Origin: Planctomycetota bacterium
Lineage (GTDB): Bacteria > Planctomycetota > SZUA-567 > H5-PLA8
NCBI GenBank assembly: GCA_038227875.1
Contig: JBBRPR010000002.1
Location: forward strand, 32,001 to 96,000
Direction of reading: 5' to 3'
DNA: 64,000 nucleotides
Shown: positions 1 to 64,000 of the stretch, piece by piece
Position numbering within the stretch: position 1 is the stretch's first letter
How the letters are laid out: the number at the start of each line of letters is the position of its first letter
Program-made: the position numbers and the translations under genes
The notes under the pieces: model-generated
What the model was told of the DNA's origin: nothing
Databases searched by the model: none
Seen by the model: the letters and a program-made list of their open reading frames with translations, nothing else

Positions 1-2
1 TC

Positions 3-464
3 TACGCGTACGCCGACACGATCGAAGAAAAGTGCGGCCAGGATTTCGCCAAGGTTTTCAAAGGCAGCCAGGCTGAAGCGCGGAAATTCCTGGAGGAGCA
101 TCTCAACCGCTCGCGCGCGTTCACCGATTTCCTGCTGATGGCCGGCGGCGGATTTCCCATCTTCGCCATCGACCTGCCCATCGCCCGCGTGGCCTCGCGC
201 CTGGGCTTCGGGAAGATGAAGAACGACAAGGAATTCGACAAGTCGTACAAGGAGATTCAGAAAGCGCTGGAGGCCGAAGCGCCGAAGGAAACGGACGAAC
301 TGATGCGGGCCAACGGACTGCTCCATAAACACGGCGTGGAAGTGTGCAAACCGGCGCCGGCGTGCGATGTCTGTCCGCTCTCGGACGACTGTCCGTACTT
401 CAAGAAGAATCCGCCGCCGCCGAAACCCGCGAAAACCGAGAACGAATACCACCGGCGGTTTTGA
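3..464 (+). CDS. Endonuclease III/HhH-GPD superfamily protein with C-terminal [4Fe-4S] motif (5'-truncated by the window edge)
   Basis: Frame is open from position 3. FAIDLPIARVASRLG resembles the FPVDTHVxRVxxRLG motif, and CKPAPACDVCPLSDDC is an FES cluster loop. Confidence 0.75.
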   Translation, partial: YAYADTIEEKCGQDFAKVFKGSQAEARKFLEEHLNRSRAFTDFLLMAGGGFPIFAIDLPIARVASRLGFGKMKNDKEFDKSYKEIQKALEAEAPKETDELMRANGLLHKHGVEVCKPAPACDVCPLSDDCPYFKKNPPPPKPAKTENEYHRRF

Positions 465-506
465 GAATGTCGAATGTCGAATGTCGAATGTCGAATGTCG
501 AATGTC
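465..506 (+). repeat. Heptamer tandem repeat (GAATGTC)x6
   Basis: Six perfect copies begin immediately after the TGA ending at 464. Confidence 0.95.
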
Positions 507-552
507 GAAAAATTGAAATCCGAAGAATGAAGTTGCTGCAAGAAACGAGCGA

Positions 553-1479
553 ATGAGCCGGATTCAAAACGTACCGCCACCTCCGCCGCCCGCGCCGCGC
601 GTGTGGACGTCGCTGGACCTGATCAACTGGACGAAGGACTTCTTCCAGAAGAAGGGCGTCGAGAGTCCGCGCCTGGAGGCGGAGATGCTGCTCTCCGCGG
701 TGCTGGGCTGTCCGCGCATTCGCCTGTACGTCGATTTCGAAAAGCCGGTGCCTGCCGAGAAGCTTGCGCAGTTCAAGGATTTCGTGAAGCGCCGCGCCGA
801 AACGCGCGAGCCGATTCAGTACATCATCGGCCACACCGATTTCATTGACCTGCGGCTGAAGGTGAACAAAGCCACGCTGATCCCGCGTCCGGAAACGGAA
901 GTGCTCGCGCTGTGGGCCGTGGAAAAGTCGAAAGCTGTCGAAGGCGATAGCGTGACGGTCGTGGATCTGTGTACGGGATCCGGATGCCTGGGCCTGTTCG
1001 TCGCTTCAAAAGATCCGCGCGCGAAAGTGACGGCGACGGATCTCTCCGCCGAAGCTCTGGCGCTCGCGAAAGAGAACGCGACGGCGCTGAAACTCGAAGA
1101 GCGCGTCACGTTCGCGCCAGGCGATTTGTTCGCTGCGCTGCCGCCGGAATTGAAAGGCACGATCGATGTGCTGGTGGCCAATCCGCCGTACATCGACCCG
1201 GCGGATCGGGAGTCGTTGCAGCCGGAAGTGCGCGATCACGAGCCGGCCCAAGCCCTGTTTGCGGCCGACAAAGGGCTGGAGTTGGTGAAGAAAATTATCA
1301 GCGGGGCGCCGGAGTGGCTGAAGCCTGGTGGGTGGGTGGGGATTGAGTTCGGGTTCGGACAGGATGTGCTCATACGTGAATTCGCGTCAACGATTAATAC
1401 GATGGAATCTGTCGGGATTGCCCCAGACGGCGCGAAAAAAAATCGCTTTGTTCATCTCAAACGTCTAGTCACCTCCTAG
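553..1479 (+). CDS. prmC: Release factor glutamine methyltransferase PrmC/HemK
   Basis: EPIQYIIG, LIPRPETE, SAM motif DLCTGSG, catalytic NPPY. Confidence 0.95.
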   Translation: MSRIQNVPPPPPPAPRVWTSLDLINWTKDFFQKKGVESPRLEAEMLLSAVLGCPRIRLYVDFEKPVPAEKLAQFKDFVKRRAETREPIQYIIGHTDFIDLRLKVNKATLIPRPETEVLALWAVEKSKAVEGDSVTVVDLCTGSGCLGLFVASKDPRAKVTATDLSAEALALAKENATALKLEERVTFAPGDLFAALPPELKGTIDVLVANPPYIDPADRESLQPEVRDHEPAQALFAADKGLELVKKIISGAPEWLKPGGWVGIEFGFGQDVLIREFASTINTMESVGIAPDGAKKNRFVHLKRLVTS

Positions 1480-1565
1480 TTCGCATTTATAATTCAGCCG
1501 GATCAAGTTTCGCTTTGTCTCCATAATAACGAAGCGAATTCCCATATACCTCACCGGAGGCTGAC

Positions 1566-2096
1566 GTGGATTCATCTCTCTTCATTCTGTTATTGGGCTT
1601 GGCTGTGGGCGGACTCAGCGGCATTCTGGGCATTGGCGGCGGCGTGTTTCTGATTCCCGGAATGATGTACTTCTTCCATTTCTCGCAACAGAAAGCGCAA
1701 GGCACGACGTTGGCGGCGATGGTGCCGCCGATCGGGCTGTTCGCCGCGCTGCAATACCACAGGCAGGGTTTTGTTGATATCACCGCGGCGGTCTGCATCG
1801 CTTGCGGCTTCACGCTCGGCGCGTTTCTCACGGCAGGGTTGATCAAATATATTCCGACGACGCTGCTGAGCCAGATTTTCGGCACGCTGATGCTGTTTCT
1901 GGGAATGAGAATGGTGGTGATGTCGGAACGCCAATCGGCTCTGGTGATCAGCGCCGGGATTGCGTGGGCGCTGGCGTGGGGAACGTTCTTCATCAGTCGG
2001 CACTGGGGTGCGCGTTTTGGTGTGCGGCCGCGTTATAGCGACGTACTGAAGGAGATCGCCATTGGATCGCCCGTCGGTGTCGACTATCAGATCTAA
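1566..2096 (+). CDS. Sulfite exporter TauE/SafE family membrane protein (short form)
   Basis: GLSGILGIGGG and AQGTTLA motifs; several hydrophobic helices. Confidence 0.85.
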   Translation: MDSSLFILLLGLAVGGLSGILGIGGGVFLIPGMMYFFHFSQQKAQGTTLAAMVPPIGLFAALQYHRQGFVDITAAVCIACGFTLGAFLTAGLIKYIPTTLLSQIFGTLMLFLGMRMVVMSERQSALVISAGIAWALAWGTFFISRHWGARFGVRPRYSDVLKEIAIGSPVGVDYQI

Positions 2097-2114
2097 TTCG
2101 TAACCTTACGAATT
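2095..2114. promoter_or_regulatory. Palindrome AATTCGTAA-CC-TTACGAATT upstream of the sialidase gene (candidate operator)
   Basis: Perfect 9-bp arms with a 2-nt spacer at the start of the intergenic region. Confidence 0.4.
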
Positions 2115-2205
2115 TACCGGAGTCCTTACCTAATCATCGTAGTCTCCCGCTTCTTTCAAAGGTATGTTTAGCGCACCGCTGAACGTACCCTTGAAAGGAG
2201 CGTCT

Positions 2206-3357
2206 GTGCTGACCCTCGATAAATCCCAACTGCTGACAAAAATGCCCCTCTTTGAGGCCGGCCAGGATGGCTACCGCGTCTGCCGGATCCCCGGGCTGCT
2301 GGTGACGCGCAACGGCGTGGCGCTGGCATCCGCGGAAGCTCGGCGTGGAAACGGCGGCGACTACGATGACATCGATCTCCTTCTGCGCCGCAGCACCGAC
2401 GGCGGTAAGACGTGGAGCAAGCCGCAGCTGCTCGCGTCGAATCAGCCGTATGGACCCGGCCCGATGCACAATCTTTCGCTGCTCTGCGATCGCGACGACG
2501 GCGTGGTTCACGCCGTGTATTGCCACGATTACGCGCGTGTCTTTCACGCTACGAGCTCCGACGACGGCGCCACATTTTCGGCGCCGGTTGAAATCACAGA
2601 TGTCGTCGCCGCATACCGCAAAATTTACCCATGGAGAACGGTTGGAACTGGGCCTGCGCATGGACTCCAGCTGCGAAGCGGGCGCTTCATCATCCCGACG
2701 TGGTTTTCAGACGGATCAGGAACCGAAATGGGGAGCGGCAAGCGCGGACATCGGCCGTCTACGGTGGGTGTGATCTACAGCGATGATCACGGCAGGACGT
2801 GGGCGTGTGGCGACATGGTCGCGTGGTCGGATCAGCGCTTCCGGAATCCGAGCGAGACAGTAGCGGTGGAACTCAGCGATGGCCGTGTCCTCTTCAACAT
2901 GCGCACGGAATGCGAGGAGCACCGGCGGCTCATCGCCATCAGTCCTAATGGCGCGACGCAATGGACAGACCCTCAATTTGATGCCGCGCTGCTCGACCCG
3001 GTATGCATGGGCAGTATCGTACGTCTGTCTGGGCTCGACGACGGCAAGAAGAGTCGCGTGCTTTTCGCCAATCCTTATACGCTCGAGCGCACGATGACCG
3101 CGGGTTGGTCGTCCGTGAACTGTGACCGGAAGAACCTTACAGTTCAGCTATCATACGATGACTGTAAGACGTGGGCGGTGAAGAAAGTGATCGAGGCTGG
3201 CCCGTCGGGCTACTCCGACCTGCAACTGCTGCCCGACGGAACGATCCTGTGTCTGTACGAATCCGGCGCGCCCGTGAACGCAATGTGCCAGGATCGGTAT
3301 CTGACCCTGGCACGCTTCAATCTCGAATGGATCACGGACGGCCGCGACTCGCTGTGA
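2206..3357 (+). CDS. Exo-alpha-sialidase (GH33, BNR/Asp-box)
   Basis: RIP motif, Asp boxes STDGGKTW, SDDGATF, SDDHGRTW and SYDDCKTW, C-terminal GYS and LYE. GTG start at 2206 follows an AAGGAG SD; the ORF is open from 2164. No signal peptide evident. Confidence 0.9.
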   Translation: MLTLDKSQLLTKMPLFEAGQDGYRVCRIPGLLVTRNGVALASAEARRGNGGDYDDIDLLLRRSTDGGKTWSKPQLLASNQPYGPGPMHNLSLLCDRDDGVVHAVYCHDYARVFHATSSDDGATFSAPVEITDVVAAYRKIYPWRTVGTGPAHGLQLRSGRFIIPTWFSDGSGTEMGSGKRGHRPSTVGVIYSDDHGRTWACGDMVAWSDQRFRNPSETVAVELSDGRVLFNMRTECEEHRRLIAISPNGATQWTDPQFDAALLDPVCMGSIVRLSGLDDGKKSRVLFANPYTLERTMTAGWSSVNCDRKNLTVQLSYDDCKTWAVKKVIEAGPSGYSDLQLLPDGTILCLYESGAPVNAMCQDRYLTLARFNLEWITDGRDSL

Positions 3358-3376
3358 CAGCGTGTGCAATGCGGTG

Positions 3377-3877
3377 TTACATTGTTTTTGCGTGCGCCAC
3401 GAGCTGATCGAGCGCCTTGCCCCAGCCATCGCTGAAACCCATGTTGCGATGCTTCTCGCAATCGCTTTCATTGCGGTGAATGCAGATGGCCGTGTACTTG
3501 GTTCCCTTGCCCTGCGCCTCCAGAAGAATCGTCGCGGTGAAGAGTAGATTGTCCGCGCCGTTCACGGCCTCTTGCGCGGGCCGGAAACCCGGGAGCAACG
3601 CGGATGTCCAGACCAACCTCTCGTTGGGAATGACTTCGAGGAAGCAGCCCATGTTGGGAAATTCCTGACCTTCCGGCGAACGCATGGTGGTGCGGAAGAT
3701 GCCGCCGGGCCGCAGCTCGACCTCGCAATCGATGGTGGTCCACGGCGCGGGCGTGAAACATTTCTTGATGTGTTCCGGCACGGTCCATGCTTTCCAGACC
3801 AGATTGGGCGGCACGTCGACAACGCGTTCCAGCATCAAGTCCAGCTTGGGGTCGAGCTTCTGCGTCTTTGCGCTCAC
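3377..3877 (-). CDS. SRPBCC/AHSA1 (START-like) domain protein
   Basis: VWKAWTx[24 protein letters not shown]; 4-bp overlap with the upstream ArsR gene. Confidence 0.9.
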
Positions 3878-4212
3878 GAATTACTCTCCTTCATTTTCAA
3901 GAGGTACGAGTCTAATTGATCGAGCCGGCGCTCCCAGGTGGTGCGCTGCTTGACCATCCAATGTTCCGCGGCTTTCAAGCGGGGCGCGGCGAGCTGAAAT
4001 GTGCGCACGCGCCCCTTTTTCTTCGACCGCACCAGCCCGCAGTCTTCGAGCACATCCAAGTGTTGTGAAAACGACGGCAGGGCCATGTCGAAAGGCCGGG
4101 CCAGCTCCGTCATCGCCGCCGGCCCGCCGCTCAACCGTTCCACGACCGCGCGCCGCGTCGGGTCTGCCAACGCGCGGAAAACGAGATCGAGCTGTGCGGA
4201 ATGGTTAGGCAT
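3874..4212 (-). CDS. ArsR/SmtB family transcriptional regulator
   Basis: [10 protein letters not shown]...[13 protein letters not shown]...GRVR; the common ArsR-SRPBCC gene pair. Confidence 0.92.
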
Positions 4213-4384
4213 GTGCCGAACTATAGTGGAATAGAAACTTAGGTCAATGCCTTTGTAATAAAAAATTGATCCGCAATGAAATTGAAATGAAATATATGCG
4301 CCGCGAGTAAGAGGTCTTCACTTCCTGAAGGGCCACCGTAGAATTGCAGGCTTGGTGCGGACAACTCATGCTAGGAGCCCTCCC

Positions 4385-4828
4385 GTGTGCAAAACAATCA
4401 AGCAGAAGGTGAAGTTCAAGGCCTCTTCGAAAGCCGTCTACCAGCTTCTGGCCGACTCGAAGTTGCACAGCACTTTTTCCGGCGAGAAGGCCAACATCAG
4501 CAAGAAAGTGGGCGGGGCGTTTTCGGCGTACTCCGGTTACATCACGGGCATCAACGTCGATCTTGACCCCGGCAAGAGAATCGTCCAGGCCTGGCGGGCA
4601 AAAGATTTCCCGACCGGAATTTTTTCGATGGCCACCTTCAATCTGGCCGAGACGCGTGACGGCGGAACCGAATTAGTCCTGACGCACCGCGGCGTGCCCA
4701 AGGCCCTGATCCCAAGCATTGAAAAGGGCTGGCGGGAATTTTATTGGGAGAGGATGAAGCAGTATCTAGCGCGAGGTTTAAGGCGGGAAAAATGTACGGC
4801 GAACAACATTGCTCGCCGCACGGATTAG
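4385..4828 (+). CDS. SRPBCC/AHSA1 domain protein
   Basis: GGAFSAYSGYITG, PGKRIVQAWR, GWREFYW. GTG start at 4385 after AGGAG; the ORF is open from 4352. Confidence 0.85.
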   Translation: MCKTIKQKVKFKASSKAVYQLLADSKLHSTFSGEKANISKKVGGAFSAYSGYITGINVDLDPGKRIVQAWRAKDFPTGIFSMATFNLAETRDGGTELVLTHRGVPKALIPSIEKGWREFYWERMKQYLARGLRREKCTANNIARRTD

Positions 4829-4847
4829 GATTCCTGATTCAGGGTGT

Positions 4848-5480
4848 TCATTTCACCGCTTTCCAAAGCACGCTAGAGGCAGTTTGTCCGCACTCGACCA
4901 GCAGTGCGCATTGCCGGAACCGGCAGTCTGCGCCAGTCGTGTTCGGTGCAGAATAGGATTTGATCGTCCGTTCAATCAACGCGGGCAGACTCATCGTCAC
5001 AATGGGCTTCTCCAGAATCCATTGAACATTGAAGGGGATCAACTTTCGCCGCAAGGTTTCGGTGACGCTTCGATTGGTCATTAAAATTACCGGCACTTTT
5101 CGTGTATCGGGATTGTTCCGCAGTCCGCGCAACAACGCATCTCCGTCCAGACCTTCTGCATCCCAATCCAACAGAATCAAGTGGGGCACATCAATCAACA
5201 CCGTATTGCTGACGCTTGCCGCCGCCGGCACGTGCACATTCATGCCATGCTTCAGCAGAATCATTCGCACCAAATCCGTGTGAATGGAATCACCGGCGAT
5301 AAAAAGGATGTTGGGTGCGTCCGCCTTGGCTGGGTCGGCCGCAGGGTCTGTTTCAAATTGGGCCAGAGCGGTTTTGGTCTTGATTGTAACCCGACTACGG
5401 CTGGCTCGAGACGCGTATGGAACTGGCCCGGACTGGCTGGTCGGGTTCAATTTCTCCAAGGGTACAGTTGTGGGATGCAT
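4848..5480 (-). CDS. Atypical response regulator receiver-domain protein
   Basis: PHLILLD, DG, PVILMT and EKP receiver motifs; the acidic pocket is degenerate (AGD). Confidence 0.7.
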   Translation of the reverse strand: MHPTTVPLEKLNPTSQSGPVPYASRASRSRVTIKTKTALAQFETDPAADPAKADAPNILFIAGDSIHTDLVRMILLKHGMNVHVPAAASVSNTVLIDVPHLILLDWDAEGLDGDALLRGLRNNPDTRKVPVILMTNRSVTETLRRKLIPFNVQWILEKPIVTMSLPALIERTIKSYSAPNTTGADCRFRQCALLVECGQTASSVLWKAVK

Positions 5481-5865
5481 GAAATATCCTTTTCAAAGGG
5501 GCTCGCAGGGATGTAACACGGGTTGGTAAGGCGAATCCCGAACCATTCGTATTTAAATTCGCAATATTCAGACGTAGTAAGGATAAGGGGTTATGGGTTT
5601 CGAAATCACAGGCCAGTTCGGCGGGTCCAAAGTGGAGAACAGACTGTCCAGAAGTCTGGACGCCGGCTGAATCCGATTTCAGGAGTCATCGCCTGTTCGA
5701 TTCTTTCGTTGGATTTCTTTCACCAAGCCGATCTTTTATAGAAAGCTTCGTCTGGTGCGGCGGAGAAGGGCTACGCGCGAGCACTTCGCAAGTGAGCGAG
5801 TTAGCGGATGCTGAGATCCTTGAAGTTAGTGTAGTAAATCGTGCGATTCATAGGAGCAGCGTACA

Positions 5866-5939
5866 TATCCCTGGCGGGATTCGAACCCACGACCTCCGGT
5901 TTAGGAAACCAGCGCTCTATCCATCTGAGCTACAGGGAC
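5866..5939 (-). tRNA. tRNA-Arg, anticodon CCT
   Basis: Reverse complement GTCCCTGTAGCTCAGATGGATAGAGCGCTGGTTTCCTAAACCGGAGGTCGTGGGTTCGAATCCCGCCAGGGATA folds as a cloverleaf with T-loop GTTCGAATC; CCA is not encoded. Confidence 0.96.
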
Positions 5940-6039
5940 GCATATGTTGCGAACCGAAATGATATCGCCTCCGCCGCCCGGCGCAACGGCGGCAACGGCG
6001 GCTACGGTGGCTTGAAGGCGTGAAATGCCGTGGTTGATT

Positions 6040-6876
6040 TCAGCTCCGGTGATAGAGCTTCGGGCGGCGGCGTTTCCAGAGGTCGATGCGCAGATCGATT
6101 TTCGGGCCGCGGCCGTGCCACATCGGCGATCCGCGCGGCGCTTCGAGATCGATTTCGGCACTCAGCACGTTCGTGCCGTGAACGGTTTTGCTCAAGATTG
6201 CGCCCGCGTTGTCGATGATCGCGGCGCCGCAGCCGTTGTACTTTTCGCGCGGTTCGGCGGAGTAGCTGGAGAAGACCACGGGCATGTAATTCTCGGCGGC
6301 GCGCGCTCGCGCCAGTGTGAAAAATTGGTCGGAATTTCCAGCAGTCGGCACGACCAGGAATTTCGCGCCGCGCGCGTGATGCGTGCGCGCGATCTCGGGG
6401 AAGAGCACCTCGTAGCAGGTGAGGATCCCCGCCGGACCCAGCACGGTCGGAAGCGGTTTAATTGCTTTTCCCGCGGCGATCTTTCCTTCCGGTTTTTCGT
6501 CAGGCGCCAGATGCGTCTTCGCGTACGAGCCCAGGATGCGGCCGCGCGTGTCGACGGAGATCGTGACATTCAGCAGCGTGCGGCCGACCCACGCGCACTG
6601 CCCGACGATCACGCCGATGCGGTGCTCAGCGGCCGCGGCTTGCACCATTTCGATGAATGGCCCCTTCCCGAATTTCACCGCCAGGCGCCGGTGCGGACGG
6701 TCGGGAAGATCGACGGCCTCGTGAGTGCGCTGCACGTCGACGTATTCCGGAAAGCAGATCAATTTGGCGCCGCGCTTGGCGGCCTGTGCGATCAAGCGCC
6801 AGACAGTTTTCCGGCGGGCTTCCAGCGTGACCAGCTTCATCGAAATGGGCGCGGCGGCGATGACGGCTTTGCGCAT
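6040..6876 (-). CDS. Carbon-nitrogen hydrolase (nitrilase superfamily) protein
   Basis: Glu-Lys-Cys triad motifs FPEY, YAKTHL and LTCYE. Confidence 0.9.
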   Translation of the reverse strand: MRKAVIAAAPISMKLVTLEARRKTVWRLIAQAAKRGAKLICFPEYVDVQRTHEAVDLPDRPHRRLAVKFGKGPFIEMVQAAAAEHRIGVIVGQCAWVGRTLLNVTISVDTRGRILGSYAKTHLAPDEKPEGKIAAGKAIKPLPTVLGPAGILTCYEVLFPEIARTHHARGAKFLVVPTAGNSDQFFTLARARAAENYMPVVFSSYSAEPREKYNGCGAAIIDNAGAILSKTVHGTNVLSAEIDLEAPRGSPMWHGRGPKIDLRIDLWKRRRPKLYHRS

Positions 6877-6897
6877 CAATTTTCTCTCGCGAGTAAA

Positions 6898-7020
6898 CTA
6901 CTGCCCGAGCTTCAGCAGCTCCTGAATCATCCTCGCGACGTCGCGCCGGATGCGTTCAAAGTCGGCTTGGGTATACTCGCTATTTTACTTTTCGAGATCG
7001 ATTTTCGGCATCACGTCCAA
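6898..7020 (-). pseudogene. Possible gene remnant (C-terminal fragment with an internal stop)
   Basis: Minus frame reads LDVMPKIDLEK*NSEYTQADFERIRRDVARMIQELLKLGQ* with coding-like codon usage, ending just upstream of the nitrilase start. Confidence 0.3.
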
Positions 7021-7196
7021 AATGCATTTCGGACGGCCGCGGCTTTCGCTTTCGCGCCCTATTCGGCTTTTCGATCACTTTAACGTCATCAAGCGATTCG
7101 AAATCGGCGAGGACGTTCGCGTGGCAGACATATTGGAGGACTTGAAAATGTTTCAATTTGTCCGGAAAGATGCTGCCACCCGTTCCGCTGCGGTGT

Positions 7197-7223
7197 AAAG
7201 TGAATCGATGCTCGATTCACTTT
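7197..7223. promoter_or_regulatory. Palindrome AAAGTGAATCGA-TGC-TCGATTCACTTT (candidate operator)
   Basis: Perfect 12-bp arms, 14 bp upstream of the GntR/LacI regulator start. Confidence 0.55.
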
Positions 7224-7237
7224 GAAGGCCTCCTGCA

Positions 7238-8353
7238 ATGAAGAAAACGTCCCCAGAAATCGCCAATTCAGTTCCTAAATATAGTCAATTAAAAGACTTA
7301 ATCGTAGATCGCATCCGCAACGGCAAGCTCGCGCCGGGGGCCGACATACCCACTCAGCGTGAACTGATGGCGCAGTTTAACCTGAGCTACTCCACCGTCA
7401 GCCGGGCGCTTCAGGACCTCGCCCGCGACGGGTACATCACCCGCGTTATGGGCTCCGGCAGCGTCGTCGCGCAAACCGCTGCGGCCAAACTGCGCGGGCC
7501 CATGCGCGTCCATATTATTGGCGGCATCCCCGAAGCGCAGCGCAAAGGTTTGCTGATTTTCCAGGAGCTGCTCGAAGCCGGCCGCGAACTCGGCCTGACT
7601 TTTGCGCCGCATGAAGACGAGACTCAGGCGGAGCGCGCCGCCTGCATCGACACCGTGCTCAACGCCGCGAAGTCCGTCGCGCCGGAAGCGTTTATCTTTC
7701 CATACTTCGCCGGCAACCGCGATCACATCGACCGGCTGAAAAAACTCGGCGTGCCGTATGTCGTGATGGATGTGCCGCACAAAATGGATGGCTACAATAT
7801 CGTGCTGCGCGACCACCGTGCCGGAGCTCGCGTGATGATCGAACGACTTCTCGCCGCCGGTCACAAGCCGGAAAATATCGGGCTGCTATTGGGCACCACC
7901 GATCTTAGCGATCCGGATCCCTTTCAATGGGATCAGGCCAAGTCCGATGGCGTCGTGGATGCCTTGGGCCCATGCGATCCGAGCCGGACAGTCTGGCGCG
8001 TGGAACCCACGGCTGAAGGTGGCGACCGCGCGACGCGCCAGCTGCTGGAACGCCTGCCGAAGCTCACCGCGCTCTTCTGCGACAACGCCGACAAAGCGCA
8101 GGGCGCGTGCCGGGCGCTGTCAGCGGCCGGACGCCGCATACCGCAGGACGTTTCGGTGGCGTGCGTGAATACGCCGCGCGCGGGAACTTCCGTCGCGCTG
8201 GCTCACACCTGGGCGCCGGCGGAAGGCGTCGGACGTGCGGCGGCGGAAGTACTCTTTGCGCTGCTCACCGGAAAATCGACCGCGCCATACGTTCGTGAAC
8301 TTGAGATGAGCTTTGACGACGGCGCGTCGATCGCGCCTCCGACGAAACAATGA
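7238..8353 (+). CDS. GntR-HTH / LacI-type sugar-binding domain regulator (AraR-like architecture)
   Basis: N-terminal PTQRELMAQFNLSYSTVSRAL...GSG wHTH; C-terminal TALFCDN and RIPQDVSV. Confidence 0.9.
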   Translation: MKKTSPEIANSVPKYSQLKDLIVDRIRNGKLAPGADIPTQRELMAQFNLSYSTVSRALQDLARDGYITRVMGSGSVVAQTAAAKLRGPMRVHIIGGIPEAQRKGLLIFQELLEAGRELGLTFAPHEDETQAERAACIDTVLNAAKSVAPEAFIFPYFAGNRDHIDRLKKLGVPYVVMDVPHKMDGYNIVLRDHRAGARVMIERLLAAGHKPENIGLLLGTTDLSDPDPFQWDQAKSDGVVDALGPCDPSRTVWRVEPTAEGGDRATRQLLERLPKLTALFCDNADKAQGACRALSAAGRRIPQDVSVACVNTPRAGTSVALAHTWAPAEGVGRAAAEVLFALLTGKSTAPYVRELEMSFDDGASIAPPTKQ

Positions 8354-8371
8354 AATAGAAGGGGCAAACCG

Positions 8372-10729
8372 ATGCATCGATTTTCTGCGGCCGGAGTCCT
8401 GGCGATCTGGATTGGCGCGCTGATGTTCAGCTGCACGGCACAGGACGAGACGCTCGTCCCCGAAATCGGCGGGCCGAATCTCGTCGCCAACGGCGACTTC
8501 GACGTTCCGGGCGACGGCGTAAAGTGCCCGTTCTCATCGTGGACGGGCCGTTCGGGGCAGGGTGGGCAATATACATTCAAATTAGTCGCCGGCCGCACGG
8601 TCAAGGCGGCGCAGATCGAAGGCACGGTCGCCGGTCGTGGCGACATTCACACCACCGACGGCTTCACCGTCCCCGCCGGAGAAACAGTGCGACTGCGCTT
8701 CTGGTCGCGCGCCGAAAATATGAAGGGCGGCGCGTTCGTCAATCTCGAAGGCGAACCCAACGACGACGGCTGGTTCAAGCTCAACATCGACCCGTCCGCC
8801 GATTGGAAGCTTCACGAAGTCCGCGTCAAAGTGCCGAAGGGCGCGAAGGGCCAGCTCACGCCGCGCATCTCGCTCTGGATCTATCACTTCGGCACCGGTT
8901 CACTGTTCATCGACGATCTTTCACTCTGCGTCGTCAAGCCCGACCCCGCGGGCGTGGCGCGGCAGGAGCTCGATCGTCTGCGCGTCTGGCTCCACAGTGC
9001 CACGGACGCGAAATCGAAAGCCGACGCCGCATCGCTGAACGCGCGCCTGGACGCCGCGCTCGCGGATCCGAAACCCGAGACCGTTGAGCCGCTACGCAAG
9101 GACGTGCTCGCTGCCATCGGTGCCGGTCAGGGCAGCGATGGCAGTTTCGCCGTCGGCGTGGCGACGTCGCTCGAAAAAGTTTTTCTCGACGAGCCCTACC
9201 GCGGCGCAATCGCACCCGCGCTACAGCTGTCGCTGGCGCGCAACGAATCTGAAAGCGCTCAGGCCATCATCATTTCCACGGGCAAGGAACTGAGCGGGCT
9301 TACAGTCGAGATCGCCGGCGATCTTACGAACGAGAAGGCAGCGACCTTGCCCAAGTCGCAGGTGCAGTTCAATCTCGTCGGTTACGTGGACACGTCCAAA
9401 GGCCAGCGCCCGTACCAGTCGTCGAAGCTGGGCTGGTGGCCGGACCCGCTGCTGCCCAACGCACCCTTCACCGTGAAGGCCGGAGAACTGCAGCCCATCT
9501 GGATCACCGTGACGACCACGGCTCAGAATGTGCCGGGCACATTCAACGGCAAAGTATTGATCAAATCCGCTGGCACGATTAGAGCAACCTTGCCGCTGGT
9601 GGTCGAAGTCTTCAACGTGACGCTGCCGCAAAAACCGGTGTTCGCCACCTTTGCGCTCGGCGCGTCGCCGGACGTCGTGGCGAAATTTTATGGCGGCGAT
9701 CCCGGCGAGAAAATCATGGAACGCTTCGCCGTCCTCGCCGCTCAGCGCCACCTGCCTCCCGTGGGTCTGCTCAATGGCTGGAACTGGAAGGCGCCGAAGT
9801 ATCCCAACAAACCCGACGGCAGTTTCGACTTCGCGCGCCTGGACCGCTGGATCGATGTCCTTAAGTCCAACGGACTGACGCGCTTTCCCATCGCCGTGGC
9901 GCCGCGTTTCAAGAAATTCGGCGGCGGCGAATACTCCAGCGACTTCAAACGGGAACTCGGAGCATTCGTTCACGCCTATGCCGAACACCTGAAGGAAAAG
10001 CAGGTGTTCGACGGCGCGCTCTTTTACAACATCGACGAGGCCAGCGAAGGTCTGGGAGAATGGGAAGTCTGCAAGGCGCTTCACGCCACGGTCAAACTGG
10101 AGGCGCCTGGGCTGCCCGTCGTCCAGTGTCTCAACGAATTCAAAGGCGTCACGGCCCTCGCCGGCCACGCCGACATCTGGGATCTCTACTTCGGCCAGTA
10201 CGATCAGGCTGGCGGTCCGGCACGGCAGAAAGCCGGCGACGCCATTTTTCTCTCCGTCTGCGTCTGGCCCAGCGAGCATCCGAATCTGTTCATTGAATAC
10301 CCGGCCCTCGACGCGCGCATCATGCCGTGGATCTGCCAGCGCATGGGCGCGAAAGGTTCGGAATACTGGGACCTCTTCGCTGGCTGGAATGAAAACGCCG
10401 CCAACCCCGATTGGTGGAAATCCGGCGACGGCACGCGCACCGCTTGGAAACTCCTCGCGCCCACTGGCGATGGCCTGATGATTTACCCCGGACCCAACGG
10501 CCAGCCGATCTCCTCGATCCGCCTCGAAGCCTACCGCGATGGCGTGGAAGACTACGGCTATCTCTCGCTGCTCGCCGATAGATCAAAAACCGATGCCGCC
10601 GCCGCCGCGCTGCTGAAGGAGGCTACGCATAGCCTGGTCACGGGCGTTACCTCGTACGATCTCGATCCGAAGAAGCTGCTGGGGCTACGCCAACGCATCC
10701 TGCAATGCCTGTCCACGCATGGGGAGTAA
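8372..10729 (+). CDS. Secreted putative glycoside hydrolase: CBM-like N-domain plus GH123-like/DUF4091 domain
   Basis: Signal peptide; NLVANGDF carbohydrate-binding start; LARNESESAQ; WPDPL; DE catalytic pair; SSIRLEAYRDGVEDY. Confidence 0.75.
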   Translation: MHRFSAAGVLAIWIGALMFSCTAQDETLVPEIGGPNLVANGDFDVPGDGVKCPFSSWTGRSGQGGQYTFKLVAGRTVKAAQIEGTVAGRGDIHTTDGFTVPAGETVRLRFWSRAENMKGGAFVNLEGEPNDDGWFKLNIDPSADWKLHEVRVKVPKGAKGQLTPRISLWIYHFGTGSLFIDDLSLCVVKPDPAGVARQELDRLRVWLHSATDAKSKADAASLNARLDAALADPKPETVEPLRKDVLAAIGAGQGSDGSFAVGVATSLEKVFLDEPYRGAIAPALQLSLARNESESAQAIIISTGKELSGLTVEIAGDLTNEKAATLPKSQVQFNLVGYVDTSKGQRPYQSSKLGWWPDPLLPNAPFTVKAGELQPIWITVTTTAQNVPGTFNGKVLIKSAGTIRATLPLVVEVFNVTLPQKPVFATFALGASPDVVAKFYGGDPGEKIMERFAVLAAQRHLPPVGLLNGWNWKAPKYPNKPDGSFDFARLDRWIDVLKSNGLTRFPIAVAPRFKKFGGGEYSSDFKRELGAFVHAYAEHLKEKQVFDGALFYNIDEASEGLGEWEVCKALHATVKLEAPGLPVVQCLNEFKGVTALAGHADIWDLYFGQYDQAGGPARQKAGDAIFLSVCVWPSEHPNLFIEYPALDARIMPWICQRMGAKGSEYWDLFAGWNENAANPDWWKSGDGTRTAWKLLAPTGDGLMIYPGPNGQPISSIRLEAYRDGVEDYGYLSLLADRSKTDAAAAALLKEATHSLVTGVTSYDLDPKKLLGLRQRILQCLSTHGE

Positions 10730-10923
10730 TATTCGCCCGATCTTAAGCCCTACGGTTTCATTTCGGTAGGCTATGTCTGATTCACGAGTGTAGTCACGCC
10801 GACGCCCCCGTTTAAACGTACCTATACAACGCACACGTTATTCACCTTGGCGCATTAAGTGCGACGGCCTGTTGTCTGGATTCGTGAGACATGTTGCTTG
10901 CACCGAATATGACCGGGGGAGAT

Positions 10924-12699
10924 ATGGCGACTATTATGCAGAACGAGGCGCAACACGAGTGTGTATTTCTGCCTCGCTATGAGCTTGCTATAAAAGGCGC
11001 CGACGATGGGTTGTGGGATTGGGATCTGAAAACAGGCGACCTTTTTCTGTCGTTGCGCTGGAAAAGCCTGTTGAGCTTTACCGATCATGAATTCCAGAAC
11101 AACATCGACCATTGGTTCTCGATGGTTCATCCCGAAGACATCAAACGCCTCTTATCCGCTCTGGAATGTCATATTCAACAGCGCACCAGTCAGGTCCACT
11201 GCGAATACCGCATGTTGAACAAGAATGGAAAATTTCAATGGATGCTCACCCGCGGCATGGCCGCCCGCGACAATGCCGGTGAGGCGTACCGCATGGCCGG
11301 CACTCAAACGGAAATCACCGCCCGCAAGAACATGGAGCTGAAACTCAATCACGATGTCTTCCACGATTCGCTCACCGATCTCCCCAACCGCGCGCTGTTC
11401 ATGGAGCGGTTGAAGCATGCCATGACCCGCATCGGCCGCCGCGATGGCGTGCATATCGCGGTGCTCTTCATCGATCTGGACCGCTTCAAAATCGTCAACG
11501 ACAGCCTCGGGCACAGTGCCGGCGACCAGTTGCTGGTCGAATTTGCGCGCCGCGTCGCGGCCTGTCTGCGCCCCAGCGACACACTCGCGCGGCTGGGCGG
11601 CGATGAATTCTGCGTGATCATCGAAGACATCGTCAACATCGACGAAGCCAATCTCGTCGCCAGCCGGATTCAGGAACAGTTCAAGCAGCCGATCACGGTA
11701 AAAGACAACGACCTGTTCGTCACCGCCAGCATGGGCATCGCGCTGAGCACGCCCAACTACCACAGTTGGGAGGATCTGCTGCGCGACGCCGATATCGCCA
11801 TGTATCGCGCCAAGACCAAGGGGCATTCGTGTTTGGAATCGTTCAACGAGGACATGCACGCGCATGCCAAAACCGTTCTGAATCTCGAAAGCGGCCTTCA
11901 TCACGCCGTCCGGTCCATCTCGGCCACCGCCAGTGGCCTGCACCGCGCCGTCGAGTCGAAGGAATTCCAGCTCGACTACCAGCCCATCGTTTCGCTGCCG
12001 ACCGGCCGCATCACCGGTTTTGAAGCGCTGATCCGTTGGCAGCATCCCAAGCGCGGCCGCGTGCTGCCCAACCTCTTCATTCCCATCGCCGAAGAGACGG
12101 AATTGATCGTTCCCATTACGTTCTGGGTCCTGCGCGAAGCCTGCACGCAGATGCTCAACTGGCAGAAGAAGTACCCCAAGCTTGCCACGGTAAGCATGAA
12201 CGTGAACCTCTCGGCAAAGTCCTTTGGGCAGGCCGATCTCATTCCGCAGATCGCCGCCATCCTTCAGGAGACCGGTCTGAAAGGCTCGAGCTTAAAGATC
12301 GAAATCACCGAACGGGTGATCATGAAAAGCTCCAACGCCACCGCCAACGTGCTCTCGGATCTGAAGAGCCTCGGCGTACAACTGTGCCTCGACGATTTCG
12401 GGACGGGCTATTCGTCGCTGAGCTACCTGCACAGTTTCCCGCTGGACGCCGTGAAGATCGACCGCTCGTTTGTCAGTAAATTGAGCAACGAAGAGAGCAA
12501 GACCAAAGGCATCATGCGTGCCATCATGATCCTCGCGCGCAATTTGAAGATGTCAGTCGTCGCCGAAGGCGTTGAAACGATTGAACAGCTCCGCGAACTG
12601 CGTAAACTCAACTGCGATTACGCCCAGGGCTATTTGTTCTCCCGGCCCGTCGAAGCCCCTGTGATTGAGAAGCTGATCGCGACGAACGCGGTCTGGTAG
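10924..12699 (+). CDS. PAS-GGDEF-EAL diguanylate cyclase/phosphodiesterase
   Basis: GLWDWD/VHPED PAS motifs, intact [18 protein letters not shown] and EGVE. The ORF is open from 10891. Confidence 0.95.
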
Positions 12700-12706
12700 G
12701 TTCTCG

Positions 12707-14317
12707 TCATTTCGGCCAGGCATTCAAGCGGATCACGCGAATGTGCTTGGTCGTCCACGAGACCCCGCTCGCGTCGCCGATGCTCTTTGCAAAAATGTGG
12801 AGCACCAGACCGTTGATCGTGTCGGCACCGGATCCGGGTTGGCTGTACGAAATTTTTTCGTCCATCGTGTACTGCGCCAGTTTGCCCGTGCGGTCGACGA
12901 TGAAGCGGTTCACGGCGTTGTTGGATGTCGTGGTCTCCGTTTTTTCCGTCCCCGGACCTCCCGAAGCCAAATGCTCCATCGGACCGTTCGGCACCCGCCG
13001 GGCCTGGGTGAACAGGGCCAGCTGATGGCCGTGGCCATCCAATAGTTCGATGCCAACTTCGTACGCGCCGGTGAAACTCATTTCGTTATCCAGATCGATT
13101 TCGACCGGTCGCTCATCCAGTGCGATCACTTTTGAAAACAGTCCGACTTCCGGAAACAGCCGCTCGTGCGTGAGCAGCCGGGTGGCCTGGTTGCCACCGG
13201 ACATCATGTTGAGCTTCGACTGATCGATCTGCCAGATCGTGTAGCCCAGCTTCGGCGGCGGATAAACGCGCGCCCAGAATTTATCCAGCTCCGGCTTTTC
13301 GAACCGGTCTTCGTAAATCAACGCTAACTCGCGCACCGGCGGCGTCGCTTCAGCCGGAGTTTGCGGCGAAGCGATCGGCATCGCGACGGATTGCGTTTGC
13401 AGCGGCGAGGCAGCCGGCGCATTTGCGGACGTATTCACGGCCGTGTACGCCAGCAGTCCCAGGATCACCACCAGCGCGGCCGCGCCCGATGCGATCAGCG
13501 CCTTCGAAAGCGGCGCGGGGCCCTTCGGCACCAGCCGCATGCTCTGAGCGGCGTGGTTTGGCAACTTCAATAATTTTTCGTGGCAGCGCGCCAGCAGCGG
13601 GCCGTCTTCCGTGGCCAGTTTCATCGCCAGTAGCACCGCCCACGACGCGGGCAGCGCGGAGTATCCGGCCTTGCGCAGACCATTGCGCAAATAGTCTAGC
13701 GCTTCGTTGATGCGCGTCGAGACGGTCACCTGGCTGCAATGAAGTTCCGCGGCGATCTCCGTCTGCGGCAGGTTGGCGGAAAAATAGAGCGCGATGGGGA
13801 CGCGCAGTTTTTCGGGCAGTTCGCGCACCAGCTCGGCGACCTTCTGACGCGCTTCTTCCATCTGCGCGGAATCCTCGGCGGCGGTCCCGCCCGCTCCGCC
13901 GGTTCGTTCGCTCTCTGTCTGCATGCGTTGAATCTCGCGCCTTTCACTCCTGCGTTTGGTATTGATGTGAATGGCCTTGCGTGCGACGACCGTGGCAAGC
14001 CAGCCGGCGATGCTGCTTTTGCGCAGGCTTTTCTTGCGCACGGCGCGGAAGAAACTCAAAAAAGCTTCCTGCACGATCTCTTCCGCGTCGTTGGGTCCGG
14101 CCATGTGCCGCGCCAGCCCGAACACCCGGCGCTCATGCCGTTCGACCAGCGTGCGCCACGCCTCCAGAAACGCCGGGTCGTCACACGACTCCGCCGCGGA
14201 GAGAATGTGGATCAACTCCGCATCGCCGCGTCCGGTTTCGGCCGCGACCGAAGCTTCGGTCAGGTGTGTGTCGCCCATTTCAGTCATCCGTTTACTGGAG
14301 CACGTTCGCGCCAACAA
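12707..14317 (-). CDS. ECF sigma-70 factor with transmembrane helix and extracytoplasmic C-terminal domain
   Basis: Region 2 DAEEIVQEAF...GWL, region 4 LPEKLR...EIAAELHCSQVTVSTRI, TM ALIASGAAALVVILGLLAY. The true start may be 14287 or 14278. Confidence 0.85.
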   Translation of the reverse strand: MLARTCSSKRMTEMGDTHLTEASVAAETGRGDAELIHILSAAESCDDPAFLEAWRTLVERHERRVFGLARHMAGPNDAEEIVQEAFLSFFRAVRKKSLRKSSIAGWLATVVARKAIHINTKRRSERREIQRMQTESERTGGAGGTAAEDSAQMEEARQKVAELVRELPEKLRVPIALYFSANLPQTEIAAELHCSQVTVSTRINEALDYLRNGLRKAGYSALPASWAVLLAMKLATEDGPLLARCHEKLLKLPNHAAQSMRLVPKGPAPLSKALIASGAAALVVILGLLAYTAVNTSANAPAASPLQTQSVAMPIASPQTPAEATPPVRELALIYEDRFEKPELDKFWARVYPPPKLGYTIWQIDQSKLNMMSGGNQATRLLTHERLFPEVGLFSKVIALDERPVEIDLDNEMSFTGAYEVGIELLDGHGHQLALFTQARRVPNGPMEHLASGGPGTEKTETTTSNNAVNRFIVDRTGKLAQYTMDEKISYSQPGSGADTINGLVLHIFAKSIGDASGVSWTTKHIRVIRLNAWPK

Positions 14318-14422
14318 AAGGGTAGTGTGGACTTCTCTTCTCGTTAACGGAGGAATTTGGAAGAATTCGAAGATTTAGTTATCTGAGCCTTAAACCGGCA
14401 GAAACTTCCCGCGCATGTTGGG

Positions 14423-14489
14423 TTTTAACCAGGGCACCAATTGGTGCCCAGGTAGCCTTGCCTACCCCCAAGCCCCGGGGCCTGAGGGT
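14423..14489. promoter_or_regulatory. Tandem pair of 26-bp ACC-N20-GGT palindromes preceded by TTTTA
   Basis: 14428 ACCAGGGCACCAATTGGTGCCCAGGT and 14464 ACCCCCAAGCCCCGGGGCCTGAGGGT, between the divergent ECF genes. Confidence 0.7.
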
Positions 14490-14657
14490 ACCTCCCAAAT
14501 TGTTTTCAGATTCCGTTGGTAAAGAAAATTCTCATCCGGATAGGTAGGTGAGAAACGGCGGACGCGCCAAGTCAGGCGGATCAAAGTGGGGCAAGTCATG
14601 CTAAGATTCCCAGCTGAGACGCAAACCCGGCGCGCGCCGCCTATACAGGCACAGGGC

Positions 14658-16106
14658 ATGGCCATCGAACTCAGCGACGACGAACTGCTCGTGAGTATCG
14701 CGCAGGAACGCAGCCAGGAAGCGTTTGCGGAGCTGCACCGCCGTTACGCGCACCTCTGTTTCAACGTGGCGCTCAACACCACCGGAAACCGTTCGCTGGC
14801 CGAAGAGGCGCTCCAGGAAGCGCTCCTGCAAATCTGGCTTTCGGCCGGGTCGTATCAACCCGGCAACGCCCGCGGCTGGATTCTCCGGATCGTCGCGCAC
14901 GAAAGTCTGGATCTGGTTCAGACGCAGCAAAAAGGAAAAAAACGGATGGAGGCGGAGATCTCCCGAAACGAATCGAGCGGCTCTGCGGGCATCGCGGAAC
15001 ACGCCGAACACGGCGAGTTGCTGAATGCGCTGCGCCGGGTCCTGCACGACCTTCCCGCGCGCGACCGCCAACTGGTCGCGCTTCATTTTGGAGCGGGGCT
15101 GACGCAGCAGGAAATCAGCGCCGCGCTGGTGATGCCGCAGCAGACGATCTCGTTCAAAATCAAGAAGGTCCTCGACGATCTGCGCGGCCGGCTGGCGGTT
15201 GCCGGCTTTGCCGCCACAGCCCCGCTGCTCTCCGCCGAATGGATGAGCGAAGCGATCTGCAGCGGCGTGCCCGAACCGCAGGGTGTGGGCGTCCAGGTGC
15301 TCTCGAAACTCGCCTCAAAGAGTCGCGCCATGCGCAGCGCGCCGAAGCTGGCCAAAGCGGCGAAGGTAGCCGGCATCAGCAAAGGTCTGCTGGTGGGCGG
15401 AGCGGTCCTGATGGCCGGCGCGCTGGCGACAGCCGCATGGTTTGCGACCGCGAAGTCCGCTCCGCAGACGCCGGCTGTCCTCGTGCCGATAGTCCCAGCG
15501 AAGGATGAAATTTCGCAACGCTGGTCGTTCGACGACGGCATCCCGACGGACCTTTCGCCGGCCGACGCAGCGACCCGGAGCAAATGGCAGTGGAAAAAGA
15601 CGGAGGTCGGCGGCGAGTTGGTTTCGCCGGTGCCGGTGGTGCTGAATCTGCCGATCACCGCGCCCAAGCAACCGTTCGCCATCACCGCGCACTTTGATAT
15701 CCAGGAAAGTCCGCACAACGTCTTCAGTGGTGCGTGCTGGAGGGCTGACCACAAGGCTGTGCCCATGCACGAATGGTCGATGACCAAAGACTACACCAAA
15801 AAGGAGCGACCCAAGACGGTCGTGCACACCGTTTACTTTTTTGACCGGACGATCGTCGACATCGTCGATGGTTCTCTGTCAAAAGTGTCGCAAGCCGAGC
15901 AGCCGTATCCGACCGACAAAGTCAGCCTGATCTTCATGAAGTGCGGTCTGTTGGACCTGGAGTACCACACGCTGTCGGAAGCGGAACGCGCGACGCTGGA
16001 CGCCAAGAAACTGATCGACCAGGCCGTTGCCGGTGGCTACGACCAGGCGGATATCCCGGCGCTCGAACTGCGTTCGGACTGGCTGGACGAGAAGAAGAGC
16101 AAGTAA
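14658..16106 (+). CDS. ECF sigma-70 factor with transmembrane helix and extracytoplasmic C-terminal domain
   Basis: SDDELL...EAFAELHRRY, AEEALQEA, GWILRI, region 4 LPARDR...GLTQQEIS, TM GLLVGGAVLMAGALATAAWF. The ORF is open from 14586. Confidence 0.87.
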   Translation: MAIELSDDELLVSIAQERSQEAFAELHRRYAHLCFNVALNTTGNRSLAEEALQEALLQIWLSAGSYQPGNARGWILRIVAHESLDLVQTQQKGKKRMEAEISRNESSGSAGIAEHAEHGELLNALRRVLHDLPARDRQLVALHFGAGLTQQEISAALVMPQQTISFKIKKVLDDLRGRLAVAGFAATAPLLSAEWMSEAICSGVPEPQGVGVQVLSKLASKSRAMRSAPKLAKAAKVAGISKGLLVGGAVLMAGALATAAWFATAKSAPQTPAVLVPIVPAKDEISQRWSFDDGIPTDLSPADAATRSKWQWKKTEVGGELVSPVPVVLNLPITAPKQPFAITAHFDIQESPHNVFSGACWRADHKAVPMHEWSMTKDYTKKERPKTVVHTVYFFDRTIVDIVDGSLSKVSQAEQPYPTDKVSLIFMKCGLLDLEYHTLSEAERATLDAKKLIDQAVAGGYDQADIPALELRSDWLDEKKSK

Positions 16107-16191
16107 ACGCAACTTCAGTGGCTGAATTTTCCGAGCCGTTTTCGGCGCGGTAGGTGGCGCATTGTCGCTGCACAAAGGAAGGTCTGCTTGC

Positions 16192-16252
16192 TTTTAACCA
16201 TCAGGAAAATTTTCCTTAAGGTTCCGACCGTGTTGACCATGGTCAACAGGGT
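16192..16252. promoter_or_regulatory. Tandem pair of 26-bp ACC-N20-GGT palindromes preceded by TTTTA
   Basis: 16197 ACCATCAGGAAAATTTTCCTTAAGGT and 16227 ACCGTGTTGACCATGGTCAACAGGGT, about 100 bp upstream of the FeeM-like gene. Confidence 0.7.
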
Positions 16253-16354
16253 TCCCGCTCGCTCAACTTTTTCTAAAGATTCTGCCTTTAGCCGTTCGCG
16301 AACCCAGCACTTCCATCTAGAAGCGCACCGAGAGTCGAACCACGGAGGCCAGCC

Positions 16355-17209
16355 ATGCTTTACGCGGAAGACGAGAAGATTTTGGGGTTGAACCGAGTCC
16401 GTCGCCCATCGGCGGTGTCGCAGGCCCTGCGGGCTATTCGGGACGACGTCAGCATTGGCCGCCAATCCTGGCTGGCCGACGGTTACCGCATTCTCGTCGC
16501 CGCCGACCGCGAAACGCGCGAACGCGCGTACACGCTGGCGCACCGCGTCTACCAGCGTGCCGGTTACGTTTCCGAAAGTAGCGAGGAACTCTGTGTCTCG
16601 CCGCACGATGCCTCCGAACACACGCTGACCTTGCTGGCGCTGGATCCCGACGGCAACGATTGCGCGACGATCTCGCTGGTCTTTGATTCGGCCATCCACG
16701 GACTGCCCTGCGATGAAATCTACCGCGCCGAAGCCGACGTTCTGCGCGCCGGCGGCTGCCGCCTGGCCGAAGTCACGCGCCTGGCCATCGACGAATCCTG
16801 CGTAGGCGCCAAGCACCTGCTGCTCCACCTCTTCAACCAATGTTACATCTTCGCGCGCATCGTCCGCGGGCACACCGATCTGCTGGTCGAAGTCAATCCG
16901 CGGCACGTCGCCTACTACAAGCGCCTGCTGCGCTTCTCGGTCGCCGGTCCGGAACGTCCGTGCTCACGCGTTCAAAATGCGCCGGCGCTGCTGCTGCGCT
17001 TAAACTTCGACGAGATCGAAGCAGCCGTAAAAGGCACCGGCTGCACCGGCGGCCGTGGCGCTGACGGCAAACGGTTGCATGCCTATCCGTACTCCAAACC
17101 GGAAGAAGACGCCGTCGCGCGCTTCCTGGCCCGACAGCACCGCCCCATGTCCGCCGAAGACGCGCGCTACTTCCGCCTGCAGAGTCTGTCCAAGGAGTCT
17201 CGCCAGTGA
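16355..17209 (+). CDS. N-acyl amino acid synthase, FeeM-like GNAT
   Basis: AYTLAHRVYQRAGY, TISLVFDS..GLPCDEIY, AEVTRLA, VNPRHVAYYKRLLRF and APALLL; GGAGG SD. Confidence 0.8.
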   Translation: MLYAEDEKILGLNRVRRPSAVSQALRAIRDDVSIGRQSWLADGYRILVAADRETRERAYTLAHRVYQRAGYVSESSEELCVSPHDASEHTLTLLALDPDGNDCATISLVFDSAIHGLPCDEIYRAEADVLRAGGCRLAEVTRLAIDESCVGAKHLLLHLFNQCYIFARIVRGHTDLLVEVNPRHVAYYKRLLRFSVAGPERPCSRVQNAPALLLRLNFDEIEAAVKGTGCTGGRGADGKRLHAYPYSKPEEDAVARFLARQHRPMSAEDARYFRLQSLSKESRQ

Positions 17210-18858
17210 GCATCGAACTCTGCGTCGCTCCGGCCTGCGAACTGGACACCGCGATTGCCGCCTGGCGTGAACTGCTGGGAGATTCCGGCGTCACGGCTGG
17301 AAGCACGTACCGCGCCAACACTGCGGGGATAGAGCGGGAGATTCCCGCCGTGGTGATTCCGCGCAGCGCCGCGGATGTGGCCGACATCGTCCGCATTGCC
17401 GCGGGGCACCGCGTGCCGCTCTATCCGATCAGCACGGGAAAAAATTGGGGCTATGGCTGCGCCAATCCGGTCACCGACGGCTGCGCGCTCGTGGACCTTT
17501 CGCGTCTGAATAAAATTCTCAACTTCGATGCCGAACTGGGCCTGCTCACCGTCCAGCCCGGCGTCACGCAGCGCGTGCTCAAAGAATTCCTCGACGCCAA
17601 CAAGCTCCCGTTCCTGGTGCCGACCACCGGAGCCGGACCCGATGCCAGTCTGCTCGGCAACGCGATGGAACGCGGCTACGGTTTGACGCCGCACGCCGAT
17701 CACTTCGGCGCCGTGATGTCGCTAGAAGCGGTGCTGCCCAACGGCGAACTCTACCGCTCCGCGCTGACGGAAGCCGGCGGCGCGTCCGTCGACAATGCGT
17801 TCAAGTGGGGTTTGGGACCATACCTCGATGGCCTCTTCACGCAGGGCAATTTCGGCATCGTCACGCAGATTACGATTGCGTTGGCGCCCGTGCCCGAGCG
17901 CATCGAAGCGTTTTTCTTCTCCGTCGAAAAGTCTGAGCAGCTCGAAGAAGCCGTCACCGCCGTGCGCCGGATTTTGAATACCGTCGGCGGCGTCACCGGC
18001 TCGCTGAACCTGATGAACGCGCGTCGGGTGCTCTCGATGGTTGAAGCCTATCCCGCCTCGCGCGTGCCCTGCGGCGGTGTGATGCCCGATCCACTCGTGC
18101 GCGAACTTGCCGCGCGGAATCAGGTCATGGCGTGGACCGGCGTCGGGGCGCTGTACGGCACGAAGCAAGTTGTGCGCGCCGCGCGGTCGGAAATCCGCCG
18201 CGCGCTCCGGCCGTTCGCTCGCAACGTGATCTTTCTGACGCAGAGCGAAGTCCGCACGGCGCAGAAAGTCGTGAGCTGGATTCCGCTGCTGCGCGATTCG
18301 CGCGTGGCGAAAATGCTGCAGCGCATCGACGGATTTCTCGACAACGCGTCCGGCCAGCCCAGCGAGATCGCACTGCCGCTGGCGTATTGGAAATCGGGAA
18401 CGCTGCCCCAAAAAGGCACGCCGCTCAATCCTGCTCGCGACGGTTGCGGACTGCTCTGGTACGCGCCGCTGATTCCGATGAAAGCCGAGCGCGTCCGCGC
18501 GTACGTGGAACTGGTCACACGCATCTGCGTTGAACACGGGATGGAACCGCTGATCACGCTGACCAGTCTTTCCAACCGCTGCTTCGACAGCACCGTGCCG
18601 CTGCTTTACAACAAAGACAACCCCGACGAATCCGCGCGCGCCCACGCCTGCTTTGACGCGCTCTTCCGCGCCGGCCAGGCCGAAGGCTTCCTGCCCTACC
18701 GGATGGGCGTGCAGTCGATGCATCACGTCGTCGACGCGGATAAGCCGTGCTGGAAACTGAGCGCAGCGATCAAGCATGCGATCGATCCCGATAACGTCAT
18801 CGCACCGGGGAGATACGCCGAAGTGAGAGCGGGTAGAAGGCAGGGGCAGGGGCAGTAG
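17206..18858 (+). CDS. VAO/p-cresol methylhydroxylase-family FAD-linked oxidoreductase (FeeG-like candidate)
   Basis: STGKNWGYG, QPGVT, GNAMERGYGLTP, LEAVLPNG, GPYLDGLFTQGNFGIVT, PYR and DPDNVIAPGR; GTGA overlap with the upstream gene. Confidence 0.88.
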   Translation: MSIELCVAPACELDTAIAAWRELLGDSGVTAGSTYRANTAGIEREIPAVVIPRSAADVADIVRIAAGHRVPLYPISTGKNWGYGCANPVTDGCALVDLSRLNKILNFDAELGLLTVQPGVTQRVLKEFLDANKLPFLVPTTGAGPDASLLGNAMERGYGLTPHADHFGAVMSLEAVLPNGELYRSALTEAGGASVDNAFKWGLGPYLDGLFTQGNFGIVTQITIALAPVPERIEAFFFSVEKSEQLEEAVTAVRRILNTVGGVTGSLNLMNARRVLSMVEAYPASRVPCGGVMPDPLVRELAARNQVMAWTGVGALYGTKQVVRAARSEIRRALRPFARNVIFLTQSEVRTAQKVVSWIPLLRDSRVAKMLQRIDGFLDNASGQPSEIALPLAYWKSGTLPQKGTPLNPARDGCGLLWYAPLIPMKAERVRAYVELVTRICVEHGMEPLITLTSLSNRCFDSTVPLLYNKDNPDESARAHACFDALFRAGQAEGFLPYRMGVQSMHHVVDADKPCWKLSAAIKHAIDPDNVIAPGRYAEVRAGRRQGQGQ

Positions 18859-19020
18859 GCGGCAGGAGTTGTGTCGCGAAATTCCTACCTTATATTGATG
18901 CTGTTCCACCTTATTAAGAAAGAAATTGACCGCGCGGAGGAACAAGGTGATAGTCACTTGTTCAGGACCGCACATGCGCGGGCAGTTGGCCTCATCTGAT
19001 CCAAACCTGGATCTGCTCCG

Positions 19021-20205
19021 ATGGCACAAAATCCACAACACATTACCGCTAAAATTCCGGCCGAAGGCAGTCAGGCGGAATTGGCTGCGGCACATGCGCA
19101 CGATCTGGCCAGCGTCACGGCGACGGTTGTCGCGATCAAGCGGATGCTCGCGCCGAACGCCACTGTCGATCTCGATGCGCTCACCGAACTCTCCACGACT
19201 TTCGATACGATCGGCAAAGACACCAGCCGGCGCCTGAATAAATGCGTGTCGTATTTGAGCGTCAACAATCTCGCGTCGGCCGTGGAGCTTTCTGAGGCGG
19301 CGCCGGCGCTCCTGGATGTACTGCGCCAAGTCGCCTCAGTGGATGCGAAAGCCTGGAACGCGCTGCTCGCCAAACACAAACGCGTGCCGCCGCCGCCGCT
19401 CAATTCGCGGCAAATGAAACAACTGGAGGACGCGTACGCGCAGCCGGAAGCGCTGGCGCTGCTGCGCAAAGCGTGTGATGCGCCGCAGCAGGCCAAGGCC
19501 AGCACGCTGGAGCGCATCGCCTCGGCGCGGCGGATGCGCCTGCTGGACCGCGGCAATCCCGATTGGATCACGCGGCTGTCAGCGCTGGAAGTGCGGCGGC
19601 AGAATGAAATTCTCGCCATCGTTTCCGCGAAGACCGCGCCGACGCACTCACTGCAGGATGCCGGCGAATTGGTTGCGGAACTCGCGCAGCCGCAATGGCT
19701 GGTTCTGCCGCCGCAGAAACTGATCGAGGCGGCGAAACAGTTTCAGAATCAAATCCGCCAGCAGGAACTGGAGGAGATGCTCGATGGTGTGCTCGATAAA
19801 ATTCTCGAAGCGCGCGAGCAGCATGATTATGTCGGGATGGAGAACATCCTCCGCGACGTCAAGTCGCTGAGCGACGACGCTGGGATTCCGCCCGGGCAGC
19901 TTGAGGCGATTCAGGAAGCGCGGGACTGGCTGGCGACGCAGAACGAGAAATTTCATCAGCAGATCAACGAGCTCGAACTGCTGCTCGACGATCTCGCGCC
20001 GTCGCGGCAAGTTCGATATGTCCTGCGTGAAATTGAAGAGACCGGACGGGCGCTGCCGCCGATCATGTTTCAGCGCACGACGTCGTACCTCGCGCAGCAC
20101 GACATCGGCGAGCGGCGGCGCTCACGCCAGCTGCGTGTCGTTTTGATTCTGGTGGCGCTGGCGGCCGCTGCTGCGGCAGTTTGGTATGTGATCAACAAGG
20201 CTTAA
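19021..20205 (+). CDS. Hypothetical alpha-helical protein with a C-terminal membrane anchor
   Basis: 394-aa helical or coiled-coil composition; RRRSRQLRVVLILVALAAAAAAVWYVI at the C-terminus. Confidence 0.75.
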   Translation: MAQNPQHITAKIPAEGSQAELAAAHAHDLASVTATVVAIKRMLAPNATVDLDALTELSTTFDTIGKDTSRRLNKCVSYLSVNNLASAVELSEAAPALLDVLRQVASVDAKAWNALLAKHKRVPPPPLNSRQMKQLEDAYAQPEALALLRKACDAPQQAKASTLERIASARRMRLLDRGNPDWITRLSALEVRRQNEILAIVSAKTAPTHSLQDAGELVAELAQPQWLVLPPQKLIEAAKQFQNQIRQQELEEMLDGVLDKILEAREQHDYVGMENILRDVKSLSDDAGIPPGQLEAIQEARDWLATQNEKFHQQINELELLLDDLAPSRQVRYVLREIEETGRALPPIMFQRTTSYLAQHDIGERRRSRQLRVVLILVALAAAAAAVWYVINKA

Positions 20206-20230
20206 AGGTTCCGCTCTACGGAGGTTCGCG

Positions 20231-21073
20231 ATGCTGTCATGGGAACTGGAAGACATTGAGCGGCGCTTGTGGTTTAAAGGCGGCAAGCAGACCAACGTCA
20301 GCCCGGTGTTGTCGCTGATCTTGGGGCTGCTGATGACGGCCGCGTTTTACGGCACGCTGCGCGTGTTTCCCGGAGCGTACTTCGCGCGCATCTGGACGGA
20401 ACTGGGCTGGGTGCCGTACGCGATCGCAATCATGTTCTTCTGGGGGCTAGCGGTATTGATTTTCAAGTGGCGCAAGCTGGCGCTGCAGAAACGCGCGCTG
20501 AACATTAGGGTTGTGCCGCTCGATTATGGCTTCGTCCTCTCCCCACAGTCGGCCGATCAGATCCTGGAGACGCTGTACAAGAGCGTGCAGGATCCGGAGC
20601 GCTTCATGCTCTTCAACCGCATCCTGCGCGCCTTGTCGAATCTGAAAAATCTCGGCCGCGTCGCCGACGTCGAAATCATCATCCGCGCGCAGTCGGACAT
20701 GGATCACAACGTCCTGGAAAGTTCGTACACGATTCTCAAGGGCATCATCTGGGCCATGCCGGTGCTCGGCTTTATCGGCACGGTGCTGGGCTTGTCGGAA
20801 GCGATCGGCGGCTTCGGTTCGGTGCTCGCGGCGGGGGGCGAATTGTCGGCGCTGCGCGATTCGCTGCGCGGCGTCGTTGCGGGATTGTCAGTGGCGTTCG
20901 GGACCACGTTCGAAGGGCTGATCACCACGCTGGTGCTGCAGATTGTCTTGAGCTTCTTTCGCAAGGCCGAGGAGGAATTTCACGAGGCGTGCGACGATTA
21001 CTGCCATCGTTATCTCGTCAGCCGCTTGCGAATGGTGAAGCAGGAAGAGTCTGAAGTGGAGGCGGTCCACTGA
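20231..21073 (+). CDS. MotA/TolQ/ExbB proton channel family protein
   Basis: MPVLGFIGTVLG and GLSVAFGTT motifs; four hydrophobic segments; GGAGG SD. Confidence 0.9.
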   Translation: MLSWELEDIERRLWFKGGKQTNVSPVLSLILGLLMTAAFYGTLRVFPGAYFARIWTELGWVPYAIAIMFFWGLAVLIFKWRKLALQKRALNIRVVPLDYGFVLSPQSADQILETLYKSVQDPERFMLFNRILRALSNLKNLGRVADVEIIIRAQSDMDHNVLESSYTILKGIIWAMPVLGFIGTVLGLSEAIGGFGSVLAAGGELSALRDSLRGVVAGLSVAFGTTFEGLITTLVLQIVLSFFRKAEEEFHEACDDYCHRYLVSRLRMVKQEESEVEAVH

Positions 21074-21777
21074 TGCGAACCGACGGCGGCGCCAAAGTTT
21101 CGTTTCTCTTCTTCATCGACATCATGATGTGTATCAGCGGTGTGATGCTGTTCGTGATCATGCTGCTGATCCTCGACTTGTCGAATGGCGTGGGCTTGAC
21201 GGCCGGCGCGGAGAACGAAGCGAAGGCGGCCGTGCCGGAGTTGCACAAACAGATCGAAGCGCTTCAGCCGAAACTGGATGAACTGAAGCGCGCGGCGGAT
21301 GCGCCACCGGTGCCGGCGTTGCCTGTCGTAACCTTCAGCCCGGAGCAGACGGCCGAGCAGGAGAAAAAACTCGCGCAGCTTGAGAAGCAGCGCGCGGAAA
21401 TGGACGCGAAGATCGCGGACCTGAAGAAAAAGAAGGAAACGCAGAAGCCCGGCGGCGATTTTTCGATCGTTACATTTGAAATGCCCAACGACGACAGCAA
21501 ACGGCCGATGGTGGTCGTGGAATGCGCGCCGGATCGCTACACGGTTCAAGCTCCGGGTGGTCAGCCGCACGACATTACCTCCGAAGATCTGGAATCGCGG
21601 CTGGCGGAGGTGCTGCAATTGCTCTCGGCGTACGATGCGGAAAAGATTTCGGTGCTGGTGGTGGTGAAGCCCTCGGAATTCAAGAACGGGCGCATCGTGG
21701 TGAGTTCGTTGCGGAAACTGAAGTACCAGACCGGCATCGAGCCGATCACGGAAAATCAGTCAGCAATCAAGCGGTAA
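21073..21777 (+). CDS. ExbD/TolR-like bitopic protein with coiled coil
   Basis: N-terminal TM FIDIMMCISGVMLFVIMLL with Asp, a coiled coil, and C-terminal VLVVVKPS...GIEP; TGATG coupling. Confidence 0.6.
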   Translation: MRTDGGAKVSFLFFIDIMMCISGVMLFVIMLLILDLSNGVGLTAGAENEAKAAVPELHKQIEALQPKLDELKRAADAPPVPALPVVTFSPEQTAEQEKKLAQLEKQRAEMDAKIADLKKKKETQKPGGDFSIVTFEMPNDDSKRPMVVVECAPDRYTVQAPGGQPHDITSEDLESRLAEVLQLLSAYDAEKISVLVVVKPSEFKNGRIVVSSLRKLKYQTGIEPITENQSAIKR

Positions 21778-21880
21778 GGCAGCCCGTGGATTGACTCTTG
21801 TCCGACGCCGCGAAACGCCTTTAATGCCAGGCGTTTCACGGAGAACCCAGACGAAATTCACTCTTTTGGCGGGCTGCTAT

Positions 21881-22675
21881 ATGGCGCGTAGAAAAGTAGC
21901 GGAAGACGACGACAGCCTCGAGCTGTTCCTGAGCACCTCCTGCGACTCGTTCGGTGGGATCGTGTTCATCATGCTGCTGATCTGCCTGCTGCCGACGAAG
22001 AAGCTCGACAACCTGATCGCCGAACGCGATCGCGCGCGGGCGCAGTTGGCGCAGATTCAGTCGGAGATCGACAAGCTGCAGGACCGTGCGAAGCTCGCGT
22101 CGGCCCATGCTCCAAAACCGAAGGCCGATCCGCCGCCTCTTCAGGCCCAGCTGGCATCCGCGGAGAACGAGTTGAAGGTCCGCGAGCTGGAACGCACGGA
22201 GTTGGAAGCCTCGCTGGCGGAAGCGCCGCCCAAGCCCAAACCCGGAGGAGAACTGCGCTACACGCGGCGGCCGTATTTGCACGAGGTCGACAAGCAGACG
22301 TTTCCGATCGTGATTTTCGAAAACAAGGTGATGCTGCCGCAGGCGGGCAAGGATTTTCATCTGAACGAAGAGGATTTCGAACTCGTCCGCCTGCCCAAGA
22401 TCATGCAGTTCAAACCGCTCTCGGGAAAAGGCGTCGACACGAAGACGTGGCTCAAGTCTGCGGACGGGTTGAGAGATGTCACCGACCGGTTGCCGCGGGA
22501 TAAAATCGTCGTGAACATTCTGCTCTATCCCGACAGCGTCGCCAGCTTTGAAGCGGTGCGTTCGGCTTTCACGGCGCAGGGGTACGACTACAATTGGATG
22601 CCGTTGGCCCCCACCGAGCCGGTCAATCTGGCGACCGGTGGCGGATCGGGGACGACCAAGAACGACGCGCAGTGA
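21881..22675 (+). CDS. Second ExbD/TolR-like bitopic protein with coiled coil
   Basis: MARRK...SLELFLSTSCDSFGGIVFIMLLI TM, a coiled coil, and C-terminal ILLYPDS...GYDYNWMP. Confidence 0.6.
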   Translation: MARRKVAEDDDSLELFLSTSCDSFGGIVFIMLLICLLPTKKLDNLIAERDRARAQLAQIQSEIDKLQDRAKLASAHAPKPKADPPPLQAQLASAENELKVRELERTELEASLAEAPPKPKPGGELRYTRRPYLHEVDKQTFPIVIFENKVMLPQAGKDFHLNEEDFELVRLPKIMQFKPLSGKGVDTKTWLKSADGLRDVTDRLPRDKIVVNILLYPDSVASFEAVRSAFTAQGYDYNWMPLAPTEPVNLATGGGSGTTKNDAQ

Positions 22676-22834
22676 ACAGCTGCAGGCGGAACGCCTGCGC
22701 CACAATTTTACTCGCGTTGGAATATAAAATGCTTCCGGTATGATGCGCAGATCGCTTAAGACGCCCCACCGACTGAAATTCGACTGATTATCGGCGCGGC
22801 GGCTCGAAATGACTCGTGTGGGAGTATTTTTGGT

Positions 22835-23383
22835 ATGACAGACGCGGCGTCCAGTCCGATCAGTCCAGCCTCACCCGAGGCGGTGCATCCGCCCGAAGCG
22901 CCGATTTTTTCGGGGTCGGTTTCGCTGTGGATGGGATTCAAGACGTTTGTGATGGTTGGGCTGCTGGAAATTCTCGCGGTTGCCGCGCTGATTTACAGTC
23001 TGACGCAGACGGGGAATTTCAAGCAGGTGCTGCTGATCGGCGGCGTGGCGCTGCTGCTGGCGACCAATATGATGCTGATGTACATCATCGGGCGGATCCG
23101 CAGCCAGCGCTACACGATCACCCGCAAACTGGTGGAACGCGAGCAGGGCCTGGTGGTGAAGCGCGTCGATTCGCTCGACCTGGCGCGCGTGAAAGACGTG
23201 GAGCTGACACAGTCTTTTCTCGACCGCACGCTGAATATCGGCACGATCGAATTGATTTCCGCCGACCGGCTCAATCCTGACATGCGCATCGAAGCGATTC
23301 CCAATCCGCGGCCCATTTATGAAGGGCTGCGCGACGCGGTGATCGCGATCAATCAACGGCGCGGGATCGTGACTTCGGAATGA
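22835..23383 (+). CDS. Bacterial PH-domain (bPH_2) membrane protein
   Basis: Two TMs, then YTITRK...EQGL...LARVKDV...QSFLDR...IGTI. Confidence 0.8.
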   Translation: MTDAASSPISPASPEAVHPPEAPIFSGSVSLWMGFKTFVMVGLLEILAVAALIYSLTQTGNFKQVLLIGGVALLLATNMMLMYIIGRIRSQRYTITRKLVEREQGLVVKRVDSLDLARVKDVELTQSFLDRTLNIGTIELISADRLNPDMRIEAIPNPRPIYEGLRDAVIAINQRRGIVTSE

Positions 23384-23757
23384 AAGTTTTCTTCCGCGTG
23401 ATGCTCTCGGCGCTGGTGGTCTTCGCCGGCGTGTTGCATTTCGTTCATCCCGAGCCGTTCGTGGCGATCGTGCCGGCGTTTTTGCCGGCGCCGCTGGCGT
23501 TGGTTTACATCAGCGGCTTTTTCGAAATCCTGGGCGGCATCGGCTTGCAGATTCCGCGCGTGCAGCGCGCAGCGGCGTGGGGATTGGTCGCGTTGTTCAT
23601 CGCGGTATTTCCGGCCAACGTTTACATGGCCATCTACCACGTGCCGTTTAATGGCGCTGTGTATCCGATCATGGGCTGGGTGCGCTTGCCGCTGCAGGCG
23701 GTGCTGGTGTATTGGGCCTATGTCTTCACCAAACCGACCCCCTCGACTCAAAACTAG
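23380..23757 (+). CDS. DoxX-like membrane protein
   Basis: AGVLHF..PE.F..IVP, SGFFEILGG, VFPANVYMA and RLPLQ. Confidence 0.85.
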   Translation: MKVFFRVMLSALVVFAGVLHFVHPEPFVAIVPAFLPAPLALVYISGFFEILGGIGLQIPRVQRAAAWGLVALFIAVFPANVYMAIYHVPFNGAVYPIMGWVRLPLQAVLVYWAYVFTKPTPSTQN

Positions 23758-24007
23758 ACCATACTTCCTGCCATAAATCCGCTACCGGACCCGCCTTGCC
23801 TGATTTTCAGAAAAGTCGCGCCATAGTGTAGTACCGCGGTGTACTTGGTTCTATGGCTAGGCCAAGATTTAAAATCACATGTGAATCTTGTAATCTGTTT
23901 AATAAAAATGGGTTAACGTACTTCTTTCGAATGCATTGGCTGGGAAAATGACTGACATAAAGCCATCTGGTTCCGGCTTCGAATGGGCATTGCGAGGACG
24001 ATTGATC

Positions 24008-27000
24008 ATGTCGAATGTGTGGATGGGTGTAGCGCTTTCACTGCTGGCAGTGTGCGGCGTTGCGTGTGCCGAAGAGGGCGGGGGAGCCGCGCACTTTTCG
24101 TGGCAGGAACCTCACGCCAAAGTGCTGCCCAGCGGCGGATTGGAATGGGCGCCAAAGCCATTCGTCTTCGAGAAGGGCGACTCGCTGCGCTACATCGACT
24201 TTGAAGCCGGCGACGACACGAAAGACGGCGCGTCGCAACAGACCGCGTGGAAGCATCATCCGTGGGACGCCAACGCCACGGGCGTGGCCAAGGCCTGCAA
24301 GGGCATTCAGACGTACGTGTTCAAAGGCGGCGTGATTTATCGCGGCGCGCTGGTCGTCGCCGAATCGGGGGCGCCGGGCAATCCCATTCGATTGACGTCC
24401 GATCCGGCGTGGGGCAAGGGAGAGGCGCTGTTCTATGGTTCGACACAGATTAAAGGCGGCTGGAAGAAGGGCAGCTCCGAAGAAGCGCCGGAGATCCCGA
24501 AGCCGGAGATCGTCTGGTATAACGACGTCGGCAAGGACTACGATCCGGATCCCGACCACGTCAAGTTCTCGTCGCTCTGGCAGGTCAGCGGCGACAAAGT
24601 CGAACGCATGCACATTGCCCGTGAACCCAACTACGATCTCGTCGATCCGAACAATCCCGTGAAGAGTTGGCCGACCTGGAGCGGCTTTGATCCGAAGACG
24701 TCGACGCTGACCTCACCGGCGCTGAAAAATCTGGGCGAGAAGAATCTGTTCAACGGCGCGGTGCTGTGGAGCGAGAGCGATTTCCTGATGGGCGCGGCGG
24801 TCTCGCGGCCGATGTCGGGCTATGTGTACAATCCCGAAGCTGGTTCGATAACGAGCAAGGAAATCTCGCCGCACTGGTTCAGCCGCATCCCGCACAACAA
24901 AGTTCATTTCATGATCGAGAACGTTGCCAAGTTTCTCGACGTACCCGGCGAATACTTTTTCGCGGTCAACGGTCCGAAAGCCGGACGCCTGTACGTCATT
25001 CCACCCGGCGGAGTCGACCCGAACACCGTCGTGTACGAAGTGGCGCAGACACGCTTTCCGATCTATATCGCCGACCAGCATGACATCACCATCAGCGGAC
25101 TGGAATTCCGCTACAACGATCCCGACGACGGCTCGGCACACGATTATTACGTGGGCTGCGGCGGTCCGTCGCCGTGCGTCCGCGTGCTGGGCAACTGCAC
25201 CAATCTGACGGTCAAGAATTGCAAATTTTATCACGTCGCCAACGCCATCGTGACCACGCTGCGGGCCGATGGCGATAATGCGCCGACCAACGACAAGGTG
25301 ATGGACAATATCATTATCACCGACAACGACATTCTGCACTCCGAACGCGGCGGCACGATTTCGATCAACGGCGACAGCCAGCGCGCGAAGGGCGCCGCCT
25401 ACGGGCAGCTCAAGCATGTCGAGATTCTGCGCAATCGCGTGGTTGATACGGGCTTCCGCTGCGGCTACAGCCCGTGGACCTCAATTCCGGCGATTTCCTT
25501 GAGCGACTGCGTCACCTGCGAGATCGCAGGCAACATCGTCGACACGAGTTTCGGCAACGGCATCATCACCTATGGCGGGAAGAGCTCCGGCGGAACCAAT
25601 TTTGTGCCGCTGACGCGCATGTACGTTCATCACAACCAGATCGACAACAGCATGCTGGGCTGCAACGACTACGGCGGCCTGGAACACTTTCAGGGCGGCC
25701 CGGTTTACCTCTACAACAACGTCGTTCACAACTGCATCGGCAACCGGACGCTGGGTGTGGAACTCGGCTACAGCCTCTACCTCGACGGCGGCTTCAAATG
25801 CTATTCCTTCAACAACATCCTGGCAGGGCTGGTGAAAGCAGGCGAGCCCGACTACTACAACAACTGTGGTTACTTCATGGTCTTCGGATTCATGGATCAG
25901 CTCTTTAACAACACGATCTTTCACTTCAACAACGCGTTGGATGGCAGTTCCGGAAATCGCTCGAACATCCTGGGCAACCTGATGGTGGATTGCAAAAACT
26001 CGTTCATCAGCCAGAACCGGCAAGGCGACGTGTCGATGGTGGCCGGCGGCGATACCGGCGCGATGGGACGCATGGGCATTCCGACCATGTCCTACGCGAG
26101 CAACGTTTATTTCGGAAAGCCGAAAGATTTCGGCTGCGTCGCCGGCACGGGAAACCTGGGCGGCGCCAAAGCTCCTGTTGTCCCCGGCAAAACGCTGGAA
26201 GAACTGCGCGACAAGTTGCAGGGCGAGAAATGCCGGCTCGGCACGCTCGGCTGGCACGTGACCGACGCGCCGCTGGCGGACCCGGTCAAGAAGGACTATC
26301 GGCTCACCGCCAATTCCGGCGCAAAGGAACGCGGCGTGAAGTACTTCGTTCCGTTCGCGCTGGCGCGCAACGTCGGTGAGTGGAATTTCTTCAAGAGCGC
26401 CTCGAGCCCGCAGGTCGTCCTGGGTGAAGGGTTCTACATGACCGACGAATACATCGGTCGCGACATGTACTACTTCATTCCGCGCAACGATCTGACTGTC
26501 TCCGAATGCAAGGCGGAAGATTATGTGGCCGGCACGCTCGAGGACTGGATCGAAGGCGCGCTGGTCTTCGACGGCAAGGACCGCGTGGCAACGCTGTCGC
26601 ATGCCGAGATGACCAAGAACATGGAATACCCTGGCAAGAACAATACGAAGATTCAGTACGATGGTTCCAAGCGCGAAACGCTGGACATGGCCGCCAATAA
26701 TTTCCTGATCGAAACCGTGTTCAAAACGGAAGCCGGTCAAACGAAGGGCGTGCTCGCGTCGAAAATGGCGCAGTCGGGCTACGAACTGGCGGTGGGTGCC
26801 GAAGGCGCTGTGACGCTGACGATCCAGGCCGGCGAGGCGAAAGCGACGGCGGCTTCGACGGCGAAAATCAACGACGGCAAGTGGCATCACGTCATTGCGG
26901 AAGTCGACCGCGCGGCCGGCAAGGCGACGTTCTATGTTGACGGCAAAGCGGCTGGCGAGGGGAAGCTCGACGGCGTTGCCAAGGATGCGGCGCTGTCGAA

Positions 27001-27196
27001 CGTGGCAGATTTTGTGGTGGGCAAGGGTTTCGCCGGAGCGATGGATTTCCTGCGCGTCTGCCGCGGCACGCTGGCCGAATCGCAGACGACGATCGGCGAA
27101 GTGTACGCCTGGGAATTTGACGGGCCGTTCTTGAAGGACTTCACCGGAAAGGCTCCGGCCGATGGCAAGCGCGACGCGGGAGCCATTGGGAGATAG
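24008..27196 (+). CDS. Large secreted right-handed beta-helix protein with C-terminal LamG-like domain (putative polysaccharide lyase/hydrolase)
   Basis: Signal peptide; repeated NN/HHN/YNNV beta-helix coils; INDGKWHHV...YVDGK LamG motif. The ORF is open from 23936. Confidence 0.8.
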   Translation: MSNVWMGVALSLLAVCGVACAEEGGGAAHFSWQEPHAKVLPSGGLEWAPKPFVFEKGDSLRYIDFEAGDDTKDGASQQTAWKHHPWDANATGVAKACKGIQTYVFKGGVIYRGALVVAESGAPGNPIRLTSDPAWGKGEALFYGSTQIKGGWKKGSSEEAPEIPKPEIVWYNDVGKDYDPDPDHVKFSSLWQVSGDKVERMHIAREPNYDLVDPNNPVKSWPTWSGFDPKTSTLTSPALKNLGEKNLFNGAVLWSESDFLMGAAVSRPMSGYVYNPEAGSITSKEISPHWFSRIPHNKVHFMIENVAKFLDVPGEYFFAVNGPKAGRLYVIPPGGVDPNTVVYEVAQTRFPIYIADQHDITISGLEFRYNDPDDGSAHDYYVGCGGPSPCVRVLGNCTNLTVKNCKFYHVANAIVTTLRADGDNAPTNDKVMDNIIITDNDILHSERGGTISINGDSQRAKGAAYGQLKHVEILRNRVVDTGFRCGYSPWTSIPAISLSDCVTCEIAGNIVDTSFGNGIITYGGKSSGGTNFVPLTRMYVHHNQIDNSMLGCNDYGGLEHFQGGPVYLYNNVVHNCIGNRTLGVELGYSLYLDGGFKCYSFNNILAGLVKAGEPDYYNNCGYFMVFGFMDQLFNNTIFHFNNALDGSSGNRSNILGNLMVDCKNSFISQNRQGDVSMVAGGDTGAMGRMGIPTMSYASNVYFGKPKDFGCVAGTGNLGGAKAPVVPGKTLEELRDKLQGEKCRLGTLGWHVTDAPLADPVKKDYRLTANSGAKERGVKYFVPFALARNVGEWNFFKSASSPQVVLGEGFYMTDEYIGRDMYYFIPRNDLTVSECKAEDYVAGTLEDWIEGALVFDGKDRVATLSHAEMTKNMEYPGKNNTKIQYDGSKRETLDMAANNFLIETVFKTEAGQTKGVLASKMAQSGYELAVGAEGAVTLTIQAGEAKATAASTAKINDGKWHHVIAEVDRAAGKATFYVDGKAAGEGKLDGVAKDAALSNVADFVVGKGFAGAMDFLRVCRGTLAESQTTIGEVYAWEFDGPFLKDFTGKAPADGKRDAGAIGR

Positions 27197-27248
27197 GACG
27201 ATAGAAAGATTGGGCGACAGTCTTTAAAACAGTGGCCAGAGGGCGACG

Positions 27249-28649
27249 ATTCTGGAACGCACCGAGCTCACGCAGTACGGCATCACCTGGACGTTCGACC
27301 GCCCGGTGCAGTGCGGGACGTTTGTCACCGGGGATTGGTGGGTGGTGGGACCGGTGACGGTGACCGGCGTTTCGCCCATGCCGGGACCGGCCAACGCGAA
27401 TCAGGACACCGGCACGGTGAAAAGCATCTACGGCACAACGGCGATGATCGACGATCGCCGGATGCGCAACGGTTCGATGATCGTGCTGCGCGCGAGCGCC
27501 GACCAGGGTTACGACTCTCGGGTCGTGAATTACGATCCGTTGCAGACCGTTTCGTTTCCGTGCGCACTGCAGCCGGACCGCGCGCTGATTTCCACGAGCA
27601 GCAATCACACCAGTCCCGTCGAGGTGCTGCATCAGGCGCTGATGTGGCCGACGGAATCGCGCGGAGCTCTCGCGTTGAAAAGCGCCGCGGTGCTCACCTG
27701 CGTTGCGCAGGTCCCGCCGGCCGACGCGTTCCGACCGGCGTACGCGGGAACGATCAAGCCGCTCTATCGCGCCAGCGCGATTCAGTGGGAGCGACTTTCC
27801 CAGCTCGCGCCGCCGACAGCATGTCCGGTTCCAGACTGGGCGCAATTAGAGCGCTACTTCCAGCGCCCATGGCTGGACCACATCGATAGCTGGCTGCTGC
27901 AGCACATGGGGCCCAGCGAGAATCAGGTCAACTACGGCCGCGAATTCAGCCGCATCAATTCGATAGCCAGCCTGATGCTGCTGCTCGATGTTCCTCGCGA
28001 GAAGAATGAGAAACTGCTGCTCGGGTTTTTGCAGTGGGGCATTGATTTGGCTGGATTAGTCCACAGCGGACGGCGCTGGTTTGCGGATGGTGGACATTGG
28101 AATGGCCGCAAGTGGCCGATTCTTTTTGCGGGGATGTTGCTGGGCGATGCGAATTTGCAGGCGCTGCCGGCGTCGCCCGACGCGCTGTTCTCGGAAGATC
28201 AGCAGACATACTACGGACGCGGCTGGAAGGGACAGACGGCGCTGTACCAAATGGTCTGGCACACCTTTCCGCGCACGCCGTACGAGGAGAAAGCGCCGGA
28301 AGCATGGGACGCCAGCGATCGGCTCTCCGAGGGATACCGCGCCACGTGCTCGGTCGGCTGGCCGGGCACGGCGCTCGCTGCGCTTTTGATGAACGCCAAG
28401 GCGCTCTGGAATCACGACGCGTTTTTCGACTATTGCGATCGCTGGATGGAGCACGACACATTCCCCGAAAGGAAGTGTCTGCCCGTCGCGGGCAGCGCCG
28501 GTCACGCGGATCCGTTTGTCGAAGCGATGTGGCACATGTATCGCGCAAAGATTCCCAACCAGCCGCGCGGTTCCGTTCACCGCAAGTGGGTGTGGATCGA
28601 TCTTGAAAAGCGGTTGAGTAAATTTATATCAAACCAGTCTGGTGAATAA
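27249..28649 (+). CDS. Hypothetical protein (possible lyase/glycan-active); start uncertain
   Basis: The ORF from GTG 27306 extends upstream in frame through TQYGITWTFDRP to a stop at 27225; candidate starts are ATT 27249 or CTG 27252 after GAGGG. Confidence 0.65.
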   Translation: MLERTELTQYGITWTFDRPVQCGTFVTGDWWVVGPVTVTGVSPMPGPANANQDTGTVKSIYGTTAMIDDRRMRNGSMIVLRASADQGYDSRVVNYDPLQTVSFPCALQPDRALISTSSNHTSPVEVLHQALMWPTESRGALALKSAAVLTCVAQVPPADAFRPAYAGTIKPLYRASAIQWERLSQLAPPTACPVPDWAQLERYFQRPWLDHIDSWLLQHMGPSENQVNYGREFSRINSIASLMLLLDVPREKNEKLLLGFLQWGIDLAGLVHSGRRWFADGGHWNGRKWPILFAGMLLGDANLQALPASPDALFSEDQQTYYGRGWKGQTALYQMVWHTFPRTPYEEKAPEAWDASDRLSEGYRATCSVGWPGTALAALLMNAKALWNHDAFFDYCDRWMEHDTFPERKCLPVAGSAGHADPFVEAMWHMYRAKIPNQPRGSVHRKWVWIDLEKRLSKFISNQSGE

Positions 28650-28751
28650 GCAACACGTGGCTGTTTTGCGGGGAGGACATTTTCTACGGGCAACTAGCAT
28701 CTTGGCCGATACACGGTACAGTACCCGATACCAGGGGATTGAGCCGACGCT

Positions 28752-29282
28752 ATGAAATTACCGCGTGCCAAGAAGACGCCCGTACCGCCACCGCCTGAGA
28801 TCCCCGTCGATGAGAAACTCTGCACGAACTGCGGCAAGTGCTGCTACAAGAAGTTGCTCGTCGGCCGCATCGTGTATATCACGCCGTTTCCGTGCGAATT
28901 TCTCGACACCAAAACGAATCTCTGCACGATCTACGACCGCCGCAAGGAACTCAATCCGCTCTGCCTGTCCGTGCCTGAAGGGATGACGGTCAGCGCGTTT
29001 CCAACCGACTGCCCGTACGTTCCGATCCATGCGCCGAAAAATTACAAGCCGGCGTACGAGAAGGATTGGAGCGAGGAGTGGGACGACTTCGACGCGTTTG
29101 CCGACGACATGGAAGCGTCTCCGGAAATGCGCGCCATAGTTCATAAGCGCGGGCCGCACGCCAAGCCGATGTACACCGAAGCTGTTGTGCCGTCGCTGGT
29201 GGAACTGGCGCGGCCGCCGGTGGAAGTGGTGAACGCGAAAGCCGATGATAATGGAGCTCGCAGCGGGGCGCAAAGCCCATGA
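28752..29282 (+). CDS. CxxCxxCC cysteine-cluster protein (YkgJ/UPF0260-like)
   Basis: CTNCGKCC, CEFLD...CTIY..R and CPY. Confidence 0.8.
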   Translation: MKLPRAKKTPVPPPPEIPVDEKLCTNCGKCCYKKLLVGRIVYITPFPCEFLDTKTNLCTIYDRRKELNPLCLSVPEGMTVSAFPTDCPYVPIHAPKNYKPAYEKDWSEEWDDFDAFADDMEASPEMRAIVHKRGPHAKPMYTEAVVPSLVELARPPVEVVNAKADDNGARSGAQSP

Positions 29283-30856
29283 GCGAAACTGAGGAAACTC
29301 GGCGGGTTTCGCGGCGCTACATTCCCGGCAAGACCGGGCGCCTGGTCGATATTCGCACCGATGCTTCCATTCAGGAACGACTCAAAGCCTACGAAGAAGA
29401 AGCCGGAAAGCTCGCCCTGCTGCTGCAGATGTCGACGATCCTGGCCTCCGAAAAAGAATTGGATGTGCTGCTGACGGAGATCGTCGGCCACACCACCAGC
29501 ATGATGGGCTGCGAACGGTCCAGCGTGCTGCTGGCCGACCACGGCACCAACGAACTCTACGCGCTCGTCGCCGAAGGTCTCGACTGCAAGGAACTCCGTT
29601 TCAGCATGGACAAGGGCATCGCCGGCTACGTGGCGCGGACCGGCGAGTCGCTGAATATTCCCGATGCGTACGCCGATGCGCGTTTCAATCAGGCCGTCGA
29701 CAAGGCCACGGGCTTCCGCACGGTTTCGATTCTCTGCATGCCGCTGCTCGACCGAGCCGGCCGGACGCTGGGCGTGATCCAGTGTCTCAACAACAAAAAC
29801 CCGTCCGGCAAGATCGTGCCCTTCGATCAATCGGAAGAGGTGTTTCTTTCCGCGGTCGCGGGCCAGGCCTCGATTCTGCTCGAGAATAGTTCGCTCAACC
29901 GGCGCATGGACAAGCTCTTTGAAGCGTTCGTGATCGCGACCAGCCGATCGATCGACGATCGCGATCCGTGCACCAGCGGCCATTCGCGGCGCGTCACGGC
30001 GTATTCGCTGAACCTCGCGCGCGCGGTCCACGAATGCAACGTGCCGCCGTTCGATCAGCATGTGTACACGCGCGAACGCATGCGCCAGTTGCGCTACGCC
30101 TGCCTGCTCCACGACGCTGGGAAGATCGGCGTACGCGAGAACGTGCTCTGCAAGGCGACGAAGATCAGCGTCGCAGCGCTGGAAGCGGTGCGCGAGCGCT
30201 TCAAATACATGCGCGAAAAATCGCGCGCCGACGGGCTGGCCAAGTGCCTGGCGGAGAAGCTCGATCCGGAGAAGTACCTCGCCGAGCACCACGAACCGCA
30301 CCTGTTAAAGCTCAGCGACGCGCTGGCGTTGATTGAAGCGGTCAACGTGGCCACGTTCACATCGCCCGAGCAGGCGGACAAGTTGCGCGTGCTGGAAGCG
30401 CTGACGTGGATCACGCCGGCGGAGTGCGAGAATCTTTCGGTCATCCGCGGCAACCTGACGGCGACCGAATGGGAGGACATGCGCAGCCACGTGACGAAAA
30501 GTTACCGCATGCTGCTGCCGATTCCCTGGCCGGAGGAAATGCGCGATCTGCCGGAAGTCGCCTACGCGCATCACGAAAAGTACGACGGCAGCGGCTACCC
30601 CCGGCGCTTGAAAGCCGGCGAGATTCCGTTCGACGGACACATCATGTGTGTGGCGGACATCTACGACGCGCTGACGGCGTCCGACCGCCCGTACAAAAAA
30701 GCGATCCCGCACGAACGCGCGAAAAAAATCCTGATGGAAGAGGAAGCGGCGAAAGGCAAGATTCTGCCCGAGCTGGTCGAACTGTTCTTCGCGCAGAAGT
30801 GCTATGAGATTTCGCCGGATAAATTCGGGAGCGGGTTGTTTGAGGCTGTGCAATAA
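29279..30856 (+). CDS. GAF plus HD-GYP cyclic-dinucleotide phosphodiesterase
   Basis: GAF motif GIAGYVA..DAYADARFN..D..TGF; RDPCTSGHSRRV, LLHDAGK, HHEKYDGSGYP and ADIYDALTASDRPYK. Confidence 0.93.
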   Translation: MSETEETRRVSRRYIPGKTGRLVDIRTDASIQERLKAYEEEAGKLALLLQMSTILASEKELDVLLTEIVGHTTSMMGCERSSVLLADHGTNELYALVAEGLDCKELRFSMDKGIAGYVARTGESLNIPDAYADARFNQAVDKATGFRTVSILCMPLLDRAGRTLGVIQCLNNKNPSGKIVPFDQSEEVFLSAVAGQASILLENSSLNRRMDKLFEAFVIATSRSIDDRDPCTSGHSRRVTAYSLNLARAVHECNVPPFDQHVYTRERMRQLRYACLLHDAGKIGVRENVLCKATKISVAALEAVRERFKYMREKSRADGLAKCLAEKLDPEKYLAEHHEPHLLKLSDALALIEAVNVATFTSPEQADKLRVLEALTWITPAECENLSVIRGNLTATEWEDMRSHVTKSYRMLLPIPWPEEMRDLPEVAYAHHEKYDGSGYPRRLKAGEIPFDGHIMCVADIYDALTASDRPYKKAIPHERAKKILMEEEAAKGKILPELVELFFAQKCYEISPDKFGSGLFEAVQ

Positions 30857-30871
30857 GGACAGCAGCTCCAT

Positions 30872-30957
30872 GAAATTTTGAATTCTCAATTCTAAATTTT
30901 TAATGACTGCCAGGCATGAAGTGCATTCAAAATTAAGAATTCAAAATTCAAAATTTC
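30872..30957. repeat. 34-bp imperfect inverted repeat built of AATTTTG-type heptamers (18-nt loop)
   Basis: Arms 30872-30905 and 30924-30957 match at 30/34; they lie between convergent genes. Confidence 0.85.
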
Positions 30958-30979
30958 CCGGACCGCTTCAAAGTCGCAA

Positions 30980-31264
30980 TTATTTTCGAGTGTTGCGCTT
31001 CTTTGCCTTCGCGCGCTTTGCCTTAGCGCCTCCCGGCGGGCCGCCGGGGCCGCCGAGCATTTTGCGCAACATGCCCAGACCTTCGGCGTTCAGTTCAGGC
31101 GGTGCTTCGGGCGGGGGCGGGGGCGGGGTGCTCGGGCGCTTCAGGCGTTCCTCGATCAGCATCGCGATGAAGCGATCGGGCGAGACGCCGGCCTTGACGG
31201 ACTCTTCGATCAGACGCATCGCGCCCGCTTGCGGAATGCGGATGGTAATTTCAGTCATTTCCAT
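30980..31264 (-). CDS. Small hypothetical protein (possible ribbon-helix-helix-like N-terminus; Pro/Lys-rich tail)
   Basis: MEMTEITIRIPQ...; coding-like codon usage. Confidence 0.55.
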   Translation of the reverse strand: MEMTEITIRIPQAGAMRLIEESVKAGVSPDRFIAMLIEERLKRPSTPPPPPPEAPPELNAEGLGMLRKMLGGPGGPPGGAKAKRAKAKKRNTRK

Positions 31265-31384
31265 TTCAGGGTCTCCAGTACAGAAGTATAGATGTGTCCT
31301 GAAATTCTCAAGGACATGAACGCCGTCCAACCTCTGGCCAATTGGCCAGAACCACAACTAATGGTAGTGTTGTACCTGTAGAAC

Positions 31385-31410
31385 ACCTTAGGGACTATAG
31401 TCCCTAAGGT
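31385..31410. promoter_or_regulatory. Perfect 26-bp palindrome ACCTTAGGGACTATAGTCCCTAAGGT
   Basis: Exact self-complement in the divergent region upstream of cinA; a second perfect 18-bp palindrome lies at 31333-31350. Confidence 0.7.
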
Positions 31411-31492
31411 CATTTTGACCTGAGTCCTCCCGAACGCCCTATGGCGTGATTTTCGAGTTTCGATTTAGCCGATTCGGACTACCTTATTTTCC

Positions 31493-32773
31493 ATGAGCGA
31501 AACCACCTCCCCCCATGCCGCACCAACCCGAGTGACGCTGATGTCCATCGGCGACGAACTGCTACTCGGCGAAATCACCGACACCAACATGCCCTGGATC
31601 TCGCGCACGCTGATGCCGCTGGGCATGCTCGTCTGCGGATCGGAGACTGTCGGCGATGAGATGCACGACATCGTCGGCGCGTTTCAACGCGCGCTGGGGC
31701 GCTCGACGGTGGTGATCGCCACGGGCGGACTGGGCCCGACGGCTGACGACATCACCACGGAGGCTCTGGCCAAAGCTGTTGGCGTGGAGATGGAATTTTA
31801 TCAGGAAGTCATGGTTCAGATGGCCGAACGCCTGAAGCGGCCGATCGAGACGCTTTCGGGGAGCAACCGCAAGCAGGCGATCCTGCCCAAGGGTTCGCGC
31901 GTGCTGCGCAACGATTGGGGCACGGCGCCGGGCGTTCACTTCGCAACGACGGATGGCAAACACGTTTTCCTGATGCCCGGCGTCCCGCGCGAGATGAAAG
32001 GGTTGCTCGCCGAGCGCATCGTCCCGTGGTTGAAGGAAACGTTTCCCAGCCCGCACGCCATCGTGGTCCACAGTCTGCACGCGTTTGGCATTGGCGAGTC
32101 GGTGATCGGCGAACGCATCAAGCCGCTGATGCAGGCGGGTTTGAATCCGAACGTCGGCACGCGCGTCGGCGGCGGCACGGTCACCGTGCGCCTGGTTGCG
32201 ACGGGCAAGACTGAAAACGAAGCCCGGGCGGCGCTGGCTCCCGCGGTCGAGAAAGTCCGCGAGGCGCTGAAGGACGGCTACTTTGGTGAAGGTGATACGA
32301 CCATCGCCAGCTCGGCGTTGATATCGCTGCTGAACAAGAAAGCCACCGTCGCGCTGGCGGAAAGTTGCACGGCTGGATTGGTCGCGTCGATGCTCGCCGA
32401 AATCCCCGGCGCCAGCAACGCGCTGCTGGAAGGCGGCGTGGTCTATTCCAACGATGCGAAGATGCGAACCTGCGGCGTGAAAGCAGAAACGCTGCAAGCG
32501 CACGGCGCGGTCTCCGCGGAGACGGCTGCCGAGTTGGCGGAAGGCATCCGCCAGCGCGCGGGCGCGACGATTGGCCTGAGCGTCACGGGCATTGCCGGTC
32601 CGGGCGGCGGCTCGGAGAAGAAGCCGGTGGGCCTGGTCTACTACGGCATCGCGACACTCAAAGGCGTGAAGACGTTCGAACGCATGTTCGCGGGGCTGGA
32701 CCGCAACGTTCTGCGCGAACGCGCGAGCACGTTTGCGCTCGATTACATCCGGCGCGCGGCGGACGAGCTTTAG
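31493..32773 (+). CDS. cinA: Competence/damage-inducible protein CinA (MocF domain plus NMN deamidase PncC)
   Basis: IGDELLLGEITDTN, TGGLGPTADDIT, PGVPREM, AESCTAG, GAVS and TGIAGPGGG. Confidence 0.93.
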   Translation: MSETTSPHAAPTRVTLMSIGDELLLGEITDTNMPWISRTLMPLGMLVCGSETVGDEMHDIVGAFQRALGRSTVVIATGGLGPTADDITTEALAKAVGVEMEFYQEVMVQMAERLKRPIETLSGSNRKQAILPKGSRVLRNDWGTAPGVHFATTDGKHVFLMPGVPREMKGLLAERIVPWLKETFPSPHAIVVHSLHAFGIGESVIGERIKPLMQAGLNPNVGTRVGGGTVTVRLVATGKTENEARAALAPAVEKVREALKDGYFGEGDTTIASSALISLLNKKATVALAESCTAGLVASMLAEIPGASNALLEGGVVYSNDAKMRTCGVKAETLQAHGAVSAETAAELAEGIRQRAGATIGLSVTGIAGPGGGSEKKPVGLVYYGIATLKGVKTFERMFAGLDRNVLRERASTFALDYIRRAADEL

Positions 32774-32785
32774 ACGACTCTTTTA

Positions 32786-32807
32786 ATCTCGCGCAAAGAC
32801 GCAAAGA
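32786..32807 (+). repeat. Left arm of an octamer-based inverted repeat (ATCTCGCGCAAAGACGCAAAGA)
   Basis: 21/22 match to the reverse complement of 33253-33274. Confidence 0.85.
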
Positions 32808-32827
32808 ACAACGGAAAAAGGGGAACG

Positions 32828-33205
32828 ATCATTAACATTGAAACCGTTAACCATGTCACTGTGAACATCACCGATGTCGATCGGGCGCGGACGTTTTATC
32901 ACGGGTTGCTTGGGCTGGAAGAAATGGAGCGGCCGAAGAGCTTCGATTTTCCCGGCGCATGGTTTCGCGCGGGGACGGTGCTGATTCATCTCGTCGGCCG
33001 CAAAGAACGCGACGCGGAAACGACGGCGCATTTCTGCCTCTGGGTCGAAAACGTGCGAGGTGCGGCGAAGGAATTAGAAACCGCCGGCTACGAAGTGAAA
33101 TGGGACAAGCGCAAGATTGAAGGCATCGACCGCTTCTTCACCCGCGATCCCGATGGCAATCGCGTCGAATTTCAAGGCCCGGATGGCACGACTTGGGCGG
33201 CGTGA
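32828..33205 (+). CDS. VOC/glyoxalase family protein (probable non-canonical start)
   Basis: NHVTVNITD..RARTFY..LLG, HFCL and DPDGNRVE. The first His lies upstream of GTG 32861; ATC 32828 and ATT 32831 follow AAGGGG. Confidence 0.85.
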   Translation: MINIETVNHVTVNITDVDRARTFYHGLLGLEEMERPKSFDFPGAWFRAGTVLIHLVGRKERDAETTAHFCLWVENVRGAAKELETAGYEVKWDKRKIEGIDRFFTRDPDGNRVEFQGPDGTTWAA

Positions 33206-33237
33206 CCTACCGCCGCTGATCCGAGTTCGTAGCCGTT

Positions 33238-33274
33238 CTTTGAGTCTTTGAGTCTTTGCGTCTTGGCGCGAGAT
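33238..33274 (-). repeat. Right arm of the octamer-based inverted repeat (CTTTGAGT/CTTTGCGT units)
   Basis: Reverse complement reads ATCTCGCGCCAAGACGCAAAGACTCAAAGACTCAAAG. Confidence 0.85.
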
Positions 33275-33279
33275 CAAAA

Positions 33280-35955
33280 CTACTGCCCGCTGCGTCCCGC
33301 CATGACACCGGAATCGCCCTTGGTGCTCAGCGTGTACGTGACCGGCGCGGTGGCCTGCCAGACGACGCCGGCGAAGACCATCGCGACTTGGAGCGAGCGC
33401 TTGACGGACTTCAGCGATTTCTCGTTGGTCGCGTAGGTGTTGGTGATGCCTTCGGTGTCAAAGCCGGCAGCCGAGAGGCCCACCTGGTTGATCGTCACTG
33501 AGAACTTCGCCGTCTGGCCGGCGGTGGTCAGCGTCTGTCCCTTGGGTAGCCGGGGGAACGTGATCGTGAGCTTCTTGATGCGGCTCATTTTCGATTTGCC
33601 GACCGTCTTGCCTTTCGAATTGATCGTGATGGAATCGAGAATGTTGCCGATGCTGAACTGGAAATCCTGCGTCGCGTTGGGGGAGAGATCGAGGCCTTCG
33701 GGCAATTCGAAGCTGCCGGTGAAAATCACGCTGTCCGGCGTGCCCTTCGTCGCTCCGGTGGGCTTGCCGAACGTGAACTTGCCCTTCGTCTGCGAGTTGG
33801 TGATCAGATGGTTCTTCGGCGGCGTTTTGACTTTCGGAGGCGCGCCGACTTCCGCGCCGCTCATGCCGATTGTCTTGCGTCCTTTTCCGGCGATGGTGTT
33901 GGTGGTGGTGTCGGTGGCGGACGTGGTCGCGATGTAGATGTTCGAATTGTCGGCCTTGAACACCGGCGTGAGTCCCGTCACCGTTGAGTTGCGGCCTTCG
34001 ATGGTGTCAAAATCCGTCGAGGCCGTGAACTGCGCACGGATCAGCGCGTTGATGTCGATGCTGAATTGGCACAGGCCACCGTCGCTTTTCACCAGCGTAA
34101 TCGTCAACCCGTTGAGCGGATTGGCGGCGGACTGCCCGTCGGAAAGATTGGGAATGCCCGCGCCGCCGGAATTCGGACTCAGGGCCATGATCGAAAGTGT
34201 AGTGTTGACGTTGGTCACTCCGTTGCTCACCGTCAACGTCACGGTCCAGGTCGCTTCAGACGTGAAAATGTGCGAGACGGAGCTGCCGGGCGACTTGGCC
34301 GTGCCGTCGCCGAAGTCCCACGAGTAGGTCAGCGGCAACCCGCTGGGATCCACGGCGCCCGCGGTGAAATTGACCGTGGTACCCACCACCACGGCGGAAC
34401 TGTCCGCCGCGGCGAAAACGATCGTCGGCGGAGTTGTCGGGGCCGTGCCGCCAACCGCCAGCTTGATCGCTGTTCCGGTGACTTGCTGCGTCAGCAACAG
34501 GCCGTTTGGCGTTACGGTGGGACTGATGGTATCGAATTGCCCGACGGCCGAAGCGAACGTAACCACGGGCAGTACGTCGCCCGTTGCCGGCGTGTAGGAA
34601 ATGGCAGGTTCGACAATGCCGGCGATATTTGCGGTGCCACTGATGGCCAGCGAGCCAATCGACGTCGGCCCTGCAATCGACGCGAGGAACATTCCCGCCG
34701 CCGTTTGCGTGTAATTTCCGGTAACCGACAATGGCTGGGCGGAGGACGAGGTGCCGATCAGACCATTATTGTTGACGTTGGCGTTCAGGGTGCCGTTGCC
34801 GACGATACTTCCGCCCTGCAGATCGATCCCGCCGGTGGCGTGAATGGTGCCGCCATTTGGATCCATAATGCCGGTGCTCGAAACATTCAGCTTGCCCGAG
34901 CCGGAATTGAAGATGCAGCCGGAGTTGACGAAAATCGCACCGTCGTTGTTGAACTGGCTGCTGGCCGAGGAAAGCAGGTTCGCGCCGCCGGAAAGCGTAA
35001 TGGAAGATCCCATGGTGTTGGCGGTGAGGCCGCCGAACATGGGTGATCCGCCGGAATTCTTAATGTCGGCCGAGGCCGTGTTCAGCAACACCGACGCTGA
35101 ATTGGTGGCAATCAATCCGGAGACGTTGATCTGCAATACGCCGTCCAACAGGTACGAACCACCGCTGAGCGTGCTGGTACCCGTGTTGTAGTTGGTCAGC
35201 ACGGTTATGGTCAACGTACTGCCGGCGGCGACAATTACGCTGCCAGACGGGCCGTTGGTGAACGCGCAGTTGGACGCGAGGACCGCTGTGCCAGTCGAAT
35301 TGGATGATTTGTTGAAAACGCCCGTGTTGTTGAAGGCCGTCGAACCGGTGGCCGTGATCACCTGGGAATTGTCAGCAGTGAAGACGCCACTGTTGGTAAA
35401 GGTGGTGTTGTTCAACGCGAGGGTGTTGCTGGCGTTCCACGTCACTCCGCCGCTGCTGGTGAACGTCGTACTGGAGAATGTGCTGGTCGACGAGCCCGTA
35501 ATTGTACAGACCGCGTTGTTGGTGACCGGCAGCGAGCACGTGCCACCGTTCATCTTGAATGTACCGCTGGCATTGGTGAGCGATCCTGTGCCGGCGAGTG
35601 TACCTAGAAGATCGACTTCGACCGTGCCCTGTGCGTTGATGGTACTCGCACCACCTACGGTCAGTAATGCCCCGGAGCCGCCGATCTGGATGAGTTGGGC
35701 AAATGAACCACCGCCAACGGTCAGCGACGCACAGACCTGCGATCCCACTACTGTGACCGTGGAATTGCTGCCCGCGTTAATCGTAACCGTGTCTGACGCG
35801 GTGGGAATCGTGGGGGGCGACCATTGGGACGTATTTGAGTTATCCCAATTACCACTACCACCGGTCCATGTAATCGCCTGCGCGTGAGCCAGCGAAGTGT
35901 GGAGCAATGCAACCGCGATCAACGCGAATGCGATGTGGAATGAATGTTTGGGCAT
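33280..35955 (-). CDS. Large secreted surface protein: beta-helix/adhesin-like repeats, PKD domain and a basic C-terminal domain
   Basis: Signal peptide ending AHA; WTGG..NW start; G/T/N/S-rich repeats; PKD motif LTYSWDFGDG; GGAG SD. Confidence 0.85.
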   Translation of the reverse strand: MPKHSFHIAFALIAVALLHTSLAHAQAITWTGGSGNWDNSNTSQWSPPTIPTASDTVTINAGSNSTVTVVGSQVCASLTVGGGSFAQLIQIGGSGALLTVGGASTINAQGTVEVDLLGTLAGTGSLTNASGTFKMNGGTCSLPVTNNAVCTITGSSTSTFSSTTFTSSGGVTWNASNTLALNNTTFTNSGVFTADNSQVITATGSTAFNNTGVFNKSSNSTGTAVLASNCAFTNGPSGSVIVAAGSTLTITVLTNYNTGTSTLSGGSYLLDGVLQINVSGLIATNSASVLLNTASADIKNSGGSPMFGGLTANTMGSSITLSGGANLLSSASSQFNNDGAIFVNSGCIFNSGSGKLNVSSTGIMDPNGGTIHATGGIDLQGGSIVGNGTLNANVNNNGLIGTSSSAQPLSVTGNYTQTAAGMFLASIAGPTSIGSLAISGTANIAGIVEPAISYTPATGDVLPVVTFASAVGQFDTISPTVTPNGLLLTQQVTGTAIKLAVGGTAPTTPPTIVFAAADSSAVVVGTTVNFTAGAVDPSGLPLTYSWDFGDGTAKSPGSSVSHIFTSEATWTVTLTVSNGVTNVNTTLSIMALSPNSGGAGIPNLSDGQSAANPLNGLTITLVKSDGGLCQFSIDINALIRAQFTASTDFDTIEGRNSTVTGLTPVFKADNSNIYIATTSATDTTTNTIAGKGRKTIGMSGAEVGAPPKVKTPPKNHLITNSQTKGKFTFGKPTGATKGTPDSVIFTGSFELPEGLDLSPNATQDFQFSIGNILDSITINSKGKTVGKSKMSRIKKLTITFPRLPKGQTLTTAGQTAKFSVTINQVGLSAAGFDTEGITNTYATNEKSLKSVKRSLQVAMVFAGVVWQATAPVTYTLSTKGDSGVMAGRSGQ

Positions 35956-36346
35956 TTCAGTGCTTCTCCAGGCGAACGGGCGTCTTGGCTTCATGTCTCT
36001 CTTTAAGGTAAGAACTTCCATCCTATATTTATGAAATCTGATGGCAAATCGGGTTTACAAATTCCCCCTGCATGGTAAATTCATGTTCTTGTAACACATA
36101 GGAATGCAAAGAGATGCTCTGCACTACGCCACGCCTGCCGAAAGGTCCTACCGCCCTGCCGATTTCCATCGGCAGGGGGGTGATTTAACCCCCATTTTCA
36201 GCGTTTACACGACCTAAAATGGGGGCACGGAATTACCTTTTTCTTGTGCCCATTTCCCAAGTAGATTAAACGCCCAAATCCCCGCGCCCATCGACAGTTC
36301 GGCTGCGGCTGGATTTTTAAGCCACACGAGAAAGGCACTTACACAG

Positions 36347-38020
36347 ATGACTTCCGGCGCACATTCTTCAAACGAAAAGCCCGCTCCAAACGAAAAGCCC
36401 GCGTCTCCAAACTCCGGCGGACGCCGCATCGAAATCTTCGATACCACCTTGCGCGACGGCACGCAGAGCGAGCACATCGCCTATTCGCTCACCGATAAAA
36501 TCGATATCGCGCATGAGCTGGATAACCTCGGCGTCGACTACATCGAGGGCGGATGGCCGGGCAGCAATCCCAAGGACATGGCTTTTTTCGATCAAGCCAA
36601 AACGGAAAAGTGGAACCATGCGCGCATCACCGCCTTTGGTTCGACGCGCCACGTCAAGAACAAGCCCGAGGACGATCCGAATCTTAACGCGCTGATCGAC
36701 AGCGGTGCGCCCGTGCTGATCATCTTCGGCAAGAGCTGGGATTTTCAGGTCACCGACGCGCTGCGCGTGAAGCTGGAAGATAATCTCGCCATGATCTCCA
36801 GCAGCTTGAAGCACCTCAGCAAGCACTGCAAAGAGACGCTCTACGACGCCGAGCATTTTTTCGACGGCTATAAGAACAACCCGTCGTACGCGCTCGATTC
36901 GCTCAGCGCGGCCGTTGACGGCGGCGCGCAGTGCTTGATCCTCTGCGACACCAACGGCGGCACGATGCCCAATGAAATCCGCGAGATGGTCAGCGTCGTG
37001 GTGAAGAAGTTCCCGAAGATGCGCGTCGGCATCCACCCGCACAACGACAGCGGCGTCGCCGTCGCCAACGCGCTGGCCGCGATCGAAGCCGGAGCGTCGC
37101 ATGTGCAAGGCACGATCAACGGCTTCGGTGAACGCTGCGGCAACGTCGATCTCGTGCCGGTCATCGCCAACTTGCAGCTCAAGCTGGGACTGACGTGTCT
37201 GAACGGTTCGGAGAGCTTGACCAAGCTCACCGAGATCAGCCGGCACGTCTACGAAGTTGGCAATCTGCCGCCGCGCGACAATCAGCCGTACGTCGGCCGC
37301 AGCGCGTTTGCGCATAAGGGCGGTATTCATGTCAGCGCGGTGAACCGTTCGACGGCGACGTACGAACACATCACGCCGGAAGTCGTCGGCAACTCGCGGC
37401 GTGTGCTGATCAGCGAACTTTCCGGGCGCAGCAATCTCGTCGCGATGGCCGGGAGTAAGTTCGGCCTCAAGGAGCGCCCTGAAGATCTGAAGAAGGTGCT
37501 CGACCGCCTGATGGAACTGGAAAACCAGGGCTACGTTTTTGAGGCCGCCGATGCGAGCTTCGATCTGCTCGTCCGAAAAACGTTGAACACGCACCAGCCG
37601 TTCTTCAATCTTCACGGCTTCCGCGTGATGACGGAAGTCGACGACAAAGGCGTGAGCGTCACGGAAGCGACGGTGAAGCTGGATGTGGGCGGGCAGGTCG
37701 AGCACACCGCCGCCGAAGGCAACGGCCCGGTCAACGCGCTCGACGGCGCGTTGCGCAAGGCTCTCGAGAAGTTCTATCCGGAGGTCGGTGACATCGCGCT
37801 GGTCGACTACAAGGTCCGCGTCTGCAACCCGAAACAGGCGACGCGCGCGACGGTGCTGGTGCTGATCGTTTCGTCCGATCACAAAAACCGTTGGACGACC
37901 GTGGGCGTGAGTGAAAACGTGATCGACGCGAGCTGGCACGCCCTGGTCGATAGCATTGAGTTCAAGCTGTATCAGACGCGCGGGGAAAAGCGCGCGGCAA
38001 GTGTAGCCATGGCAAAATAG
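36347..38020 (+). CDS. cimA: Citramalate synthase (LeuA/CimA family)
   Basis: DTTLRDGTQ, YIEGGWPGSNPKD, DAEHFFDG, HPHND, GERCGN and GNGPVNALD. Confidence 0.9.
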   Translation: MTSGAHSSNEKPAPNEKPASPNSGGRRIEIFDTTLRDGTQSEHIAYSLTDKIDIAHELDNLGVDYIEGGWPGSNPKDMAFFDQAKTEKWNHARITAFGSTRHVKNKPEDDPNLNALIDSGAPVLIIFGKSWDFQVTDALRVKLEDNLAMISSSLKHLSKHCKETLYDAEHFFDGYKNNPSYALDSLSAAVDGGAQCLILCDTNGGTMPNEIREMVSVVVKKFPKMRVGIHPHNDSGVAVANALAAIEAGASHVQGTINGFGERCGNVDLVPVIANLQLKLGLTCLNGSESLTKLTEISRHVYEVGNLPPRDNQPYVGRSAFAHKGGIHVSAVNRSTATYEHITPEVVGNSRRVLISELSGRSNLVAMAGSKFGLKERPEDLKKVLDRLMELENQGYVFEAADASFDLLVRKTLNTHQPFFNLHGFRVMTEVDDKGVSVTEATVKLDVGGQVEHTAAEGNGPVNALDGALRKALEKFYPEVGDIALVDYKVRVCNPKQATRATVLVLIVSSDHKNRWTTVGVSENVIDASWHALVDSIEFKLYQTRGEKRAASVAMAK

Positions 38021-38022
38021 TT

Positions 38023-38094
38023 ATGAACGATGATTGATGATTGATGAATGAGGGCGACCCGGATTCATCAATCATCAATCATAATTCATCGTTC
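38023..38094. repeat. Inverted repeat built of ATGATTG heptamers
   Basis: ATGATTGATGATTGATGAAT (38030-38049) is perfectly complementary to 38063-38082; degenerate units extend both arms. Confidence 0.9.
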
Positions 38095-38115
38095 TCCCGT
38101 CTTGGAATTCGAACG

Positions 38116-39348
38116 ATGACTCCACCCCTCACCCGCTCCATTGCCCACGTCGACCTCGACCAATTCTACGCCGCCGTTGAAATCCTCGACTTTCCCGAAC
38201 TGAAAGGCCTTCCGCTGATTGTCGGCGGCCGGCCTGACAGCCGCGGCGTCGTCTGCACGGCCAGTTACGAAGCGCGCAAGTTCGGCGTGCATTCGGCGAT
38301 GTCCAGCGCGCAGGCGGCGAGGCTCTGTCCGCAGGCCACGTGGCGGCCGCCGCGTATGTCGCGCTACGCCGAGAAATCGCGCGAGGTGCTTGCCGTCTTC
38401 GAGCGCTTCACCGACGACATCGAACCGCTCTCGCTTGACGAAGCGTTTTTGGATCTGACCGGCTCGATCCAGCTCTTTGGGCCGGCCGAACAGATTGCGC
38501 GACGCATCAAGGACGAAATCTACCGCGACACGCAACTGGTTGCGTCGGTGGGGCTGGCGATGAATAAGTACCTTGCCAAGGTCGCGAGCGATTTGAAAAA
38601 GCCCAACGGTTTCGTCATCGTGCCGCCGGGGTTGCAGGCCGCGCGGGAATTTCTCGCGCCGCTGCCGGCCTCGCGGCTGTGGGGCGCCGGGCCGAAGACC
38701 ACGGCGCGACTGGAGGAATTTGGCCTTCGCACCATCGGCCAGATTGCGTCTGCCGATGCCGACTGGCTGGCGCGGCGCATCGGGCAGCAGGCGGCAGAGC
38801 ATCTCATCGCGCTGGCCAACGGCGAAGACGATCGCGACGTGGACAGCAGCGGCGGCCAGAAATCGATCGGACGTGAGAACACTTTCGCGCAGGATTTGCA
38901 TGAGCTCGACACGATGGAAAAAGAGCTGCTCGGTTTCGCCGATGAAGTCGCGGCGCGTCTGCGCCACAAGAAAATCCGGGCCGCGGGCATGGCGCTGAAA
39001 GTCCGCTTCAGCGATTTTTCGCGCATCAGCCGCGCGTACACGTTCGACGAGCCCGTCGATCTGGCCGAGCCGCTCTACAAAGCCGCGTGCGAGCTGCTCC
39101 GCACGCGCGTGAATTTTGGCGGGCGCGGCGTGCGGTTGCTGGGCATCGCGGCAACGCGATTGATGAACATCGAAGACGTTACCGGCACGCTCTTCACCGA
39201 TGAGGACGCGACTCGCAAGCGCAGCGTGGCGAAAGCCATCGACCATTTGCGCGCGCGCTTCGGCGACGATTCGATCACCCGCGGCCGCCTCCTCGAAGGC
39301 CGCGAGCGCAACACCGGCACGCCCACCGACCGCAAGCCCAACGAGTAA
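38116..39348 (+). CDS. dinB: DNA polymerase IV
   Basis: HVDLDQFYAAVE, SYEARKFGV, SLDEAFLD, KVASDLKKPNG and KSIGRENTF. Confidence 0.95.
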   Translation: MTPPLTRSIAHVDLDQFYAAVEILDFPELKGLPLIVGGRPDSRGVVCTASYEARKFGVHSAMSSAQAARLCPQATWRPPRMSRYAEKSREVLAVFERFTDDIEPLSLDEAFLDLTGSIQLFGPAEQIARRIKDEIYRDTQLVASVGLAMNKYLAKVASDLKKPNGFVIVPPGLQAAREFLAPLPASRLWGAGPKTTARLEEFGLRTIGQIASADADWLARRIGQQAAEHLIALANGEDDRDVDSSGGQKSIGRENTFAQDLHELDTMEKELLGFADEVAARLRHKKIRAAGMALKVRFSDFSRISRAYTFDEPVDLAEPLYKAACELLRTRVNFGGRGVRLLGIAATRLMNIEDVTGTLFTDEDATRKRSVAKAIDHLRARFGDDSITRGRLLEGRERNTGTPTDRKPNE

Positions 39349-39397
39349 CTCCTGTCGTGGAACCCCATTTCAATTGAGTTACAGTCACGACCACATC

Positions 39398-39730
39398 ATG
39401 CCGCCCCTCCAACGCCGCACGCTCGCCACCTGCATTTTCGCGCTCGCGTTCATCCTCTTTTACGAGGCGCGCGGGGAGCGGCTTGTCTCGGGCGAGCGTC
39501 AGGCGGCGGACTCGTATGAGCTCGCGACGCAACATTATTGGGAGCAGACCGGCGCGGGAATTTTTGTGGTCTGCATCGGCACGCTTCTGGTTGCAACGCT
39601 CCGGCGTCCCGGCCACAATCCCATCTATACGGCGCCCGAACTGGCCGTCTACGCGCTCGCGTTCGGCGCCTTGCTGGGCACCGCCGTGGTGAGTTGGTTG
39701 ATCGTCGAGAAACTGCGCAATGGCGTCTGA
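39398..39730 (+). CDS. Small hypothetical membrane protein
   Basis: Three hydrophobic segments; overlaps the recQ start. Confidence 0.55.
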   Translation: MPPLQRRTLATCIFALAFILFYEARGERLVSGERQAADSYELATQHYWEQTGAGIFVVCIGTLLVATLRRPGHNPIYTAPELAVYALAFGALLGTAVVSWLIVEKLRNGV

Positions 39731-41987
39731 CAAAGTGAACGAATCCCAGGACGCGGCGACGGAGACGGATGCCAGCGACGAATCGCCGTTGCGTATTCTG
39801 CTCAAAGAATTCTTCGGCTTCAAAAGTTTCCGCCCGCTGCAGGAAGAGATTGTCACCGACGCGCTCTCCGGCCGCGACGTGCTGGCCGTGCTGCCGACCG
39901 GCGGCGGCAAGTCGCTCTGCTTCCAGCTTCCGGCGCTCGCCCGGGACGGACTGACCGTCGTCATTTCGCCGCTGATTGCGCTGATGAAAGACCAGGTCGA
40001 CGCGCTGCTCTCGATGGGCATCAACGCAACGTTCTTGAATTCGACGCTCGATGGCTACGATGCCCGCGCGCGCATTCAGGATATCGAGCAGGGGCTCTGC
40101 CGGTTGCTGTACGTCGCGCCCGAACGACTGATGCAGCCGGGAATGCTCGCGGCGCTGCAACGTTGGAACGTCAAGATGTTCGCCGTCGACGAGGCGCACT
40201 GTGTCAGCGAGTGGGGCCACGATTTCCGGCCGGAGTACCGGCAGATTTCGACGCTGCGCGCGCAGTTTCCGAGCGTGCCGATGATGGCGCTGACGGCCAC
40301 GGCCACACCGCGCGTCCAGGACGACATCGTCAAGGCGCTGAAACTCAACAAGCCCAGTCGCTACGTCGCGAGCTTCAACCGGCCGAATCTGGCGTACCGC
40401 GTGATTGGAAAAAAAGACGCGTTCGATCAGGTGCTGGAGTTCATTAAATCCAAACCGCACGAATGTGGCATCATCTACTGCCACAGCCGCAAGAGCTCCG
40501 AGCAAGTTGCCGATGATCTGCGCGCCAATGGCGTCAAGGCTGCGCCATATCACGCCGGCATGGAGAATGACGCGCGTTCGCGAAATCAGGAATTATTTCT
40601 GCGCGACGAAGTGAATGTGATCTGCGCGACCATTGCATTCGGCATGGGTATCAACAAACCCAATGTCCGCTACGTGATTCACTACGACCTGCCGAAGAAC
40701 ATCGAAGGCTACTATCAGGAAACCGGTCGCGCGGGACGCGACGGTCTGCCGTCGGACTGCCTGCTGTTGCTCAGTCGCGGCGACGTCGCCAAGCAGATGC
40801 GCTTCATCGACGAGAAGCCCAGCCAGCAGGAGCAGGATCTGGCCCGCAAGCAGCTCTGGAAAATGGTGGAGTACGCGGAAGGGACCACCTGCCGTCGCGC
40901 ATTTCTGCTCGGCTACTTCGGCGAGAATTTCACGGAGATTCCCTGTGGCGGCTGCGACAACTGCAACGCGCCGCGCGAAACGTACGACGGCACCATCGAC
41001 GCACAGAAATTTCTGTCGTGCATCTACCGCATCAAGGAACGCAATCCGTCGTTCGGCGCGGGCATGAAGTACTGCATCGATATCCTGACCGGCGCCGAGA
41101 ACGACCTGATCCGCGGCTGGGAGCACCAGACGCTGTCGACGTACGGCATTGGCAAGGATAAGAGCAAAGACGAGTGGCAGTCGGTCGCGCGGCAATTGAT
41201 CCATGGCGGTTACCTGCGCGAAAAACAGGACGGCAAGTACACGCGCCTGGAGATCACGACCACGGGCCGCGATGTATTGATGAAGAAGGCGACGGTGATG
41301 ATCGCCAAGCCGGCGCAGGCGAAAGCGGTCGAGAAGTCCAAGCCGTCCAAAGCCGACCGTGCCAGCCGTGGCGAAATCGAATGCGACGAAACCCTGTTCG
41401 AGCGGCTGCGCGAATTGCGCAAGCGCCTCGCCGACGAACGCGACGTGCCGGCGTACATTGTCTTTTCCGACGTCTCGCTGCGGCAGATGTCGCGCGATTA
41501 TCCGACACACGACAGCGAATTTGCGCGCATCAGCGGCGTTGGCGAAAAGAAGCGCCAGGAATTTGGCGCGGCGTTCATGGGCGAGATCGCGGAATACCTG
41601 AAGACGAACACCGCCAAATCCTTTGATGCGTTGCCCGCCGCGGCGCCTGCCACCACGGTGAAGCGCGGTTTGAATTCCACGGCGCGCCAGACGCTGAAGA
41701 TGTTCCAGGACGGCCAGCGCGTCGATGACATCATCAGTGAACGCGAACTGGCGGCGTCGACCATCTACGGACATCTCACCGATGCGATCGAAGCCGGCGA
41801 GAAAATCGACATCGATAATCTCCTCACTGCCGAACAGAGAATGGAGATTGCTGCCGTTTTCGAGAAAGTCGGGACGTTTAATCTTACCGGCGCGCTCGAA
41901 TTGCTCGGCGGCAAGGACGGGCCGTATCACTTCGGTCATCTGAAAGTATTCCGGGCGTGGCTCGACAAAAATAAACCTCTTGCATAG
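39720..41987 (+). CDS. recQ: ATP-dependent DNA helicase RecQ (RQC, HRDC, C-terminal HTH)
   Basis: PTGGGKSLCFQ, DEAHCVSEWGHDFRPEY, QETGRAGRDG, Zn-binding CRR...CGGCDNC and HRDC VPAYIVFSD. Confidence 0.96.
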   Translation: MASDKVNESQDAATETDASDESPLRILLKEFFGFKSFRPLQEEIVTDALSGRDVLAVLPTGGGKSLCFQLPALARDGLTVVISPLIALMKDQVDALLSMGINATFLNSTLDGYDARARIQDIEQGLCRLLYVAPERLMQPGMLAALQRWNVKMFAVDEAHCVSEWGHDFRPEYRQISTLRAQFPSVPMMALTATATPRVQDDIVKALKLNKPSRYVASFNRPNLAYRVIGKKDAFDQVLEFIKSKPHECGIIYCHSRKSSEQVADDLRANGVKAAPYHAGMENDARSRNQELFLRDEVNVICATIAFGMGINKPNVRYVIHYDLPKNIEGYYQETGRAGRDGLPSDCLLLLSRGDVAKQMRFIDEKPSQQEQDLARKQLWKMVEYAEGTTCRRAFLLGYFGENFTEIPCGGCDNCNAPRETYDGTIDAQKFLSCIYRIKERNPSFGAGMKYCIDILTGAENDLIRGWEHQTLSTYGIGKDKSKDEWQSVARQLIHGGYLREKQDGKYTRLEITTTGRDVLMKKATVMIAKPAQAKAVEKSKPSKADRASRGEIECDETLFERLRELRKRLADERDVPAYIVFSDVSLRQMSRDYPTHDSEFARISGVGEKKRQEFGAAFMGEIAEYLKTNTAKSFDALPAAAPATTVKRGLNSTARQTLKMFQDGQRVDDIISERELAASTIYGHLTDAIEAGEKIDIDNLLTAEQRMEIAAVFEKVGTFNLTGALELLGGKDGPYHFGHLKVFRAWLDKNKPLA

Positions 41988-42107
41988 CGCGTTGACCTGC
42001 GAGATGCGCCCGCTAGTCTGCTGATTCCACACTTCTTGATCACTCAGACCAAAATCCAACCGGGGCTGGCGTCCCCCGTGGATTCAGCATGGAAAGTTGA
42101 GCTTCTC

Positions 42108-42791
42108 ATGAGCAAGATTCACTTCATCGGCGGCGAAAAGGGCGGCGTGGGCAAGTCGGTGGTCTCGCGGCTGCTGGCGCAGTATTGCATCGACAAGACC
42201 TTGCCGTTCACCGTCGTCGATGCCGACCGCTCGCACGGCGCGATGGCGCGTTTTTATTCGGACTTCACCAAGACCGGTGATCTCGATCGCTTCGAAACGA
42301 CCGACCACATCATGCAGCTGGCGTTGGATCTCGATCAGCGCGTGATCGTCGATCTGCCCGCCCAGAGCGATCGATTTGTGCGCAAATGGATGGAGCAGAA
42401 CGGCATCGTCGAACTGGCCGCGGAGAGCTCGGTGCCGCTGGTGTTCTGGCACGTGATGGATTCTGGCCGTGATTCCATCGTGCTGCTGCAGGGATTGTTC
42501 AACACGTACGGTTCGACGGTGAACTACTGCATCGTCAAGAATCTCGGCCGCGGCGGCGACTTCAGCGCGTTCGAAAACTCAGATGCCCGTAAACAGGCGG
42601 AACAGTTCAATGCCACGATCTTGACGCTCGATGAGCTCCATGAGCCGACAATGCAGAAGATCGACACGCTTAACGCGAGTTTTTGGTCGGCCGCAAACAA
42701 CGCGAAAGTGGGGCTGGGACTGATTGAACGCCACCGCGTGAAGGTGTGGCTGCGCAACGCGTACAAGGAGTTCGAACGCGCAGGAGCCTAG
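42108..42791 (+). CDS. MinD/ParA-type P-loop NTPase (MobD-like)
   Basis: IHFIGGEKGGVGKS deviant Walker A, VDAD and VDLPAQ. Confidence 0.75.
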   Translation: MSKIHFIGGEKGGVGKSVVSRLLAQYCIDKTLPFTVVDADRSHGAMARFYSDFTKTGDLDRFETTDHIMQLALDLDQRVIVDLPAQSDRFVRKWMEQNGIVELAAESSVPLVFWHVMDSGRDSIVLLQGLFNTYGSTVNYCIVKNLGRGGDFSAFENSDARKQAEQFNATILTLDELHEPTMQKIDTLNASFWSAANNAKVGLGLIERHRVKVWLRNAYKEFERAGA

Positions 42792-42829
42792 CCCGTTAAA
42801 AAAGTCTATTTGTCGTCGCGAAAAATCTG

Positions 42830-42982
42830 CTATCGCCGGCCGTCGCCGCCGCTGCGCATAATCGCGCCGCCGGCCAGCATGGTCAGATAACCCGCCAGCG
42901 GAAACGTGCGGAAAAAGCCGATCACGTTTCCAGCAAATAGGAAAATACCGAGCACGAAGACCAATCCGCCGACGAGTTTCAT
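42830..42982 (-). CDS. 50-aa small membrane protein (not in the ORF track)
   Basis: MKLVGGLVFVLGIFLFAGNVIGFFRTFPLAGYLTMLAGGAIMRSGGDGRR; AGGAG SD upstream of the ATG. Confidence 0.7.
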   Translation of the reverse strand: MKLVGGLVFVLGIFLFAGNVIGFFRTFPLAGYLTMLAGGAIMRSGGDGRR

Positions 42983-43106
42983 GGGCGTGTTCTCCTATAA
43001 TATAGCAATGCGCGTCAGGAACATGTGCGCAGTGTCGCAGCTTGTAACAACATGTTAAGATAGGGATTAACTATGCAACTTAAGTGCCGGTGGAAGCAGG
43101 GATGAA

Positions 43107-44924
43107 CTATGCGAGCATCTCGAATGTGAATTTGCCAATCACCTGCGTGGAAGGCTGCGACGTGGTCAGGCGCACGCGTTGAACCACGATTGGCTCATGC
43201 CCGTGCGTGTGCGAGGGAATGGCTTCGCACGCGGCGGTGAACTGCGCCGGATCGAATGTCATCGCGACAGCGCCGCGCGCGCCACGCCATGTGATCTTGC
43301 CTCGCTCCAGAGTCGGCTGCACCAGGCTGATGAACACTTCTTGCAATTCGCGTGGAGCGGAATTGAAGTCGAAGCTGTCGGTGAGTTCCAGACTGGCCTT
43401 CGCCGCGGAGTGCGTCCAGCGGAACGTACGCTCCAATCGTTTCAGGTTGGGTACCGCGTACGCTTTCGTCAGATCCAATTTGAAATCAATCCCGTCGGCT
43501 CGGGTTTCACGCGCGAGAATTTTGGCCTCGAACTGGCGCCCGGCTTTCTGCGGCTGACCATCGATCAATGGGACGGAATGGCCCTCGGAGCCGTTGTGAA
43601 TCAAGTTGTAGCGATTGGGGCCGAAGTAGTCGCGCGTGTACACGCCGGCGCCCAGGTCCACGAGCAGGCTGTCGCCGCCTGCGTGGAGAATGAAATGGCC
43701 CAGGTCGTTCTGGTTATGCGGTTCGGCGTTGTGGCCGCCACGGGCTGAGAAGCCGATCGGTACGCCATTGAGTGTGCGGCGGTCGAGCACCCAGCCCAAG
43801 TCATCGAACACGAACGTTCCCGGCGGCGTGAGTTTGCCCAGCAGCGCGGGATTGGTCCAGAATAGGTTGCGCGTGACGTGCGGCCAGCGGTAGCAGTGAT
43901 CGAAATGAAACGACGGCACCCGCGGTGATTCGGGCACCGCGACGCCCAGGCGCGCGGATAGCCGCGAAATCAGTCCGGTGGCGATCTCCATGCGCATGAC
44001 GCCGTCGGAGAAATTCACAAAGTTTCCACCGGAGAGGCTCATGCCCGCCGGGAAATTGGCGATGTTCCTGATTTTCTCACCGCTGAGCAGATCGATTTTG
44101 CCGCGGGTGAATTCATGGAGCATTTCCGCGAAGTAGACGTAGTAGCCAAAACCGTATTGCCAGTAGCCGACGCCTTCCGCGCAGCCTCCGTCGGCCCCGA
44201 AACCTTCGAGAAAGCATTCCATCGCGCTGCAGCAGCGATCCATCATGCCCGCCAGCCGTTCGCGGTTGGTTTCAAGCAGCAATGCGGCCATACCCACGGC
44301 ACCGGCGCAGACGGCCGACCAGTTCGTCGGAGTCGATTCCCAATGAAAGTGGACGGCATCGTTGAAGAGCGGCTTGAAAATCCGGCGCTCGATTTCGCGG
44401 CGCGTACGTTCGTTCACCGCCTTCTCAAGGCGTCCGCCGAGCAGTGTCAGCGTTTCGGCCAGAGCGTGTGCGGTTTCCGCGGCGAAGAGGTCGACGCGTT
44501 CCTCGATCGGGAGGCGATTGTCCTGCGCGTGGGCGGGCACACACCACGTTACTTCGTCGCAGATCGCCCAGATCGAATCTTGTATCAAGGCGAGGTGTTC
44601 ATCGGTGGCATCAATGACAGAGACGAGCACCAACCCCGGCAATCGTCCGCGGCGTGCGAAATACGGGCGCTCGTATTCGATGCGTGAACCGGCCGTCTCG
44701 TACAATCGCCAGAGCGAATAGGGCAGGGCGGGAATGGGCTCGGTGTGCGCGCGCTGAGCTTCCGCGCGGACTTCTCGCAAGTATTCCTGGAAATGAGGTG
44801 CCTCACGCAGCGCTTTCAGGCGCTCCGCGGTCAACCCTTCTCCAAAGGGAAAACCAGAGGAAGGCTTGGCGTCGCGGAGGGCTTCGCGAAGACTGCGGAA
44901 ACTGGGAATCGCGGCGTGAATCAT
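43107..44924 (-). CDS. Heparinase II/III-like polysaccharide lyase family protein
   Basis: NWSAVC, DGGCAEGVGYWQYG, NFSD, HNQNDLGHF, DLGAGVY and HSVP. ATG 44924 preferred over the track start at 45002. Confidence 0.85.
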   Translation of the reverse strand: MIHAAIPSFRSLREALRDAKPSSGFPFGEGLTAERLKALREAPHFQEYLREVRAEAQRAHTEPIPALPYSLWRLYETAGSRIEYERPYFARRGRLPGLVLVSVIDATDEHLALIQDSIWAICDEVTWCVPAHAQDNRLPIEERVDLFAAETAHALAETLTLLGGRLEKAVNERTRREIERRIFKPLFNDAVHFHWESTPTNWSAVCAGAVGMAALLLETNRERLAGMMDRCCSAMECFLEGFGADGGCAEGVGYWQYGFGYYVYFAEMLHEFTRGKIDLLSGEKIRNIANFPAGMSLSGGNFVNFSDGVMRMEIATGLISRLSARLGVAVPESPRVPSFHFDHCYRWPHVTRNLFWTNPALLGKLTPPGTFVFDDLGWVLDRRTLNGVPIGFSARGGHNAEPHNQNDLGHFILHAGGDSLLVDLGAGVYTRDYFGPNRYNLIHNGSEGHSVPLIDGQPQKAGRQFEAKILARETRADGIDFKLDLTKAYAVPNLKRLERTFRWTHSAAKASLELTDSFDFNSAPRELQEVFISLVQPTLERGKITWRGARGAVAMTFDPAQFTAACEAIPSHTHGHEPIVVQRVRLTTSQPSTQVIGKFTFEMLA

Positions 44925-44969
44925 GGGTGAACTCGCAGGCAATGTGAGAAGCAGGACGTAGACGTCGAA

Positions 44970-45016
44970 GAAAAGAAAAAGGCGGGTATTGAGGTTAGTC
45001 AATACCCGCCTTCTTT
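44970..45016 (-). terminator. Rho-independent terminator (probably bidirectional)
   Basis: AAGGCGGGTATTGA-GGTTAG-TCAATACCCGCCTT 14-bp stem with an A-tract on the left, downstream of the 45041-45706 gene. Confidence 0.88.
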
Positions 45017-45040
45017 ATACGTCTGATTGTCGACTACAGT

Positions 45041-45706
45041 TTAGAAGACAATCTTGCCCTTGCTGAACGTTCCGACGAAGGTCGCGCTGCCGAGCTTGAG
45101 CGTGAAGCCCGTGATGCCCGTGCCAGCCTTCGTATCGCCGAACGCAGGGACCTGGTTTCTGCCCTTGGTCACGAGCGGGAGCTTGGCGACGCCGGCATCA
45201 ACCTGCGAACCGGTGAAGATGAACTTGAACTTGTTCTTGGAGGCAACACCCTGGACAGCGGTGAAGGTGTTCTTGGTCTTGAACGACTTGGCCGTCACGA
45301 CTCCCTTGTTGCTCACCTTGACTGTATAGGTGATCGGGAAGGTGTTTGTGTTGCCGTTCGTCGTGATGACGTTGGTGTTCGACGTCGAGAAGAAGACGAT
45401 CGACGCATTGGCGTTCGTGGTCAGCGTGCCGGAATTGGCATTGCTGGTGTACACGGCGATCTGTTCATTCATCGTAACCGGAACGGCGGACTTGCCCTTA
45501 CCCGTGTCTTTAGCGGATAGGCTCAGCAACGAATAGAAATCGAAGCCGCCGCCCTGAATGGTGATCGAGCTGCCGGCAGCAACATTACCCTTACCCAGCT
45601 TCAGGGTCGCCTTATAGTTCGGCGAAGTATTCGCCGCCTGGACTCCGCTGCAGCACAGAACCAACAGAGCAACACCAACGACACTGGCCAAATGTTTTCG
45701 AATCAC
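45041..45706 (-). CDS. Secreted Lys/Thr/Gly-rich basic beta-protein (hypothetical)
   Basis: Signal peptide ending VQA; GAGGAG SD; own strong terminator; C-terminal Phe. Confidence 0.8.
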   Translation of the reverse strand: MIRKHLASVVGVALLVLCCSGVQAANTSPNYKATLKLGKGNVAAGSSITIQGGGFDFYSLLSLSAKDTGKGKSAVPVTMNEQIAVYTSNANSGTLTTNANASIVFFSTSNTNVITTNGNTNTFPITYTVKVSNKGVVTAKSFKTKNTFTAVQGVASKNKFKFIFTGSQVDAGVAKLPLVTKGRNQVPAFGDTKAGTGITGFTLKLGSATFVGTFSKGKIVF

Positions 45707-46409
45707 AGCAGACTCCTCTGGTCTAGGGTTTCAATTCCACATTTACTAACAGGATTGTGATAAATTATGCCGTCAGGGTTCACACGAAACAAGCAAATTT
45801 TAAAAGATTTCGCGTCTTCTTCGCAAAGCTAGTGGTTAATTCTATATTCCAGTGATTGATTCTGAGTCACTTCTTAAAAGACTGCTACGGGCAAGTGTTT
45901 CCATGAAAACTGCGGCTCTTCTAAAATGCGCTTTGCGGCAATTCTGAGTCAGTTCGGCGAACCTCACGAAAAATAATTTCTTAACTTTGTGTGACTACCC
46001 CGCCCCTCACGTTGCGATGTCAGCGCCGCGTCTCAGGCTCGATTTACCTATGAAAATTTGAGCGAATGCGGGCGCCGACACGGAGACTCGAAAGCAAACG
46101 CCTGGAATTGTTAAAACTTTTTGAAGCTGCGCCGAATGTTAGCAGGCGCGTCTGGGTTATAGAGAAGCATGAGTGGCAATATCAGGCAGGTTGGTCAATT
46201 TAGATTGCGCTAAGAGCCGAAATTAAGCAAATATTTGGCCGTCTTATAGACAATAAAGTTCGCCCGAGTTCCCGGTTCATCATGAAGAATCACTTTATTG
46301 GGTCAAAAAGTTGGAACGATATAATCGAAGACCTCGTAAGGGAAGACGTTCGATCCCGCCGTGAATCATCCGCTCTCAGGATATCCACGGCGGGTCGTGA
46401 ACGTGCGAT

Positions 46410-46682
46410 TTACTTGCTGGCGCGGGCCAGCTTTTTCTCGATTTCAGAATGAACGTCCGGCGACGCACTGATCGCGTGATGTTCTTCGTCGTGCGTTTCA
46501 CCGTGGAAAATCGTCACGTAGACCATCGTCATGACAATGGCTTCAGCCGAGAGGATCACGGGAATCGACGCGTAGGTCGTAACGCCCGGCACCCATCCGG
46601 TACAGATCCACATCGCGCCAACAAACAGAGCGACGAACAATCCTAGGAATACTTTCAGACGCGGTTCGCACGACATTCTCAA
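46410..46682 (-). CDS. Small two-TM hypothetical protein
   Basis: Two hydrophobic helices and a His/Glu-rich tail; AAGGAG SD. Confidence 0.65.
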   Translation of the reverse strand: MRMSCEPRLKVFLGLFVALFVGAMWICTGWVPGVTTYASIPVILSAEAIVMTMVYVTIFHGETHDEEHHAISASPDVHSEIEKKLARASK

Positions 46683-46918
46683 TCTCCTTAAAAGGGTCTC
46701 CGCCTTTTAAGAAAGCAGTCGATGCGCCATTCGAGAAAAATCATGAAGTCCTTGCAGTCGGTAGTTTTGCGAGAATTCACGTCGGCGAAGTTTTGCGAGA
46801 ATTGAAAACGTAAATGCAGATTTGAAAAAAACGGGGTCCGCGCCTCGGGGGTCTTTTGTGGAACTGTTCGAATGCGCAGAACCCACGTGTTTATCGCGAA
46901 AGGAACAGAAGCTCAGAC

Positions 46919-47413
46919 CTATTTCGCTTGCGCGGCCTTGTGCGCTTCGGCCACGTGATCGGGTTTGATGGTCAGCACCGGACACGGACTGGTGCGAACG
47001 ATCTTTTCCGCGACGGAACCAAACAACAGATGTGAAAAACCCGTCCGGCCGTGCGTTGCCATCACGATGCAATCGGCGTGTTGGGCGGCCGCATATTTCA
47101 ATACTTCAGCGTTCGCGTTACCTTTTATGTATACGGGCAACACGCGAACTCCCGCCGGTGCAGACGCTGAAAGCTTGGCGGCCAGCGCGGTCAGTTGTGC
47201 CTGCTTCTCTTTTTCGGCCTGCTCAAGGAAGGGCGTGGGATCGTAGCCCATGCTGCCATCGACCATGACTCCCGTGTACATCAGGTCTTCAAACACATGG
47301 ACGAGATGTACGGTGCCACCGTATTTTGATGCCAGTTCCAGCGCAAACGGCACCGCGGCCCTGGAATTTTCGGACAGGTCGGTCGTGAGTATTATTGTTT
47401 TAAACTGTGACAT
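46919..47413 (-). CDS. Universal stress protein (UspA family)
   Basis: IILTTDLSENS and VMATHGRTGFSHLLFGSVAEKIVRTSPCPVL. Confidence 0.95.
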   Translation of the reverse strand: MSQFKTIILTTDLSENSRAAVPFALELASKYGGTVHLVHVFEDLMYTGVMVDGSMGYDPTPFLEQAEKEKQAQLTALAAKLSASAPAGVRVLPVYIKGNANAEVLKYAAAQHADCIVMATHGRTGFSHLLFGSVAEKIVRTSPCPVLTIKPDHVAEAHKAAQAK

Positions 47414-47616
47414 GAGGGATCCTCCTTAAGATTTGCTCCATGAGATAGAATAGCAAATGGACGCGCAATCCCTTCAATCTTATAATTCATGAATCGTAAG
47501 GAGGATGGAGAGTGACGTAAGCCCCGGTGTTCCTGAAGATGAGAAAAGAGATTGTCATTTGCGGCAATCGTGCCGGGTGACGATGATCTCGAGAATACCT
47601 CTGGAGTAATATATTC

Positions 47617-48762
47617 ATGTCGTCTACGGACGGTACACCGCTCCCTTCCGATCACTCGCAGGTACAATGGGAAGCCCTCTCGGGCATTATCAACTCTGCG
47701 ATGGATGCGATTATCAGCATCGACGAGCAGCAACGCATCACCATTTTCAATGCTGCGGCGGAGCGGATGTTTTTGTGCACGGCCAAAGACGCCATCGGCT
47801 CGCAACTGGATCGTTTTATTCCGCAGCGCTACCGCGCAGCGCATGGCGGCCATGTCCATGAATTTGCCCACACCGGCGCGACCAGCCGCGAAATGGGCCG
47901 GCTGGGAATCATCGTGGGGCTGCGTTCCGATGGCGTCGAGTTTCCGATCGAAGCGACGATCTCCAAGGTGGAAGTGGGCGGCCGGCACTACCTGAGCGCG
48001 ATCGTGCGCGACATCAGCGAGCGGAAAAGAGCGGAGAAAGAACGGGAGCAGCTGCAGGCGAAGGTGCTGCATCAGGAGAAACTGGCCGCGATCGGCTTGC
48101 TGGCCAGCGGGCTGGCTCACGAGGTCGGCAACCCACTGGCCTCCATTCAGGCCATCTGTGAAAATCTGGCGCGCAAAAGTTCCGAGCCCCAGACGACAGA
48201 AAAATGCCAGCGCATCCGCGAACAGGTCCGGAGGATTACCAGCATCGTCGGGCAACTGGTGAACTTCGCGCGGCCGGGGCCGGCCACCTGGCAGTTGGTG
48301 GATGTCAATGAAACCATCGAATCTTCACTGGGTATTGCCAAACTTTCCCGCACCGCAAAATCGTTGGAAATTACGGCCGATCTCGCTTCGGACTTGCCGC
48401 CCATCATGGCAATCAGCGATCAACTGGCGCAGGTGTTTCTGAATCTCTTTTTGAACGCGATCGACGCCAGCACCGAGGCGGGATGCAAGATCGTGATTGC
48501 GTCGCGAACGCTTTCGGAAGAGAGGATTGGAATTTCGATCTGCGATTCCGGTCATGGCATCGCACCCGATGACATGCCCAAGCTTTTTACTCCCTTCTTC
48601 ACCACCAAGGACGTCGGCAAAGGAACGGGATTGGGGTTGCACGTCTGTGAGGGTATAGTCAAGCGCCACGGCGGCGAGATTCGTGTAACATCGACTCCGG
48701 GTGACGGGACGACATTCCAGATTGAACTGCCGATCCGCAAGCAACCGCCCGTAAACTCCTGA
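47617..48762 (+). CDS. Cytoplasmic PAS sensor histidine kinase (NtrB-like)
   Basis: PAS FNAAAERMF; H-box AHEVGNPL; N-box QVFLNLFLNA; DSGHGI; PFFTTK..GTGLGL. Confidence 0.93.
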   Translation: MSSTDGTPLPSDHSQVQWEALSGIINSAMDAIISIDEQQRITIFNAAAERMFLCTAKDAIGSQLDRFIPQRYRAAHGGHVHEFAHTGATSREMGRLGIIVGLRSDGVEFPIEATISKVEVGGRHYLSAIVRDISERKRAEKEREQLQAKVLHQEKLAAIGLLASGLAHEVGNPLASIQAICENLARKSSEPQTTEKCQRIREQVRRITSIVGQLVNFARPGPATWQLVDVNETIESSLGIAKLSRTAKSLEITADLASDLPPIMAISDQLAQVFLNLFLNAIDASTEAGCKIVIASRTLSEERIGISICDSGHGIAPDDMPKLFTPFFTTKDVGKGTGLGLHVCEGIVKRHGGEIRVTSTPGDGTTFQIELPIRKQPPVNS

Positions 48763-48775
48763 AGGGAGCATCGAA

Positions 48776-50149
48776 TTGAGTGCTGTGCTGTTGGTCGAAG
48801 ACGAAGAAGATCTGCGCAAGGAATTGGCCGAAGCGCTGACGGATCTCGGCTATAAAGTCATTACTGCCGGCGATGGCATCTCGGCGCTGGATGAACTGCG
48901 CAAGCAGGACGTCCAGATTGTGCTCACCGACATCCGCATGCCCAAGATGGATGGGCTGGAATTGCTCCGCCGGGGCCGCGAAATCGCGCCGGACGCGTTC
49001 TTCATCGTGATGACTGCGTTTGGCTCGATGGACACCGCCATCGACGCGCTGCGCTCCGGGGCGACCGATTACCTGCTCAAACCCGTCACCATCGAAGACC
49101 TCGCATCGAAGGTCAACCGACTCGTCGAGACCGCCGCGCTACAGATCACCAATAAGATGCTCAGGCGCGATCTGGACCGGAAGCTCGGGTCGCTGGAAAT
49201 GATCGGCCAGAGCCCGGCGCTGGAAAAAGTCCGCCAGTTGATCCGCAAAGTCGCGCCGACGCGTTCGCCGGTGCTGATCACCGGCGAGTCGGGCACCGGC
49301 AAGGAACTGATTGCGCGCGCCATTCACGCACTGGCCGCGCCCAAGGGCGAACCGTTTGTCCCGGTGAATTGCGCCGCGATTCCGGAGCAGTTGCTGGAAT
49401 CGGAATTGTTCGGGCATCAGAAGGGCTCCTTCACCGGCGCCGTCGGCGATACGGACGGCATGTTCCGCTCTGCGCGCAAGGGCACGCTGTTTCTCGACGA
49501 AATCGGCGAAATGCCACTCTCGCTCCAGACCAAGCTGCTCCGCGTGCTCGAAGACAAGATGATCCATCCGGTGGGGTCGACGAAATTCATTCCGTTTGAG
49601 GCCCGCGTGGTGGCCGCGACGAATAAGAATCTCAAAGCCGAGATCGAGAAGAAGACCTTCCGTGAGGATCTCTATTACCGGCTGGCGGTGATGGAATTGT
49701 ACTCCCCGGCGTTGCGCGACCGGCAGGAGGATATTCCGCTGCTGGTCAATCATCTCCTGCGAAAATTCAACCGGGAGCTCCATCGCAACTACACCGGCGT
49801 CAACGACGCGGGCATGGATCTGCTGCAGCGGTCGGTCTGGAAGGGCAACATCCGCGAACTGCAGAACACGATCGAACGGGCCATGATTGTGGGCGACGAG
49901 CCGTTGCTGCGCGAGACGGATTTCACCGCGACCGGAGGTGAAGGCACTGCGGCGATGTTGACTCAGGCCACCGACTTGAAAGAAGCGATCACGCATTTTG
50001 AGCGCGCCCATGTCCAGCGCGTGTTGAACAATTGTGCGGGAGACAAGCGGAAGGCCGCGGAACTCCTGGGCATTTCGCTTTCGTCGCTGTACCGCCATCT
50101 CGGTGAAAAGGGCGATGCTCCCGCTGAAAAACCGGCGGCGGGAGTCTGA
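48776..50149 (+). CDS. Sigma-54-dependent response regulator (NtrC family)
   Basis: Receiver domain, GESGTGKE, ESELFGH, GSFTGA, FREDLYYRL and a Fis-type HTH. Confidence 0.95.
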   Translation: MSAVLLVEDEEDLRKELAEALTDLGYKVITAGDGISALDELRKQDVQIVLTDIRMPKMDGLELLRRGREIAPDAFFIVMTAFGSMDTAIDALRSGATDYLLKPVTIEDLASKVNRLVETAALQITNKMLRRDLDRKLGSLEMIGQSPALEKVRQLIRKVAPTRSPVLITGESGTGKELIARAIHALAAPKGEPFVPVNCAAIPEQLLESELFGHQKGSFTGAVGDTDGMFRSARKGTLFLDEIGEMPLSLQTKLLRVLEDKMIHPVGSTKFIPFEARVVAATNKNLKAEIEKKTFREDLYYRLAVMELYSPALRDRQEDIPLLVNHLLRKFNRELHRNYTGVNDAGMDLLQRSVWKGNIRELQNTIERAMIVGDEPLLRETDFTATGGEGTAAMLTQATDLKEAITHFERAHVQRVLNNCAGDKRKAAELLGISLSSLYRHLGEKGDAPAEKPAAGV

Positions 50150-50155
50150 CACTAG

Positions 50156-50357
50156 ACCTCCGGGCCAGCTGGCCCGAAGGGACACACCAGTACTACAGGC
50201 AAATTTGCCTGAGGGTCCGCTTCTATTCCGATGGGAAATTTTCCATTGGTTAAGGCACCCATTCCCCATGGTCACGTGGCGCCTTATTTTTTTAACCTGG
50301 GGACGGATTCGTCCCCAGGTGTCTAATTCTGACCATCCGGTAAATTTACCGGAAGGT
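50156..50357. repeat. Array of five 26-bp ACC-N20-GGT-type palindromes at a period of about 35 bp
   Basis: Units start at 50156, 50191, 50226, 50295 and 50332; each has 8-9 of 10 interior positions self-complementary. Confidence 0.75.
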
Positions 50358-50573
50358 ATGTCCGTTCTCGATTCTGCGAATTGCGAATTCGACGCGACCA
50401 GCGAAAGTCTTCTCAAAACTGAAGCGTACTTTCTCAAACGTGCGTGAATGCTCGTCCGAATAAACATTTTTTTTCCTCATAACTTAAATAATCAAAATGG
50501 TTTGCGAATTTCGACCGCGGCGCGCTGGCATGGCATGGCTCGTGTTTACCGTTGTATATAAAGGAGTCGACTC

Positions 50574-51050
50574 ATGCTGCGCGATCCGTTGGCCCATACA
50601 CCTCACCCGCATGTACTTTTGGCGGAAGACGATCCCGATCAGTCTGAAATGCTGAAAGATGTGCTGGAAAGCGAAGGTTATGAAGTCGACACCGCTTTCA
50701 GCGGCGATGCGGCGTGGCATAAGCTCAATTCTCGCGTCTACAACCTGGTCCTTCTCGACGTGCGCATGCCCGGGCTCAACGGTTCGGAAGTTCTCCGTCT
50801 CTACCGCAAGGCCGAAAAAGGAACTCATACGCCGGTCGTGATTGTTTCCGCCTTCGCCACGGAAGCGCAGGCGCGAGAGTACAGTCGGGATGGTGCAGAC
50901 CGCATTTATTCGAAACCGTATGAAATCGAGGAACTGCTCAAAGGCATTCGCGAATTGATCGCCAGAAGCTATACCGCGCCGGCCAAGGGCAATGGCGACG
51001 GCAATGTAGCTCCGCCGGCCTCGAATGGAGCAACGCCATGGAAACAGTGA
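50574..51050 (+). CDS. Single-domain response regulator
   Basis: VLLAEDD, LLDVRMPGLNG, VSA and KP; AAGGAG SD. Confidence 0.92.
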   Translation: MLRDPLAHTPHPHVLLAEDDPDQSEMLKDVLESEGYEVDTAFSGDAAWHKLNSRVYNLVLLDVRMPGLNGSEVLRLYRKAEKGTHTPVVIVSAFATEAQAREYSRDGADRIYSKPYEIEELLKGIRELIARSYTAPAKGNGDGNVAPPASNGATPWKQ

Positions 51051-52213
51051 CGACGCCCTGTCCCTCGCGCGAACCTGAATTTCATCGCAACGCGGTGATG
51101 GAATTCCTGGCCGCATTGCGCAATCCATTGACGTACTCCCCGTTGCTGAACACGGAAGTGATTTTTGGCTTCCTCTGGGGCTTGCCGATCCCGTTTTTCG
51201 TATTGCTGATTCACGCCTATGCGGCGGGCCTGCCGTGGACCTTCGCGGCGTTGTGGGACGTGGATGTGACCAACCCGCTCTACATTTTCTTCTTCCTTCA
51301 CCCGCTCCTCTTCGCCGCGGTCTTTGGCGCACTGGGTACGATGCGCGCGCACCGCGAACTGCGGATCCAGGGCCTGTTACAGCAAGTCAAGTTGCACTGC
51401 GAGGAACTGGAACGGGCCAACCACCGGCTGGAAGAACTGGATCGCCTGAAATCTGAATTTCTCGCCAATGTCACGCATGAATTGAAATCCCCGCTGGTTA
51501 CTTCACTGGGCTACACCGACCGCATGCTGATGGGGCATCTGGGCGACGTGAACGAGAAGCAGAAGAGGGGCTTGGAGGTCAGCAAGCGCAACCTCACCCG
51601 GCTGCGCACACTGATCGACGAGATCCTCGATTTCTCCAAGCTCGAATCCGGCATGGCGAATTTCCACATGGAGCCAACCACGCTCAACGCGGCGATTCAA
51701 GCGGCCGTGGAAAGCGCCTCGCTGAAGGCGCGCGATCGGCGGATCAACATCGACGTCGAAAGCCCTGCCGCGCCTGCCGCGGTACGGGGCGACGCGTCCA
51801 AACTGCTGCAACTGGTCGTCAATCTGCTCGACAACGCGATTAAATTTTCGCCCGAAGACAGCCGCATCCTGATCAAAGTTGAACCTATCGACGGCATGTG
51901 GCGTTTGAGTGTCATCGACAACGGCTGTGGAATTCCCGCTGAGAAAATGCCGCAACTCTTCCAGCGCTTCTTCCAGGTCGATGGTTCGCTGGGCCGCGTG
52001 CACGAAGGCTTCGGACTTGGACTCGTGATCGTGCGGAAAATCGTCGAAGGCCATGGCGGTAAAGTCTGGGTGGAAAGCCGCACCGGGTCGAACTCCGGAA
52101 CCAGCATCATCCTAGAATTACCAAAAGTGGATGCCTCTCTGCCGGGCTGTGCCAGCCCGGTCCTGCAGGATACGGAAAAGGAGGTGGCAAATGCCGCGAA
52201 TACTAATCACTGA
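51038..52213 (+). CDS. Membrane sensor histidine kinase
   Basis: Two TMs; FLANVTHELKSPL; NLLDNAIKF; DNGCGI; GFGLGL. Confidence 0.93.
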   Translation: METVTTPCPSREPEFHRNAVMEFLAALRNPLTYSPLLNTEVIFGFLWGLPIPFFVLLIHAYAAGLPWTFAALWDVDVTNPLYIFFFLHPLLFAAVFGALGTMRAHRELRIQGLLQQVKLHCEELERANHRLEELDRLKSEFLANVTHELKSPLVTSLGYTDRMLMGHLGDVNEKQKRGLEVSKRNLTRLRTLIDEILDFSKLESGMANFHMEPTTLNAAIQAAVESASLKARDRRINIDVESPAAPAAVRGDASKLLQLVVNLLDNAIKFSPEDSRILIKVEPIDGMWRLSVIDNGCGIPAEKMPQLFQRFFQVDGSLGRVHEGFGLGLVIVRKIVEGHGGKVWVESRTGSNSGTSIILELPKVDASLPGCASPVLQDTEKEVANAANTNH

Positions 52214-52661
52214 GGACCAGGAAGATCAGCGCGATCTCTACCACGACGTCTTATCGGATGCGGGTTACGAAGTGTGGGACGCGTGGAATGCCACGGAAGC
52301 GATGGAGCTGTTCCAACGCTATCATCCCGACATCGTGGTGCTTGATATCCAGATGCCCGGGATGGACGGGATCGAAGCGCTCGGGAAAATTGTGGCAAAG
52401 GACCGCCGCATTCCGGTGATTTTCTACAGCGCCTATCCCAACTACAAATCGAACTTCCTGACCTGGGCCGCGGATACCTTTGTGGTCAAGACCGGCAATC
52501 CGCTGGAACTGGTCTTCGCCGTGCGCGCTGTCTCTGAGGAGCACGGCATTGAAGTTCCGGCGCAGTGCAAGGAGTTGCTCAAGAACTACGAACCGCCGCT
52601 GGAAAAGCCCGTTGCGCCCAAGACCGATACCAGTGGCATGCCGTGGGGCAATCCGGAATAG
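52191..52661 (+). CDS. Single-domain response regulator
   Basis: ILITED, VVLDIQMPGMDG, YSAY and VVK; AGGAGG SD. Confidence 0.92.
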   Translation: MPRILITEDQEDQRDLYHDVLSDAGYEVWDAWNATEAMELFQRYHPDIVVLDIQMPGMDGIEALGKIVAKDRRIPVIFYSAYPNYKSNFLTWAADTFVVKTGNPLELVFAVRAVSEEHGIEVPAQCKELLKNYEPPLEKPVAPKTDTSGMPWGNPE

Positions 52662-52725
52662 GATACCACTCCGGAGCAGGACATCAGCGTCGTGGAAGCG
52701 GCACGGTGGCCAACTGGCCACCGTG

Positions 52726-54120
52726 TTATTCTATTCCCGCCAGGCGCCGCGCGGCCGCCAGCAGCATCCGGCTTTCCTGCCGGTTGCCGGGTCCATGCGG
52801 CAGCAGCGAAACCAGATCAAGCAGCAACCCGATATCATCAAGCGTTCCCAGCCGCCCGACCATGGCGATGGCGGTGTAACGGACGGCCGTGCTGCCGTCG
52901 GCCAATTCCAGCCTGAAATGGTGGAGCGCTTTTTCGCGCAGCGCCGGATCGTTGAGTATCTCGGCAATCTGTTCGTGCAATTGCTCGCGGCAATCGGCCT
53001 CCGCGCCGGAAATCCAATCGCGCTCCGAACCACCGGCCCCGCGGGAGCCCACGCCATGTTGTCGCAGCAGGCGCAGTGCCTTCGAGATGTAGACGATGTT
53101 CACGTAGAATGTTTTCACGACATCGTCTGAAACAAACAGCCGGTGGTCGAGGCGCGCGGCGTAGTCGTCCAGCGCCTGGCCGTTGTGTTCGATTATGTTC
53201 TGCCCGTACATATCGATCGTCCTGCCTGCATCGCCGCTGCACAAGTCGCTCCAAAGAGTGTCCAGCAGTGGCAGCGGTTCTCCCGGCGTTTTCCGGACGG
53301 TAGGCACCGGATGCAGCACGCGGTGCGCGCTGGCGGCGACGTCCCGTTCGTGGCCATCCGCGTGGGCCCCGACGCTGTGATGAATCAGGATCGCGCGGCG
53401 GTCCACGAACAGGCGTGCGTTTCCGCCGGCATCCACGCTCAGCCGTTCTCCGGATGAAGAGGCGGACGCAGCGCGCGCTTCAGTGTTGTGTTCTTCGAGT
53501 TCCTCGACCATGTAGTCGACCGTGTCGCGCGGGTCGGAATGGGAGAGCACCTGCCACATGCTGCGGACGTAACCGCCGGCCAGCCGTGGAATTTCGCCGG
53601 GAACTTTTCCGATTTCGGTGAAGAGCAATTCCGGCGCGCGATCGACGGCCTGCTTCACGGCTTGTCGCAGCACCAGTCCGAGGTCGGCGCGGAGCACCGT
53701 CATCAGCGCGCCGCGCGGGCGCGGAGCAGGTCGTGTCAGCGGCGCGACCGGTTCTGGCAACGCTGCCAGATTCTGTTGCGTGCGCTGTGCGTTGATGTCG
53801 AACTGCGGATTAATTCGAGCGATGTCCTGGATCACCGGTTCGAGCCGCTGCTGTGCCTGCCAATCCAGTTTTTCGCGCAGGAAGGTCAGCGGGCGGGTGA
53901 GATTCATCAGGAAGCGCTTCTTCGGAACGGCCGAGGGTTCTGTCGCCGGAAAGCGCGCCTGCTTTGCCGCCACCGCACTGCTCTTATGCTTCTTCAATAG
54001 CGCCTGGAGCAATTCGCACTGCTCCTTGCGAACGATTGGATCGAGTGCCGGCGCTGACGCGTCCAGCAACATCCGCCGGATCTCCCAGCTTTTATAAAGG
54101 GACTGTGCCTTCATAACCAT
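52726..54120 (-). CDS. Hypothetical protein with HEAT-like C-terminus (paralog of 54216-55250)
   Basis: 464-aa ORF sharing SWE.RR.LL, VDRRAI and GTL.D.GLLLDL blocks with its neighbour. Confidence 0.7.
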   Translation of the reverse strand: MVMKAQSLYKSWEIRRMLLDASAPALDPIVRKEQCELLQALLKKHKSSAVAAKQARFPATEPSAVPKKRFLMNLTRPLTFLREKLDWQAQQRLEPVIQDIARINPQFDINAQRTQQNLAALPEPVAPLTRPAPRPRGALMTVLRADLGLVLRQAVKQAVDRAPELLFTEIGKVPGEIPRLAGGYVRSMWQVLSHSDPRDTVDYMVEELEEHNTEARAASASSSGERLSVDAGGNARLFVDRRAILIHHSVGAHADGHERDVAASAHRVLHPVPTVRKTPGEPLPLLDTLWSDLCSGDAGRTIDMYGQNIIEHNGQALDDYAARLDHRLFVSDDVVKTFYVNIVYISKALRLLRQHGVGSRGAGGSERDWISGAEADCREQLHEQIAEILNDPALREKALHHFRLELADGSTAVRYTAIAMVGRLGTLDDIGLLLDLVSLLPHGPGNRQESRMLLAAARRLAGIE

Positions 54121-54215
54121 TCATACACCTCTGAGTGCTAACACAACCACTCAACAGACGGGTACGCCACACTCTCTTTCAAAATAAAATGCACGAGTGT
54201 TGGTGAAGAACGGAG

Positions 54216-55250
54216 TCAAGCCGCGGCGAGTTTCTGTGCAGCATTGAGTAGCACGTTGCGCTCGGAAGGATCTTCGTCGGCCTGGCGGGGGAGAGCGGCG
54301 AGGTCCAGCAGCAGACCCACATCGTGAAGCGTGCCGATTTCGCTGAGCAGCTTTGTCGCTTCGAGCCGCACGGAGGCGTGGCTGTCGGCGAGGTATGGAC
54401 GCAGATGCGACAACGCGCTTTTGCGCATCAATTCGCTCAGGCTGATCAGGCGCAGCACATCTGAAACGGGATCCGGTCCCGCCAGCGCGGCGAGCCGATC
54501 GCGCCACGCCATCAACGCGTAAACGGGAACACTGGCGTTGATGCATTGATTGAGCAATTCAGCCGGCAGCGTCTCGCGCATTAGCGGATTGCTGCACTGT
54601 TCAAAGAGGTACGTCACCGCGCGTTCCGGCAGCGCTTTGCCCAACTGCAACGCGGTGCGAATGCGGCTGAAGGTAACCGAGGGCGGATCGCCGGCCTTGA
54701 TCGCCGAGTGAATGCGTCCCCACGCCAGCCGCTGCCGGTAGGTGATGCCCACAAACTGCTGCTGTGGTGTCTGGTTCTGCAGCAGCGCGCGCGGGGTGCT
54801 CTTGTCCGGAGTCCAACCGATGCCACCCCGCTCGGAGGCTTCCGCGTCATGAATCGTGCGGGGCAGGGCTTCGCCGGTGTCGGGCATCGCGGAGAAGAGC
54901 GGATCATTGAAGATGCCATCGCCCGGTGCCGCTGCGCTGGCCTGCGGATCGAGATTGGAGATGCGCTTGAGGATCCGGTTGGCTCGGCTGCTGGCTTCCG
55001 CTTCGTTTTTCACGCCCGAGACAATGCCGCGGCCGAGGTGCTCGTGGACGACAATCGCGCGCCGGTCGACGCGCATTTCCATGCGTGCGGGAAAGGTGGC
55101 CGGCGCATTTGCAGCCGGATCGCCGCGGTAACGCTTCAGGAGAAAATCGAGAATCTGCTTCTGGCTCTGCGCCACCGCCGCGTCAATTGGCCGGGAGTTG
55201 CTCTCCAGCAGTTGCCGCCGTAGTTCCCAGCTCTCGAGGAGGGTTTGCAT
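54216..55250 (-). CDS. Hypothetical protein with HEAT-like C-terminus
   Basis: LADSHASVRLEATKLLSEIG HEAT-like motif; paralogous to its neighbour. Confidence 0.7.
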   Translation of the reverse strand: MQTLLESWELRRQLLESNSRPIDAAVAQSQKQILDFLLKRYRGDPAANAPATFPARMEMRVDRRAIVVHEHLGRGIVSGVKNEAEASSRANRILKRISNLDPQASAAAPGDGIFNDPLFSAMPDTGEALPRTIHDAEASERGGIGWTPDKSTPRALLQNQTPQQQFVGITYRQRLAWGRIHSAIKAGDPPSVTFSRIRTALQLGKALPERAVTYLFEQCSNPLMRETLPAELLNQCINASVPVYALMAWRDRLAALAGPDPVSDVLRLISLSELMRKSALSHLRPYLADSHASVRLEATKLLSEIGTLHDVGLLLDLAALPRQADEDPSERNVLLNAAQKLAAA

Positions 55251-55302
55251 GGGTTGACTCGGTTACGCCTTTACTAAACCGCATTCACTTCGTTGGGGAT
55301 GT

Positions 55303-55442
55303 AACAGATGGGATCGGGGATCGGGCATCGGTCGTTCGGAATATCACTCGTACGAATTATCGCCAATGCAGCGGGTGACACTCAATTTTCCGCGCTCACC
55401 CACTGACCGATGCCTGATGCCTAATCCCCGATCCCATCTGTT
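55303..55442. repeat. Inverted repeat built of GGGATCG/GGCATCG heptamers
   Basis: AACAGATGGGATCGGGGAT (55303-55321) is perfectly complementary to 55424-55442; the right arm has one extra unit. Confidence 0.88.
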
Positions 55443-55497
55443 CGAACACTTTTTACCACCGCGCCGGAGCACACATCCAATCCCGCGCTTCTCGCGC

Positions 55498-57123
55498 TTA
55501 GTGGCGAAAATGCCGGACGCCTGTCATCACCATCGCCACGTTGAAGCGGTCACAGGTTTCGATCACTTCTTTGTCCTTTACACTGCCGCCAGGTTGAATG
55601 ATCGCGGTGACACCGGCGCGCGCGGCGGCTTCGGGGCCGTCGGGGAAGGGGAAGAAGGCATCGCTGGCCAGAACCGTGTCCTTGGCCCTGTCGCCGGCCT
55701 TCTTGATGGCAATTTCGACCGAGTCGACGCGCGACATCTGGCCGGCACCCACACCGACGACGGAACAGCCCTTCGCCAGGACGATCGCGTTGGATTTGAC
55801 ATGCTTGCAGACGATCCACGAGAATTTCAGCGCGTCGAGCTCCGCCGCCGTGGGCGCGCGCTTGGTCACGGTCTTCAGATTGGCGAACTCTTCCTCCCAC
55901 AGCGAGACATCGGGACTCTGGACGAGGATGCCGCCAGGAATCGTGCGGATGTCGCGGTACTGGGCCGAGTGCGCACCGCCATTGTTGGAGCGTTTGAATT
56001 TTTCAAGCGAGCCTGCCTCGATCACGATCACATTCGCGCCCCACTTTTTCTTGGTGGTGAGCGCCTGCAGCGCATCCGGCGTGATGCTCGGCGCAACGAT
56101 GGCGTCGACTTTGAAGCCCGACGCGCCGAGAATCGCTTCGGCGATGTCGAGCGTCAGCGGGCGGTTCATCCCCAGCACACCGCCGAACGCCGACAGCGGG
56201 TCGCCGGCGTACGCTTCCAGATAGGCGTTGATCAGCGTGTCGCTGGTCGCGACGCCGCAGGGGTTGTTGTGTTTGACGACGGAAACCGCCGGCGTGGAGA
56301 ACTCCTTCACGATTTCGAAGGCGGTGTTCAGGTCGAGAACATTGTTGAAGCCGACTTCCTTGCCCCACACCTGCTTGCCGCCGGCGACGCTGGGTTCGTT
56401 GAAGCCGGGGAGCGCGTAAATCGCCGCGCCTTTCTGATGCGGATTTTCGCCATAACGCAGCGCCTGCTTCAGCGCGCCGCTGACGCTCACGGTCTGCGGG
56501 GCGTCGCCTTCGCCGAGGCTCTCGAGGTACGCGCAGATGGCGCCGTCGTAGCGGCTGGTCAGTGCGAAGACTTTCGAGGCCAGGCGCAACCGCGTGGGGC
56601 GCGTGGTGTTACCCATCGCGCGGAGCTCGCGCAGCACCGCGGTGTAGTCACTGGGGTCGGTGATGACGGTGACCGATTCCCAGTTTTTCGCCGCCGAGCG
56701 GATCATTGACGGGCCGCCGATGTCGATCTGCTCGATCGCTTCTTCGGGCGTCACGCCGCCTTTGGCGATGGTCTGTTCGAACGGGTAGAGATTCACCACG
56801 ACCAGGTCGATGGGCAGGATGCCGTGTTCTTTCGCCTGTGCCAAATGCGCGGGAAGATCGCGCCGGTAGAGCAGGCCGCCGTGGACTTTCGGGTGGAGCG
56901 TTTTAACGCGGCCGTCCATGATTTCGGGGAAGCCGGTGAGTTCGCTGATGTCCTTGACCTTCAGCCCCGCGTCGCGCAGCGCCTTGGAGGTGCCGCCGGT
57001 GGAAATCAGTTCAACATTCATGCCGGCCAGCGATTTGGCAAACTCGGCAATCCCGGTCTTATCGGAGACGGAAATCAGCGCACGTTGAATGGCGGCCGGG
57101 GCAGAAGAGGCAGAGGCGGACAT
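55498..57123 (-). CDS. purH: Bifunctional AICAR transformylase/IMP cyclohydrolase
   Basis: RALISVSDKTG, GRVKTLHP, IDIGGPSM, LRYGENPHQ, KHNNPCG, SDAFFPF and RHFRH. Confidence 0.97.
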   Translation of the reverse strand: MSASASSAPAAIQRALISVSDKTGIAEFAKSLAGMNVELISTGGTSKALRDAGLKVKDISELTGFPEIMDGRVKTLHPKVHGGLLYRRDLPAHLAQAKEHGILPIDLVVVNLYPFEQTIAKGGVTPEEAIEQIDIGGPSMIRSAAKNWESVTVITDPSDYTAVLRELRAMGNTTRPTRLRLASKVFALTSRYDGAICAYLESLGEGDAPQTVSVSGALKQALRYGENPHQKGAAIYALPGFNEPSVAGGKQVWGKEVGFNNVLDLNTAFEIVKEFSTPAVSVVKHNNPCGVATSDTLINAYLEAYAGDPLSAFGGVLGMNRPLTLDIAEAILGASGFKVDAIVAPSITPDALQALTTKKKWGANVIVIEAGSLEKFKRSNNGGAHSAQYRDIRTIPGGILVQSPDVSLWEEEFANLKTVTKRAPTAAELDALKFSWIVCKHVKSNAIVLAKGCSVVGVGAGQMSRVDSVEIAIKKAGDRAKDTVLASDAFFPFPDGPEAAARAGVTAIIQPGGSVKDKEVIETCDRFNVAMVMTGVRHFRH

Positions 57124-57273
57124 GGCGGATCCTTTTTGCGAAGCGGAAAACAAGGGTGAATTGACGATGCCGTCTAAGTTAACGGTCGAGGGAGAATGTT
57201 GCGAGCGATTTTAGCGGCGGGATTTCTGATCTCACGGCACACCGCGCAATGCAACGAATGGTATACGGAACAC

Positions 57274-58086
57274 TCACTTCGTTGAGGAGGCGCGGAGGGG
57301 TGTGCGCTCTTCTGATTCAGTAGTGGAAGGAATGCTATCATGGGATGTGATGACGTGGGGGATTTCCAGTTTCTCCGTGTCCTGTGCGCGAAAGCAGGCG
57401 TCAAAGAGCAGCTTAAAACAAAGATAGTTTGCGGCCATGACGCTGAGCACCACACCACTGGCGTACACGGGAAAATGGATGGAGTTCAAGAGTGGGAACA
57501 CCAGTGGCAGCACGATCAGTCCGGCCAATGTTCCCAGCAAGGAGGCGCGTGCGCCGACCACGAGAGCGCTGAAAATTCCTTCGAACCCGCCACGCAACGG
57601 CATCGATGCGGCGATCATCGAGCAGGCGATGGGATAGGCGACAATCAATTTCAATTCGGAGTTGGATCTGCTTTCGCTGACCACGTAAAGGATCACCATG
57701 GTGGAGAGGAGCATGGCGCCGGCGTCTTCAATCAAGGCGCGACCCATCTGCAGCACGGCCACCAGCGTGATGATTGCGAAATAGATGATGACGAACTTTA
57801 AGGCCGCGGAGGAGTCCGCCGCGTAGATCGACGCGAGCCCCGCCAGCGCGCCGACTGGCACGGCAAGGACGCTGCGGCCAAGGTCGCCGATGGCGACGGT
57901 CATCAAATAGCCATTCCCCGCGCATAAAACAATGAAGAACAGTTTGGCGGCGCGAAATAATTCACCGGGCTGATCCATCTCCGCGCCGTTGTTAAACGCG
58001 GCCATCGTGGCCACACCCGCGATCAACGGGATGGCCATGGCCAGTGCGCCCCACGGCCAGCGTCTGAACTTCGGTTGCGAGGTCAT
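57274..58086 (-). CDS. Multi-pass hypothetical membrane protein
   Basis: About 8 hydrophobic segments. Confidence 0.65.
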   Translation of the reverse strand: MTSQPKFRRWPWGALAMAIPLIAGVATMAAFNNGAEMDQPGELFRAAKLFFIVLCAGNGYLMTVAIGDLGRSVLAVPVGALAGLASIYAADSSAALKFVIIYFAIITLVAVLQMGRALIEDAGAMLLSTMVILYVVSESRSNSELKLIVAYPIACSMIAASMPLRGGFEGIFSALVVGARASLLGTLAGLIVLPLVFPLLNSIHFPVYASGVVLSVMAANYLCFKLLFDACFRAQDTEKLEIPHVITSHDSIPSTTESEERTPLRASSTK

Positions 58087-58260
58087 GCGTCAATCTCCGC
58101 CCGGAAACAGCCACATCTGAAACCGCCCTTTTTCCTCGAGGTCACTGAATGAAAGTACAATTTTCTTGCCTCATTATGTCGGACTTATAACTGGACAGGC
58201 GGGGCGTTTCGGGTACACCCCAACTATCACCGTATTGCCACGTCTCCTTTTGGAGGTGTC

Positions 58261-60303
58261 TTGATGCCCACGCGCCGCGCCACGCCCGCAACTCCCGTGT
58301 TTCCCCGCAACGCCACACCACCGGACAAACATGGCTATCCGCATTACCAGCGCATGGCCGCAGCCACGGTGAATTTCAAGCGCGCGTATCTGAAAGAGAT
58401 CGCGGCGCGGCGGGACGTTCGCGCGAAGCTCTACCGCGGCCGGGCGAATGTGGCGAAATTCGCGCGGCGTGTGCCGGTGCTGCGAGCACAACTGGCGGAG
58501 TGCCTCGGGTTGGCGCTCGCGGCACGTAACCCGGTCGAACGGCCCCCGCGATTCGTGCGGGGAAATCCCTTGTTCTCGAAAACGCCGGAGCCGGGTACGC
58601 CGGCGTGGGCGGCCGATCTGCGCACAATTTATTACGACCTGCCCAACGCGGCATGGGACGGCGGGTCGGTGGAATTGATGGTGCTGAAGAGTGTGCAGCA
58701 CCGCGATCCGAAGTTGGCGCCGGTGTTGTTGATTCCCGATTCCGGCGCGGTGCTCTTCGGCGCGCAGAGCCCCGAGACGGCGGCGCGCGCGTGGGGCCTG
58801 GAACTGGCGGCCGCGGGATTTGTCGTCGGGATTCCCAAACTGCCCGGGCTGGAGCGTTTCTCCGCGACGCAGAACAAGCGGCGGTTGCTGGAAGGCGCGT
58901 GCACGCTGGGCGAAGTCGTCGGCGAAGCGGCGCGAGCGCTCGACGGATTGCTTCACCTATCGCCGGACAAAGCCAGGCGCGCGTGGATCGCCGGTTCCGG
59001 CGTCGGTGCCACAGCGGCGCTGCTGCTCGGCGCAACTGATGGGCGCACGGCCGGTGTGCTCTGCGATGAACTGCTGGCGATCGGTACGGGCTCGGACGTG
59101 GATGCGCTGATGGTGCCGCGCTTCAATCGGACCACGGACCTGCATGAGATCGTCGCGTCGCTCTCGCCACGGCCGGTGGTCTTCGTGAAGCCCGCGCCAG
59201 GAACGAATGGGCTGGCGGCGAATCCGGATGCGCTGCGCACAGCCTCGAAGAGCGCGACGGTTTTTCGCGCCGGGCAGAAGTCCGCTGTCATCGCGTGGAT
59301 GAAGTCGCGCAAACTCGACGCGGTGAAGTCCGCTCCGCAGAATGTGATCGTGCGCGGGAAGATTCCGAATCGGAAGTACGCCATCTGTAACGTGCCGGAC
59401 GCGAAAACGTGGCAGCAGTGGGCCAAAAAGCTCCGCGCCACGTACCGCGTCCAAGCGGGCATGCCGGCCGTTAGCAAACCGCTGGACGTTAAATTAATGG
59501 GGCGCGTCGAACTTCCCGACTGCACGCGCGAAGAGTACCACGTCCGCACGGGCGAATTCACGTGGTCGAACCTCACCTTCCTGCGTCCCCACGGACCGAA
59601 GCGAAAACGGACGACGATCCTGCATCTTCCCGGATCGGGCAGCGACGTGGCGCAAGTGGAGCATCCTTACGGCCACGAAATTGTCGCGGAAGGCTGGAAT
59701 GCGTGCATTATCGATGCGCGCGTGGCGCTCTATCCGTGGCTGCCGAACATTCCGGAAGGCACGGCCATGATCAACCAGTCGCTGCACGATTTGTGCTGCT
59801 GCCTGGATTACGTAGCCTCACGCGACGATGTGGACGCGGCGCGCATCGGCTGCATGGGCGTGTCGCAGGGCGGCACCCATACGTGGATGCTCGCCGCGAT
59901 GGACGACCGCATCGCGGCCGCCGCACCGATCTGCGGCGCCTGCACCTACCGATCATTGTGGGATGAATGGCGAACGGAGTGGTACGACGGCGAGTTCTTG
60001 AGCTTTCTCGACAGCGGCACGATCTATTACACCACGCCGGGCGTGCTGCATCTCGGTGACCAGCAGGATCTCTGCGGGCTGATCGCGCCGCGCCCGTTCG
60101 CGCTGATCGGCGCCAATCACGACAATTGTTTTCCGCTCAGTGGCATGCGCGAATGCGACCGCGATTTGACGCGGCTCTACCGACTGCACGGCAAGGCGGA
60201 GAATTTTCTCTACTACGAATTCGACGGCGAGCACAGCATGCCCGAGCATTCACGGCGCGCGGCGTATGCGTTTTTTAAGAAGGCGGGAATCGGCGGTCAC
60301 TGA
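58261..60303 (+). CDS. Alpha/beta hydrolase (dienelactone hydrolase/acetylxylan esterase-like), tandem domains
   Basis: C-terminal domain RDDVDAARIGCMGVSQGG, LIAPRP, D and H triad residues; the N-terminal copy is degenerate. Confidence 0.8.
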   Translation: MMPTRRATPATPVFPRNATPPDKHGYPHYQRMAAATVNFKRAYLKEIAARRDVRAKLYRGRANVAKFARRVPVLRAQLAECLGLALAARNPVERPPRFVRGNPLFSKTPEPGTPAWAADLRTIYYDLPNAAWDGGSVELMVLKSVQHRDPKLAPVLLIPDSGAVLFGAQSPETAARAWGLELAAAGFVVGIPKLPGLERFSATQNKRRLLEGACTLGEVVGEAARALDGLLHLSPDKARRAWIAGSGVGATAALLLGATDGRTAGVLCDELLAIGTGSDVDALMVPRFNRTTDLHEIVASLSPRPVVFVKPAPGTNGLAANPDALRTASKSATVFRAGQKSAVIAWMKSRKLDAVKSAPQNVIVRGKIPNRKYAICNVPDAKTWQQWAKKLRATYRVQAGMPAVSKPLDVKLMGRVELPDCTREEYHVRTGEFTWSNLTFLRPHGPKRKRTTILHLPGSGSDVAQVEHPYGHEIVAEGWNACIIDARVALYPWLPNIPEGTAMINQSLHDLCCCLDYVASRDDVDAARIGCMGVSQGGTHTWMLAAMDDRIAAAAPICGACTYRSLWDEWRTEWYDGEFLSFLDSGTIYYTTPGVLHLGDQQDLCGLIAPRPFALIGANHDNCFPLSGMRECDRDLTRLYRLHGKAENFLYYEFDGEHSMPEHSRRAAYAFFKKAGIGGH

Positions 60304-60770
60304 TGAATCGATTGATCCCAACCAGGGCCAGAATGCATTCCAGATTCAGGCTCAACCGAAACCCAGTCAGACATACTCAACGGCGGTTCGCCTTTCTCGG
60401 CGCGATCGATCATCTCGACTAGAATGCTCAGACAAAGGATCCAATCTTTGTGAAGTTTGCTGGTGTCGGTGAATTGCAACCGATGAAGTGCTCGCCGCGC
60501 GGCGGCGTAGAAGCGTTGATGATTGTCGACGGTCAGTTCTCGAAGATCCAAATGGCGAAGCACATTCTCATTGTCCGATTTTCTTATCCAACAGTAATCA
60601 ATATCGATATCGTCGGGACCGGGCAGTAACCCGCGCAGCCAAGTCGCCAGATCTTTTTCTGCCGGGGAGTTTATGAGTTCGTCGATAACTCCATTGATAG
60701 CGGCGTCATAGAATGTCCAGCGCCGGGCAAAGCATCTACCGTCGTGAAGAATGATGAAGCCACTGGCCAT
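60297..60770 (-). CDS. Hypothetical protein (lower GC)
   Basis: 157-aa ORF filling the space between flanking genes. Confidence 0.6.
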   Translation of the reverse strand: MASGFIILHDGRCFARRWTFYDAAINGVIDELINSPAEKDLATWLRGLLPGPDDIDIDYCWIRKSDNENVLRHLDLRELTVDNHQRFYAAARRALHRLQFTDTSKLHKDWILCLSILVEMIDRAEKGEPPLSMSDWVSVEPESGMHSGPGWDQSIHQ

Positions 60771-60815
60771 GCTAAATTATCACGTAGAATTCGAATATAG
60801 ATACGGTGTGTGGCG

Positions 60816-61316
60816 CTACTCGAGCGGCTCTTTCGCTTCGCCGTCCTTCGTAACGGGCGTGGGTGCGGCGAGATCCATGATCTTCTTCTTTTCCTGCTCG
60901 GTGAGCTTGGGCCAGGCGGCCTTGATGCGGTTGAGCTCACGTTCGGCGGCCAGTGAGCGAACGGCATCGTCGGGCTTGCGCAGCGCCGCGGCGGGCACGC
61001 GTTCGTGGATTTCGGATGTGTCGAACTTGGGCATGTGGGCTGTGTGCAACGAGAACGCAAAAGCGGCGTTGGTTAGCATCCAGAGCGTGAACGACGCGGT
61101 TTCGAAAGCGACGGGGCGGAATTCGGTGACGATCATCACGTAAAGTGAAGCCAGCGCGGCGGCTCCGTAAGCGCTGACGGAGATCGCGACCAGCGGCAGG
61201 GCGTAATCGCCGTGAAGCAATTCAGAAACGATGAAGAGACCGACGACTTGAAACGTCAACCCAACGAACAAGTCTGTTCGTCGCTGGCGGACTGTCATCA
61301 GTTCGGCCGTTCGCAC
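60816..61316 (-). CDS. Hypothetical membrane protein
   Basis: Three hydrophobic segments and a charged tail. Confidence 0.6.
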   Translation of the reverse strand: MRTAELMTVRQRRTDLFVGLTFQVVGLFIVSELLHGDYALPLVAISVSAYGAAALASLYVMIVTEFRPVAFETASFTLWMLTNAAFAFSLHTAHMPKFDTSEIHERVPAAALRKPDDAVRSLAAERELNRIKAAWPKLTEQEKKKIMDLAAPTPVTKDGEAKEPLE

Positions 61317-61473
61317 GGATATGCCCCTCAGCCATGGATCGGGATCGACTCTTTATACGCATTACGCTAACGATCAGTGCGGTGAGTGTCCACAATAAAG
61401 ACGTTTCTGGCGATTATAAATTTCCAAGAAAATTGAATTAGGGATCTGGTGGGGTAGTAGGTACGACGCACCG

Positions 61474-62268
61474 CTACGCAATTTTTACGGCGATCATCGT
61501 GATGTCGTCTTCCTGTTCCAAAGCGCCAATGTGGCTCTGGACGGATTCTTCCATCAGGTCGATCATTTCGGCGGCGGACAAGGAGTAGTTTTTGACCAGC
61601 AGATCTTTGATCCGCTCTTCGCCAAACTCTTCCTTGTTCTTATTCGGAGCTTCTGAGAGACCGTCCGTGTACTGGAAAAGCAGGTCGCCCTGGCAGAGCT
61701 GGATGGTTTCTTCCTTGGTGACGACGCCAAATGTTTTGCCGGTTTTATCGACGCCGATGACCATGCCGTTGGGTTTGATCTCAGTGATGACCGGGTTGCG
61801 GCGCGGGTTGACGAGGTACGGCGGGCTGTTGCCGGCGCGCGCGAATTTGAAAATGTGCTGCTGCGTATCGAGAATGCCATAAGCGGCGGAGACGAACGTC
61901 TGGCCGTCGAGGTCCTTGCCCAGATCGGCGTTGGTCAGGGCCAGCGCCTGGAGCGGGCTGGAGAGTCCGCGCGCGTAAATCTGAAGCGCTTTCTTGGCCA
62001 TCCCCATGATGATCCCGGCTTCGACGCCGTGACCGGAAACGTCGCCCATGGCGATACCGATCTCGTGATCGGAGACCATGATGAAATCGTAGAAGTCGCC
62101 GGAGACGTTCGCGCACGGTAAGTAGAGACTCTTAAAATCGTAGCCGGGCAGTTTGGGCATGGTCGGGAGCATGTGAAGCTGGCGCTGACGCGCCGTCTTC
62201 ATGCTCTTTTCCATCTCCGTTTTTTGACGGAGCTCCGTGGCGAGTTGTTTTAGTCTTGAGGCATCCAT
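61474..62268 (-). CDS. Stand-alone PP2C/SpoIIE (RsbU-like) protein phosphatase
   Basis: VSGDFYD, GDVSGHG, RAG, YTDGLSEA and DDIT. Confidence 0.92.
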   Translation of the reverse strand: MDASRLKQLATELRQKTEMEKSMKTARQRQLHMLPTMPKLPGYDFKSLYLPCANVSGDFYDFIMVSDHEIGIAMGDVSGHGVEAGIIMGMAKKALQIYARGLSSPLQALALTNADLGKDLDGQTFVSAAYGILDTQQHIFKFARAGNSPPYLVNPRRNPVITEIKPNGMVIGVDKTGKTFGVVTKEETIQLCQGDLLFQYTDGLSEAPNKNKEEFGEERIKDLLVKNYSLSAAEMIDLMEESVQSHIGALEQEDDITMIAVKIA

Positions 62269-62483
62269 ACGTTGAATACGAGCCCTGGGTGTAACGGGCC
62301 TGATGAAATACACACGTCTACTTCAGCGCGTTCGCGCACAGGCGAATTTCATCAGGTCCGCCACTACACACACGTTCACTCTACCTGACCCGTGCACATA
62401 GAGTCAAACGCGTATTCGCTAGATAAAAATCTAAGTGAACCTTCGGCAGAAACTGCGCGCGGAAACTACCGGATGCAACACAC

Positions 62484-63437
62484 TCAAGCGTTGATTCCCG
62501 GCACCATCGGCAGGTCTTCTCCGTCTTCAGCTTCCTTTGGCACTTCCTTGGGCTTTTCGACGAAGCGTTTGTCGTGGCGCTGGCGGGCGTCGGCCAGGAA
62601 GCGGAAGAGGCGTTCGCGCGCGGCTTCGGCGCCTGGCGTACCGTGCATCGCCAGCATTTCCACTTCGTTGGCGAGGCTCAGCAATTCCTGGCCGAGTTCC
62701 TTCAAGGCCTTGCCGACTTCATGGGCGTTCTGATCGGCGATGTCAGTCCACATCGCCGGATCGCTGCCCGCCAGCCGTGTGGTGTCGCGCAGGCCGGGGC
62801 CGGAGATTTCCAGCGACTTGTCCGTTTGAATGTCGATTAGCGCCGCGGCGAGAATGTGCGGCAGATGGCTGGAGCGCGCGAGCACCGCGTCGTGTTCGTC
62901 CGGTGGCATGCGGAACGTGCGAAGATTGAGCGCCTTCCAGAATTCTTCGACCTTGCGGTACGCTTCGATGTCCGTCTGCTGTGTCGGCGTGATCACGCAG
63001 GGCGCGTGGTCGAGCACAACCAGGTCGGAGGCTTCGATGCCCTTCTTTTCACTGCCGGCGATGGGATGGCTGCCGACGAAACTGACTTTGGATTTGGAGC
63101 GGTGGATCAGATTTTCGATCTCGCGGACGATCACGCCCTTTGAAGAGCCGATGTCGGTGATGATCGCGCCTTCGCGGCAGGCGGGAAGCACGGCGGCAGC
63201 GGCGTCGAGAATGGTGCGGACGGGAACGCAGAGGATAATCAGGTCGGCATTCTGAACCGCGGAGCGCAGGTCGACGCTGGCATCGTCCACGGCGCCTTTC
63301 AAGCGCGCGCGTTCGATGGTCTCGGCGTTATCCGCGGCTCCGACGACGCGGTTGGCTGCGCCTGTTCGGCGGGCCGCCATACCAATGGCGCCGCCCATCA
63401 TACCCAACCCTACAATGCACAACCGATGTACGACCAC
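62484..63437 (-). CDS. tyrA: Prephenate/arogenate dehydrogenase
   Basis: IVGLGMMGG, DIGSSK, SHPIAGSE, HD..LARSSHLPH and LRDTTRLA; GTG start after GAGGG. Confidence 0.9.
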   Translation of the reverse strand: MVVHRLCIVGLGMMGGAIGMAARRTGAANRVVGAADNAETIERARLKGAVDDASVDLRSAVQNADLIILCVPVRTILDAAAAVLPACREGAIITDIGSSKGVIVREIENLIHRSKSKVSFVGSHPIAGSEKKGIEASDLVVLDHAPCVITPTQQTDIEAYRKVEEFWKALNLRTFRMPPDEHDAVLARSSHLPHILAAALIDIQTDKSLEISGPGLRDTTRLAGSDPAMWTDIADQNAHEVGKALKELGQELLSLANEVEMLAMHGTPGAEAARERLFRFLADARQRHDKRFVEKPKEVPKEAEDGEDLPMVPGINA

Positions 63438-63642
63438 GCGTGATTCCCTCGTCTCAAAAATGACACGGGTGATAGGGTAGCAGATGCGGCGAGAGGGTTC
63501 AAGTCGGGTGCGGTGGGGGGGCGAATTCGCGCCTTCGGCTTTCCTGAGGAGAATTGCGCCGGCATCCTCCCCAGACACAGTCAGGACATTGGGTGCCTCG
63601 CAACAAAGCTTGATGTGTGAACGGAACCGATATGGAAATTGT

Positions 63643-63984
63643 CTACGCGTCCAAACCCAGCTTCGTTTTCATTTCTTGCGCCTGCGACTCAGACAGGGCG
63701 CAGAAATGGCGTTTGTCTTCGGAGATGACAATAGTCACGGGTTTGGTGAAATGCTTGACGTGGGGATTGGGCGCTCGATTCAGGTGTGCGGGATCGATGG
63801 TGATCACGTTCGTGTCGTAAATCTGGGTCGGATCCTTTTCGTCGGTCACCGGAGCAACCCACCACTCTTCGATGACGGCGGGTTCCAGATCGATGATCGT
63901 CGCTTCAAATGTCGGGACGCAGAACGCTTTTCCGTCAAAGGCGCAATAGCGTATGTCCTTGTATTTTTCAGCCAGCGTAGCCAT
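63643..63984 (-). CDS. Hypothetical protein
   Basis: 113-aa ORF with a GAGGA SD and coding-like codon usage. Confidence 0.7.
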   Translation of the reverse strand: MATLAEKYKDIRYCAFDGKAFCVPTFEATIIDLEPAVIEEWWVAPVTDEKDPTQIYDTNVITIDPAHLNRAPNPHVKHFTKPVTIVISEDKRHFCALSESQAQEMKTKLGLDA

Positions 63985-64000
63985 GTCGATTTCCTCAAAA

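Follow-up and report, generated by a model that had tools for sequence, protein, structure and literature searches.

In this study, we found that the five 26-bp palindromes directly behind an NtrC-type gene are a local cluster within a dispersed family of about 280 or more such units, and that palindromes of the same kind are embedded in the genes of a divergent ParB/Spo0J-like family which is expanded in the same genome. To the reading that the units are parS/bisS-like loading sites of these ParB-like proteins, spread in the manner of REP/BIME elements, we give about an even chance. The units would then be solo copies of the cis-site of the expanded family.

The array lies in the window, by which we mean the whole 64-kb stretch of DNA that was analysed, and consists of the following features.

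48776..50149, + strand: NtrC-type sigma-54 activator gene, TGA stop at 50147-50149; the array is 3' of this gene
50156..50181, no strand: unit 1, ACCTCCGGGCCAGCTGGCCCGAAGGG, 11/13 pairs; covariance model R1 24.5 bits (50154-50183)
50191..50216, no strand: unit 2, TACTACAGGCAAATTTGCCTGAGGGT, 9/13 pairs (counted by eye from the sequence); R1 13.6 bits, E 0.15 (50190-50218)
50226..50251, no strand: unit 3, TTCCGATGGGAAATTTTCCATTGGTT, 9/13 pairs (counted by eye from the sequence); ends other than ACC/GGT
50251..50294, + strand: terminator-like hairpin between units 3 and 4, TAAGGCACC...GGCGCCTTA, then a seven-T run
50295..50320, no strand: unit 4, ACCTGGGGACGGATTCGTCCCCAGGT, 12/13 pairs; R1 31.3 bits (50293-50322)
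50332..50357, no strand: unit 5, ACCATCCGGTAAATTTACCGGAAGGT, 12/13 pairs; R1 32.4 bits (50330-50359)

An earlier sequence-only reading of this DNA had described five units at 50156, 50191, 50226, 50295 and 50332, right behind the TGA of the NtrC-type gene, with start-to-start spacings of 35, 35, 69 and 37, and both positions and spacings were reproduced from the sequence; unit 1 starts 7 nt past the stop codon. It had also stated that symmetry is kept and the ends largely so, which holds for the three clear units and for the interiors of units 2 and 3, which pair at 8/10, but not for the outer ends of these two, which are degenerate. The right arm of unit 2 is a good ACC-type half-site and its left arm is degenerate at the outer end. 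Unit 3 (50226) gave no match to covariance model R1 at E <= 10, and is similar to the GGGAAAATTTTCCC class of the ParB-like paralogue C11 and its solo copies. All five units were called palindromes in a repeat search, which also called a sixth hairpin at 50251-50286. The hairpin at 50251-50294 is outside the palindrome family and is the sole terminator-like site within 50050-50650. DNA folding of 50150-50365 gave separate hairpins (-45.6 kcal/mol, z -5.43), equalled by 0 of 200 shuffles, and a search of Rfam with 49000-52000 at E <= 10 returned three chance-level matches, none more significant than E 0.39. Among sequencing runs there is one probable source run, with 48% of the sampled words in one run of the same study and small shares elsewhere. 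Contigs from four sequencing runs (80% likeness) mostly represented the conserved NtrC domain of other organisms; they contained no indel, no contig of another strain across the array and no RNA cover of the spacer, and are uninformative on expression and polymorphism.

The NtrC-type gene, with the Pfam domains RR, Sigma54_activat and HTH_8, is context only, and nothing connects the units with the NtrC-type protein. Among six relatives of the same family, none has units within about 1.5 kb of the orthologous NtrC locus; on this ground, and because the units are spread genome-wide, a reading of the units as NtrC operators was rejected. The further copies that had been noticed in the window at 14428, 14464, 16197, 16227 and 31385 were all recovered, together with one possible relative between convergent genes.

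14428..14453, no strand: family unit, first member of a doublet, ACCAGGGCACCAATTGGTGCCCAGGT; R1 34.4 bits
14464..14489, no strand: weaker family unit, second member of this doublet (spacing 36), ACCCCCAAGCCCCGGGGCCTGAGGGT; R1 17.1 bits
16197..16222, no strand: family unit, first member of a doublet, ACCATCAGGAAAATTTTCCTTAAGGT; R1 28.9 bits
16227..16252, no strand: family unit, second member of this doublet (spacing 30), ACCGTGTTGACCATGGTCAACAGGGT; R1 29.6 bits
31385..31410, no strand: family unit, perfect palindrome, ACCTTAGGGACTATAGTCCCTAAGGT; R1 31.5 bits
52701..52726, no strand: possible related unit, GCACGGTGGCCAACTGGCCACCGTGT, 11/13 pairs by eye, ends not ACC; R1 17.8 bits, E 0.007

A genome-wide scan for ACC-N20-GGT with at least 8/10 interior pairs, as the sequence-only reading had proposed, found 230 sites in the 9.3-Mb genome versus 4 when the whole genome was simulated with an order-3 Markov model, and at 9/10 or more interior pairs the numbers are 155 and 0. 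The suggested preference for a 26-bp length and for ACC/GGT ends is likewise borne out genome-wide, since only N20 is enriched: spacers of N16-N19 and N21-N24 gave 1-19 sites versus 0-12 simulated, an 11-bp stem with a 4-nt centre (26 in total) gave 195 versus 3, totals of 24, 25, 27 and 28 gave 3-14 versus 0-4, and in a comparison of all 64 end triplets ACC (230) is followed by AAA (44). The consensus of the unit is TTTTG-ACC-YT-NNN-G-N-M-AA|TT-K-N-C-NNN-AR-GGT-CAAAA, and the flanks of 230 units read (A/T)TTnT(G/A)-ACC and GGT-(C/T)A in a position table. The interiors are variable yet symmetric, as had been claimed, and the family is not the operator of one transcription factor. The 283 units fall into 228 distinct sequences, 205 of them single-copy, with 57 different perfect palindromes among them and 63 different 8-nt interiors that pair perfectly. 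Among 597 pairs of close units, we counted 358 compensated column pairs versus 85 uncompensated doubles. A covariation count on alignment A1 was given no weight because it is circular, the rows having been picked for palindromy.

The units lie mostly outside called genes (226/251), at a median of 47 nt past a stop codon, and are depleted in divergent intergenic regions (26/224 units versus 26% of intergenic length, p 1.6e-7). Of 206 successive distances on the same contig, 39 are below 100 nt, with peaks at 33 (8), 36 (3) and 37 (5), and a strict threshold gives 29 doublets and 4 triplets. Neighbours within an array have different interiors and are separated by linkers of 4-11 nt, among which CAAAATG, CATTTTG and CAAAAGCC recur. 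A looser chain count (at least 10/13 pairs, any ends; 3224 positions versus about 2400 simulated), in which many palindromes are due to chance, was used only for these linker motifs and spacing peaks. Two familiar identities were rejected: intrinsic terminators, because only 41/283 units have a run of at least four T in the 10 nt to their left or right, and a CRISPR array, because neighbours differ in sequence, the 'spacers' are 4-11 nt linkers and Rfam matches nothing convincing.

The connection with ParB-like proteins came out of an exact scan of 185,579 species genomes for the consensus and is thus without prior bias. The scan returned 41 loci; in at least 14 the palindrome falls within a complete ParB-like gene, and in another 7 within a partial match. 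The genome studied here contains nine paralogues of this divergent ParB/Spo0J-like family at E <= 1e-10, and at most about 17 ParB-like matches altogether, versus 0-2 paralogues in each of 40 relatives, 34 of which have none. The family profile matches Spo0J/ParB/Noc structures in PDB over both the N-domain and the HTH (1vz0, E 2.4e-12), and an AF2 model of one paralogue (pLDDT 82) has ParB, Spo0J, Noc and KorB as its top Foldseek matches. Cyanobacterial members match Pfam ParB_N, and the paralogues studied here fall below the Pfam cut-off. Two nucleotide-binding motifs, GxxR and ENxxR, are named in the accessible part of PMC12409273. Judged by eye rather than by structural alignment, the former reads G-R-H-R in 8/8 paralogues, and at the position of the latter the paralogues read (A/L/V)-N-L-R-(R/Q)-R, in which the Glu is missing, so that a CTP switch is uncertain. 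The genome has a separate canonical system, with AATGTTCCACGTGGAACATT sites adjoining a canonical ParB-like gene; of four parS-like sites away from this gene, two have a C15-type unit 33-45 nt off and a third has a degenerate one.

In 8/8 paralogues that cover the spot, a 26-bp palindrome (10-12/13 pairs) occupies one and the same codon position, and its interior differs from gene to gene. In the one modelled paralogue, the embedded codons are predicted to specify a low-confidence loop before the HTH (residues 138-154). Identity among the paralogues is 59-72%; the N-domain is invariant, and variation is concentrated in the palindrome-coded linker and the recognition helix. The recognition helices differ, as do the palindromes of the individual genes. 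The partial correlation between palindrome and helix distances, given N-domain distance, is 0.28, a value reached by 2 of 2000 permutations, which is weak because kin are not independent. In an independent sample of 59 metagenome loci found through N-terminal peptide patterns, 40 cover the spot, of which 32 have at least 10/13 pairs and 19 at least 11/13, against a background of 3.9e-4 per position; a single paralogue used as query on metagenome contigs found no relative, whereas the paralogue alignment did. On a Gloeocapsa plasmid, a gene annotated with a ParB N-terminal domain carries a perfect palindrome at the same spot, the sole one with at least 10/13 pairs in 8.7 kb, and the cyanobacterial records each hold one match to the consensus pattern, with no solo copy found by that scan. 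The centre GCAAATTTGC is translated as A-N-L in some genes and as Q-I-C in others, and CAATTG as A-N-W or P-I-G; moreover, GCA-AAT-TTG, expected for 0.37% of A-N-L in this genome, is used by 3/3 A-N-L paralogues. The two reading frames and the rare codons indicate that the DNA is conserved rather than the peptide, and one codon position across phyla in two frames indicates selection within the gene rather than recent insertion.

Embedded and dispersed palindromes are in part nearly identical: for the C36, C33, C14, C15 and C11 types, solo copies differ from the embedded palindrome at 0-2 positions. Copies of the C15 and C11 types number about 20-25 per type and have 10-35 nt of flank in common as well. 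Outside this lineage, the unrelated genome G041 has about 40 strand matches to R1 (about 20 loci) and three ParB-like paralogues, each with an embedded palindrome. In the relatives G006, G012 and G003, the neighbours of the few units include a resolvase, a primase-like ORF and a DnaB-like ORF, with flanks that are not homologous. Small ORFs that adjoin units in G006 and G012 are not related. One unit of G006 lies about 360 nt from a resolvase gene.

We suggest that a ParB-like dimer would dock on a unit with one HTH per 13-bp half-site, as in ParB-parS and BisD-bisS, and that the docked dimer may clamp and slide along the flanking DNA. Recognition helix and embedded site may have diverged jointly among the paralogues, and positions that are not read would stay symmetric because template-switching during replication of quasi-palindromes homogenises the arms. 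Sites would build up where they do least harm, past stop codons and between convergent genes, and would pile into BIME-like arrays whose short linkers are conserved. The symmetry exceeds what read-out by the proteins can account for, since 63 paired interiors and 228 distinct sequences among 283 units face at most 17 ParB-like matches; the reading therefore needs a further process, either homogenisation of the arms or selection for hairpins. A bolder extension, which we hold to be rather unlikely, is a self-referential system in which the recognition palindrome of the protein family resides in the DNA coding for its own flexible linker beside the HTH, gene and site diversify jointly or are rewritten jointly from solo cassettes, and the protein seeds or mobilises solo copies throughout the chromosome. 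This would amount to a REP/RAYT-like partnership built on the ParB fold, from archaea to cyanobacterial plasmids.

Several observations count against the ParB-site reading. Units and paralogues go together poorly among the relatives: units without any paralogue at E <= 1e-10 occur in G003, G006 and G012, and paralogues without any R1 match in G001, G011 and G013; the embedded palindrome is present in the paralogues of only 2/6 relatives, and is absent from two tandem paralogues of an archaeal genome. For many abundant ACC-type subfamilies, such as CTGTT-GCAAA, CTGGT-ACAAA, TTCAG-GCCAA and the TTTGTGCC type with its 24 copies, none of the paralogues found is a match. ParB-like coding similarity is absent within 200 nt of 278/283 units, and solo units do not cluster around the paralogues, the nearest being usually tens of kb away. 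A ParA-like ATPase was absent from the neighbourhoods covered, those of two paralogues and the plasmid gene, and the site is 26 bp versus the 16 bp of parS. In addition, the location past stop codons and the arrays are equally expected of selfish REP-like elements.

Such purely selfish REP/BIME-like palindromes, spread by an enzyme or by replication errors, with the ParB-like linker as a tolerated landing place or conversion target, are an unlikely but quite conceivable explanation. They would fit the intergenic placement and the arrays with recurring short linkers, one of which, CAAAAGCC, is also found just before the embedded copy in some paralogues. They would also fit the lineage-specific expansion (154 strand matches to R1 versus 0-7 in 40 relatives), an identical 26-mer within non-homologous flanks in three relatives, and the loss of DNA similarity between paralogues around the palindrome, over a stretch reaching about 25 nt upstream and about 80 nt downstream of it, as if a segment had been swapped. 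However, the embedded palindrome is perfect and conserved in the cyanobacterial records and the Gloeocapsa plasmid, where the consensus scan gave no solo copy, and its one codon position across phyla in two reading frames indicates, as noted above, selection within the gene. The preponderance of single-copy sequences is also unlike recent bursts from a master copy, and none of the eight Y1_Tnp (PF01797) matches in the genome is within 3.8 kb of a unit: at six of seven places checked, all units are more than 6 kb off, the smallest distance overall is 3,803 nt, and the hairpin that flanks one Y1 gene is a different one. The same break in similarity, along with the flanks that solo C15- and C11-type copies share with the gene segment, could instead mean that the ParB-like proteins nick or copy the palindromes like a RAYT mobiliser, or that solo units are donor cassettes which rewrite the hypervariable linker. 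Gene and unit copy numbers are both expanded here and in G041, and the ParB N-domain fold includes proteins named 'ParB domain protein nuclease' (5k5d, 5k5a). Nevertheless, catalysis is purely putative, and some flank-sharing copies, such as C22:111364-111488, resemble decayed gene fragments, which makes mobilisation unnecessary; we regard this explanation as decidedly unlikely.

The sequence-only reading had favoured either a structure-recognised element or a code of sites for paralogous dimeric regulators, and each proposal survives in part. As RNA hairpins in 3' untranslated regions, the units might stabilise mRNA or terminate transcription, like REP in enterobacteria; they are close past stop codons, their predicted hairpins are strong, and units 1-3 precede a terminator-like hairpin with a T-run. 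This is quite improbable, as there is no strand bias (sense-strand mismatches of G.U 55 and A.C 59; a subtype with an asymmetric loop in both orientations, 8 versus 5) and T-runs are infrequent. A palindromic 4-nt centre, found in 157/215 units (AATT in 124), would be superfluous in a hairpin loop, and the fixed 26-bp length and ends would be so in an RNA stabiliser. Mismatches at stem positions 4-6 (CA 41 and TG 39 versus AC 18 and GT 16, that is, pyrimidine left and purine right) point to a half-site sequence preference and not to pairing. A strand-specific RNA hairpin is thus disfavoured, and a DNA cruciform or hairpin is a conceivable alternative. For the proposed code, the nine ParB-like paralogues provide the candidate proteins, with recognition helices that differ and embedded and solo sites that match for five of them. 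In its strict form, however, with each interior the operator of its own regulator and ACC/GGT contacts in common, the code is hardly credible: the symmetric interiors and distinct units far outnumber the ParB-like matches, and close units differ by compensated changes.

Our literature searches turned up neither the repeat family nor palindromes within ParB-like genes, consistent with the earlier remark that this is not a described element, and the link between the two was not found described. Orphan ParB-like proteins abound on chromosomes, plasmids and phages and are often fused to DNA methyltransferases, according to a survey (10.1101/2025.10.10.680097) in whose main text 'palindrom' is absent. 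Hardly any of these proteins has a known DNA site. If the embedded palindrome is a loading site, the sites of a whole subfamily would be readable from the sequence of each gene itself, another abundant class of intergenic palindromes would have a candidate cognate protein other than RAYT, and nine diverged protein/site pairs in one genome would be a natural set for studying how ParB-type specificity evolves. For annotation, the family accounts for hundreds of puzzling perfect palindromes in this lineage and for about 20 loci in G041.

Among known systems, crossover sites of serine invertases and resolvases are 26-28-bp palindromes with an AT centre beside a resolvase gene. A hix-like identity was rejected, since two of three PF00239 matches are on unit-free contigs and 14.7 kb separate the third from the closest unit. 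REP/BIME and REPIN-RAYT elements of proteobacteria are short extragenic palindromes past genes, in arrays with linker motifs, in hundreds of lineage-expanded copies, and the 5' foot of REP hairpins carries a conserved GT(A/G)G-type tetranucleotide. The present units resemble them in being dispersed, clustered, extragenic and lineage-expanded, with short linkers and hundreds of copies. They differ in that the flank is TTTTG-ACC rather than a GTAG-type tetranucleotide, symmetry runs through the centre, 205/228 distinct sequences are single-copy, and the associated ParB-like genes hold the unit in reading frame. A REP/RAYT identity was rejected for want of a GTAG foot and of a Y1 gene beside the units. 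Template-switch mutation of quasi-palindromes, as described in the accessible parts of PMC7202029 and PMC8604942, is a selection-free homogenisation of short inverted-repeat arms and would keep variable interiors self-complementary, but it is a mutational process, not an element, and leaves the fixed length, ends, centre and gene link unexplained.

With ParB-parS and Noc-NBS, the family shares a dimeric ParB-fold HTH protein and palindromic sites whose symmetric variants go with paralogues. The ParB-parS features present are the N-domain fold with HTH and a palindrome within the gene (8/8 here, 32/40 in the metagenome sample, one plasmid, 2/6 in relatives), and in Bacillus subtilis a parS copy is known within the parB gene. 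The present sites differ in being 26 rather than 16 bp long, in numbering hundreds rather than about 1-25 and not clustering at one locus, in having interiors that outnumber the proteins, and in existing alongside the separate canonical system of the genome. The Bsr centromere families of Burkholderiales, in the accessible part of PMC5450999, are ParB-parS specificity variants. The closest parallel we know is BisD of ICEclc from Pseudomonas putida, an orphan ParB-like CTP clamp that loads at bisS, an 11-bp inverted repeat inside two genes (inrR and ssb) in two to three copies on one mobile element, as far as the accessible part of PMC12409273 describes it. Likewise, the present proteins are orphan ParB-like proteins with an N-domain and HTH and no ParA partner among the neighbours covered, and the putative loading site is a long palindrome with 11-bp arms within coding sequence; the BisD linker is long and unstructured (same source). 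Binding has been demonstrated for BisD, whereas it is a prediction for the proteins here. Whereas bisS lies in other genes, here the ParB-like gene itself holds one copy, always at the same codon position, and nine paralogues accompany about 280 solo chromosomal sites with arrays and variable interiors.

With a genome-wide order-3 Markov simulation as chance control, the assembly containing the window (G000; 9.34 Mb, 176 contigs, 59.6% G+C) holds 230 copies of ACC-N20-GGT with at least eight of ten interior pairs versus 4 simulated, and 155 with nine of ten pairs versus none. Spacers of N16-N19 and N21-N24 are at background level, a total of 26 is the only enriched length, and ACC is by far the commonest of the end triplets compared. 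Perfect 26-bp palindromes number 117, versus none in 2.45 simulated Mb. Of 215 units, 124 have AATT as their central tetranucleotide and 157 have a self-complementary one, and within arrays a spacing of 33-37 is favoured genome-wide. Since the family is real, strict in length and preferentially spaced at 33-37, the element proposed by the sequence-only reading, with its enrichment, preferred length and preferred spacing, stands.

The array from which the family was recognised occupies the spacer between two genes; pairs are complementary positions between both arms of a unit.

48776-50149: NtrC-type activator gene (RR, Sigma54_activat and HTH_8 domains)
50156: unit 1, 11 of 13 pairs
50191: unit 2, degenerate, 9 of 13 pairs (manual count)
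50226: unit 3, degenerate, 9 of 13 pairs (manual count)
50251-50294: non-family hairpin (50251-50286) TAAGGCACC...GGCGCCTTA with inner CCATGG/CACGTG stem, then seven T, between units 3 and 4
50295: unit 4, 12 of 13 pairs
50332: unit 5, 12 of 13 pairs
50574-51050: next response-regulator gene downstream of the array spacer

The window sequence bears out the five positions and the spacings of 35, 35, 69 and 37 first reported, and a repeat search recovered all five units as palindromes. As single-stranded DNA, this stretch is predicted to fold into separate hairpins (-45.6 kcal/mol, z -5.43). The hairpin and T-run at 50251-50294 resemble a terminator serving the NtrC-type gene, in which case units 1-3 would be co-transcribed with the gene and units 4-5 perhaps not. 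Over 47617-52661 the array is flanked by two two-component modules, one of a PAS histidine kinase and the NtrC-type regulator, the other of a histidine kinase between two receivers. An NtrC operator was rejected, as the units are absent from six orthologous loci in same-family genomes. The NtrC-orthologue locus of the relative G015 (L011:3044-3069) has a perfect 26-bp palindrome, CCCAATGTTCCACGTGGAACATTGGG, whose canonical parS-like core excludes it from the family.

For placement, a rough in-house caller (6048 genes, 82.9% coding) was used on 251 units, that is, 275 minus 24 copies of the subtype ACCTTTGTGCC-(CAAA or TTTG)-GGCACAAAGGT. Outside called genes lie 226 of them (148 in tandem, 50 in convergent and 26 in divergent spacers, 2 at contig edges), with depletion in divergent spacers (p 1.6e-7); in tandem spacers they lie a median 47 nt after the upstream stop and 98.5 nt before the next start. 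The 283 units fall into 228 distinct sequences, of which 205 occur once, and distinct perfect palindromes number 57; interiors differ even within one array. Linkers CAAAATG, CATTTTG and CAAAAGCC recur between units and, with the flank table, give the extended consensus TTTTG-ACC...GGT-CAAAA. The subtype set aside is the most abundant single one (24 places in G000, e.g. C5:187710, C8:165375 and C10:49722); its centre is non-palindromic and both orientations are present. On contig C10 a degenerate ParB-like paralogue has a copy 107 nt upstream, and two copies have a TGTTACATGCG motif upstream in common.

The same kind of palindrome is embedded in genes of a ParB-like family, which by profile and structure comparison has a ParB/Spo0J N-domain and an HTH; DNA methyltransferase fusions are frequent among homologues. 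At E <= 1e-10, G000 has nine paralogues versus 0-2 in each of 40 relatives. All eight that cover the spot carry a 26-bp palindrome at one codon position, each with a different interior, and the AF2 model places these codons in a predicted disordered loop that connects a long helix to the HTH. Among 40 loci covering the spot in a homologue sample drawn independently via N-terminal peptide patterns, 32 reach 10 or more of 13 pairs (background 3.9e-4 per position), and a Gloeocapsa sp. PCC 7428 plasmid gene (RefSeq) has a perfect palindrome there. The same centre is translated in either of two frames, as A-N-L or Q-I-C and as A-N-W or P-I-G, and GCA-AAT-TTG, which stands at the centre in a genome of 77% GC3, would be expected to encode only 0.37% of A-N-L tripeptides. 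Judged by these sequence comparisons, the embedded palindrome is conserved as DNA. It is not universal in the family, being found in only two of six ParB-like genes of relatives and in neither of two archaeal paralogues.

Several paralogues have another short GC-rich repeat, AACCCGCGAGGGGTGG...CCCGGCCC...GGGCCGGGTTGC, close by (L098:676-716 and 2362-2402; L095:3165-3250; L099:2400-2511), and in L098 two inverted copies (95% identity over 41 nt) stand on either side of the gene. In the relative G006, an ORF with a CHC2 primase zinc finger contains a perfect unit (L067 = L048:4016-4041) and adjoins a DnaB-like helicase ORF. This CHC2 ORF partially matches the ParB-like profile over the linker-plus-HTH region, and thus the palindrome-bearing module may exist in other protein architectures.

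With only 150 candidates scored per genome, a covariance model based on 85 units gave 154 strand matches at E <= 0.001 in G000 and 7, 4, 2, 2, 1 and 1 in six of 40 relatives, with none in the other 34. Three relatives have an identical or nearly identical 26-mer in common, in non-homologous flanks. In the relative G003, a 177-bp repeat (L051:3506-3681 and L052:3885-4060, 91.5% identical across two contigs) ends just past a family unit, so the unit there belongs to a larger repeated segment. An exact scan with ACCYTNNNGCAAATTTGCNNNARGGT, one genome per species, found 41 loci in very different phyla, including archaea; the free NNN positions are self-complementary in all 41 (23 perfect, 16 with one mismatch, 2 with two), and some may be ordinary hairpins because TTTT follows in seven. 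The palindrome lies within a full ParB-like gene at at least 14 of the 41, and within a partial match at seven more. In G041, from another phylum, about 40 strand matches accompany three paralogues, each with the embedded palindrome; as this genome was chosen via the pattern scan, only its paralogue count is independent.

Solo copies at 0-2 differences exist for five embedded palindromes. The C15 and C11 types, named after contigs with such genes, have roughly 20-25 each, with a further 10-35 nt of flank in common with the gene; a few are clearly gene fragments. No ParB-like coding similarity was found within 200 nt for 278 of 283 ACC-type units, and no solo units were seen near the paralogues of G000. 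The units could instead reflect selfish REP-like spread in which the protein has no role, which we consider unlikely, or mobilisation of units or cassette exchange by the ParB-like protein, which seems more doubtful still. A REP/RAYT identity was rejected, since there is no GTAG-type foot in the flanks and all eight Y1-transposase hits in the genome lie away from units. Separately, a Y1 (IS200-like) transposase gene (C3:47816-48160, within C3:47244-48321, L004) has around it three copies of a different small hairpin, CCAGGGGC-N3-GCCCCTGG (47489, 47731 and 48303). Gene and hairpins are a candidate for a genuine REP/RAYT pair, with no relation to the 26-bp palindromes.

Closely similar units differ by compensated changes: in 597 such pairs, which are non-independent, column pairs are compensated in 358 cases, against 634 differences in one arm and 85 doubles left uncompensated. 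RNA hairpins are also an improbable reading. Strand-specific RNA is disfavoured by equal sense-strand mismatches (G.U 55 versus A.C 59) and an asymmetric-loop subtype occurring both ways (8 versus 5), and terminators were rejected because a T-run lies close to just 41 of the 283 units; Rfam gave no match to known RNA families around the array. Mismatches at stem positions 4-6 keep pyrimidine left and purine right, which looks like half-site preference, not pairing. The variable parts between paralogues are the palindrome-coded linker and the recognition helix, and the partial correlation between palindrome distance and recognition-helix distance (0.28, reached by 2 of 2000 permutations, kin being non-independent) is a weak sign of protein read-out. 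Since read-out alone cannot explain the symmetry of so many interiors, we add arm homogenisation: template switching in quasi-palindromes (PMC8604942, PMC7202029) would keep interiors symmetric. Selection on a DNA hairpin or cruciform could do so instead.

We favour, at about an even chance, units as parS/bisS-like sites on which the ParB-like paralogues would dock. Canonical parS-like sites (AATGTTCCACGTGGAACATT) number seven in G000. Three (C3:120033, 120170 and 120212) lie just upstream of a canonical parB-like gene (C3:119001-119963, weak ParB_N match); of the other four (C3:42949, C4:78750, C4:94276 and C40:9842), two or three have a C15-type (CGTGGTTGCAAATTTGCAACCACG-type) palindrome 33-45 nt away, and the linkers are alike in sequence. 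A literature search, supplements aside, returned no account of palindromes embedded in ParB-like genes or of this repeat family. The nearest worked example for the proposed docking is BisD-bisS of ICEclc, where BisD, an orphan ParB-like CTP clamp, loads at intragenic palindromes with 11-bp arms before sliding (PMC12409273). Palindromic sites of ParB-type proteins are a known kind, as are REP/BIME-like arrays; the combination of ParB-like genes with REP/BIME-like palindrome arrays looks new.
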